DNA of 47,800 nt from Catajapyx aquilonaris (lineage: Eukaryota), in the NCBI GenBank assembly GCA_000934665.2, contig KZ538781.1, positions 1 to 47,800 on the forward strand, read 5' to 3'. Of this stretch, positions 1 to 47,800 are shown one piece after another; position 1 is the stretch's first letter; every line of letters begins with the position of its first letter. Below the pieces are notes generated by a model. The model made no database searches, was not told the origin of the DNA, and was given only the letters and a program-made list of their open reading frames with translations. Position numbers and translations under genes: made by a program.

Positions 1-527
1 GAGTGATAGAGGGGACAAAGACAAACATTTTTGACATAGGAAACCGTGTCCGGAAACGCCATCTAGAGGGGGTTCATAGACGAGGAACGGGTGCGCTCAG
101 ACGCGTCACGCGAGAGGCGCAAGTCGAGCGGACTGTTTTGTTCATAGATGGCACGCAGTTGTTGCCAGGTTATGGCGTATCGCGTCGTTGTAAGTAAACA
201 ACAACACGATGCGCCATAACCTGGCAACAACAGAACCGCTGTTGACTATCCGCGCGTCTCCTAGGAGGCGGACTTTAGTTGCTAGATGGCTCTGCTGTTG
301 CCACGTTATGCCACATCGCATCGTTGGTTACTATCCGAGCGCCATCTATCAACAACACAGTCCGCTCGCCTAGCGCCTCACGTGTGACGCGACTGAGCAC
401 ACCCGTTCCTTGTCTATGAACCCCCTCTAGATGGCGTTTCCGGACACGGTTTCCTATGTCAAAAATGCTTGTCTTGGTCCCCTCTATCACCCCTAGAAGT
501 TTGTCGGTTGAATTCATTTACACCCTG
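1..527. mobile_element. Tc1/mariner-type long-arm MITE (left end outside window)
   Basis: 1-152 is the inverted complement of about 340-492; right terminus CACCCTG|TA. Confidence 0.8.
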
Positions 528-543
528 TATACACATATGCATA

Positions 544-862
544 CAGGGTGTTTATTGTAACTCTGCAAAGACTTTCAGGGGTAATAGAGGGGACAAAGAC
601 AAACATATTTGACCTAGGAACCCGTGTCCCGAAACGCCATCTAGAGGGGGTTCATAGACAAGGAACGGGTGCGCTCAGACGCGTCACGCGACAGGCGCTA
701 GGCAAGCAGACTGTTTTGTTGATAGATGGCCCTCGGATAGTAACCAACGATGCGATGTGCCATAACGTGGCAACAGCAGAGCCATCTAGCAACTAATGTA
801 CGCCTCCTAGGAGACGCGCGGACAGTCAACAGCGGTTCTGTTGTTGCCAGGTTATGACGTAT
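544..862. mobile_element. Second, truncated copy of the same MITE family, inverted relative to 205-527
   Basis: Starts TA|CAGGGTG and has the same arm and internal sequence. Confidence 0.8.
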
Positions 863-872
863 GCGCTGTATA

Positions 873-1549
873 TTGGCATGTGCTGGAGTGGGGAAGGTAT
901 GCCATTTGTAAAAATTGCGGCGTGATCAGCAACACACCATGCATTCATCATGGAGGATTATTTTAAAAATAATGAGTCCCCTGTAGCTGTACAAAGGATA
1001 TTTCTTCGCCTTTTTGGGCAGGGACGTCAGGACAACGTCCCCGACCACCGGATGTTCATAAGGTGGGTGAAGCAGTTCTGGGACACAGCTTCCAGCCGGG
1101 ACCAGAAAGCACTGGCCGTCAAAGAACACAGAGGACCCCTCAATGGGTAAAAGAGGTAGGCAATGCGCTACTCTGAAGTCCTCAGCAATCGGCCATTTGA
1201 AGCTCCGCTTAGGGGTCCTCTGTGTCCTTTTACATCCAGTGCTGTCTGATCCCGACTTGAAGCTGTGTCCCAGAACTGCTTCACCTACTTTATGAACGTC
1301 CGGTGGTCGGGGACTTTGTCCTGAGGTTCCAGCCCAAAAAGGCAAAGAAAGATACTTTGTACAGGTACGGGGGACTCATTACCTATTTTTAAAATAATCC
1401 TCCACAATGAATGCATGGTGTTCTGCTGACCACGACGCAATTTTTGCAAATGGCATACCTTCCCCAGCACATGCCAATCTCCCGCTCATGTGCAAATAGC
1501 ACCACCTTACCACACGATTCAAATACTGTTATTCATTTTGCCCAACCCG

Positions 1550-1550
<1 letters not shown>
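873..1550. mobile_element. Foldback Tc1/mariner derivative with a decayed transposase N-terminus (DUF4817-like HTH) in both arms
   Basis: The + arm reads MEDYFKNNESPVAVQRIFLRLF...VPDHRMFIRWVKQF and the - arm encodes the same region. The right end matches the TIR of 7135-8053. Confidence 0.75.

Positions 1551-1552
<2 letters not shown>

Positions 1553-1630
<78 letters not shown>
1553..1630. repeat. (TA)n microsatellite
   Basis: Direct reading. Confidence 0.98.
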
Positions 1631-1635
<5 letters not shown>

Positions 1636-2275
1636 TTTTATTAGTTACTGTATATTATGGCCCATTTTAAAAATCAATGTTAGACTGATTGAGACATGTC
1701 TGCCAGTATCAAATCTGAACAAAATAAAGTCAGTGGAATCCTAGAATTAACTTCGGGAATACGCTTTTCCCATGGAAATGCCCTACACAACAAAAGGAGT
1801 ACAGTGTACTGTACTCCCCATAATATGACATGATAATATTGACATACGGGTGTCCCGGAAAACCAGAACGGCGGAGACAGAAAACCAGATTTAGCTAAAC
1901 TACAGATAATCAGACAATCAGATGTTTTTAATGAACTGCTGTACATGCTGTATGCTGTATCAAATAAGGTTTCATCAAAATAATAAAACTTATGATAGAT
2001 ATTTAATTTAACTTCTGGGAAAAGTCTGGTATCTTTTATTTTTTTGTATGCGAGACATAAATTGGCATTCTTTCGGAGTTCTATTTGTAACACGTGTGAT
2101 GCACAGAATAATAACCCATTCATGCCGGATAATCGGAAGTCTAGTGACAACAGTGTCAATCAAAGGGCAGTGTGTACTCCTCTGGTACTAGTATTCTGTT
2201 TCTCGGACGCCATTATACCATCCAAAAGCAAATGGTTGGAAAAAATTAAATTAATTCACATAAAACCAATTTACT

Positions 2276-3080
2276 AACAACAACAACAACAACATCACGA
2301 CATTTCCCTATGAGGGGTAGTCAGCGATGAAGGGAGACACAAGCTAACCCAGCATACGAACTAAATTAAAACTTGTGAAAATAAAACTATAAACAACCCG
2401 TCCCACACCCCACCCCTGCCCATCTCAGATGACAGACACTGAATATTAAATTTAAATATTACACTATGCAATACGGTACTTTGCCAAATCAAGCCCCCCC
2501 CCCCCTCGCCACCAGCCACTACTCTGGACACCCTGGCCACGCTGACGTGTATGGCACCACCCTTGCACCTCATCGGCCACGCCAAGGATGTCCCCTCTAC
2601 TTGCTGGAGCGAAAGCCTTATCCTCAGACCTAATTACCTATTTACCTATTAATTAACCTACACCATTTACACCTGTCCAAACAAACAACCTTAACCTCAG
2701 CCACGTCCATGGTCCTATTGACACAAGAACGTCTCGGCTTAACACTAGCAACACCCTTAAGACACTGGCCCACCTGGTCCAACCATGTCTTCCTAGGCCT
2801 ACCCTTGCCCCTCTTACCACCTACTCCACCCAAATAAACCTTCTTCACAATCTCCTCCTCCCTCATCCTCTCCACATGGCCAAACCACCTTAGAGTAGAC
2901 CTACACACCTTATCTTTAACAGTCTCCTTAACATTACACCTCTCCAAAATCTCCTCATTCCTAATCCTATCCAACTTAGTGACCCCACAAACAGCCCGGA
3001 GATAACGCATCTATGTAGCCAACACCCTACTCTTATGCCTATCTGACCAAACCCACGCTTCACTACCATACATATAACTA
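2276..3080 (-). mobile_element. 5'-truncated RTE-clade LINE (ORF C-terminus, 3' UTR, (TTG)n tail)
   Basis: YGSEAW...MRYLRAVCGVTKLDRIRNEEI...LRWFGHVERM...GRPRKTW; (CAA)n on + at 2276-2295. Confidence 0.9.
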
Positions 3081-3207
3081 ATAACAGGAGGTGTATATTT
3101 AGCTAAAGCACTCATTTAAAAGTAAACTAAGTAGAAGTGCATTCTAGGATGACAGTTGACTTCCACTATGATGATATATTATATTGAAAATATGGATTCA
3201 ACGTCAC

Positions 3208-3264
3208 CTTTTTGTTCTCTCCAGCATCTAGCTCATCCTGGGCCTGCCTTTTCCTGCAGCTCAT
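3208..3264 (-). CDS. Possible first coding exon of a gene running off the left edge (MSCRKRQAQDELDAGENKK)
   Basis: Exon-like block 3208-3292 with acceptor ttctgatttag and donor AAG|gtgacg, ATG at 3264. An upstream exon-like block at 4083-4303 ends in a gtaagt donor. No homology recognised. Confidence 0.3.
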
Positions 3265-3717
3265 CTTGTCACCACTACAGGTTTGGAATGTCCTAAATCA
3301 GAAGTAAAACCTGTCAGTCTCCAGTTTATTCCAGCTTGCTGTTAATCAAAACGTCACACATCTCACCAATTACAATAAAATCGTTAAATAAATAATAATC
3401 AGCTGTAAGCGAGGGTCGAGTCGCCTTACTGGAGTTGCTATCACAGTTTTAACTTATAGACTTCCGCATGCATAAACATGCTGTTCATCATTGGGCCACT
3501 GGCCAAAATTTTTGGCCGACCACATGGGGCAATAAAAAAATTGCAAAATTGCTCTTTTCACCAAATCTTTATAGCCTATACTCACTCGTTGATATCAAGA
3601 ATTATTGGTACCGTACCCCGTTCCAGTGTTTGAATCGGGCTTTCTTACATAATAGAAAATAGAACATGAATTTTTATATGCAGCAGTAGGCTACATGTAC
3701 AATGTTGCTTCTAATAT

Positions 3718-3992
3718 GAAGACCTCGGGAGAAAAGCGATCAAGGTCCACTTCAAGTGAAACTGAGATAATCCTATTTTAAATTTCGAAGGCCCATAAGG
3801 CTCAATTGTAAATCCCACTTTCGGGGCCTTCCATTAGGGCATTAGTGACCTATGACCATTACTTCACAACCACGAGTCCACGGCCAAATAACCATCATAT
3901 TCTACACTAGTGAACGTATCTTCTGAGATATGTAACTCATTTTTGACTAAAGGTGGAACGTGAACCTTGATCGTTCTTCCCCCGAGGTCTTC
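3718..3992. mobile_element. Sola-like MITE copy 1
   Basis: TIR GAAGACCTCGGG...CCCGAGGTCTTC; flanks ATAT/ATAA; four copies in the window. Confidence 0.8.
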
Positions 3993-5337
3993 ATAATTAT
4001 ATTGCGATGACCACATTTTAAAAATGGATATAGTAGTGTAACTTCACCTAACATTAATGATGAAGCTTATGTGTATACTTACAAACACAGCAAGCAAACG
4101 GACTCTCCGGAAACAGGTAGACCTCTTGATCACGTGGATCCTCCTGCGATGTACAAGCTCGTCCGCCGTCTCTATATATTACCTGCGGCACCTGTGGCAT
4201 GTGCTAGGCGGGCAGAGCCGAGTAGAGTCGCCACTGAGGGCGGTTTGCATGCACCACATGCTGTGTTTCAGCCCTTCTCTCAACAGCACGTACCCGCGTT
4301 GACCTGAACCCCGAAAGGTGGAAAACTAATCACAGCCAATGTCTCTCCCTTCTCTCAGTAGAACCTCAAAGACAGCCAGTGTGTTCGAAAGTGCCGGAAA
4401 CAAGTCAACATCATGGCAAAAACTAGCAACTCCGCATGCGCAAACATTTACTGGTATTATTAAAGTGATCATTAATACGCCACATACTACGTTACTCACT
4501 GTCAGATTAGTCCTATTATATTATAGTCATCATTATACTGAAAATAATAATTACCTAAAAGTTAAAGTAAGTTCATCTGGTAAGCTTTGTTCAAGATGGC
4601 TGCCCCCATGGCTTCAGACGGCTTCAGACGTCTTTAGACCGCGCTGACCACGCCGACCAGGTGCTTCAGGCCACAGACACATGCTCACTGTGAAGAGCTT
4701 TTAAACTTGCGAATTATCCTTTGAAAAAGTTAGCAGAGCCATTTGTTGGCATTCACTTCTGTGGTGGTTTTGAAGATATTGACGACAGGCCGCATACAGT
4801 ATTTGGTGAGCCAGGTGAGCAGGGCAATTCCATGTGAGATCGCGCAAAAAAAAGCAAGATTCACACCCTCTATTTTTTAATGAAAGTGAACATTGGAGTT
4901 TCAACTTACACCACAACAAGAAAATATGTATATATCTTGGTGCCTCTTGGGGTCAATAGTTCACAAGTTACAAGCACCATGAAAAATGCCAAAAACCCAA
5001 TGCAAGTGTTTGGAACTCAATTTATTTCTAAGCTGTTAATGATCATTTTAGCACCGATTTGTTGAAAATGGATGTATTATGTTAGAAATATTTTATTATA
5101 TTGAAATAATATTTTTAACTGATTTTCATGGAGGTCAAAGGTAGGTACTTAAAAATTACCAAAACAAGTACAAATACTTCGATCTAAAAAATTAATAAAA
5201 TGCACTTTTGTCATCGATGAAAATATGTTGCTAGATTTGACCCCTTGCAGAGAAGTGTTGAGCACATTCAGCTCCTCTTATATCCACAAAATATGCCAGC
5301 TAACACAGAGTCATTCTCAATCATTCTATCTGCTTTC

Positions 5338-5714
5338 CAGCGCCGTAGCTATAGGGGTGTCAGGGACATCGCCGCTCATGGGGCCCCGGTGGGGCCCCAA
5401 TAAATAAACAGTTAATGACATTTTAAACGCGTATTTAGACAATTTGTCAGTTACATTCACCTAAGCTTGTGTGACCTTGTGTGATAAACTTTTTTCCCCC
5501 CTACACCGCGAGGCTGGTTACGCCACTGCCTGTACATCAGGAAGTCAGCCAACAAAATTATTGGATACATAATTGGTGTTGTACAGAAATTCCCTAGTTG
5601 AGAATAGGCCCCCTCACCCACCTAGGGCTGGCCCTGCCTGGTGGGTTGATTGAGCTTAGGGGCCCGGGTGCTTTAGCTTCCTATGGGGCCCACGATGACC
5701 TAGCTACAGCACTG
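5338..5714. mobile_element. Non-autonomous hAT element
   Basis: TIR CAGCGCCGTAGCTA / TAGCTACAGCACTG; 8-bp flanks ctgctttc/ctgcttcc. Confidence 0.7.
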
Positions 5715-5750
5715 CTGCTTCCCCTGGATAGCTTCTTTCCTTCAAACATA

Positions 5751-6100
5751 TTTTTTTATTTTTTTATTTTTTTACCCCGTGATGTCCCTTATGGGAGCTA
5801 TAGGGGGGTGGCATACCACCATCAGTTTTCTGATATATTTTCGCTTCAATCACCGGTGCAAGGAAACAGGGACAATGGGAAAGGATAGGGATTTTTGGGG
5901 AGGGAACATGGGTGCAAGTGCAATGTCGGTAAAGGGGTCATGTGCTGTTCCCCAGGAGGTTAGGTTGCCAGACACCTCCTTGGTGCAGGTCAGAGACCCT
6001 CCTGACGCAGGTGAAAGGAAAGTTCCCCAGGCGGGGATCGAACCTGGGGCCTTTCACTCAGCAAGCCGTGACGTTACCATCACAGCCACCACACCTCCCC
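5751..6100 (-). mobile_element. tRNA-derived SINE
   Basis: On the - strand: A box TGGCTGTGATGG, B box GGTTCGATCC, and an (AAAAAAAT)n tail. Confidence 0.7.
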
Positions 6101-6587
6101 TCCTTCAAACATATGTCATATGTGCAGCTTGATTGGCTCCGTAGCAAGCTCAGTAGTGGGGTCTCTACGGATAGAGAAGGGAGAGGTGGCAAACGTTGCC
6201 AGGTTTCTCTTGCAGAACTAAGGTTCAAACCTGAAACTCATACACATCCAATGTTCACTAATTTTTTATTGTGAAATTATTCATTATGAGCTCTTTATTA
6301 TTAATCATACTAGTAGGAAGCTTGTCTCCGACAGGATATTCTGTGCTCTAGAAACAAGTCCATTGCAAAGTTTGTGATATTGAAACTGCCTGTAATGTTA
6401 GAAAGAATGTGATGGCACGGTGATTTAAAACTTATATGCTAATAGATTTGCAGAACACCTCAAGTGGACAGTACAGGCTCTTTCTGTTACCAAATGCTCG
6501 CCTTCCTGTTCCTGAAGATTGGCCCTTGTCTCTGCCTCAACCTCTCCAGCTGTGGCCCATCCTTCCTCAACCAGAAAGAGACTGAAT

Positions 6588-6735
6588 TAATGTACGGAAA
6601 ATGAGAGAATGATCTGACGTCATCAGAGTTTCCATGGAAATATTATCACAGAACAATATGAGTAAACAGTGTCAACAAAAAGCAACAATGTAAGAAATGA
6701 TGACGCCAGATCGTTCTCTCGTTTTCCGTACATTA
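6588..6735. mobile_element. Small MITE with about 38-bp inverted arms
   Basis: 6588-6625 versus the reverse complement of 6698-6735 shows 3 mismatches; TA at both ends. Confidence 0.75.
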
Positions 6736-7134
6736 TGTAGCTGTGTGTATGCATTGAAAAAGATACATCTCCAGGGAGCAGTTGGTGGGGTTCGGCAGCT
6801 CTGGACAGTCCAGGGGACTTCAAGGGACTGCAGAAATCAGTATCCTATTATTGAGGTTTCCTATATCCAAATACACAGACCATATATGGAAGTATGCCAG
6901 GACCAGCCTTTCAAGTTGTCTATAACCGAGAGATGCTTATAGCTGAGACTCTTATATCCAGAGTCAAGTGTATTAGGACTAAGCTCAGTTGCAATGGTGT
7001 TACTTGTAGGGGAGACCGGGCCATAGTGGTCCACTTTTGCACATGTGATTTTTTATAAGAGTTCCTGTCATACCTACACACCCAATATTTTCCGGCATAG
7101 TGGAGGTACTCATTGGTAATATTCATCACTAATA

Positions 7135-8053
7135 CAGGGTTGGACAAAATGTATGGCATGATTTGAATCACGTGGTACGGTGGTGCTGTTTGAGCATGCA
7201 AGGGATATGAGCATGTGCTGGAGTAAGGAAGGTTTTCCATTCGCAAAAATGGTGTCTTGGTCTGCAAAGCACCGTGCAGTCATCATGGAGATTTATTTGA
7301 AAAATAATGACTCCACCAGAGCTGTGCGAAGGATCTTTCTTCACCATTTTGGACTGGGACGTCAGAACTAAGTCCCCGACCATCAGGCAATCATAAGGGG
7401 GGTGAAGCAGTTCCGGGACACAGCATCAGAAACCAAAAAAGCACTGGACATCCAAGGACATAGCCGACCCTCCCAAGATGTCCACATTGCGCTCCTCCAA
7501 AGTCCTTAGTGATCAGCAGTTATAGGCACGCCTTGGCACTATGAATGTTGGCACACTCCCTGTGCTACATCATCCATGATGTCCTGCACTTATATCCTTA
7601 CAAGATCAAGCTGTGCAACAATTGAAAGCAAGGGACAAAGTGGCCCGAAGAACCTTTTTGGACGCTTGGAACGGCCAATAGCCCAGGAATTCGGAGTTGT
7701 GCGTTGAATACCCTTTGGGTGGGGGTCCGTTGTGTCCTAGTGCTATTCTGGTCCAGGCATGATGATGTGTTCAGGAATTGCTTCACCCACCTTATGTTTG
7801 TCTGGTGGTTGATAACTTCGTCCTGATATCCCAGTTCAAAATGGCTAAGAAATATCCTTCGTAGAGCTATGGGGAACTCGTTAATTTTAAAATAAGTCTC
7901 CACAAAGAATGCACAGTGCTCTGGCGACCATGACACCATTTTTGCAAATGGCAAACCTTCCCCACTCTAGCACATGCCAATATCCCCTGCATGCTCAAAC
8001 AGCATCATAGTACCATGTGATTCAAATCATGCCATACATTTTGCCCAACCCTG
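7135..8053. mobile_element. Foldback Tc1/mariner derivative (DUF4817-like transposase N-terminus in both arms)
   Basis: TA|CAGGGTTGG...CCAACCCTG|TA. The + arm reads MVSWSAKHRAVIMEIYLKNNDS...LHLYPYKI and the - arm reads MVSWSPEHCAFFVETYFKINE. Confidence 0.85.
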
Positions 8054-8398
8054 TATATTCACAGGCAATGCCATCCCTTTGGCTTTGAAATTTTTTAGGA
8101 GCTGCCATATGCAAATGGATCACTGTACCCCGATGCCTGGGGCACAGTGGTCCAGAAGTGATTGGGACCCATCAATCACACAAGAAGTATATTTAATTTT
8201 TTATTGTATATCTAACCCCTCTAAATAAAAAGGGACTTCATTATTGCAACCTATGGACATGAGTGAAACATCATTTCTCTCCTGAATATAGACCTTGTCC
8301 TGCCACATCTTTCGGCACATGAACTCTATTTCATAATAGTGTCTGTCAAAACCATTAGTATCTATGCCTGGCATGGCATTTAAACTGTGGGTTAGAAG

Positions 8399-9195
8399 CA
8401 GTCCTGGATTTATAGGGGGACATAGGGGGCAAGTGCCCCGGGCTCCCCTGCCAGGGGGGCCCCCATGACAAAAAGTGTGAAATACTTTATTTTATTATTT
8501 AAAATTAAAAATGTACTACTTGTGACGAAACAGACGAACCTCCAGCTCCAGGCTTAAATAATTCCTCATCGGAAAAGGGAGTCAAAGTGTCGGGAGCACT
8601 ACCCGCTTTCCCGTGGCCGTGAATTATCCTTAGTGGCATCTGCAGGAGGAGGACAACCCCCCCCCTCCCCCCCGAGTGTTTGAAATAGCTGGAAATAGCA
8701 TTAGAAATTACTAATTCCAGATTTTTTTGGGAAAAGTGCTACCAATTTCATCACATACACACCCATTCAAATCTCCCACATTCACCTAAGCTTGTGTGAC
8801 CTTGAACAAAAAAAAATGCCTGCTTGTTCACCCAGTGCTTCTGAAGTGGGCCCCCACGCCAAACATTTTCTGCCTACGCGCCTGCCTTATTGCTATATAT
8901 TTTAATTTCAGCTGTACTTGCTCTACTTACTGGAGGCTTGCTGGAGGCGGGAGGGTAGTAGTCGGTGGGGGCAGCTGGCTGTGTCGCTAAGATAGGTCTG
9001 TATCTGCAAGGAAGGAAGGTTAGGCTTGGTTAGGTTAGGTACCCCTTCCAAAATCCAAAAAATCTCTCTGCCTTTGCGACATAGCCAAGCTGCCCCCAGC
9101 CACCACTCCCCCTGCCGCGTCCCGCACGCCAGTAAGGGTTAGTCTTTCCTTAATTTCTACATTCGGGGGGCCCCCCAAGGTCTATTTAGGCCCTG
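8399..9195. mobile_element. Composite non-autonomous hAT element
   Basis: CAG...CTG termini with a perfect 8-bp TSD GTTAGAAG; an internal module is shared with 9750-9985 and 42800-43040. Confidence 0.75.
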
Positions 9196-9698
9196 GTTAG
9201 AAGTATCTTCACTACCCCTCAGGTAGATTTTCCCTAATACTGCAGGATCGCAGGCATCTCACAAGTGGCTGTGATGTTGGCAGGATGCGCAATAGTGACT
9301 TGTTTCACGAGGTACCAGAAGATGTTATTCTCGTTTCTTATATTTTTAAAATAGAAAGGACCACTGTGCCTTGCTCTCCCCTACTATACCTAGATTCCAT
9401 TGATATAAAGAGAAAATTAGAAATTTTGGCTATCCATCATGGAAATAATGACATGTTGAAGTTACATGTACACATGTAATGGGGGCCGTCCTGTGGTGCT
9501 GTGGTCTATTCCAAGTCACAACCTCTCTTGCTACATGGGTTGCAAAGTACAGTCCCCATTACGTGCATATGTAACATTACCATGCTGTTATCTCCGTAAT
9601 GATATTGATAAAACGTAATTCAACTTGCTGAACTTTGTATTTCAATGTCTCAACCTATGTCCCAAAGGAAGTGCACATCTTTTTCACTACCCTCTATA

Positions 9699-9985
9699 CC
9701 AGGGCTATTCAATTGACGCAATTTTGTTGGACCGCGATGATATACAGGACAGTTTGAAATAGCATTAGAAACTACTACCATTATGATTTTTTGGAAAAAG
9801 TGCTACCAATTTCATCAAATACCCACCCATTCAAATCTCCTGCATTCACCTAAGCTTGTGTGACCTTGAACCCCCCCCCCCCCNCCCCAAAAAAAAAAAA
9901 AAAAAAATCTGCCTGTGGCGGGCTTGCTCCCCGTCCTGTACGGCTTCTGTTCACTCCCCCAAATAAAATCTGCCTACGCACCTGG
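9699..9985. mobile_element. Partial copy of the hAT-like element at 42724-43241
   Basis: CAGGGCTATTCAA start and shared gtttgaaatagc...cacctaagct...gcctacgcacctg module. Confidence 0.6.
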
Positions 9986-10199
9986 AAATACCATGAAATG
10001 ACTAATGAAGACGTAGCGAAACAAAAAAGTGCTTGTATTGTGAAATACAGTATCTCACTGATATTTCCAGTGATTTAGTTGAGCAGATGCTGCATTTAAA
10101 GGTAATCCACAGATCCATGTTTGCAAATTCCACCAAACCACTACAACTGCTCAATGCTATTTACGCCTGGAAAATGGAAGGGGACAAGGGGTCTTCCCA

Positions 10200-10597
10200 G
10201 AGGTCTGGATAGCTCTGGGAATTTTTTGTACCCTTTATTCCGGTGACAGTGGCCGAAGCAGAGAGATCATTCAGCAAACTAGTGTTGATCAAAATGTATC
10301 AGAGATCCACCATGACCCACGATTGCTTGACTAATTTGGCTGTGCTATCCATTGAACATGAACTTGCCAAAATAAAAAATAAAAAATAAAAAAATTCAAA
10401 GAGGCAATGCAATCATTTCCAATGAGCAAGGCAAGAAAGTTTACCCTCTTGTAGATTGAAAGAAATAAAACCCACTGGTGCTTGAAAATTTGCTTTTCGT
10501 AGTGTCACTCTTTTTAGTGGATTGGAGAAGAGTTCGAGGGGGGAGGGCGTGGAATGGGAGAGTAACGGGGCCCATTGAAGCCTCGCTACAGGCCTGC
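10200..10597 (+). mobile_element. hAT transposase C-terminal dimerisation-domain remnant and 3' end
   Basis: Translates IPVTVAEAERSFSKLVLIKMYQRSTMTHDCLTNLAVLSIEHELAK...KARK. Confidence 0.85.
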
Positions 10598-10940
10598 CTC
10601 CATTATTATGGATTTTCAGAATTTAGGACACTACTACAGTACTCAAAACTTTCACTAAAATTTGGGGTGGTCCAAGGAAAAAGCAAACCAGCTGTCTAAC
10701 TTGTCAGGAAATTGTATAAATACTCAGGAGACACAACCAAGGGGGTAACCACTTAGTGGAACTGGTGTACAGGGTTCCTGTGGAACCGGCCTGGAACCCG
10801 GTTCCAAGCCAGTTACAGGCTGCTGGAACCGAGTGGAACTGGGCGGTTCCAGGAACTGGTGTGCAATTTTTGGGGGGAATGGTTACCCCCTGGACACACC
10901 ACATGGCTGTTATATGGCAGTTTCAATTATTTATTCTTAA

Positions 10941-11206
10941 CCCTGGAACCGTGCCGTGCCTACGAGTATTACGGCAACCGTGCCATGGGGTCTTTTCGGA
11001 CCCCACCATATTTTAATTTTTATTAATTATTATATAATACTTTTCAATGTATTGACTACATTCTTTGAATAATACCTAAAATGATTGCTAATTCAAAATA
11101 AACGTGCACTCGTAAAAAAAAAATGGCAAAAGTTCATTGTAATGATCATTTTAATGCATTTTTCCCCCCTTGGGGTCCAAAAAGACCCCACGGCACTGTT
11201 CCAGGG
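10941..11206. mobile_element. piggyBac-type MITE copy 1
   Basis: TTAA|CCCTGGAAC...GTTCCAGGG|TTAA. Confidence 0.85.
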
Positions 11207-12986
11207 TTAAGGGTTATCAAACTGGGTTCAGTGGGGCTTAACGTCGGCCTATTTCTGCCTCTATGGCTCAACACCGACGCCAGGGGGTGGTCCTCCTCCT
11301 GGAAATTTGGCCACTCTGGGGATCTTTAACGTGCACCCGCGCAATGTCAACTATCAGTTGATTTGAACGAATTGAGCACAACATTTTTGTTCAATTGAAA
11401 TTTTTTGCTAGTTCTGGCAGATGATTTTCATGCAGTGGAAATGATAATTATGGTAAAATATAATGACACATTTTAAAATCTGGCAGAATCAGGGTCGACA
11501 CATCCAGCACACACTGCAGTAGTAGTAATTTCCTCCCTGTTGTTTTAATACAAGTAAATATTTGCCTCCGTAATAACACTCAGCAGTGTAAAGAGCACAC
11601 AGCACAGGATTTGTCATTTATTCCGTAATCCGTACACAAATGTTAGCGCAACTCAACCATCGCACCCAGCCTTGCACTAGTCCACGCAGTCGGCTAGTCG
11701 CACTCGGAACCGTGCTCGGAACATTGCATATCATGCGCATGCCCTCTTTCGGACGTTGCCAGAACAGCGCATATGACGTCACCTGGAAGCTCCCAGAAAA
11801 AGAAGAAAAAAAAAAAAGAAGGGCAAGCTGGTAGGGATTGGGGGAGGAGGGAGTGTACAGGGGGTGGAGGAGCTGAGCGGGAGAGTTGTAGAGGGGTGAG
11901 GGGGAGGAAGGGGGGATAGTGGGAGCAAGTGGGAGAGACGGTAGCTGGGATTGGGGGGCTTGGGGCATGAGGGAGAAACAGGGGAGATGAGTGGTGGAGG
12001 GAAAAGGCTAGGCAGCCATCTTGAATAGTGACTGGACCAGTACCAACGCCCTCAGCCCACATATTACGGAGTTAAGCTGGTGAGATAATTTTTCAAACAG
12101 TTTTCCCCCTTCTGAAGCCCTGCTGGAACCGCGGGCCGACCCTGGTTTGTGCCCTGAGTATGTCTGTAGTATTGGGGAAGCGGGATAGGGACTGAGTGAG
12201 GTGGTTTCCGGGCTGGGAGTGGGCAGGGGGATCGATCGGGGAGAGGCGACGCTACGAGTCGGTATCCAGCCCGCGTCCATCTTGATGCACAGCGCCAACG
12301 GGTGCCGATTCAGTGAAATTTTTAGCCGTTAATGCCCCCTGTATTCCGGGCTAGAAAGTAAGGGAAAGAAAACGGCGTTCTGGACATTTTCGTCCGGTAG
12401 ATTGCGTCTGGTCGGGGTGGGAAACCAGGATTGAAAATAGAGGCAGTCAAGGAAATGGGGGGGAATTGCGGGGGTGTGTGCCCCGGGGATAGGCGATCCT
12501 GATCGTGGCCGGACAGTTGGACATGGTAATTGCCCCACCCCCAATCTGGGGATACACACTAATGCAGGGTTTGAAGTTCAGGTGAGCATCAGGTTTTCAG
12601 TGCAGAGGTTATGGAGCATTGCATAGGACCAAGTTGTGTATGTGGACCGTTGTGTACAGTACTACCCAAATGTGGATTGTGAAGGATTAGAGTCATTCCT
12701 GGGATGCGTACTGATCATTGGTGGAGCATGCAAGCTTGTGCCAATCAAATGACATTGAGAGCGTGCGCTTGTAAACATTTACGCTGCGGCCTACTGCCGG
12801 TGCTGGCACGCTCGCTGTGAGAAATATACAATGTCATGTGTGCTTGTGGTTGTGCTGCCATGATTCATGAAGGTGACTGCATACATTATGCTGACAGAGG
12901 AGCATTTTTAACATGCATTTTGGTAGTAGTAGTGAGCAATGTACATTACTATTGAAGACATGAAGAGTTGCACATGAGGTAGGGAA

Positions 12987-13200
12987 GGGGTGGCACGGTG
13001 GTGTGGTGGCCAACGTCACAGCCTTCCATGTCTGAGGTCCCATGCTTGATCCCCATATTGGACAGAGGACACTTGATCATGTGGAAAGAGTTTCGAGAGG
13101 TTCTCTCCGGGTTCGTGTGGGTTTTCACAGTGTTCTCCGGTTTCCTCACACAGTCCCAAAATCTCCTCCCTTCTCACTCGCCCCTATGCCAGATAGCCTT
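12987..13200 (+). mobile_element. tRNA-derived SINE with a V-domain-like core
   Basis: Degenerate A/B boxes followed by GTGGGTTTTCACAGTGTTCTCCGGTTTCCTCACACAGTCCCAAA; related head at 36443-36570. Confidence 0.6.
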
Positions 13201-13520
13201 AGTTGCTTTGGCTCCCCCAATCAACCATGAGGTGGGAAAGTTCTAATTTGAGGCTGAAACGACTGTGTCATATGTTTAATGAAAATTTTCTGCCATTGCA
13301 AAAAAAAATGAACCCTCCGAGGGTTGATAATATTAGCCAATTTAATCCATTGTGATGATTAAACTTCATTGTACTCTTTACAATAGACTTGACTTCTAAA
13401 ATAACATACATGCAGTCCTTGTTATACCACCTCTGCTGTACAACTGTCACCACGGAATCACAAATTTTAGGAACAGAAAAAATTGGCCTATGCCTGTGCA
13501 CCACCTAGAAAATATTTTCT

Positions 13521-13666
13521 GAGAGGGCAGATCAAGAAAGTCAAGACTGATTTTCCCCCCGACCTATTTATTGGCCTGGATCAATGGGTACCTGGTCTTT
13601 TCCAAGTACTGCCAATTCAATTCAATGCACCACTTCAATCATTCCTCCTCCTCCTCCTCCTCCTCC

Positions 13667-13699
<33 letters not shown>

Positions 13700-14323
13700 N
13701 CCCCCAAATCATCAAAGGCATGGCAGAAGCTATTCTTCATAACCTCCATCAGGATCACCTCAGATTTCTTCAGCACAGCCATAGATGTCTCTTAATTGAT
13801 GTTCTTGTAGCTTGCATTTCAAAGTGAGGAATTTGTAAAAAGTCACGTGGAGCTAGGCCAGGGTTGTAAGGTGGCTGGAGTGTGCAGGTGATGTTTCTTT
13901 TAGCCAGATATTTTGTTAACGATATTTACAACATAATGCCTGACATTGTCATGATGGAGTCTCCATCCACTCGTATGGACTTCCAAGTGTTTTTTGGCAA
14001 CGTGCTCCCAGAGATTCTTTCACACAGTAGTACTGTCCGGTGACAGAAGTGTGTTGGGGAACTGCATGTTTTTTCCCAGGCAAAACAGAATTTGATGGAT
14101 GCATACTGCTCCTTGCTTGGCACCTCCTTTGTACTCGGAGGTGAAATTGAATGAGTGATCTTTGCAATGAGCAGAATAGCCAGACTAATGCTCATATGGG
14201 CTGTCATCTATCCACCTCATGAAACTAAGCCTGCTGTTTTCAATTATGGCCACTCTTAAAACTGTAAATTCAGAGCAATATATATATTTTTAAATCAGTC
14301 TTGACTTTTTTGAACAGCCCTCA
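13521..14323 (-). mobile_element. Internally deleted mariner element
   Basis: About 33-bp imperfect TIRs (GAGGGC...AAAGTCAAGACTGATTT). Remnants include EQYASIKFCF, PPYNPGLAPRDF (YSPDLAP-like) and WCIELNWQYLEK. A (CCT)n/(CT)n tract lies inside. Confidence 0.8.
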
Positions 14324-14824
14324 TATGACACTGGTATTTTCCCCATGTGGAAGTTTTTATTTTTTGTACGACGTTTTCCATATGCCCCTGTCCATTTGAT
14401 TTTTAAAAAAATTGGTTCAAACCTCACCCGAAATTCACAGTTTTTGCTTTTGTCGCAGGCATACGTAGAGTTTGAATCGACCAATCAGCACATTCGTTTT
14501 TGATTGTGGAGTTCAAATCCAGCGTGCCAAACATCACGAAAGATCTGCACCAACAGCGCATGTCTGCTTCACCTCCATAACAGGTAGGCTTGAGGCATAT
14601 TAAAGGCTTCCTATGGACCATATTCCACTATGGTTTTTTTTACACACTTTCATTTTTGGGAACAACCGGTTGTATAATGAGGACTGCTGGTAATTATTCA
14701 ACTAATTAATACATTAGCATTCATTATGTGCCATGATCAAGTAGGTGAGGGGATTTTGATTTACTTGTATTAGCAAGATGTGAATTTTGAGCATCTTTGG
14801 TTGCAATGTAGGAAGCACTCTAAC

Positions 14825-15694
14825 AACCAAACTAACTCTTCTTACCCTCCTAAATTTTGAAATTTTTTGGATTTTCTAACTCTGCTTGACCCGTAGTGTT
14901 GTGCAAACATCACTTCTGCTGCTAATTTTCACGTTAGCAGGGTCAAAATGCAAGCCAAAAGACCGAAATTCCGAAGCCACAACATCTGCATCCGGTCGCA
15001 GGTGGCCGGTCGCGGGTTTTCGCGACTGATATCAGTGATATAATAATAATAATGCTGGGGTAATGTGCTTTCGCCCCCACATGGGGGCATATATCACGGA
15101 CCTTTATTTATTGAGGTACATTTGGTGCCATATCATTTGAAACGCCCGGGCCCACGGGCAGGATGACAAGAGGGGATGTGCAAGGTGCAGTGCATCTGAC
15201 GCTGTGGCCATTTTTAGTGAACTCCCCCAGGTGGTTTAGTCTGTGGAAATACCACCCGAGATGAAGCCAGAGGTGACCCTGAACTCTGCACGAGATGAAG
15301 GGGGTGTCCCCGGGTTGGGATCGAACCCGGGACCTTAACATCCGTGGGCGCATACGTTACCGCAGCACCACTTCGCCTCCCCTTATATCAGTGATATGTA
15401 AATGATTGATTCAACTTGATTTATAAATTGCTACACAGAATCGATTTCGAAGTGTGTGAGATCATGTTCTACTTGCTGCGCGCCACCCTAGAGCGTGCTA
15501 CAGTCACGGCGACTGGGGACCTGCGACCCGCGGCTGGCTGCTAGGTGTTGTGGCTTCGGAATAGCGCATTTAGCTTGTATTTTGACGTGAAAATTAGCAG
15601 CAGAGGTGATGTTTGCACAACACTTTAGGCCAAGCAGAATTAGAAAATCCAAAAGTTTTCAAAATTTCGGAGGGTGAGAAGAGTTAGTTTGGTT
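14825..15694. mobile_element. Long-arm MITE (about 200-bp inverted arms) interrupted by a SINE
   Basis: aaccaaactaactcttct...aattttcacgt is mirrored at about 15585-15694. Confidence 0.8.
15041..15384 (-). mobile_element. Full-length tRNA-derived SINE
   Basis: B box GGTTCGATCC, (ATT)n tail and a 12-bp TSD ATATCAGTGATA (15029-15040 / 15385-15396). Confidence 0.85.
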
Positions 15695-16126
15695 ATAAGT
15701 CCTGTGTTCACAGATTTATGTACTGTTTTTCCATGTGAAATTTAGCACCAGAGTGACCATGTGACTTTTTAAATCCTACTCGGCTGTACAAAGATGGAAC
15801 CAAGCGAAGTAACAATAAGTGCATTATCACATTTTGAAACCCACCATTTGGAATGCCGTTCAAGAGAGATGGTTGCAGACTCATCGAGTACTCATAAATT
15901 CAGGCAATTTGCCAAAAGGTGGTGTATGACTGACAGAATCTGTGTAAAGATGGTGCCACCCTTTCAGACATATGAAAGGGGATCACAGAGGTGTTATTTG
16001 TTTTTGTGCATTAACTCTTAGGGCGCCGGTTGACATACGGGTGAGAACAAGACTTTGCGAATTTTTTACGGAACTTCGACAATGGGTAAATGAATGCAGT
16101 TTTCACCCTCTTCACAAGCACTATAA

Positions 16127-16252
16127 GGGCCAGTTTCACCGAGCTCGGTATATGATAAAACCAGGTTTCTTTAGGAAAATCCATACAAATATGTAGGGAT
16201 TTTCCCAAAGAAACCTGGTTTTATCATATACCGAGCTCAGTGAAACCGGCTC
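16127..16252. mobile_element. PIF/Harbinger-like palindromic MITE
   Basis: Near-perfect 126-bp hairpin flanked by TAA on both sides. Confidence 0.8.
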
Positions 16253-16869
16253 TAAGTAGAACTTACATGAAAAATCTCAGTGTGTGGGAATGTCCAGTGG
16301 CCATGATGTGGGGTCATTTGGGTGGCCACTCAGGGAACAGCGTGAGAACAATTTCAAGAATTAATTTTAAATATTAGCTGTAACCTACATAGTTTTTATT
16401 TATTTATAAATAATACATACATATACCCGAGCGCATTTTGTAAAATTTTTACGCTTATGATAATCCATTACGTCACAATTAATTGTTTTTTGCGTCTAAT
16501 TACCGTGACCTCATTTTGGTTTGTTCTGCGCAGCCATTGGCTCTCCAGCTCTCGATCTCGCACGCGATTGGCTCTTGAATATTTACCCCTGCGCTAAGCA
16601 ATCTGCGTATTCATTTACCCTGATGAATTATAATTATTTTTATGGGTTCTAACTACCCTATCTTGATGAAATATGTTTTATGTGAAAAAGGAGATGTCAA
16701 ACTAATTTAAAAATAATAATAAACTCAGGCAGACCATGGCTGGTCCGCACGCTCACCAAAGATGTTGCTTACATGATGGATTCTGAGAGTTCCGCAGCGC
16801 GTTAGACGGCATTCATATTAACTAGAAGAGGCAAATGCATCTTAGATGGAAAGACCTGGTGATTTCCTT

Positions 16870-17026
16870 TCTTACTCACTAGATGTCATGGGAATGGGCC
16901 TACGGAGAGTGTAGAAAGAAATTCTTAACGTAGTCCCTACCCTTCCCGCTGGTCTTCGCTGGAAAATGGCGGCGCCGTAAGAGTTAAAGGGAAGAAATTG
17001 AAATTTGTGGGAGAATATAGGTACTA
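16870..17026 (+). promoter_or_regulatory. Probable CTCF promoter and non-coding exon 1, with a YY1/Pho-type motif
   Basis: AAAATGGCGGC at 16963-16973, a motif typical just downstream of a TSS. Candidate donors are GCC|gtaaga (16977) and TAG|gtacta (17021). The ATG exon begins at a splice acceptor, so an upstream exon is required. Confidence 0.5.
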
Positions 17027-18153
17027 TATGGATATGTGATGTGTCTTGCTCTGTCTATAAGTGGTGTAAAAAATTCAGTAAGGCTGTAGATGGCATGACA
17101 GATAGGCTGCATCAAGGCCTGGTGAATTGAGCTATAATTCCTGGAATTTTTTTACAACGGTTGTAAGCACAAGACAGAGAGACATTGCATATCCATGTTG
17201 TGTGCCCTGTATTTTCCAATAAAATTCAATTAGTTTTGTACTTTTCATGCACTAATACAAATAACATCTTTAGGTTCTTTCATGGTGAATGTTGGAAGGG
17301 TTGCTGCCATCTTCACACTTATGCTGTCCAACTCAAACTCCACCTATCAACAAACTGCCTGAAGTTATGAGTACCGTACGAGTTCGCAACTAGCCCTCTG
17401 AAACAGCACACCTAGCATTTTTCTTTTGAAAATTTAAATTCCAACGTATAAAGTCGTCAATAATGATTATAGATCGACCAGTGTATAATAGCAATAGATG
17501 GGTTTTCATATTCCTGCTAAGCCGCTAATAGCAGCCTGCTTCTGCTAGTCAGGAGGGTCTTGTAGGCTTTCTCATGAACTAACATCGTTACTAGTTGTTG
17601 AAAGTACTGAAGTAGCCTACTGCTAAGTAGCAGTAGGATGGAAGTCGAACCCCATATTTTTTTTTTTTTGTATGTGACTGTTCCACAATGAGACGTTGAC
17701 CCCTGAAACAGTAACATTTTATATTGTTCCGAATTAATTTTCATCTAGATACTGTACCCCAAATGTAGGCAGCTTAAATCATAGCACATTTTTGCAAGGA
17801 ACTTAGCCAGATATTTAGGGTCTCAATTTGGCAGCACCCTTTCCATTTGGGACAAAGTTACTGCATGTTGCGTGAGTCTGTGTACCTAGGCACTTCTCTC
17901 CAGGTGCTGTCTTCAGCTTCCTTATTGCAGATTTCTACCTTGAATTCCATTCCTAGCACTCCCAATACACCAGGCCAACCACCATATATGCACCTGCTCG
18001 GCTTCCACCCTCACAATCAAGAGTAAATGCACCCGAGGGCCATGCCCTGCTTACGGGGTATGAAATAAATAAAAATAAATAAATAAATAAATAAGAGTAA
18101 TTGCACCCAAAGGGAAGCTTGTCAGTTCACAGACTCCCGAAACAAGCTACGAA

Positions 18154-18447
18154 TGGTGTTCATTAATTCAGCTGCAAAAATGATATTGGTGGTAGGGTGT
18201 GCCTATGGAAGAAACATGGCTTGGGTCTGAAAGGTTGGCAATGTTCCATTTAGATGTTGACCATTGAAATCAACGCTGTCAATTCTGACAAGTATGGACA
18301 CCTCGGTGCATGCCTGCAGTGTTGGTTGTTATGCCAGGCGCTGTCACAAATATGGAGCATTGCTGATCCTTCAGACTCAAAACATGTTTCTTCCATAGGC
18401 ATCCTGAACCACCCATATCATTTTGGCAGATGAATTCATGAACACCA
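18154..18447. mobile_element. Degenerate MITE with about 95-bp inverted arms
   Basis: tggtgttcat...gcctatggaagaaacatg is mirrored by catgtttcttccataggc...atgaacacca. Confidence 0.65.
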
Positions 18448-18981
18448 AGTTCTGACTCTTGTAACTACTACTAGGGATTTGCTGTTCACATTGTTAAAAG
18501 ACAGGTTGTACTGGCTTTATGCATTTGGTGCAATTTCATATCAATCTGGACCTTACTGAAAGCCCTGCTTGTCACATCCTGTTGGTTTTTCTCCCCATTC
18601 CCATCTGATCCTGTCTTTCTCCTTTCCTAGCCCCTTGAACAACTTACCACCTCTTAGTTCCAACTGCTTGCCAAATTTGTGATGATGTACTATGTAGCTC
18701 AAAAAGATGGAGCTATTTTGCATTGGTCTCAATCGGTCTCAATGCTAAATCATCTCCATCTTTTTGAGCGATATAGTCCCTCAGGATCCAGCAGTTGTAC
18801 AATGAACAAAATCTGGTGGTTTGTGTTCATCTCGTCAAGCTCTTTCCAGCAAATTAACAGTGAGTAGTTTCACTTGGTAAACGACATGTTGGGAGCAATA
18901 GCGGTTAGATTGGGAAATTATTTGCACCTGTGGTGGGGAATGGTCCATATTTGCCATCTAAAGGATTCAAGGAATACTTAA

Positions 18982-19233
18982 CCCTGGAACCGTGGCGTGG
19001 GGTCTTTTTGGACCCCAAGGAAAAAAGACATTAAAATGATCATTACAAGGAACTTTTGCCATTTTTTTACAGTATAAAACAGGAAGTGCATGTTTATTTT
19101 GAATTAGCGATCATTTTAGGCATTGTTCAAATAATGATTGGATATAGTCAATACATTGAAAAGTATAATATAATAATTAATAGAAATTAAAATATGGTGA
19201 GGTCCGAAAAGACCCCACGGCACGGTTCCAGGG
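18982..19233. mobile_element. piggyBac-type MITE copy 2 (opposite orientation to copy 1)
   Basis: TTAA TSD and the same TIRs as 10941-11206. Confidence 0.85.
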
Positions 19234-19237
19234 TTAA

Positions 19238-19399
19238 AGGGACAGTCCACTTTAGAGACAAGTTGGTCTCTAAAAATCGGCCCAAAAATCAAATTTCCGC
19301 CGGTGCAGTCCTTTTTTCTCTCATCCGCTCCCAAGGCGAGAGATCATATTCGTAAAATAATAGTCTCCCGCTCAGCGAGTGGTGATGCCTGGTGGCAAA

Positions 19400-19442
<43 letters not shown>

Positions 19443-19803
19443 ATGCAGGCGGCGAACCACAGATGAGAGAGGGGCCTCGTTCATTGTCTGCTTCCTGACG
19501 TCCCGGAAATAGGCTGGTGCCAGTTGGCACTGACATCGTCAATGTCACACTTCTGTGTGGAGAAGGCATCACTTAGCTCGGATGTCCAGGGGAAATAGTG
19601 GGGCTACGCAAAGCACCTACAACCCATGTTTAGTTCTGCCGTCATCTGGTGACGTCGCCACCTGCGCAGTTTTTGAACGACAACACTTCCAGCTTTCGCC
19701 CTGGGGTTACCATTCGGATGACAGAGAAATGGACTGCACTGTCGGAAATCTTCTTTTTGGGACGATTTTATGGACGAGCTTGTCTCAATAGTGGACTGAC
19801 CCT
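19238..19803. mobile_element. Kolobok-like MITE
   Basis: TTAA|AGGGACAGTCCACT...AGTGGACTGACCCT|TTAA; long imperfect arms; internal (CA)n at 19403-19440. Confidence 0.75.
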
Positions 19804-20255
19804 TTAAGCTACAAATATGTGCAAAGATTTCGAGCATGCAGTTTTTAAATGGCCATTGTGCACCCGATTAACCTGTGTCAGATTTCAACTCACCATTCAT
19901 ATTAGTGTAAATTTTGTGGACTCTCCCATGTCAAAGTGCCAGAGTGTACACAATGAGTACTAGCTAGGCAGGAGAACTGAAGGCACATTCTCCTCCATGT
20001 GCAATTCCCCTCTCATGCAATCAGCAGGGACAGTGGTAGGGCTAACTCTAAGTAGACAAGTCAGTCAGCCAGAATAACATTCATCAAATGGTACTGGTAT
20101 TCAGTTCACACGTGAAGTCTGGTACATGTGGTACCACATGATGTAGAAAAAGAATATGTCATCTTGCACCTCTTGACATTGACAAAAGTTTTGGGAGTAC
20201 ATTGATGTACAAATGAGATATGCCATGTTAATTTCTTCTCGAATTGCAGAGAAAC

Positions 20256-20361
20256 ATGGAAACAGCTCATGATGGCGAAACTATAAATGCCATCCAAACT
20301 TACCTGGATACGTTTAACAAAGAGATTCAAAATGGCGATCCACCTAGTACTCCCTCGGAAG
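20256..20361 (+). CDS. CTCF: CTCF coding exon 1 (METAHDG...[13 protein letters not shown]...)
   Basis: Acceptor ttgcag ends at 20249, ATG at 20256, donor AAG|gtttgt; a 61-nt intron follows. Confidence 0.8.
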
Positions 20362-23300
20362 GTTTGTGTACATGAAGGAATATGAAATCATCACACTGAA
20401 GTCGGTACACTGACTTTTGCAGATTCTGCAATAGCAACGCAGAGCAGCGAGGGAAGTGAAGGCACTTTTTATGTCGACCAGGCCACAGGTCAATATTACT
20501 ACCAAGCTTCAGATGACCCGCAGCAGCAAGTTATATCTGTCCTTCCAGGTACTCTGTAGTGGCATGTAGTGATTTATTTTTAAAATAATGCGGGCTGTTG
20601 CACCCCACAGATTCCGGAGATGGCCAAGACAGTGGTGTGTCCATCACGGACAGTGACAGTGTCCAGGAGACGACGTTTGTGGCAATGCAGCCACAGGACA
20701 GTCAAGAGGAGGAATCAGGAATTGGATTGGACTCACAACAGGCAAGGACATTCAGTGTTTAGAAGGCTCATCATATTCCTATTCTCCTCTACTCTCGATT
20801 AATGGAGGTGGTCCAGAATCTAGAAATGCCCTGATTGCTATTCAGTTCCCTTCCTATCTTGCTGTTTTTAAATTCATTTTGTGCTTTTTTCACAGGAGGA
20901 GCACGAATCCAACAGTCAGGTGATTCTCAACACAGGGGATGCATATCAGACTGTTACGATTGTCCCCTCAGACACCAATCCCGGAGAGGTCAGTTATGTA
21001 CTAATAGTTCAGCAGCCTGATGACAAGGAAGGCGAGAAGAGTGATGACCAGGACCTCACAGTGTATGATTTTGATGAGGGTGAGGAAGGGGCTGCTCTGG
21101 TAAGTGCACTTGTTACTTTGATCAAGTACATCCATCAAGGATTTTGCTACAGTGAATTTCTTAATTTTCCAATACAGGATTCTGGTGAGGAAACTGATGA
21201 CAAATCGAAAATTGTGAAAATAATGCCCAAGAAGTCTCAGACAGTAACGCAAGCTCACATGTGTAATTATTGCAACTATACGAGCCCAAAACGCTACCTG
21301 CTGTCTCGCCATATGAAGTCTCACTCAGAGGAGAGGCCTCACAAGTGCAGTGTGTGTGAACGTGGTTTCAAGACACTAGCTTCCTTACAGAATCACGTAA
21401 ACACGCACACTGGCACAAAGCCTCATCGTTGCAAGTTCTGTGACAGTGCTTTCACAACTTCAGGTGTGTTGCATTTGAATGTGTCATTACCTTGTGTATA
21501 GTAATAATATACAGGTCAAATCTCGTTTTAGAAAATACCAATACAACAAAATTTCAATAGAAGGCAAAAAAATTTAAATTTTGGTTGGCCAGCCATAATG
21601 TATTTGTAATCCCGTTATTACGAAATGCATTACTATGAAATTTTCAGTACAACAAATACGAAAGGTAGTTTCCGAGCTAGTATTGAACCCGATATTACAA
21701 AATATGCACCAGTGCAATGCTCCACCACTGTCGAGCGATGAGCAAGCGTGCCATAAACGCCAAGTAAGCCAGCGACATGATCGCTGAAGCGTGGTCGGTG
21801 GTCGTGCATAATACCATTAACAATCGTGAAATGTTGGTGTAAATGTTGCATCACAGGGTCGGCAGTGTCTGTTTTCGGGAGTGACCAGGACACCGAAGAC
21901 TCAGATGACCCTGATGATGTGTGTGTGTGGAGGTCCGTCACTTCGGTTGTAGCGGCAGATGACGATATACAAGTGTGCCAGGAGTTGACAGTTTCAGACA
22001 TACTTGCAGGGGAAATAAAAAAATAACCGATCTCGATGTAACGAAATTCTGTTATTAGGAAAAATTTGCCTGGTCCCGCTGGTTTCATTATAATGAGATT
22101 TTACCTGTAGTAGAACATTTGTGCATTATTAGGCTAACTGTGTCTTTTAAAAGGTTGGTTAAGTAGAGTACAATGTGCAAGTTGCAACATAGCTGGGGAA
22201 GATGATCTGGCTCTTGCTGACCTAAGGCGAGGCCATTATTACCTGGCTGCCAGAGTCTCTCCTTCCCACCTCAGCATTTCTTTTTTGTTCTTATTCACAC
22301 ACTGCAAGGCTTGTTTCTTCTTATAGTCCACAGAACAATCCTATTCAATAGGTAACATGGCAGAAGGATGATAATTGAGTTTGGGACATTTTTGGTCCCC
22401 CAACTTTGGAAGTAGGGAGGTTTCACTGTTTTGCTCATACTTGATCATGTGGAAGCTAACATTTTCAATAATTTTTAGGTGAACTTGTGCGGCATGTGCG
22501 ATATAGACATACCCATGAGAAACCCCACCGCTGCACAGAATGTGATTATGCCAGTGTGGAACTAAGCAAGCTCAAGCGTCATATGCGCTGCCACACCGGA
22601 GAGCGCCCTTATCAGGTGAGTGCTCGTTTTATAGTTAATATGCTGTACTTGAGTTGATTCAAAGTTATTGCACATATTTTAAAATTCTAAGACCGTAACA
22701 TATATTATAAAGTGAAGATTTTTATTATGTTTTGAAGCTTCGGCCATAACAGTTTAAGTTGGTATACAGATAGTCCTGGTTTACAAACGACCTGACTTCC
22801 AGCAATCCGTACTTACAAACGGGCTCCCAAGGCTCCCCAGAAAGATCATTTATAATGATCCTTCCACTTTCAATCAGTTCTGCATACATTGACAGACACC
22901 AGGTTCAACATAAATACTGTATAATTAATAAATAAGTGGGAAACTATGTTCTTCCGCTCATGTAAACAAACACATGGTTCGATGCCATAAGATGGCCTGA
23001 GCCTGATACGGAGCAGCTGTCGTTCATGAGCATACATGAGCAGTTGCTCAGAGCTGTAGGTGTCATCAGCACTCTACAGTGTTGGACATAAATTGAGGCA
23101 TACTGCCAGCGACATTTTCCGAGCCGGCAGAAGAAGGAATCTTGCTCGCCTGGCTTGCAGTGTCCTTATCTTCGATTCCTTCTTCTGCCACTTCGGAAAA
23201 TGTCGCTAGCAATATGCCTCAATTTATGTCCATCACTGTACCACAGCACACTGTCCCATACTGGGCCAAAGTTTCCACAGAGGGCGAGATGAAAGACTCG

Positions 23301-26300
23301 TTGATGACTCCAGATCCGGTAGACATCCACAGCGTTATTCCATCACTGGAGCCGTTGAATGTTGCATGTAAGAAACTTGGCGATGGACAATGTGGGAGCT
23401 TGCTTTCAAGTGTGGGACAAGGCAGAGCACTACAGTGCTTAGGACTCGGAAGGACATGGGACTCAGGAAGTTGGCATCAAAATGGATTCCTCACCATCTC
23501 GCGGTGATGCAAAAGTAGCACCATTTTGCCCTTGCTGAGAACCATTTGGAATGCTATTCCAGTGCGGTCAGTGATGGTGTGTCTTAAGCAGATTCTGGCA
23601 ATGGCTGAGAAATTGCTCCATTCATAGTGCTCTGACTTGTCCCATACTTGAAAGCAAGCTCCCATTTTGTCCATTGCTGAGTTTCCTGCATGCAACGTTC
23701 CACAGCTCCAGAGCTGGAATGATGCTGTGGATGTCTACCAAATCTGGAGTGGTCGAAAAGCCGTTCCTCTCTCCTTCAGCTGAAAACATTAGCCCAGTGT
23801 GGAGGGTGTGCAATGGTAGAGCATTGCTGACACGTAGAGCTCTCACCAACTGCGTGTGGATGGCCCTGGTACAATTGCCGAGAATAACTGAGACTTGGAT
23901 GAATTAATACTGCTCCAAGCATGTCATGCTCAGGCCAACTGAGGGAGGTGGGGGGGTGGGGGGTCATGGTCCTCTTTTGTTTATTGGCCCCCCCTTGCAA
24001 TCTGTGTCATCTATATACCAGGCCAAGTAATTGTAATCGCCAGAGCTTCTAAACTTAGTAAAGGTCACCTCTGTACATGTTACTCTTTTAGAATGAAAAA
24101 TACATGCAATGACTTAATCCTCCTGATATCACATGTGCATTAAGCTGCCTTTACATACAAGAGATTGGATCAGCGATGTTATTGCTGCAACATTTCTTAT
24201 CAATTCTCTCGCATGTAAACTCGACTTTATAGACTAGCCCATCAGGGGGACAAAAATCACTGAGTTCTATGATCAAATGTTGTGATTGACATTATGAGTT
24301 TTATGACAATCTGAGCTTTGTGCTGCTAAACATGCAAATAACGAAGATCTGATAATGTAATTAAATGTAATTTGACTGTCTTCAAACTATTAATGAGCAA
24401 AAAAAACAACAACAACAGCACACACATGGTTGTAAAATGTCATCTTCAAAAAAGGTGTGCAGTGTTATTTTTGTTAAGAATTAGTTCTGTACAATGCCCA
24501 ACACATGCGAGATGTTTAATTAAAACTTTCTGCCCAGTGTCCGCACTGCACTTATGCAAGTCCAGACACCTTCAAGCTGAAGCGTCACCTGCGGATTCAC
24601 ACTGGGGAGAAGCCTTATGAGTGTGACATTTGTCATGCACGCTTCACTCAGTCCAACAGTTTGAAGGCACATAAGCTGATTCACACAGGCAACAAGCCTG
24701 TGTACCAATGTGAACTGTGCCCAACTACCTGCGGTCGCAAGACAGACCTTCGGATTCACGTTCAAAAATTGCACACGTCTGACAAGCCACTCAAGTGCAA
24801 GAGATGTGGCAAATCCTTTCCGGATAGATACACTTACAAGGTACGGATAATGGCTGTCCTGGGCATCTAGGCTTGCGTTTATTGTTTGGAATTTACCTAC
24901 CTTTAGGTGTACATTGGTACTGAAACTGTAATTTGTTCTGTTTCAGTTGCATAACAAGACTCATGAGGGTGAGAAGTGCTTCAAGTGTGACCTGTGCCCA
25001 TATGCATCCATTTCACAACGGCATTTGGAGTCCCACATGCTGATCCACACAGATCAAAAGCCATATCAGTGTGATCAGTGCGATCAGGTAACATGTTCCA
25101 TACCAATTGAGCAATCGTGGAAATGTGGAAAGGCAAAATCCGCTTCTCATAAGGTACTCTCTTTACATTTTGGGGAGGATTACTAATTAATGTTTAAAGA
25201 CCAGAGATGGGCATAATTCATTTTGAAATGACTTAATTCCATTCAGTTCCACCGAGAATTTGGCAGGTTGCGGCCCATTCAATTCAACTCGCCGTTCACT
25301 ACCATTCGCTCCTTGTTAATTCCATTCCATTAAATTGAATTCGTTACTGTTCAATTCAATTCACCATACAGTTCAATTGGGCTTTAAATTCTATTGGTTA
25401 TTAATATTTCCATTCGTCAATTTCATTCCATTAAACATTTACTTTCCATTTTTCTGAGATCTGTTGATTATCCCTGTGCAACCAATAACAGTTTTCTAGT
25501 TTCAGTGTTGAACATATTGATATTGATATTTATTCCCAGCGACAGGAAATATAGTGTTGAACATATATATTCCATACGTTGAATATTCTTAGTACCTTAT
25601 ACAGTCGATTCTTGAGCAGTTTGGACGAGTTATTTCCGTCATCCTTGAATAGTGTTCAAACAAACTAAATAAAATTAGAGTTTTTCATTGTCGCAATTAA
25701 TTTGCACAGTAGTGTAACTGCTGCAGTCGCCAACTCGGGAATAATTGGGCACCTGTATCGGGTGTAACAAGCTACACAAAAATACCCACTTTGAGTAATA
25801 CGGTCGAATCCCTCTATAACGAAAGAAAATTTGTGACTGTCCGAGGCCCCATATAAACCCATGTTAAAAATATCTGCTTTTAACGAAAGGATTTTCGGTT
25901 TCGGTTCTCATATAATGATCGCTCCTCCAGTCCCACCTCTCGGCCGAAAAAGGGCGGAAGTAGGCAAATTGGGCCATAAATCACCTTCTGTGTGTTAGGG
26001 ATTCAACCTTTTTTCACACATGCAGTACAAAAGTTGATAATTTGGGGTCCTAATAGAAGGGAAAGGATTCTCTGGGAGGGGGGGNNNNNNNNNNNNNNNN
26101 NNNNGGGGGGGGGGGCTGTCGCGCAGTGACTCAGCGCTGCCCACTGGATTTATTGCTAGCCCGTGGCCCCCCCAGGGAAGGAGGCAGGTGGTTAAAACCT
26201 GGGAAAATTCATCGGAAATTTGAGCAGCAAAACGAATCACATTTGGAACGGAATTCCCAGACGCTGACTTATCATATGTGCCTAAAAGGTGGGATGAGGG

Positions 26301-26513
26301 CGCGAGTGGAAAAGGAGAGGGGCCTGGCCTGCATCTGGTGCAGTCCTCCGGTGTTTTCTGTAGCTTATTGTTGTCGCGTTTGTACAGTGCTTTGTGAGAT
26401 AATCTAATTTAGCGCGGAAGAATTTTTAAACTATTCCCGCTACCAGGGCTTAATATAATGCCTAAATATCAGAAAAAAGTGAGGTTTAAACGCGTTTTTT
26501 ATATAACGAATTT

Positions 26514-26553
<40 letters not shown>

Positions 26554-29500
26554 TGAGGATAAGGTGATGTCTGAGGTGGGCAGGGGTGGGGGGTGGGACA
26601 GGTTGTTTTTAGGTTTATTCTCATGAGTTTTATTAGTTCATATGTTGGGTTAGCTTGCGTCTCCCTTCATCGCTGACTACCCCTCATAGGGAAATGTCGT
26701 GATGTTGTTGTTGTTGCATATAGCGAAAGAAAATTTGGTTCCCTTCAATTTCGTTATAGAGGGATTCGACTGTATTAGCAATAACTAAATATGACCCTGA
26801 TACTGGGAACACCCTGTACAGGGTGATTCTAAAGTCTGGACACATAGGTAGTAGTATTGTATTGTTGGTTGCCAGGATAACAATTGAGGCGCTCAGAGGA
26901 AAACCTGCATTTCCCAACAGGAGTTCATTTTAAGATAAGCTGCTTTTTGTGTTGCAAGAAAATAGTATTTTCCATTGCCGACCAATTTTACAAGTGGAAT
27001 AGGTGAGCTTTGGCATATTCCAATTCATTTGGCACTTCAGCACATGAAAGGTAGATGGCAGGAGAGTACAAAAGCACTACAATCTCAAAATCGGATGTCG
27101 GTTGGGATATGCCATTTTTCCTCTGAGCGCCTCAATTGTCAATCAAAAATACAACACAGTTACATACTGTATGTGTTCAGACCTTATGGTCACCCTGTAC
27201 ATTATGATTTATTTGTATATTTGAGACTATGTCATATCTAAGCTACAGTGAGTTGTTCATTAGACCTATCATTAATGTTGATTAACTGTTGCAGTCATTA
27301 TGTAATGATAAACTTTGGCCCATTTTCTGTTACCTGTAGGCTGAGTTGCACAACTGAAGATTTTACTGTAGAAGATTTTTCACTTATTCATCATTGCTAT
27401 CAAATCCATAAGCCAATAAAATCAACTCTGCTCAATCCCAATTGGGAACAATTTGTAAGTAGATTTATTTCCAAAACGTAATCAAGCCAGAGCTTAATTC
27501 AAGCCAATTCTGCAGGTCAAGGGAATTTATTGCAAGCAATTCAATTTCATTCGTCAATTTGGAATTAATTCCGAATTAATTCAGGTGCGAATTGAATTGT
27601 GACCATCACTGTTAAAGACCTCGGGAATATATCATGCACTGAGCCTAACATTTAACAAAGGGCATTTTTTAAAGTCTTTCAGGCAGAAGCAGCTTCTCAA
27701 GAGGCATCAGAATTTATACCACAACCCGAATTACATCCCCCCACTACCCAAGGAGAAGACTCATGAGTGTCCAGAATGTGGGAGGAGCTTTCGGCACAAG
27801 GGGAACTTGATACGTCATATGGCCATCCACGACCCTGACTCAGCAACCCAGGAGAAAGCCTTAGCACTTAAACTCGGTCGCCAAAAGAAAATCCAGATCA
27901 TTGATGGCCAGCAAGTTGAGGTAATGGCTGGTGAGGAAGAAGAGGAAGAGGACGAGCCAGACAGTGAGATGGTGGCCATGGAGAGTCAAGACGGTCAACA
28001 ATATGTTGTTCTTGAAGTCATCCAGCTGCAGGTAAATTAAAATACCTGGTTACAAAGTCTTCTTCAGGCTAGGGTTAGAAAATGCAGCCAATAATATGCC
28101 AAAATTTAGAAGCCATTAGGACAGTGGTTTCCAACCAGGGGGTCGTGAGCCTTTGTTCAATTTATTTTTTGCAATTTCTGAGTAAATTGAACAATTTTTG
28201 CGGCCGTACATTCATAAACATTTTTCTATTGCAGTGTAATCCTATGATTATTGTAGACTAAGAGGGGTAACAATGAATGTGCAGAAACTTGTTCAAGTAA
28301 ACAAAATTGTGGTGTGAGAGCACATTTTCTCAATCTTTCAATGAAATCTCACATAAATACAAATGTCCCTTTCACCCATTGAGGAAATGCCACATTTTCT
28401 CCAGCACACATCACAGTATTTCAACTTACCACATTTTGAATTAACTTACTGTATTTATGTGACTTGGCAAGAACTGCCCTGCAAAATGTCATGACTTGCA
28501 CCAAGGGCCTCAGGCATATTTGGAACAATCCTGTGAGGGAACCGCCCAAGAAAATACGGATGATCCAAGTACAAAAATTATAACATCTTGGCAGTAGTCA
28601 CTGAACCAATAGGGTACATGTAAAGGGATCAGTAGACAGTATTACAAACAGCCATGAAGAAAATGCACATATTTTAATCTAACATTTGAGTTCGTGTGAT
28701 GTGTGCACATGGTGCACCCTAAAAATGCAAGATTTTCTGGGAATCGTTATTTTTGAAAGTCACATTCTGAAATTTCCTCTTTTCCTGGTTTTTAACTTGT
28801 GTTCATACAACCGGCCTTAAGTATTAATTTCGTGATGCTTGTAAGTGTGAATCCCACTCTATCCTCTCTCCATATGCCCTAGGTTTTAAGGTGCACAAAT
28901 TTTACATAACAAAGTATTGGTTGGGGAAGGAGTAAAACTGTCCTTTCTTGTGGGGAATGATGCATTTGAATAATATTTCACTTCTCTTCTGACTCTTACG
29001 CATTTTCTTTCACATTGAAACGTATAACACTATGTTGCAGGATGGTGATGGGCAGGAACAAGCAGTTGCTGTCGTTACAAATAGTGATGGAGCTAGTACT
29101 GATGCAGTTGAACAGGCAGTAGCTGCTCTGCATCAGGATGAAGCAGAGGATGCTATGTTGGGTGAGCCACAGCATATTACTCCTGATCAAGGTATGCATC
29201 CTTAACTCTCCTTTTATGACAGTAGTTGATAGCAATAGGCTTCATTTGTTACAGATTTGACAGATGATGAGACTACGATTACTGTCCGTGGTCCCAAAGC
29301 TAGGATCTTGACCCAGAAGACTTCAGTTGCTATCCAGAAGCGGCTAGAGACGCAGAAGGATATGCAAAACTGCTTTGGATTTGACGTGAGTGTTTACCCC
29401 TTCAATCGAAAATTAGTTCAACTTTGCTGATCAAGATTTAAGTTTGCTGATAACTAGGGCCACTACATGGAACACATACATTCTATTATACTTCTATCCA

Positions 29501-32500
29501 TAACTTGTATCAAAATGTGAAGCTGGTGCCTGCCATTTCAATTGCTCCACAATATAGGCATTGGTCCTTTGGAATGCAAATAATTTATTTGATGCTTTTG
29601 CAAATTGGGCAATTTCATGGTAGGGAAGCAAAGTTGTGATTTAGTTACACAGTAATTCACTGGTTGATGTGTAGAAGACTTGCTGAAATAGAAGGCATGC
29701 AAATTTTTTTTGACAGCAGGCTTCTTTAAGTGGGGTTCAGATTGGTTCCCATTACTTCAGGAACATGTTGCTAGGTGCCTCAACTTATGATCATGCAATG
29801 TGGTCACCTTTTACTTCATCGCAGGTGCCAGATTTCTTTTAGAGCAAGGAGTATAGAGTTTGAGTTCATCTTGTCTCTCCAAAATCTTTATTAATTGAGG
29901 GGCTCTGTGCAACATAGTCCTATGCCACATCTGGTTCATTTCGAGGTAATGAAGGATGTAGATTTTGATTTCTGCAGCTAGACAGCAGATCCGATAAGAC
30001 TACTTCCCGTATACCCACACCATCTGTTGATGGACCCGGACAATTTTAACTCAGATGCTGTAGCATGTCTTTGGGGATCTATATATGGCCTTAACTCATT
30101 TCGTCAGAAAATGTGGCATAGGACTATGTTGCACAGAGCCCCTCAATTAACAACTGTAAGAGTAACCCTTACCTTTGAGTGGTCAGTGTCAGTTTGTGTT
30201 ACATCCTTGGCAAGGCTGAGTTTTTCCTGGTAGCTGAAACTTTTGGATTGGCCCAGGTTTTGGCACCCTAGATAACATATTTCCAAATGGATAAGTTACT
30301 TATAAGTAGAGTCTGGATTTTTAGGCGCGAAAAACTCCTGAAATAGGCACGAAAAAACCCTCAAACAGGGCCAAATGTGACAGAAAACCAAGAGAGACAC
30401 CAATTTTTTAGGCCTAAAGTATAAATATAAGGTCACAAACCAGAGCAAAAACTGAATACTGTATTGCCTCTTATAAAACATCATGCCAGTATAAAACGAG
30501 GTCGACCAGCCTGCCGGTATAACCCGGGGGTGGCTGGCATGCCGCAATAACCGAGTTCGATTTCCGTAATTTTGATCCTTGCCAAATTTTTTGGAATGTT
30601 TTTAGTACTGTACTAAATAATGTTACAATGAAAATGGGCGAATGTACAGGCTGTGAAAATATGCCAGTTCGGTTGCACAGTGCATATTTTAAAAATGTAG
30701 ACTGTGTGACCATCAATCCCATCATCAGCCTGCTTTGACAGGGCAACCCCCTGCTCCAACACACTGTTTAAATAGAGATTATTGCCAGACACTGCAATTG
30801 AAAAGAATATATGGAACGCAGGTGCCCTATACGGAAAATGTGCCTTTTCGATAGCCTTTACATGAATTCCGATTTTCAGGCAAATGTCAAGTTCTGAAAG
30901 AATAATGTAACCTATGTGAAAACCTCGCATTATACCGGCACACCTCGCCTTATACCAGCATGCCGGTATAGTCACCAGATCACGCATTTCTAAAAACTGG
31001 TCAACCTCGGCTACACTGGCATGCCGCTTATGAGAGGTAATACGGTAACAACGATAAAATGACAGAAAATCACAAAACTTGGGCAAAACACACCAAGTGT
31101 AAGCAAGTGTCACTTGCTCTGGACTCGACCACTTATAGCCCGTTTCCACTTGCACAGTGTGTTAGAAAATATTTTTCTATATTTTCATTATTGAAACTAA
31201 TTGAAGACCTCAGGAGAAAAAAACGATCAAGGTCCACCTCAGGTGAAACTGAGATAATCCTATTTTAAATTTCCTAGGCCCATAAGGCTGTATTGTAAAT
31301 CCCATTTTCAGGGCCTTCCATAGTGACCTATGATTATTACTCCACAACCATGACCAAACCATCATCTTCTACAATAGGGAAAGTATCTTCTGAGATATAT
31401 GTGACTCATTTTTGACAAAAAGTGGACCTTGATTGTTCTTCCCCCAAGGTCTTCAATTACTTCTGAACGATTTTGGTCCTTTCAGGAGCACAAATAATAC
31501 TCTGCAAAAAAACGAACATGCCTATGAAGGAATAGGTCCAGAATAGGCCCAAGAAGTCCCGAATTTGCTTCAAAAAGACCAAAACCTATCCCAAAAAAGG
31601 CCAAATTGGCATGAATAGACGAACAAAGCCAGAAAATCCAAAATAGTTCCCAAAACCATGAAATAGGGAATTTTAGCCACTATAAAGCCTGTTTCACAAA
31701 AAAAGACGCGGCGTTCCGTCGCCGCGTTTCAACGCCAGCTGTGAAACGCCAAGGCAATAGGCGGTGGATCGCCACAGAGGAAAACGCTGCTGCAATCCAC
31801 AAAAACAATCTGTCGTTCGGCGCAAGTGCAGAGCCATCTCGGAAAGATAACGAAACTAGCCACTATAGCCACCACTAGTCAGTAGGAGACCAAGGTGGCA
31901 CAAGGGGACAATACGGGGCACAGGCGGGCGGGACGAGAGCTGCGGAGAGAGGATACGGGGTGGACGGTGTGGCAGGGGTGCGGGCGGGGCAAAGCACGGG
32001 GCAAAGGACGGCCACGGGGCCAAGGACGGGCATGCGGGCGGACATACAGGATGGACGGTGAGGAAAGAGGGGAAAATAAATATGTCTGCCTCGACCAGAA
32101 AGTCGGGTTGGGGTCTTGGGGAGGGAGGGAGGGAGGGAAGTCACATGACTTCATGGTCCCTCTTCCCATTGGCAGTCGCCGGGCGTCAAAACGCAGATAT
32201 TCAGGCCAGCAGTATCCTGCGTTGGAGCTGTTTGCCGCGGCGACAGACAGAATCGCGCATCAAAATTTTATGTGAATTGGCTTGACGCGCGCGTCGTACA
32301 GCCTGGGCGGTGAAACACCGCGTCTTTTTTTTGTGAAACAGGCTTAAAACCTACATTTTCCACATCCTGCACTTATGAAATGGATAGATCTCTTCGCGAA
32401 ACCATCCCAACTGTAATGGAACTAAATATGTATTTGCCTAAAAATCCGGACTTTGCTTATAAGTATGATAGTTGTAAATAAAGTTGTGGCAACATGTGTA

Positions 32501-33220
32501 CAAAATGTAAACCAGATTACTTAACCATGTCTGCACAATTACATTCCTTTGGTGTGATGTGCCATTTTTTGCACCATTTTCCACACTTGTGGGAGCCACT
32601 GGATTCTGTCATCAGTGTTTCTTGTTTATATCAGCAAAAATTTGGTCTTTTGCTTGAAGATCTTCTCACACATCACCAAACTGCATGAAAAGAGTTGACA
32701 GTCCAGTATGGAAGTGACTATCACTAGACTTCCCAAAGGTCACAATAAATGCCACTTGCAGTTTTACCTTGTACAACCTGGATTTTGATCCAGGAACTTG
32801 TACCAATTTGTGAAAATAGTTGAGACCATTGCACACTGAGACGTAGATGACCTCACCATACAAGGTCACTAGTTAGAATGGGCTGTGTGAACGTCTGAGC
32901 ATGCATAATGGATACAACCAGCTTCTCTTCCTCTCAACAGTAACTTTTGAGTTACCAAATTCTGCATTTCTTGACAGTGTTGCTGCTGATTTATTTACAA
33001 CCTTTGTATATGGCAAATGCAGTCACCATGTCATTATATGTCCTGCATTCACTACCAATGTTGAAACTTTGAGTGTTACCTGAGAGAAAATTAATTCTCT
33101 CCCTGAAATTATTGTGCTTATCAGGAAGAAGAAGAGGACGATGGTGATGACATGCATGAATCCCACAGTGAAGCAGCAGCCAAGACAGCCATCCAGCTTC
33201 TTGAAGCAATTGATCAGTAA
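20256..33220 (+). CDS. CTCF: CCCTC-binding factor (CTCF), 11 C2H2 zinc fingers, about 722 aa; join(20256-20361,20423-20548,20611-20741,20896-21099,21178-21463,22479-22615,24538-24840,24947-25087,27675-28031,29041-29191,29255-29385,33125-33220)
   Basis: Manual splicing gives 2169 nt with consistent phases and no internal stop. There are eleven tandem fingers with CTCF-diagnostic sequences ([56 protein letters not shown]). VYDFDE lies upstream of ZF1. Confidence 0.95.
20423..20548 (+). CDS. CTCF: CTCF coding exon 2 ([15 protein letters not shown])
   Basis: ttttgcag| acceptor and CAG|gtactc donor; phase 1-1; open frame. Confidence 0.85.
20611..20741 (+). CDS. CTCF: CTCF coding exon 3 (acidic; probable GC donor)
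   Basis: ccacag| acceptor. An in-frame TAG at 20759-20761 forces an earlier donor, and CAG|gcaagg is in phase 0 with the next exon. Confidence 0.75.
20896..21099 (+). CDS. CTCF: CTCF coding exon 4 (contains VYDFDE)
   Basis: ttttttcacag| acceptor and CTG|gtaagt donor; lies within ORF 20881..21501. Confidence 0.9.
21178..21463 (+). CDS. CTCF: CTCF coding exon 5 (ZF1, ZF2, start of ZF3)
   Basis: aatacag| acceptor and CAG|gtgtgt donor; C2H2 fingers. Confidence 0.95.
21512..22107 (+). mobile_element. pogo/Tigger-type deletion derivative in a CTCF intron
   Basis: TA|CAGGTCAAATCTC...GAGATTTTACCTG|TA; remnant TIVKCWCKC...[17 protein letters not shown] resembles a Tigger C-terminus. Confidence 0.8.
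22479..22615 (+). CDS. CTCF: CTCF coding exon 6 (end of ZF3, ZF4)
   Basis: tttttag| [46 protein letters not shown] |gtgagt; not in the ORF track. Confidence 0.95.
23010..23905. mobile_element. Inverted pair of decayed mariner transposase 5' halves
   Basis: The + arm has [14 protein letters not shown] and [11 protein letters not shown] (WVPHEL-like); 23620-23905 is its inverted homologue. Termini not resolved. Confidence 0.7.
23077..23238. mobile_element. Tc1-type palindromic MITE nested in the mariner remnant
   Basis: TA|CAGTG...CACTG|TA; about 65-bp arms. Confidence 0.8.
24538..24840 (+). CDS. CTCF: CTCF coding exon 7 (ZF5-ZF7, most of ZF8)
   Basis: gcccag| [17 protein letters not shown]...FPDRYTYK |gtacgg; 303 nt. 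Confidence 0.95.
24947..25087 (+). CDS. CTCF: CTCF coding exon 8 (end of ZF8, ZF9, start of ZF10)
   Basis: tttcag| [17 protein letters not shown]...YQCDQCDQ |gtaaca. Confidence 0.95.
25801..26772. mobile_element. pogo/Tigger-type MITE nested in the hAT element
   Basis: TA|CGGTCGAATCCCTCTATAACGAA...TTCGTTATAGAGGGATTCGACTG|TA; contains an N gap at 26085-26103. Confidence 0.85.
26551..26716 (+). mobile_element. 3' end of the same RTE LINE family, next to (TA)n at 26517-26550
   Basis: Reverse complement of about 2280-2435, with a (TTG)n tail. Confidence 0.85.
26819..27197. mobile_element. Tc1/mariner-type long-arm MITE
   Basis: TA|CAGGGTGA...TCACCCTG|TA; partial copy at about 33905-33960. Confidence 0.75.
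27675..28031 (+). CDS. CTCF: CTCF coding exon 9 (end of ZF10, ZF11, start of C-terminal region)
   Basis: ttttttaaag| [16 protein letters not shown]...[23 protein letters not shown]...EVIQLQ |gtaaat. Confidence 0.92.
29041..29191 (+). CDS. CTCF: CTCF coding exon 10
   Basis: tgttgcag| [12 protein letters not shown]...TPDQ |gtatgc; phase 0-1. Confidence 0.85.
29255..29385 (+). CDS. CTCF: CTCF coding exon 11 (ends DMQNCFGFD)
   Basis: gttacag| acceptor after a 63-nt intron; GAC|gtgagt donor; phase 1-0. Confidence 0.85.
29897..30144. mobile_element. Sola-like MITE (GAG...CTC termini)
   Basis: Perfect TIR of about 33 bp (GAGGGGCTCTGTGCAACATAGTCCTATGCCACAT); AATT on both flanks. Confidence 0.8.
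30459..31045. mobile_element. pogo-type MITE
   Basis: TA|CTGTATTGCCTCTTATAA...TTATGAGAGGTAATACGG|TA; repeated gccggtata motifs. Confidence 0.75.
31203..31454. mobile_element. Sola-like MITE copy 2
   Basis: Same TIRs as copy 1; TSD AATT. Confidence 0.85.
31686..32344. mobile_element. PIF/Harbinger-like MITE, GC-rich
   Basis: TAA|AGCCTGTTTCACAAAAAAAGACGCGG...CCGCGTCTTTTTTTTGTGAAACAGGCT|TAA. Confidence 0.85.
33125..33220 (+). CDS. CTCF: CTCF terminal coding exon (EEEEDDGDD...IQLLEAIDQ*)
   Basis: gcttatcag| acceptor in phase 0; acidic tail; TAA at 33218-33220. Confidence 0.75.
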   Translation, partial: EEEEDDGDDMHESHSEAAAKTAIQLLEAIDQ

Positions 33221-33880
33221 TGAAATACTTTGAAGTGAAATTGGACTGAAGTGAGGAGACAGCAGAAAGCCTTCAGACCATTTCAAAAGTTGACCTACAG
33301 TTACCTGATCCGTGAAGTGATCGTCAGAGTGAAGTTTGGCAGTCAGTGGGGTACAGCTTCCTGGTGTTTGTTCATTAAGGTGGTTGCGTATGTACAAGAT
33401 AGATGATCCAAGTAGTAACCTCATTTACATTTTTGATTAGCATGTTATTACGATTAAGTCCTTTTTTGTGAAGCCATGTTTAGGTTTACAAGTACCTTTT
33501 CAATACCATTTGCAAGTAGGAATTTTAAAAGCTATACAAAACACATGTTTTATGTGTATGTAATTCAAGAAGGAATGCTGCCAGAAAGTTGATCCTGATT
33601 TTTTATTGACCACTCTTATTCCATGGGCAATATCCATGCAAGAGAAACCTGTCCTCTGAATGAAATTCAAATGAACCTTGGTTTGGGATGTTATGAGGGG
33701 CTTAAAGGGATCCACTAAAACAGGCTTTCAGTGTGTCGTTACTAGCAGATAGGGATGCACATGTTCTCCAAGTCCTTGTCTTTAGTTGATCTGGATGGCT
33801 GTGGTAGTTAGAGTTGCAGCAGACAAGAGAATCACTAGCTGTGGTTACAAGTATTGAGGGACTCCATGAGACAGTGGAAA

Positions 33881-33886
33881 AATAAA
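33881..33886 (+). terminator. Candidate CTCF polyadenylation signal AATAAA
   Basis: AATAAA about 660 nt after the stop, followed by a T-rich stretch. Confidence 0.35.
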
Positions 33887-33982
33887 CATTCAGTATTTTT
33901 TTATGCAGGGTGACCGTGAAGTCTGGACACATAGGTAATTGAATTGTATTGTTGGTTGTCAGTTGTGCCAACTGGCGGGTTG

Positions 33983-34133
33983 TTGACAGTCAGTAAAAGT
34001 TGAGTTCTTGGAGGATAAAGCATGTTCTAATTAGTCATATGACTGTATATTATAGGCTTTTAAGGGCCTGGCTAATAAGAACTGATAAGAACATGCTTTA
34101 TCCTCCAAGAACGCAACCTTTACTGACTGTCAA
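33983..34133. repeat. Inverted repeat with about 45-bp arms, probable MITE
   Basis: ttgacagtcagtaaa...ggataaagcatgttct is mirrored at 34088-34133. Confidence 0.75.
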
Positions 34134-36100
34134 TGACCTGTTTATTTGATGTATAATTTGATGATGGAAATGCAGGGGGACCTGCAAGAATCCAATAAGC
34201 ACAACCCCATCCACCATATCTTTTGCAGTCTCTGTTGCATCCCCAGATGGCTCATTGATTCATTCACCCTTCAGTAGATAATGACAATCAATTATATTCT
34301 AAACTAATATTGTCCCATGACATCAATTTTGGGTTTGATGTGTTGACGAAGTTTGGGTAAAGCTCTCAATGCGGAAAGTTGGTCAACACCAGCCATTTTT
34401 TCATCAGGGACAAAATTTCTCTGCTGCTTTTTTTTCCCATTTTTGTAATTAAACATTTGTATATTTTAAATTCAGAGCAAAGGAAAAGTACCACACAGAA
34501 TCAACCCAATTTTTGTAGGGCAAAACTCGGGAATCACTGCAAGGCAGCTGCACAATGTAGATGCCATGGTTCTTAATACACTTGAAAGGCATGTTTTTCA
34601 CTCACTACAAACACTTAAAATCGCATGTAACTGCCGAACCAAGGCGCATTCAAATATAGTTCATAAGACTTTTTCTATTGTATGAACATTCCCGGTAGAG
34701 TAAGGCAGATTTCAAGCAAGGTGGGATCAACTACCTGCTGACATTCCCTCATCAGTTTTATCAAGTGTGCAGGATGAGATAAAGCTTTTGCTCATGACAA
34801 ATATTCGTACCTACTAGAATTTTTTGTGATTATTAAGTTTTAGGTTTAAACCCCATAGATATGATGGGCTTTAATTACACATACGAATGACAATGTTGAC
34901 GGTAAAAATGAAATGAATGGTCTTTACCAGTGATTAATGCAGTGCGTTGCTGAAAAACGACAGGATCTTAGGCTGGGTGCAAACTAGGTAATCCCAGCAG
35001 GAATGGTCATCCAAGTAATCTTATTAGGAATTGTTTGGCAGGTGTCATCTATTGCCCGAGTTCTACAGTAGCAATGCTTGAATTTCTCTTGCTCGCTGTG
35101 CTTACCTAACATGGTGACACCTCAGACAGAGTGTAATTTGAAGATGGAAGAGGTTCTTACAGAAATTGACCCGAGTGAACATGATCTTACTAGAGCAATC
35201 ACCCACAATCCATCACCTAGTTTGCACCTGGCCAGAAATCGTGAATGGTTGGTTTTTAAAATGGTTAGTTAATAATTGCAAATCATAACTCACCCTACAC
35301 ATTTGAAATATAATTTGTTCAAGTTCATATACATATGAATGGGCAATTTTGTCAAGTTGGAAGAGTTTTTTTTTTAGTGAAAGACCTTCATGGGACATAT
35401 TTTCAATTTGACACAATTTCGTCGGCGCAAGTTACTCTCTAGAGGTCCTGTGCAATGTACACGGCACTTTTTTGTTTAAACATGTGTACATAATATATAT
35501 ATTATATATATAAATATAAATAATATATGAAGTACACCAACCAGTAATAATAAGTGGACACTAGAAGAATTTCCAGTCTTCTTGACAGTGGTAACATGCG
35601 TAGAGAGAGCATTAGTCGGTACTTTTTGAACCCCATAGGCTCCCTGATTGAGTCTAATTCCATTAATTTTTCTTTTATGTTCGTCCCTCTTCAGGATTGC
35701 ACTTTTTAGCTATAGGGGCAGTTGTGCTTAGAGTGTGTGTTTACTATTTTAGTCGGACATCTTGCATAAGGGCAGCTCAGATTGAAAGCTCTTTCGGAGG
35801 TCACCCAATATACCCAATCATCACAAAGGGTGTTGATACATTATTTAAGAAATGTTTACTGCAGTGTAGAATTATAAGCAAAGAAAAGCAACTGCTATGT
35901 TTTGGGTACCTGGATTCATACCTCTGGGCTTTTAATATGTGCAGTGCCTGAATAATTTTTTTGGAAAATCAAGCATATTGTCCGGCTTGCACAAAACAAA
36001 TACTGTTCGCCCCTGTATGTGTATTGAGAAGAAATAAAGTAGATGTTATAAATCTTGATAAAATAAGTTACTTGTTGAACCCTTTGCAGAGGCGCATTTA

Positions 36101-36439
36101 CTGTACTCCCGATTATCTGGGCTAATGGCTGCACAGATGTCGCCAGATAATTCGAAAACACTGATAATCGGAAAATCGTCCTAGATAACCGCAAAAATTA
36201 GCTATTCAAAGGATTTTAATGTACTACAGTACATAGTGTATGTTGCTTTAACTAAAGTTTAATCAAAATAATGAAACTTACCCCAAATTTTTAGCTTGTC
36301 TTCTAGAAAAAGTCTTATATTTCATCGTTTGTGAGACATGTTGATATTTTTTCAGATTTTTATTAGTTTAATTTTTTGGCGATGCACGGATAATAATCTG
36401 CAACATAGATAATCCTCACCCGGATGATCGGGAGTACAG
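36101..36439. mobile_element. pogo-type MITE
   Basis: CTGTACTCCCGATTATC / GATGATCGGGAGTACAG termini; gataatc subterminal repeats. Confidence 0.7.
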
Positions 36440-37722
36440 TGGAGCTGGTGGTCATAGTGGTCAGCACCGCAGCCTTCCATCTCTGAGTAACTGAGTTCGA
36501 TTTCCAGATTGGACAGATGATTTTCTCAAGTTTCTATGGGTGCTCTCCATTTTCGCATGGGTTTTCTTGGGCTTCTGTGATTAAAGCTGGGTCAATGAAG
36601 GTCCGCAATGGGCCTGTCACAGGGTGTCATACAATTACTGTTGTTGTTGTCATTGTCGCCATAATCCTTCTCACCTTTCCACAAACACTTGGGTCCTAAT
36701 GTACACTATCAAAGTCCAACCATTTTCTTCTGTTTAACCCAGATATGCCGAGTGTTCCCTATAGTGGGACACCTGCACAGTTGTTACTTATTAATTTTTT
36801 TTGCGCAGGTTCTTCTGCTGCTAAAGAGCTGGCAGTAGTCAAGTGTGCTTCAGTAGAGTCCCAGCTAACGAAACAAGTTCAAACCTGCGCAATATTGCTT
36901 CAGATTTTTAAGATACAGGTGTTTGAATTTTAACACAGGAAATAATTGCTGCATCTCCATGTTCCGAAGACGATTAGTATAATTAATTCTCGAATGTTGA
37001 TTAGCATTATGAGTTATTTATTGTTTGTAATACTTAGAAAACTTATGAATGATGATGTGGAAATGTAGGAATATTTTTTACTTTCCTTGTCTGAGAGTAG
37101 TGTTGAAATCTGGTGTCCCTTGTGGGGAACGCAAGAGCCAAATGCACACACATTTGGACAAGTAAAGTGTGTGTGTGGATTTTGTACGCTTTGTTGAACT
37201 GTATTTTAATGAATCCATACAATTAAAACGAGATTACATGGCAATTGGTTAACATGGCAACCATTGCAGCAATGCTTGATTGTTGTTGATTGTTACTCAA
37301 TTACAACCCCTTCTTTGCACGGCCTGTTTCCGTGGTAATGCAATCGACAACAATCAATCATTGGTGATATTATGAAACTATGGATATTGCTGAATGTCAC
37401 TGTCGCCATGGTAATGTAATCAACAACTGTTATAGCCACACTAGGTTACATTTTCTTGGCATCCCATAATTATAGGAACGGCCATTTTCTCGCAAACAAG
37501 CATTCAGAAAAATGTTTTATCTCGATTTTTGTATTTTGGGAACTAATATGCACAAATAGAAACAAAAAGAGTTCAAAAATTTAACTCAAACTTTTCCAGG
37601 CATATCTAGGTTAAGCAATAACACATGAGAACAGTGAAACCCGCAGACATTGCAATTATTAACAATTCATACGGAACAGGTTTCTGTTATGTGTTACAGA
37701 AATGCATTCCAAATGCAGTGCT

Positions 37723-38159
37723 CAGCGCCGGATTTACGGCAAGGCAACCTAAGCAGTTGCCTAGAGCAGCAGATTTCAAGGGGCGGCAAATTTAGGCATA
37801 CAAAAAAAAAAGTAACCGAAAAATTAATAATTACACAATTGGAAGCAGAGCCAGATTTACCATTGGGCAGAACTTAGGCAATTGCCTAGGGGCAGCCGCA
37901 AGTTGCAATAAATATTTTTCAAATAGGCTACAATAATAGGAAATAAAGGCGAAGTCATTAAAAAATTGCAGGAATTTTTGTCGGGAGGTTCCCAGCCCTG
38001 GATTTGCCACTAGGCAGAAAAGCCTAATAAGGGCGGCCATAAGTTGAAAGAGTAGAAATACAGTTTTTGTATAAATTCAAGTGAAATGAAGGAGAGAACT
38101 CGACCCATTGGGGGTGGGATCTCAACTAGGGGCGGCCGGGGGGTGTAAATCCGGCACTG
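37723..38159. mobile_element. Non-autonomous hAT element
   Basis: TIR CAGCGCCGGATTTAC / GTAAATCCGGCACTG; perfect 8-bp TSD GCAGTGCT. Confidence 0.85.
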
Positions 38160-39281
38160 GCAGTGCTGGTACCGAACAAAAGTTTTTGAATGGCCAGGTT
38201 AATTCTGCAACTAGGGGCTGTCATACACAGGTTCCAGTGCATACAGGAAGTACCCGTTTTACACCAGTAATTAGTTCCAGCAACACAGCAGTGTATTAAA
38301 GTGAATAGGTGTAAAACTAGTCAAAATTATAATGTATGATAAGTAAATGAGACAGGTTCCAAAAAATTTCCAGACAGTACAGGCCTGCAAACTGCTCACT
38401 TTTCACACAGTTTCTCACTTTTTTGAAGTCACTTTTCTCACTTTTCTCACTGTTGAGTGATTCTGATTATTATCATTACAGGTAAGTCCAGGAGAGTTCA
38501 GTGAAATTTTTTCCAGAATGTCACCCAGCATTTTTTGATTTGTCTGAAATGAGTACAGTGTAACAGGAAACCATTATGTACAGCCCCAAGCATAAAGTTG
38601 GAGATGCTGCGAGCCTTCTCTGACCTTTCTTTATAAGACTCAAATTAATGGACTCTTTTTGGGCTGAGTTACCTGCTTTAGGCGTGTGTTTGCGTATTTA
38701 TTACAGTATATTTGATATCATAATGGTGGGGACTGGCAGAGCCCCCTGCCTGACATCTTCAACTTTATGCTCGGCGCTGTACATTTTCCTGAAAGATTTG
38801 GAGGGTTTTAAAAATTTTATTTTGAGAAAAAAGCTCAAGAACAGAAGACATGTACTGCACAGTGCATGGAATACCACATTTTCTTAAATTTGACATAATA
38901 TCCATCTCATATGACAGCAGCTACAAGTTTCATATTTAGTACAGTAATTTACCCAAGTTTAATGGGAAGTTCCAGGTTGAGGATCATCGGGTTCTGAGGG
39001 GTTCCTTTCCCTTCTTTGGCAAGAACTGCAGTGCACGTTGGGTACTGTAACATCAGGTACAGTACTTCCGGGAGTGCAGAAACCAACAAGACATTATTGT
39101 ATACAGGGTGTGTAGTGTTTTGGAGGTTGCCATGGGAGCATGTTGCTGGGGACAATCTATACTGTTGAATGATATTACATAATCAGTTGTTCTGTGCCAT
39201 TCGAATGGAGTAGACGTGTTTGTGGGGCAGGCGTACCATTTTCCCTGACAACTGTTCCCGTCCCCTGCTCGGGGGTTACTA

Positions 39282-39608
39282 CAGGTGTATAAAAATTATA
39301 ACTTGGGACAAACTGACAGGGTTGTGTAGGGGCTGCCTAGGGAAGGAATTTGAGATGGGACACCCATAGTCGGAGCCCCCAAGGCCCCTTAACACCCCTA
39401 TAGTGTATTGTTGTGTTTTCCATTGTTCTCGTTGTTCAGTTGTTATAAACAATTTAGTTCAATAATTGAACAATAATTGGTTTTTGAAGGCCCTGTAGCG
39501 GCATTGGGATTGGTTTCTGACCATGGGTGCCCTATCTCAAATATTGCTTCCCTATAGGCAGCCTCTACACACCCTAGAAGTCTGTCCCAAATTACAATAT
39601 ACACCCTG
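39282..39608. mobile_element. Tc1/mariner-type long-arm MITE
   Basis: ttgggaca...tgtaggggctgccta is mirrored by taggcagcctctaca...tgtcccaa; ends in CACCCTG. Confidence 0.7.
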
Positions 39609-39803
39609 CCACAGTTCACCACGAAAAAATAAGCACCTCTATTGCAGTGTGTTTGGACTAAGACGTGTTGCAGCTATGTGCTTATGACTGTGTAGATTGT
39701 TCTGTTATTTTCAAAATTTTCAAATTTTCAAATTTCAAATACTGGTACTGTACATATAATATTAATGTGAAATGGAGTAAAATGAAGTGGCATAAAACAG
39801 GTA

Positions 39804-40417
39804 CAGTAAAACTTTAATAAGTCGAATCTCCATGGGACCGGGGAAAAACTTCCAAGTTATAGAAGATTAGAGTTAGAGAAGTTCGGAATTTTTAAAGCAC
39901 AGAACTCTATAAGGAAGCCTACATTTATACATATTCAGCGACGAAAGGTGTTCAAAACTTAAAAGTAACTGTCACTATATCACACTACAATGTTCCTCAT
40001 TGTTTTGTTGTAAAAAAAAAAAAAAACTCCGTAATATGGACATTTTCCTGCTCTTAATCTTATCTTAATAAAGGATTCAATAGTCAGAATCTAGTCAAAC
40101 ATTTCTTTCGGTAGACGGAGATCAGGAAAGAGCCTTTCTGTATACATGTGGCCTATTCTCGACCCTTCGGCTGGGAAATAAGAAAAGTTTCCGTACTCGC
40201 CAACATGAACTTCGACTTAGGGAGACTGAAAATGCATTGATATCCCATCGTAAGGCCCTGCCTGCACTTCGAGTTATGGAGAATTTCGAGTTATAGAAAT
40301 TCGAGTTAGGGAAGTTTATTTCCTATTATTTTACATTGTGACCAACCAAGCTCATCATTTTCTTCGACTTATAGAGAACTTCGACTTGGGGAAGTTCGAC
40401 TTATAGAAGTTTTACTG
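39804..40417. mobile_element. pogo/Tigger-type MITE
   Basis: TA|CAGTAAAACTT...AAGTTTTACTG|TA; repeated ttcgacttat/ttcgagttat motifs. Confidence 0.85.
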
Positions 40418-40666
40418 TACTTCCTGTATACAACCCATTTAGCATGAACAATGAAGTTACCATTACTGGTTGTGCCAGTTTTTTTGCAAATATTTCTCAA
40501 AGGACTAGATTATATTCAAGGAATCAGATCCACACTGCTCTGCAGATTTCTGCATGTATATCTTCAGTCATCAGATTGGACACTGATTGGTAGTCAGGCA
40601 AGTGATGGGACAGGTGTTTAACCATTTTCGTGAAGAAAGGTTGATGTTACAATAAGGAGAAGCACC

Positions 40667-40912
40667 GAAGCAAGTTGGTGTGGTAGTTAAGAAACCCAAC
40701 TGCTAATCGGGAGGTCCTGGGTTCGAATCCTGGGGCCGGAAACCCCGCTGACCGTGGTTTTCCACTGTCCCCCCAGGATAATTCCAGGGTCGCTTCCGGG
40801 AAGACCACATCCGCTTCCTTCCTTCACTATCATTGGCCCCATCCAATGGTGGTACTCCAGCCCTCTAATGGAGCGCCGATTCTCCCAATGGGGTATTTAT
40901 TAATTAATTTTA
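40667..40912 (+). mobile_element. tRNA-derived SINE
   Basis: A box TGGTGTGGTAG, B box GGTTCGAATCC, non-tRNA body and AT-rich tail. Confidence 0.7.
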
Positions 40913-40917
40913 AAAAA

Positions 40918-42723
40918 TTACAATAAGGAGAAGTGCGTCTTTTCAATGCCAACAGTAAAGTTTCTTGGACATGTCTTTGGTCCGGAGGTTATAAGGGTAG
41001 ATCCTGAGAAAGTAGCAGCTGTTACTGACTTGTGAGATGCCTCCTTCAAAGGATATGGAACATTTACACCGTCTCCTAGAATTACCTGGGTAGGCTCGAG
41101 GGTAGGCTCGTACCATACATGGCGACTCTTCTTCAGCCTTTGACAGATCTCTTGAAAAAACAAGTAAGCTGGCATAGGGACAAAGCTCAACTGACTGCTT
41201 TTTATGCCTTGAAGTCATGACTGTCATAGAGTCCAGTTCTTTCACTTTCTCACCCATCTAGACAACAGTATCCGTTGACCCATCATATGGACTGGGGCTA
41301 ATGCTGTTCCAAACTGATCCAGTAGGGAAGCGCAGCATAGTAGCTATGCCTTCAGAACTTAACTATCACTGAGAGGTCTTATGCCCAGATTTAAAAGGAA
41401 GCATTGGCACTAGCATGGGCATGTGACAGATTTCGCGATTTTATTGTGGGCAGTCATGCCACCCTACATAGAAACTGACCACCAGCCATTTTGCACAATA
41501 CTAACAGTCAAGAATTTAGATGATCTCAGTCCTAGGTTACAGCGGCTGAAGATTTGCCTGAATGCGGTACAGTTATACTGTTACCTATACACCGCCAGGA
41601 CGAGACCTCCTGGTAGCAGATGCTCTTTCCTAAGATCCAATTCCAAAGTTAAGTGAAGAAGACACACTAGGTGATGAAGCTGAAGCTTTTGTTTGTGCCT
41701 TCACTGCATGTGTGCCTGCTTCAGATCAACGCTTGGCAGGAATTTGGAATGCCCAGCAAGAGGACATGGCTTGCAGTAGGCCATGAGGGTATGTTATGGA
41801 TGGATGGCCAGAGAAGAAGCAGTTAGACTCGTTTTGTCAGGAGTTCTGGCAAGTCAGAAATGACCCTATGTGTCAGAGACTGTTTCATCTTTATTCTGAA
41901 AGTGCTTCGTCAAGACATCCTGTCTCGCCTTCATCAAGGACACATGGGCATTTCTAAAATGCGTAGGAGAGCCCTTCTGTTTGGTAGCCAGGGTTATCCA
42001 CGCAAATCGAGGAAATGGTCACAAAATGTCCTATTTGCAATGAATTCCAGACTAACATGATGGAACCATTCATGCCTACAGGGATTCACACTTTAAGCCC
42101 TTTACATCAAGGTGATTATGAATGGATTGTTGACCTTCGTCGTGGTGGGGTTGTCGCCAGATCTGCAGGAACGCCAAGGTCCTACTGGATCGACACTTCC
42201 ATGGGTCCAGTGCAGAGGAACCGTAATCACCTGGTTCCTTCTCCATGCCTACAGGTGCCAGAGGAGAACAATGAGGTGACTGACCACTGACCAGTCTCCA
42301 CAGAGGCAGCAGCCTTCCTCTAATGAGCAGCCATTTGCAACTGCTGTGCCAGACAAGGGACCATATATGAAGACCTCAGGGGAAGAAAGATCAAGGTCCA
42401 CTTTTTGTCAAAAATGAGTCACATATATCTCAGAAGATACTTTCCCTATTGTAGAAGATGATGGTTTGGTCATGGTTGTGGAGTAATGATCATAGGTCAC
42501 AATGGAAGGCCCCGAAAGTGGGATTTACAATGGAACCTTATGGGCCTTCAATATTTAAAATTGGATTATCTCAGTTTCACCTCAGATGGACCTTGATCAT
42601 TTTTCTCCCGAGGTCTTCATATGCGAGGACCGGACCCGTTCTGGACAAGTGAGGCCTCCTGTCAAGATGGACCTGTGACCCCCAAAGAAGGAGGGATGTT
42701 GTATGGTCACTATGGTACTGTGG
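40918..42723 (+). mobile_element. Decayed Ty3/Gypsy (Mag-like) pol fragment with PPT and start of the 3' LTR
   Basis: RT end NKEKCVF...VKFLGH; RNase H ERSYAQI*KEALALAWACDRF, ETDHQP and VADALS; integrase Zn finger LHQGHMG...CPIC; C-terminus PRSYW...RNRNHL and TRSGQVRPPVKMDL*. PPT at 42684-42696, then TG at 42697. Multiple stops and frameshifts; integrase core missing. Confidence 0.9.
42369..42618. mobile_element. Sola-like MITE copy 3, inserted in the Gypsy remnant
   Basis: Same TIRs; TSD ATAT; reversed relative to copies 1-2. Confidence 0.85.
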
Positions 42724-43241
42724 CAGGGATATTCAACTGACGGCCCGCGGTCCGGAGCCAGACCGCAACGCAATTTTGTCCGGACCGCGACAATATGCAG
42801 GACAGTTTGAAATAGCATGATAAATTTCTAATTCATGATTTTTTGGGGAAAAAGTGCTACAAATTTCATCAAATACACACCTATTCAAATCTCCCACATC
42901 TCACCTAAGCTCGTGTGACCTAGAACCCCCCAAAAATTTCGCCTGCGGCAGGGGGCTCGTTCCCCGCCCTTTACAGCTTGTTCACCTTGTGCTTACGAAA
43001 TGGGCCCCCCTCCGAAATTCTTCTGCCTACACCCCTGTACAGGACATCATAAAGGGCGAAAATGTATTAATATCCCCTGTCTTCATAGGCCCTTCTACCC
43101 TTGCTGCACATGTTTATATTTTCGAATATGAACCCTGAGGGACCATATAAAATCCTGGGGGGGGGGGGAGGGGGTCCGGACCTTCAATGGGCAAGGAAAG
43201 GTAAATACTGGACCTTGTCAAAAACTAGTTGAATACCCCTG
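42724..43241. mobile_element. hAT (Charlie-like) non-autonomous element inserted in the Gypsy LTR
   Basis: CAGGGATATTCAACT / AGTTGAATACCCCTG; flanks tactgtgg/tactatgg. Confidence 0.75.
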
Positions 43242-43378
43242 TACTATGGTTTCCATAGTACTTGCATTGTCATTGTTGATTAAAAACATTGATGAAATTC
43301 TAAAGACTAGTTGTGTCTTTTTGCTCTCTCCTGTCCGACCCCGAACACAACCTTACTCCCACTGTATACTGTGTTTAC

Positions 43379-43854
43379 CGATACTGTCACTATAGCATGT
43401 TAGACCTGACGTTTATCAGACAATCCTATTTCAATTATAATCTCCCACTAAAGATGCAGAGACTACTAATAAATCTGCGTAACGGCTCTAGCTCAATATA
43501 TGTGAACGGCTATAAGATAAAATTTTCTGAAGAAGATTTTTGTACGCTCTGCAACTTAGAAGAATCCTTCTCGCTCCACCACCTCCTGTACAGCTGTTCT
43601 TTTTTTCCGCCATGAGACGCAAATATTTGTGTAATTTTCCATCCTTCCTTCCATATTCGATATATATGTTGTTTCGGGAAGTGCCTAAACTTAAGATATA
43701 CCAGCTGTTTATGTTTTTCTCCGAGGTCTCCTCAAAATTGTCTTTTTGTGATATCACATTGTAACCAGTTAAGTTGTATATTGCTCTGGGAATCCGCGCC
43801 ATATGGAGGCTTTTTTCCCTCCCAGGTGTGAATAAAGGTTGACTTGACTTGACT
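43379..43854 (+). mobile_element. 5'-truncated non-LTR retrotransposon
   Basis: C-terminal CTLCNLEESFSLHHLLYSC knuckle, AATAAA, (GACTT)n tail and a 16-bp direct repeat TGTATACTGTGTTTAC on both sides. Confidence 0.8.
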
Positions 43855-45207
43855 TGTATACTGTGTTTACTGACTACTACAGCACTTGGGGGGAGAAAAA
43901 TGGCGTCGTTGCATAATGTGTGGTGTAGTGGAGAGATTACATGGATCTGGATTTATCCACAATACACAATTGATGCCTATTTTGTTTTACTAATGAAACA
44001 TCGGGTTAATTATGTGTTAAATTTTTGCTTCTGATTATAAATATTTCATATGGTTAGATGAAGTAGTAATGTAAGGTCATTGACACTGCCACTTTGCAAT
44101 CTTCTGTTTTATCTATATTTCAGGAAGTTTGTATGTTTTGTTCACTAGATAGAAATCTAGGTGAATGCCACTACACTGCCTTAAACTATCACACAAGAGG
44201 TTACTTTTTAAGAGGAATTCAATGCCGCATGTTTCAGCTTCCTAAAATGAACCTAATTCACACAACCTGCATAACTCCACTCTTTTCTCCCCTCAACAAT
44301 CCCACATTTCAAGTTTCCATGGAGATGCCCTCAAGCAACAATGGCTAGCATACCAGAGGTTACTCCATTCACATCGATACATCCATTTACACCAATTTCC
44401 TGCCACCAATAATTGTATTGATATATCGCACCTTTATTTTTACAAGTCCTATGGCCATAAATTCCATGGATGCATCAACTACTCAAACCAAGGTTCAATG
44501 GCCACCTCACATGAGTTCGTATTGTATAGTTGGCCAAGGAAAAGACTGCATGGGATTTTGTGTCATTCTTAAGTAGGGCTGCCAGATGCACATGGAACCC
44601 GACATATGACATACCCACATTGAAAACAAAATTTCCCACCTCTTTACATTTCTTCAGGGCAAACATAGGGGATAAGGTGGTGAGGGGCGTGGGGGTGGAG
44701 GGGGCAGAATCTTGAAGAAAAAAAAACCTGGGTCCGTGCAGTCTTTTCCTCGGCCAACTCGATTCAATTGGCATAAATTCCACGCATGTCTTCACTTTGC
44801 TAATCAATGCTACCTCAGGTGAGGTAATGGAAAACTTTGGCTTATTATTGTTTTCAGTTACTATGCAGTGACTCATAGGGCCAGTTTTAAAGCATATTAT
44901 GGATTATATGGAATATAATTATTTCTTACCCCCTTCCTCTCTACCACCATAGCACATCACAACACACCTGGGCAATGCCAAGTTACCTGCTATGACTACT
45001 ACCAGCTCTTGCTACTACCGAAGAGGTATAGTTGCATCTGAATGTAAACCATGTGAAAGTCCTATGTACCAGAAACATAGTATACATTTTCACACCCTCC
45101 TACTTTCCAGCAGTCGAGTAATGTAGGGTATGGAATGCTATCCATCCACCTTAACTTAAAACATGTCAAGAGCTTTGGAACAAATAATCCCTTTTGTTTC
45201 ACTAAAT

Positions 45208-46411
45208 GAAGACCTCGGGGGAAGACAGATCAAGGTCTACTTTTTGTCAAAATGAGTTACATATCTCAGAAGATACTTTCACTAGTGTAGAATATGATGG
45301 TTTGGTCGTTTGGTCACTATGGAAGACCCCGAAAGTGGGATTTATAATGGAACCTTATGGGCCTTCAAAATTTAAAATTGGATGAAGGTAAAGTGGGGGA
45401 AGTGCACAATCGGGGGAAGTGCATCTCTGGTTGCTAGCTGGGGATGTGTGAAAGGTATTGCTGCGCCATGTGTCGTCCTACTAGTGAATACTATGGTCTT
45501 GTAATCTGGCACAAGAGGGCAGGTTTACCTGCCCTTTTTGTCCAGAAGCACATGCTGTTTCGCGAGTTCTGCACTGCCTACTCCTGATGTGAGATACCTG
45601 CCAGCAACATCTGAGCGAGTTTTTCCGGTAAGTTTCCATCACCCAGTGTCCCTACTACACAGTTGTGGTGGCGTTCAACAGTATTATATGTATGTACAGT
45701 ATGAGTGATGGAAGTGGGTAATCATTGAATGTGGCGGGGGGGTATGCACTTCCCCCAGGAAAATGTACGGCTGGGGCAAGTGCACCTCTGCTGCTTGGGG
45801 TAAGTGCACTCATGATGTACCACATAATAATTGAGTTCATTTTCTGTGTGAATGTTACATTTTACACTTACACTACATTTACTTTACATGTTACACTTAC
45901 TGGCACTAGCTTACTCTGAGCCTTCTGTGTTCCAAAGCAGCAAATGCCAAAATGGGGAGGACTTAATTACTTACTTACGCAGTTATACGCAATGAAGTTC
46001 GTATCTCCTGAACAAATTGAGATATCATCATTCTGTAAATGGCATGTTTTAGCTCTGATTTTGATTATGACGCACTGCCCCCATTGCAGCAGAAATATAA
46101 TTGCATGCAGGAATTGGATGGGGGGGATGCACTTACCCCGGGTGCCGGGGGAAGTGCACACCTCATGCATTGTTCCGCATGATTGTTGCTGCCTTGGAAG
46201 CACTTCGTTATGAACCATTCTCCTTCTAACAGTGTCTTAGTAATGGACAGGAGTAACTGCAGGCAAAATTTCATTCAGATACAAGGAACAGGTGGGATGC
46301 AATAGATGATTTAAAGTGATCTATTACAAAACAGGGGTGCACTTCCCCCACTTTACCTTATCTCAGTTTCATCTTAGGTGGACGTTGATCGTTTTTTCTC
46401 CCGAGGTCTTC
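45208..46411. mobile_element. Sola-like MITE copy 4, split by a 973-bp insertion
   Basis: Same TIRs; TSD AAAT; the two halves rejoin at ggat(t)a|tctcagtttc. Confidence 0.85.
45386..46358. mobile_element. DNA transposon derivative (probably pogo-like) nested in the Sola-like MITE
   Basis: TIR AGGTAAAGTGGGGGAAGTGCAC / GTGCACTTCCCCCACTTTACCT; GGGGnAAGTGCA motif repeated about 8 times. Confidence 0.8.
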
Positions 46412-46470
46412 AAATGCGAACAAAACCCACTAAGTTCTGGGGAGAATTTATTTCATAGAAATTCATAGGA

Positions 46471-47413
46471 TCAACACCAGCTGCATACAAACTTTGCAGG
46501 GCCTTCAACCTTCACAAGAATTTCGTTCCTCTTAGTCTTATGAAACTTAGATTTTTCTTTGTTCTCCCTTTCTAAGTCATGCTTCTTTAGACGCCTCGTT
46601 TCTGCGGCCTGCTTCAAACCATGAACCACTACCACTAGATTCATCTGATGGCGTCTGATTCGCTCTTCCTCACGGTAAACCCCAGGGTTTGCCTGCCCTC
46701 TGCAAGCCCTGGTCATCTGAGTTTCCCGTTCTTCCAGGATCAGCTGCATAAAGCAGGCTTCTTGTTGCATCTTATGCACCAATTCCCGCACATACGTTTC
46801 ATGCACATGCAGAAGGCTCTCCTGAAAATGTTGCTCTACGACGATCATCTCATGCTGGACGTCTAGAAGCTGGTGAATTTCAGTCAGATCCTGAGAATCT
46901 AGTGTTGAGTTCACCTCAATGACTGTCATAAGATGGCTCATCATCCTCTCCAGTTTGTATCTCTCTTTCTGCAAACAAAAGGTTTGTGAATACAAATAAA
47001 GGTGCGCAGACCAAAATTTCACACATCCCTGGAATGAGAAACCTTCAAATAATGCGTTCTACCTGCAAGCAAGATGCTGCATTCTGACATCGCCCCTTCG
47101 TCACTGCATCCTGCAGCTTTCCCAGCAGGTCTTCTGCTCTTTTTTTCATTTTCAAATCATTGTTTACAGCCTGCTGCCATAAAATATGTTGTTCCGGCGT
47201 GAAAGCCTGCTGGGCGGCCTGTAGTTCTTCCATTTTCTTTAAACGGTATGGTCGGATATCTTCGTGCCTCATTAACGCCACTTGCATGCCATCTCTCTCC
47301 TCCTTAAAAACCTTCCAGGCTAGGTATTCAATCTGTGCAATGCTCTTGCTGCACTGGCGGTAGAGTCCTTCCACTCTGTCTGCCAGTTCCATACGTGGAT
47401 CTTCCATGCTCAT
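46471..47413 (-). CDS. Uncharacterised coiled-coil-like protein, join(complement 47063-47413, 46471-46968), about 282 aa
   Basis: Two adjacent ORFs join in phase 0 across a 94-nt intron (CAG|gtagaa ... ttttgtttgcag|AAA). The ATG context is ACTACCATG with an upstream in-frame stop and an acceptor at 47470. Composition is E/Q/K/R/L-rich and helical. The true 3' end is uncertain (possible donor near 46488). Confidence 0.65.
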
Positions 47414-47800
47414 GGTAGTGGGTCAGCACGTTGCTAATACTAATGGTATTCTTGCAGCGTGCCTATTGCCTGTAAAGTAAATGCATATACAACATGTTCA
47501 CCTGCCGCAGCAAATTGAAGTACAAATCAATAACGAATGCTTACAATCCTTACAATCCACTAGATATCAGCCACTGCACTATGATGTCGGCAATTATAAC
47601 ACGTTTATAACAACGGGTTCCAACCATATAAGTGGTTCCAAGACTTCCAACCTCTTCCCTGCTTCCGCTTCCAACCGGGTTCCAACCAGTGGTTCCAACC
47701 AATCATGGTGGAAGGAAAAACGGTGGAGAAACTACCCTATCCCGCAACGCTAGAGACTTGATGCCCGAAACCAACCGCGATGTTAGTTCGGTCGACTCCC

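Follow-up and report, generated by a model that had tools for sequence, protein, structure and literature searches.

A conserved C-terminal FGF motif in arthropod CTCF as a candidate cohesin-docking site

A known cohesin-docking element of CTCF is its N-terminal YxF motif (human Y226/F228, PDB 6QNX; fly Y248/F250, PMC7880997), an aromatic residue and a phenylalanine one position apart with acidic residues after them, which in the fly binds SA-Vtd (PMC7880997). Human WAPL carries FGF cores in disordered sequence (F73GF75, F429GF431 and F453GF455), and PMC11331136 describes F73GF75 as binding the SA2-SCC1 pocket through W334, F367, F371, I337 and L341, in competition with SGO1. The same paper gives the human Sororin motif as RRSCFGFEGLL and cites a Sororin CFGFE peptide as an SA2-SCC1 binder, together with the finding that full-length Sororin failed to bind this complex either in vitro or in cells; the partner of the Sororin motif is disputed.

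Here we describe a CTCF gene in the window, by which we mean the whole stretch of 47,800 nucleotides that was analysed. Its 12 exons read through as a single open frame, and the 722-aa product has 11 C2H2 fingers of CTCF-type sequence; the best hits are named CTCFs, which makes it a CTCF orthologue, and it is the single match in its own genome at E<=1e-25. The host is an insect-like arthropod. The features of the locus are as follows.

20256-33220, + strand: CTCF coding span; a further 5' exon is possible
20256-20361, 20423-20548, 20611-20741, 20896-21099, 21178-21463, 22479-22615, + strand: CTCF exons 1-6; junctions predicted only
24538-24840, 24947-25087, 27675-28031, 29041-29191, 29255-29385, 33125-33220, + strand: CTCF exons 7-12; a contig spans the last three junctions, others predicted
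21061-21078, + strand: N-terminal YxF motif VYDFDE, residues 177-182, conserved in homologues
21261-27831 (approximate), + strand: exons encoding the C2H2 array of 11 fingers (residues 218-530), with Pfam support from the termite orthologue
29314-29370, + strand: predicted basic helix ending K-D-M-Q-N, directly before CFGFD, from an AlphaFold2 model of the termite orthologue
29371-29385, + strand: C-F-G-F-D core, residues 687-691, the final five codons of exon 11
29386-33124, + strand: last intron, phase 0, GT..AG, 3739 nt, spliced out in the contig
33125-33220, + strand: terminal coding exon, an acidic tract followed by a short amphipathic helix at the terminus; TAA stop codon 33218-33220
33221-33935, + strand: 3' UTR over the length reached by the spliced contig, with an AATAAA at 33881

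The first-pass annotation had placed VYDF and CFGFD on opposite sides of the finger array in one spliced protein, and the model contains both. It had also joined 29385 to 33125, a junction borne out by one public-run contig of 1452 nt, with 0 differing letters, that connects 28031/29041, 29191/29255 and 29385/33125, all with GT..AG borders, and extends to 33935; the type of run is not on record, and it is the joints of the contig that show it to be spliced. The idea that this junction completes the motif held in part: the FGFD core is not split, and splicing adds the acidic flank, as exon 12 opens at 33125 with a Glu/Asp-rich stretch joined to CFGFD in phase 0.

The suggestion that other arthropod CTCFs end similarly proved correct, and the motif with its acidic flank reaches far past the arthropods. 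Of 384 homologues found, 120 were listed, and 109 of these have an element comprising a helix, D-M-x-x-C-F-G-F and an acidic tract. Among named records it occurs in chelicerates (21/23), a millipede (1/1), Diptera (5/5), Lepidoptera (3/3) and an annelid and a brachiopod (2/2), and in none of 22 mollusc, two nematode and one fish records; the named hits contained no identified CTCF from an echinoderm, a hemichordate or amphioxus. Across 168 motif bearers the core reads C in 96%, F in 99%, G in 100% and F in 100%, position -5 is D or E in 98%, and 153 have acidic residues at four or more of the six positions following FGF; in chelicerates position +3 is N or K. The motif stands amid an unconserved stretch, since none of the 66 columns of residues 630-695 is conserved at 90% in 60 rows picked among motif bearers. 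In four spider paralogues CFGF persists although the N-terminal YxF has been lost. A quick tree, in which the long branches of fish and nematodes are misplaced, served only to place homologue P0182 beside Priapulus.

As controls, FGF[DE] was found in none of 120 SA proteins and in three of 106 zinc-finger proteins without two CTCF signature words, and those three resemble divergent CTCFs carrying the same motif; [FY]xF[DE] arose in 0.5% of 100,000 shuffles of the 202-residue tail. Pfam has no family for the exon holding CFGFD, and the tail of homologue P0506 gave no usable hit in the ESM Atlas. Our literature searches, which included two 2026 preprints on CTCF evolution, found no description of this C-terminal motif, although supplementary alignments could show it. 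Judged by its sequence conservation, this is an ancient and strictly conserved short linear motif, previously undescribed as far as those searches reach.

Like motifs that bind the conserved essential surface (CES) of cohesin, the element places a [YF]-x-F core within disordered sequence and keeps both core and acidic flank in evolution; it also follows the [S/T/C]-F-G-F-[DE] sequence of Sororin/WAPL-type motifs. With the YxF motif of the same protein it shares the aromatic-x-Phe core, the acidic residues after it, a small hydrophobic residue at -1 and D-[ML] a few residues upstream. Unlike YxF, it has a middle glycine, an invariant cysteine and a predicted preceding helix (residues 682-700 in the AlphaFold2 model of termite orthologue P0017, pLDDT about 70), does not occur in the fish and mollusc records that were examined, and is a putative rather than an established binder. 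Spacing differs too: the YDF tyrosine lies 40 residues before finger 1, and the C-terminal motif ~150-158 residues after finger 11. Compared with WAPL, it is a single copy in a sequence-specific DNA-binding protein and has the upstream helix and cysteine. Sororin C-F-G-F-[DE] (consensus in PMC10656103) is the nearest match letter for letter, but the CTCF motif is followed by a long acidic tract and has neither a neighbouring YSR nor a Sororin box; the profile of positions -12 to -1 in motif bearers contains no YSR motif of the kind sought about 10 residues upstream, and the host's own genome, incompletely assembled, yielded no Sororin C-terminal domain.

Our tentative best explanation, held at rather less than an even chance, is that the helix, D-M-x-x-C-F-G-F and acidic tract form an ancient protostome CTCF motif docking on cohesin, most likely on SA-RAD21, in competition with WAPL and overlapping in function with YDF. 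The SA-RAD21 pocket would be the likeliest partner, with PDS5, WAPL or a non-cohesin protein as close rivals. The two phenylalanines would insert into the conserved essential surface in the manner of WAPL F73-G-F75, with the acidic flank contacting the basic rim. A disordered tether of ~150 residues would give DNA-bound CTCF a second, direction-blind contact with cohesin. We infer that the motif would compete there with WAPL; the earlier premise that the acidic-flanked WAPL FGF uses the same surface agrees with the human WAPL binding to SA2-SCC1 described in PMC11331136.

Several observations favour SA-RAD21. The host's own SA retains K290, Y297, R298, D326, K330, W334 and the F367/F371 word, which leaves the pocket intact on its SA side, and the host's RAD21 keeps L341. 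Binding of the fly YxF to SA-Vtd, in the same protein and the same pocket, and the Sororin CFGFE peptide both count in favour, as do the four spider paralogues. Against it stand the methionine at human I337 of the host's RAD21, which also has G at S334; the negative result with full-length Sororin; the helix just before the aromatic pair, which the consulted descriptions of the CTCF and SGO1 peptides do not mention; the chelicerate +3 residue; the molluscs, which do without the motif although their genomes need cohesin; and a report that cohesin is not specifically co-localised with fly CTCF. A predicted complex of termite SA 185-960, the host's RAD21 segment and termite CTCF tail 684-727 gave a score of 0.01 and a mark of 0.34, from a run that used no alignments and a tool unvalidated for peptides, and so weighs on neither side.

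The fly offers a view of function. CTCF is near wild type in its effects without the N-terminal motif (PMC10983669) and equally without residues 774-818 (PMC4528719), a deletion that probably removes the C-terminal motif, judging from D. rubida, where its F lies 39 residues from the end, at about residue 780. Near-wild-type single deletions are what redundancy of the two motifs predicts, and they fit two dispensable motifs as well. A motif on either side of the finger array had suggested an orientation-independent barrier. Both motifs are indeed present, but not as a mirror image, at 158 versus 40 residues from the fingers, which implies a long tether, and the barrier itself fared poorly: fly CTCF forms few boundaries, barely directional ones, and invertebrate CTCFs fail to rescue loops in human cells (preprint 2026.10.19.760054).

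The first alternative, possible but on the doubtful side, is a partner outside cohesin, such as a transcription or chromatin cofactor or a transport receptor, with the likeness to FGF motifs a convergence of aromatic-acidic sequences. The invariant cysteine and the upstream helix with D-M would be extra features of such a contact, invertebrate CTCF is weak as a loop anchor, and fly CTCF lacking 774-818 lost co-precipitation with CP190 from S2 extracts and some CP190 occupancy (PMC4528719). The direct CP190 site, however, maps upstream of the motif, to fly residues 698-771 or 715-733, and CP190 is reported in Pancrustacea only (PMC4208683), whereas the motif also occurs in chelicerates, an annelid and a brachiopod. 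We rejected CP190 as the partner, since the motif, probably near residue 780, falls outside 698-771 and is present in taxa reported without CP190; condensin CR1 was rejected for a mismatch between its consensus and the motif.

A Sororin-like role is also plausible, if doubtful: the motif would bind PDS5 at its C-terminal trough (WEST), or else WAPL at the cleft of its C-terminal domain, and shield cohesin at CTCF sites from release, filling the role of the N-terminal, PDS5-binding KTYQR motif. Because KTYQR is limited to jawed vertebrates (preprint 2026.10.19.760054), invertebrate CTCF is without a known PDS5 contact, and this genome has genes for both PDS5 and WAPL. CFGFD/E fits the Sororin consensus [S/T]-hydrophobic-FGFExL, and AlphaFold work puts the FGF motifs of Sororin and central WAPL in WEST and that of Sororin also in the WAPL cleft, not at SA, which counts against SA-RAD21; a partly helical ESCO1 motif occupies the same trough (PMC10656103). 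WEST binding rests on predictions, however, the Sororin FGF is described in PMC11331136 as unneeded for PDS5 binding in cells, and a YSR-like partner motif is not conserved upstream.

It is very improbable that the last intron acts as a switch, with intronic polyadenylation or read-through stripping the acidic flank and turning the motif off. The intron, which contains nested inverted-repeat elements, does fall right after FGFD, at a position that looks common to arthropods, and six database models stop or read through immediately after the motif. The sole contig over exon 11 is nevertheless spliced (contigs drop rare forms), the first AATAAA/ATTAAA of the intron lies at 32075, with none in its initial 2.6 kb, and CFGFD survives read-through, so the earlier suggestion that polyadenylation could disable the flank found no support. 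A neutral chance match within the disordered tail is scarcely credible: three-residue motifs are common, and the fly deletion probably covering this one is mild, but it is nearly invariant over arthropods and two spiralian phyla in a tail otherwise unalignable, and conservation in so many listed homologues makes a chance origin untenable.

If the SA-RAD21 reading is extended, the ancestral CTCF may have been two-handed, with docking motifs on both sides of the fingers. On its long tether, the C-terminal one would blur polarity in arthropods, annelids and brachiopods; that vertebrates do not have it would have been one of the steps towards the convergent-site rule. Grafted onto human CTCF it would relax orientation dependence, and removal of both motifs in the fly would expose a hidden cohesin-dependent function. 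We regard this scenario as speculative and unlikely.

That invertebrate CTCF keeps YxF yet forms no directional loops has been called an evolutionary enigma in a preprint whose screen covered the N-terminal region together with a finger interface (2026.10.19.760054), and a 2024 paper limits CTCF conservation to YxF and five fingers. The debate on invertebrate CTCF has lacked one variable, a near-invariant second FGF motif shared by arthropods, an annelid and a brachiopod, and this motif offers a reason for the mild effect of deleting the fly N-terminal motif. Should the partner not be cohesin, the motif would still mark an old and unrecognised interaction of CTCF.

The CTCF coding model in the window has the C-terminal motif near its 3' end, and its relevant features are as follows.

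20256-33220, forward strand: CTCF coding model, 12 exons in one open frame, 722 residues, 11 C2H2 fingers
21061-21078, forward strand: N-terminal VYDFDE, in the spliced model
29371-29385, forward strand: CFGFD, at the end of exon 11
From 33125, forward strand: acidic tract, at the start of exon 12

The best matches are the CTCFs of cockroach, cricket, dragonfly and termite (80-83% identity over the one exon compared), which points to an insect or a closely related hexapod, and the species' own genome gives a single CTCF match at E<=1e-25. A 1452-nt contig from the public sequencing run X1, with 0 differing letters, spans the three most 3' junctions, each with GT..AG ends, and reaches 33935, confirming the junction of exon 11 to 33125; the junctions upstream of these three are predicted only. 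The first-pass annotation had described the motif as completed across this last junction: exon 12 does add the acidic flank, but the core is unsplit and lies wholly within exon 11. A switch by polyadenylation in the last intron, also proposed there, is unsupported, since the first intronic AATAAA lies at 32075 and read-through would retain CFGFD.

Several other features of the locus were recorded. Predicted intron 3 (20742-20895) requires a GC donor (GC-AG intron), with the frame preserved. The word at 16963-16984, which we take to be YY1-like, contains an ATG at 16966 and is accompanied by a strong GTAAGA donor downstream at 16977; were this donor spliced to 20250, an upstream ORF would arise that is out of frame and overlaps the start of CTCF. 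The last intron holds nested MITE-like inverted-repeat elements (29888-30153, 30297-32465 and 31685-32345), which are evidently repeated because many run X1 contigs map there. On the minus strand, a Glu/Lys/Arg/Leu-rich open stretch of 195 codons (46474-47058) probably belongs, as one of its exons, to an adjacent gene for a coiled-coil protein.

The C-terminal motif was found in 109 of the 120 homologues listed, from 384 matches; in the other 11 the tail is 82-146 residues long, and on visual inspection most of these proteins look truncated or read through an intron. By comparison, [FY]xF[DE] occurs in 0.5% of 100,000 shuffles of the 202-residue CTCF tail. Pooling all searches gives 168 motif bearers, in which the core is near-invariant (F 99%, G 100%, F 100%), preceded by D/E at -5 (98%), M/V/R/L at -4 and C at -1 (96%), and followed by D (74%), N (13%) or K (8%), with at least four acidic residues among the six after FGF in 153/168. 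In a 60-row alignment picked from among motif bearers, 0/66 columns at 630-695 reach 90% identity, whereas the C-F-G-F columns do. FGF[DE] was present in 0/120 SA proteins and in 3/106 other zinc-finger proteins, all three resembling divergent CTCFs. At the level of sequence, the observation is confirmed, and is stronger than the first-pass annotation could tell.

In the window's CTCF, 158 residues separate finger 11 from the first Phe of the motif (range 114-371, median 146, in 134 full arrays), and 40 residues lie between the N-terminal Tyr and finger 1. An AlphaFold2 model of the termite orthologue, of low overall confidence (pTM 0.29), places a helix at 682-700 (pLDDT about 70) that ends at the Cys, then coil across FGF and the acidic tract, and then a short terminal helix. 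A short amphipathic terminal helix, common to many insects, chelicerates and a millipede, is encoded at 33185-33217, and the fish CTCF C-terminal end loosely resembles this stretch. Both tails also carry further conserved hydrophobic blocks, YFVDQ-type and others (about 20468-20510, 20940-21015, 27880-27920 and 27995-28031), two of which are short strands in the AlphaFold2 prediction; one of the blocks, VTIVP..SYVLIV, also occurs in Lingula, Priapulus and Octopus.

The CFGFD-like ends that the first-pass annotation proposed for other arthropod CTCFs were borne out, in chelicerates (21/23, the misses being one partial and one fused model), a millipede (1/1), Diptera (5/5, including Drosophila rubida) and Lepidoptera (3/3). 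These counts cover records named directly or via their cluster, with one fish and no non-vertebrate deuterostome among them. The motif was also present in the annelid Paralvinella and the brachiopod Lingula (2/2) and in one of two priapulids, the Priapulus model lacking it and a sister sequence carrying AFGFD. It was found in 0/22 mollusc records (several being isoforms or close relatives), 0/2 nematode records, 0/1 fish record and none of four annelid-like proteins, three of which appear truncated and one (homologue P0502) complete. This distribution dates the motif, as far as the sampled sequences go, to at least the protostome ancestor, with more than one loss. Eleven of the 22 mollusc records also lack the N-terminal [FY]-[DEN]-F, which runs counter to published claims of a YxF conserved throughout the bilaterians.

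The element is a real, ancient FGF-type motif of protostome CTCF, apparently undescribed so far. No description of a C-terminal FGF motif of CTCF, nor of the string CFGFD with CTCF, was found in the titles, abstracts and matching passages covered by full-text searches; an alignment in a subscription paper, a figure, a supplement or the 2020 CTCF-SA2-SCC1 structure paper could display it. FGF has 0 occurrences in the main text covered of two 2026 preprints on CTCF and of PMC7880997; the passages covered, which also include parts of PMC11148194, PMC10279526 and PMC10003631, contain the statement that CTCF conservation is confined to YxF and five fingers (PMC10983669).

By sequence the motif looks like the docking motifs of cohesin regulators and is a candidate member of that class, its closest match being Sororin CFGFE. 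The SA-RAD21 pocket is a distinctly possible partner, if short of a probable one. According to the passages covered, human WAPL F73GF75 binds the SA2-SCC1 pocket in competition with SGO1; against this partner, full Sororin protein did not bind SA2-SCC1, though a Sororin peptide is cited there as a binder (PMC11331136); SA-Vtd of fly is bound by the N-terminal YxF of fly CTCF (PMC7880997, in part). The species' own SA retains K290, Y297, R298, D326, K330, W334 and the F367/F371 word, and its RAD21 retains L341, with G and M at positions S334 and I337. Besides the canonical SA gene on contig C309, the stromalin conserved domain gave three weak extra matches (G000:C9846, C8268 and C2611).

A partner outside the cohesin system is less likely than the SA-RAD21 pocket; in its favour, removal of 774-818 from fly CTCF abolished CP190 co-precipitation in S2 extracts (PMC4528719, in part). 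CP190 itself is improbable, its direct site on fly CTCF being 698-771 or 715-733 (preprint 2021.05.31.446447) and the protein being reported from Pancrustacea only (PMC4208683), again from partial text. Docking in the PDS5 trough or WAPL cleft is likewise less likely; AlphaFold predictions described in the part of PMC10656103 covered place the FGF motifs of Sororin and of central WAPL at these sites, and the genome contains both PDS5 and WAPL genes. The large N-terminal exon of the latter (L021, G000:C13:194670-196463, minus strand) encodes DPFMFDAD, with FGF absent in the stretch read. Condensin CR1 was ruled out by consensus mismatch (PMC11791182, passages covered).

The SA-RAD21 pocket is the preferred candidate of the three. 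In the first-pass annotation, motifs on both sides of the finger array were proposed to let CTCF act as an orientation-independent barrier. Boundary directionality in fly, at best very weak in the covered text of PMC7645679, agrees with a direction-blind CTCF; against the idea, the passages available report few or no loops anchored by fly CTCF and no rescue of human-cell loops by invertebrate orthologues, a failure that chimeras assign in large part to the N-terminal region and DNA binding (preprints 2026.10.19.760054 and.759930). Loop extrusion in vitro is also described, in part of preprint 2025.01.26.634934, as unaffected by the human CTCF C-terminal region. The scarce fly loops, the failed rescue and the lack of effect of this region favour reading the motif as a second tether over reading it as a mirror-image barrier.

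From its C-terminal distance in D. rubida, the motif should lie near residue 780 of D. melanogaster CTCF. Lethality and most of the homeotic defects were still rescued by fly CTCF lacking 774-818; A5 depigmentation affected 50% vs 10% of males, and chromatin occupancy was slightly down (PMC4528719). Deletion of 171-287, which takes out the N-terminal motif, mainly restored wild type (PMC10983669). Both results are as given in the passages covered, where no double mutant was seen. They would be expected under redundancy, and no less so if both motifs are dispensable. In four second CTCF paralogues of spiders (P0184, P0556, P0557 and P0563), the N-terminal YxF has decayed (to FDL, YDM, FNL and FNL) and CFGF is intact, so selection acts on the tail motif independently, and these paralogues are a natural test case.
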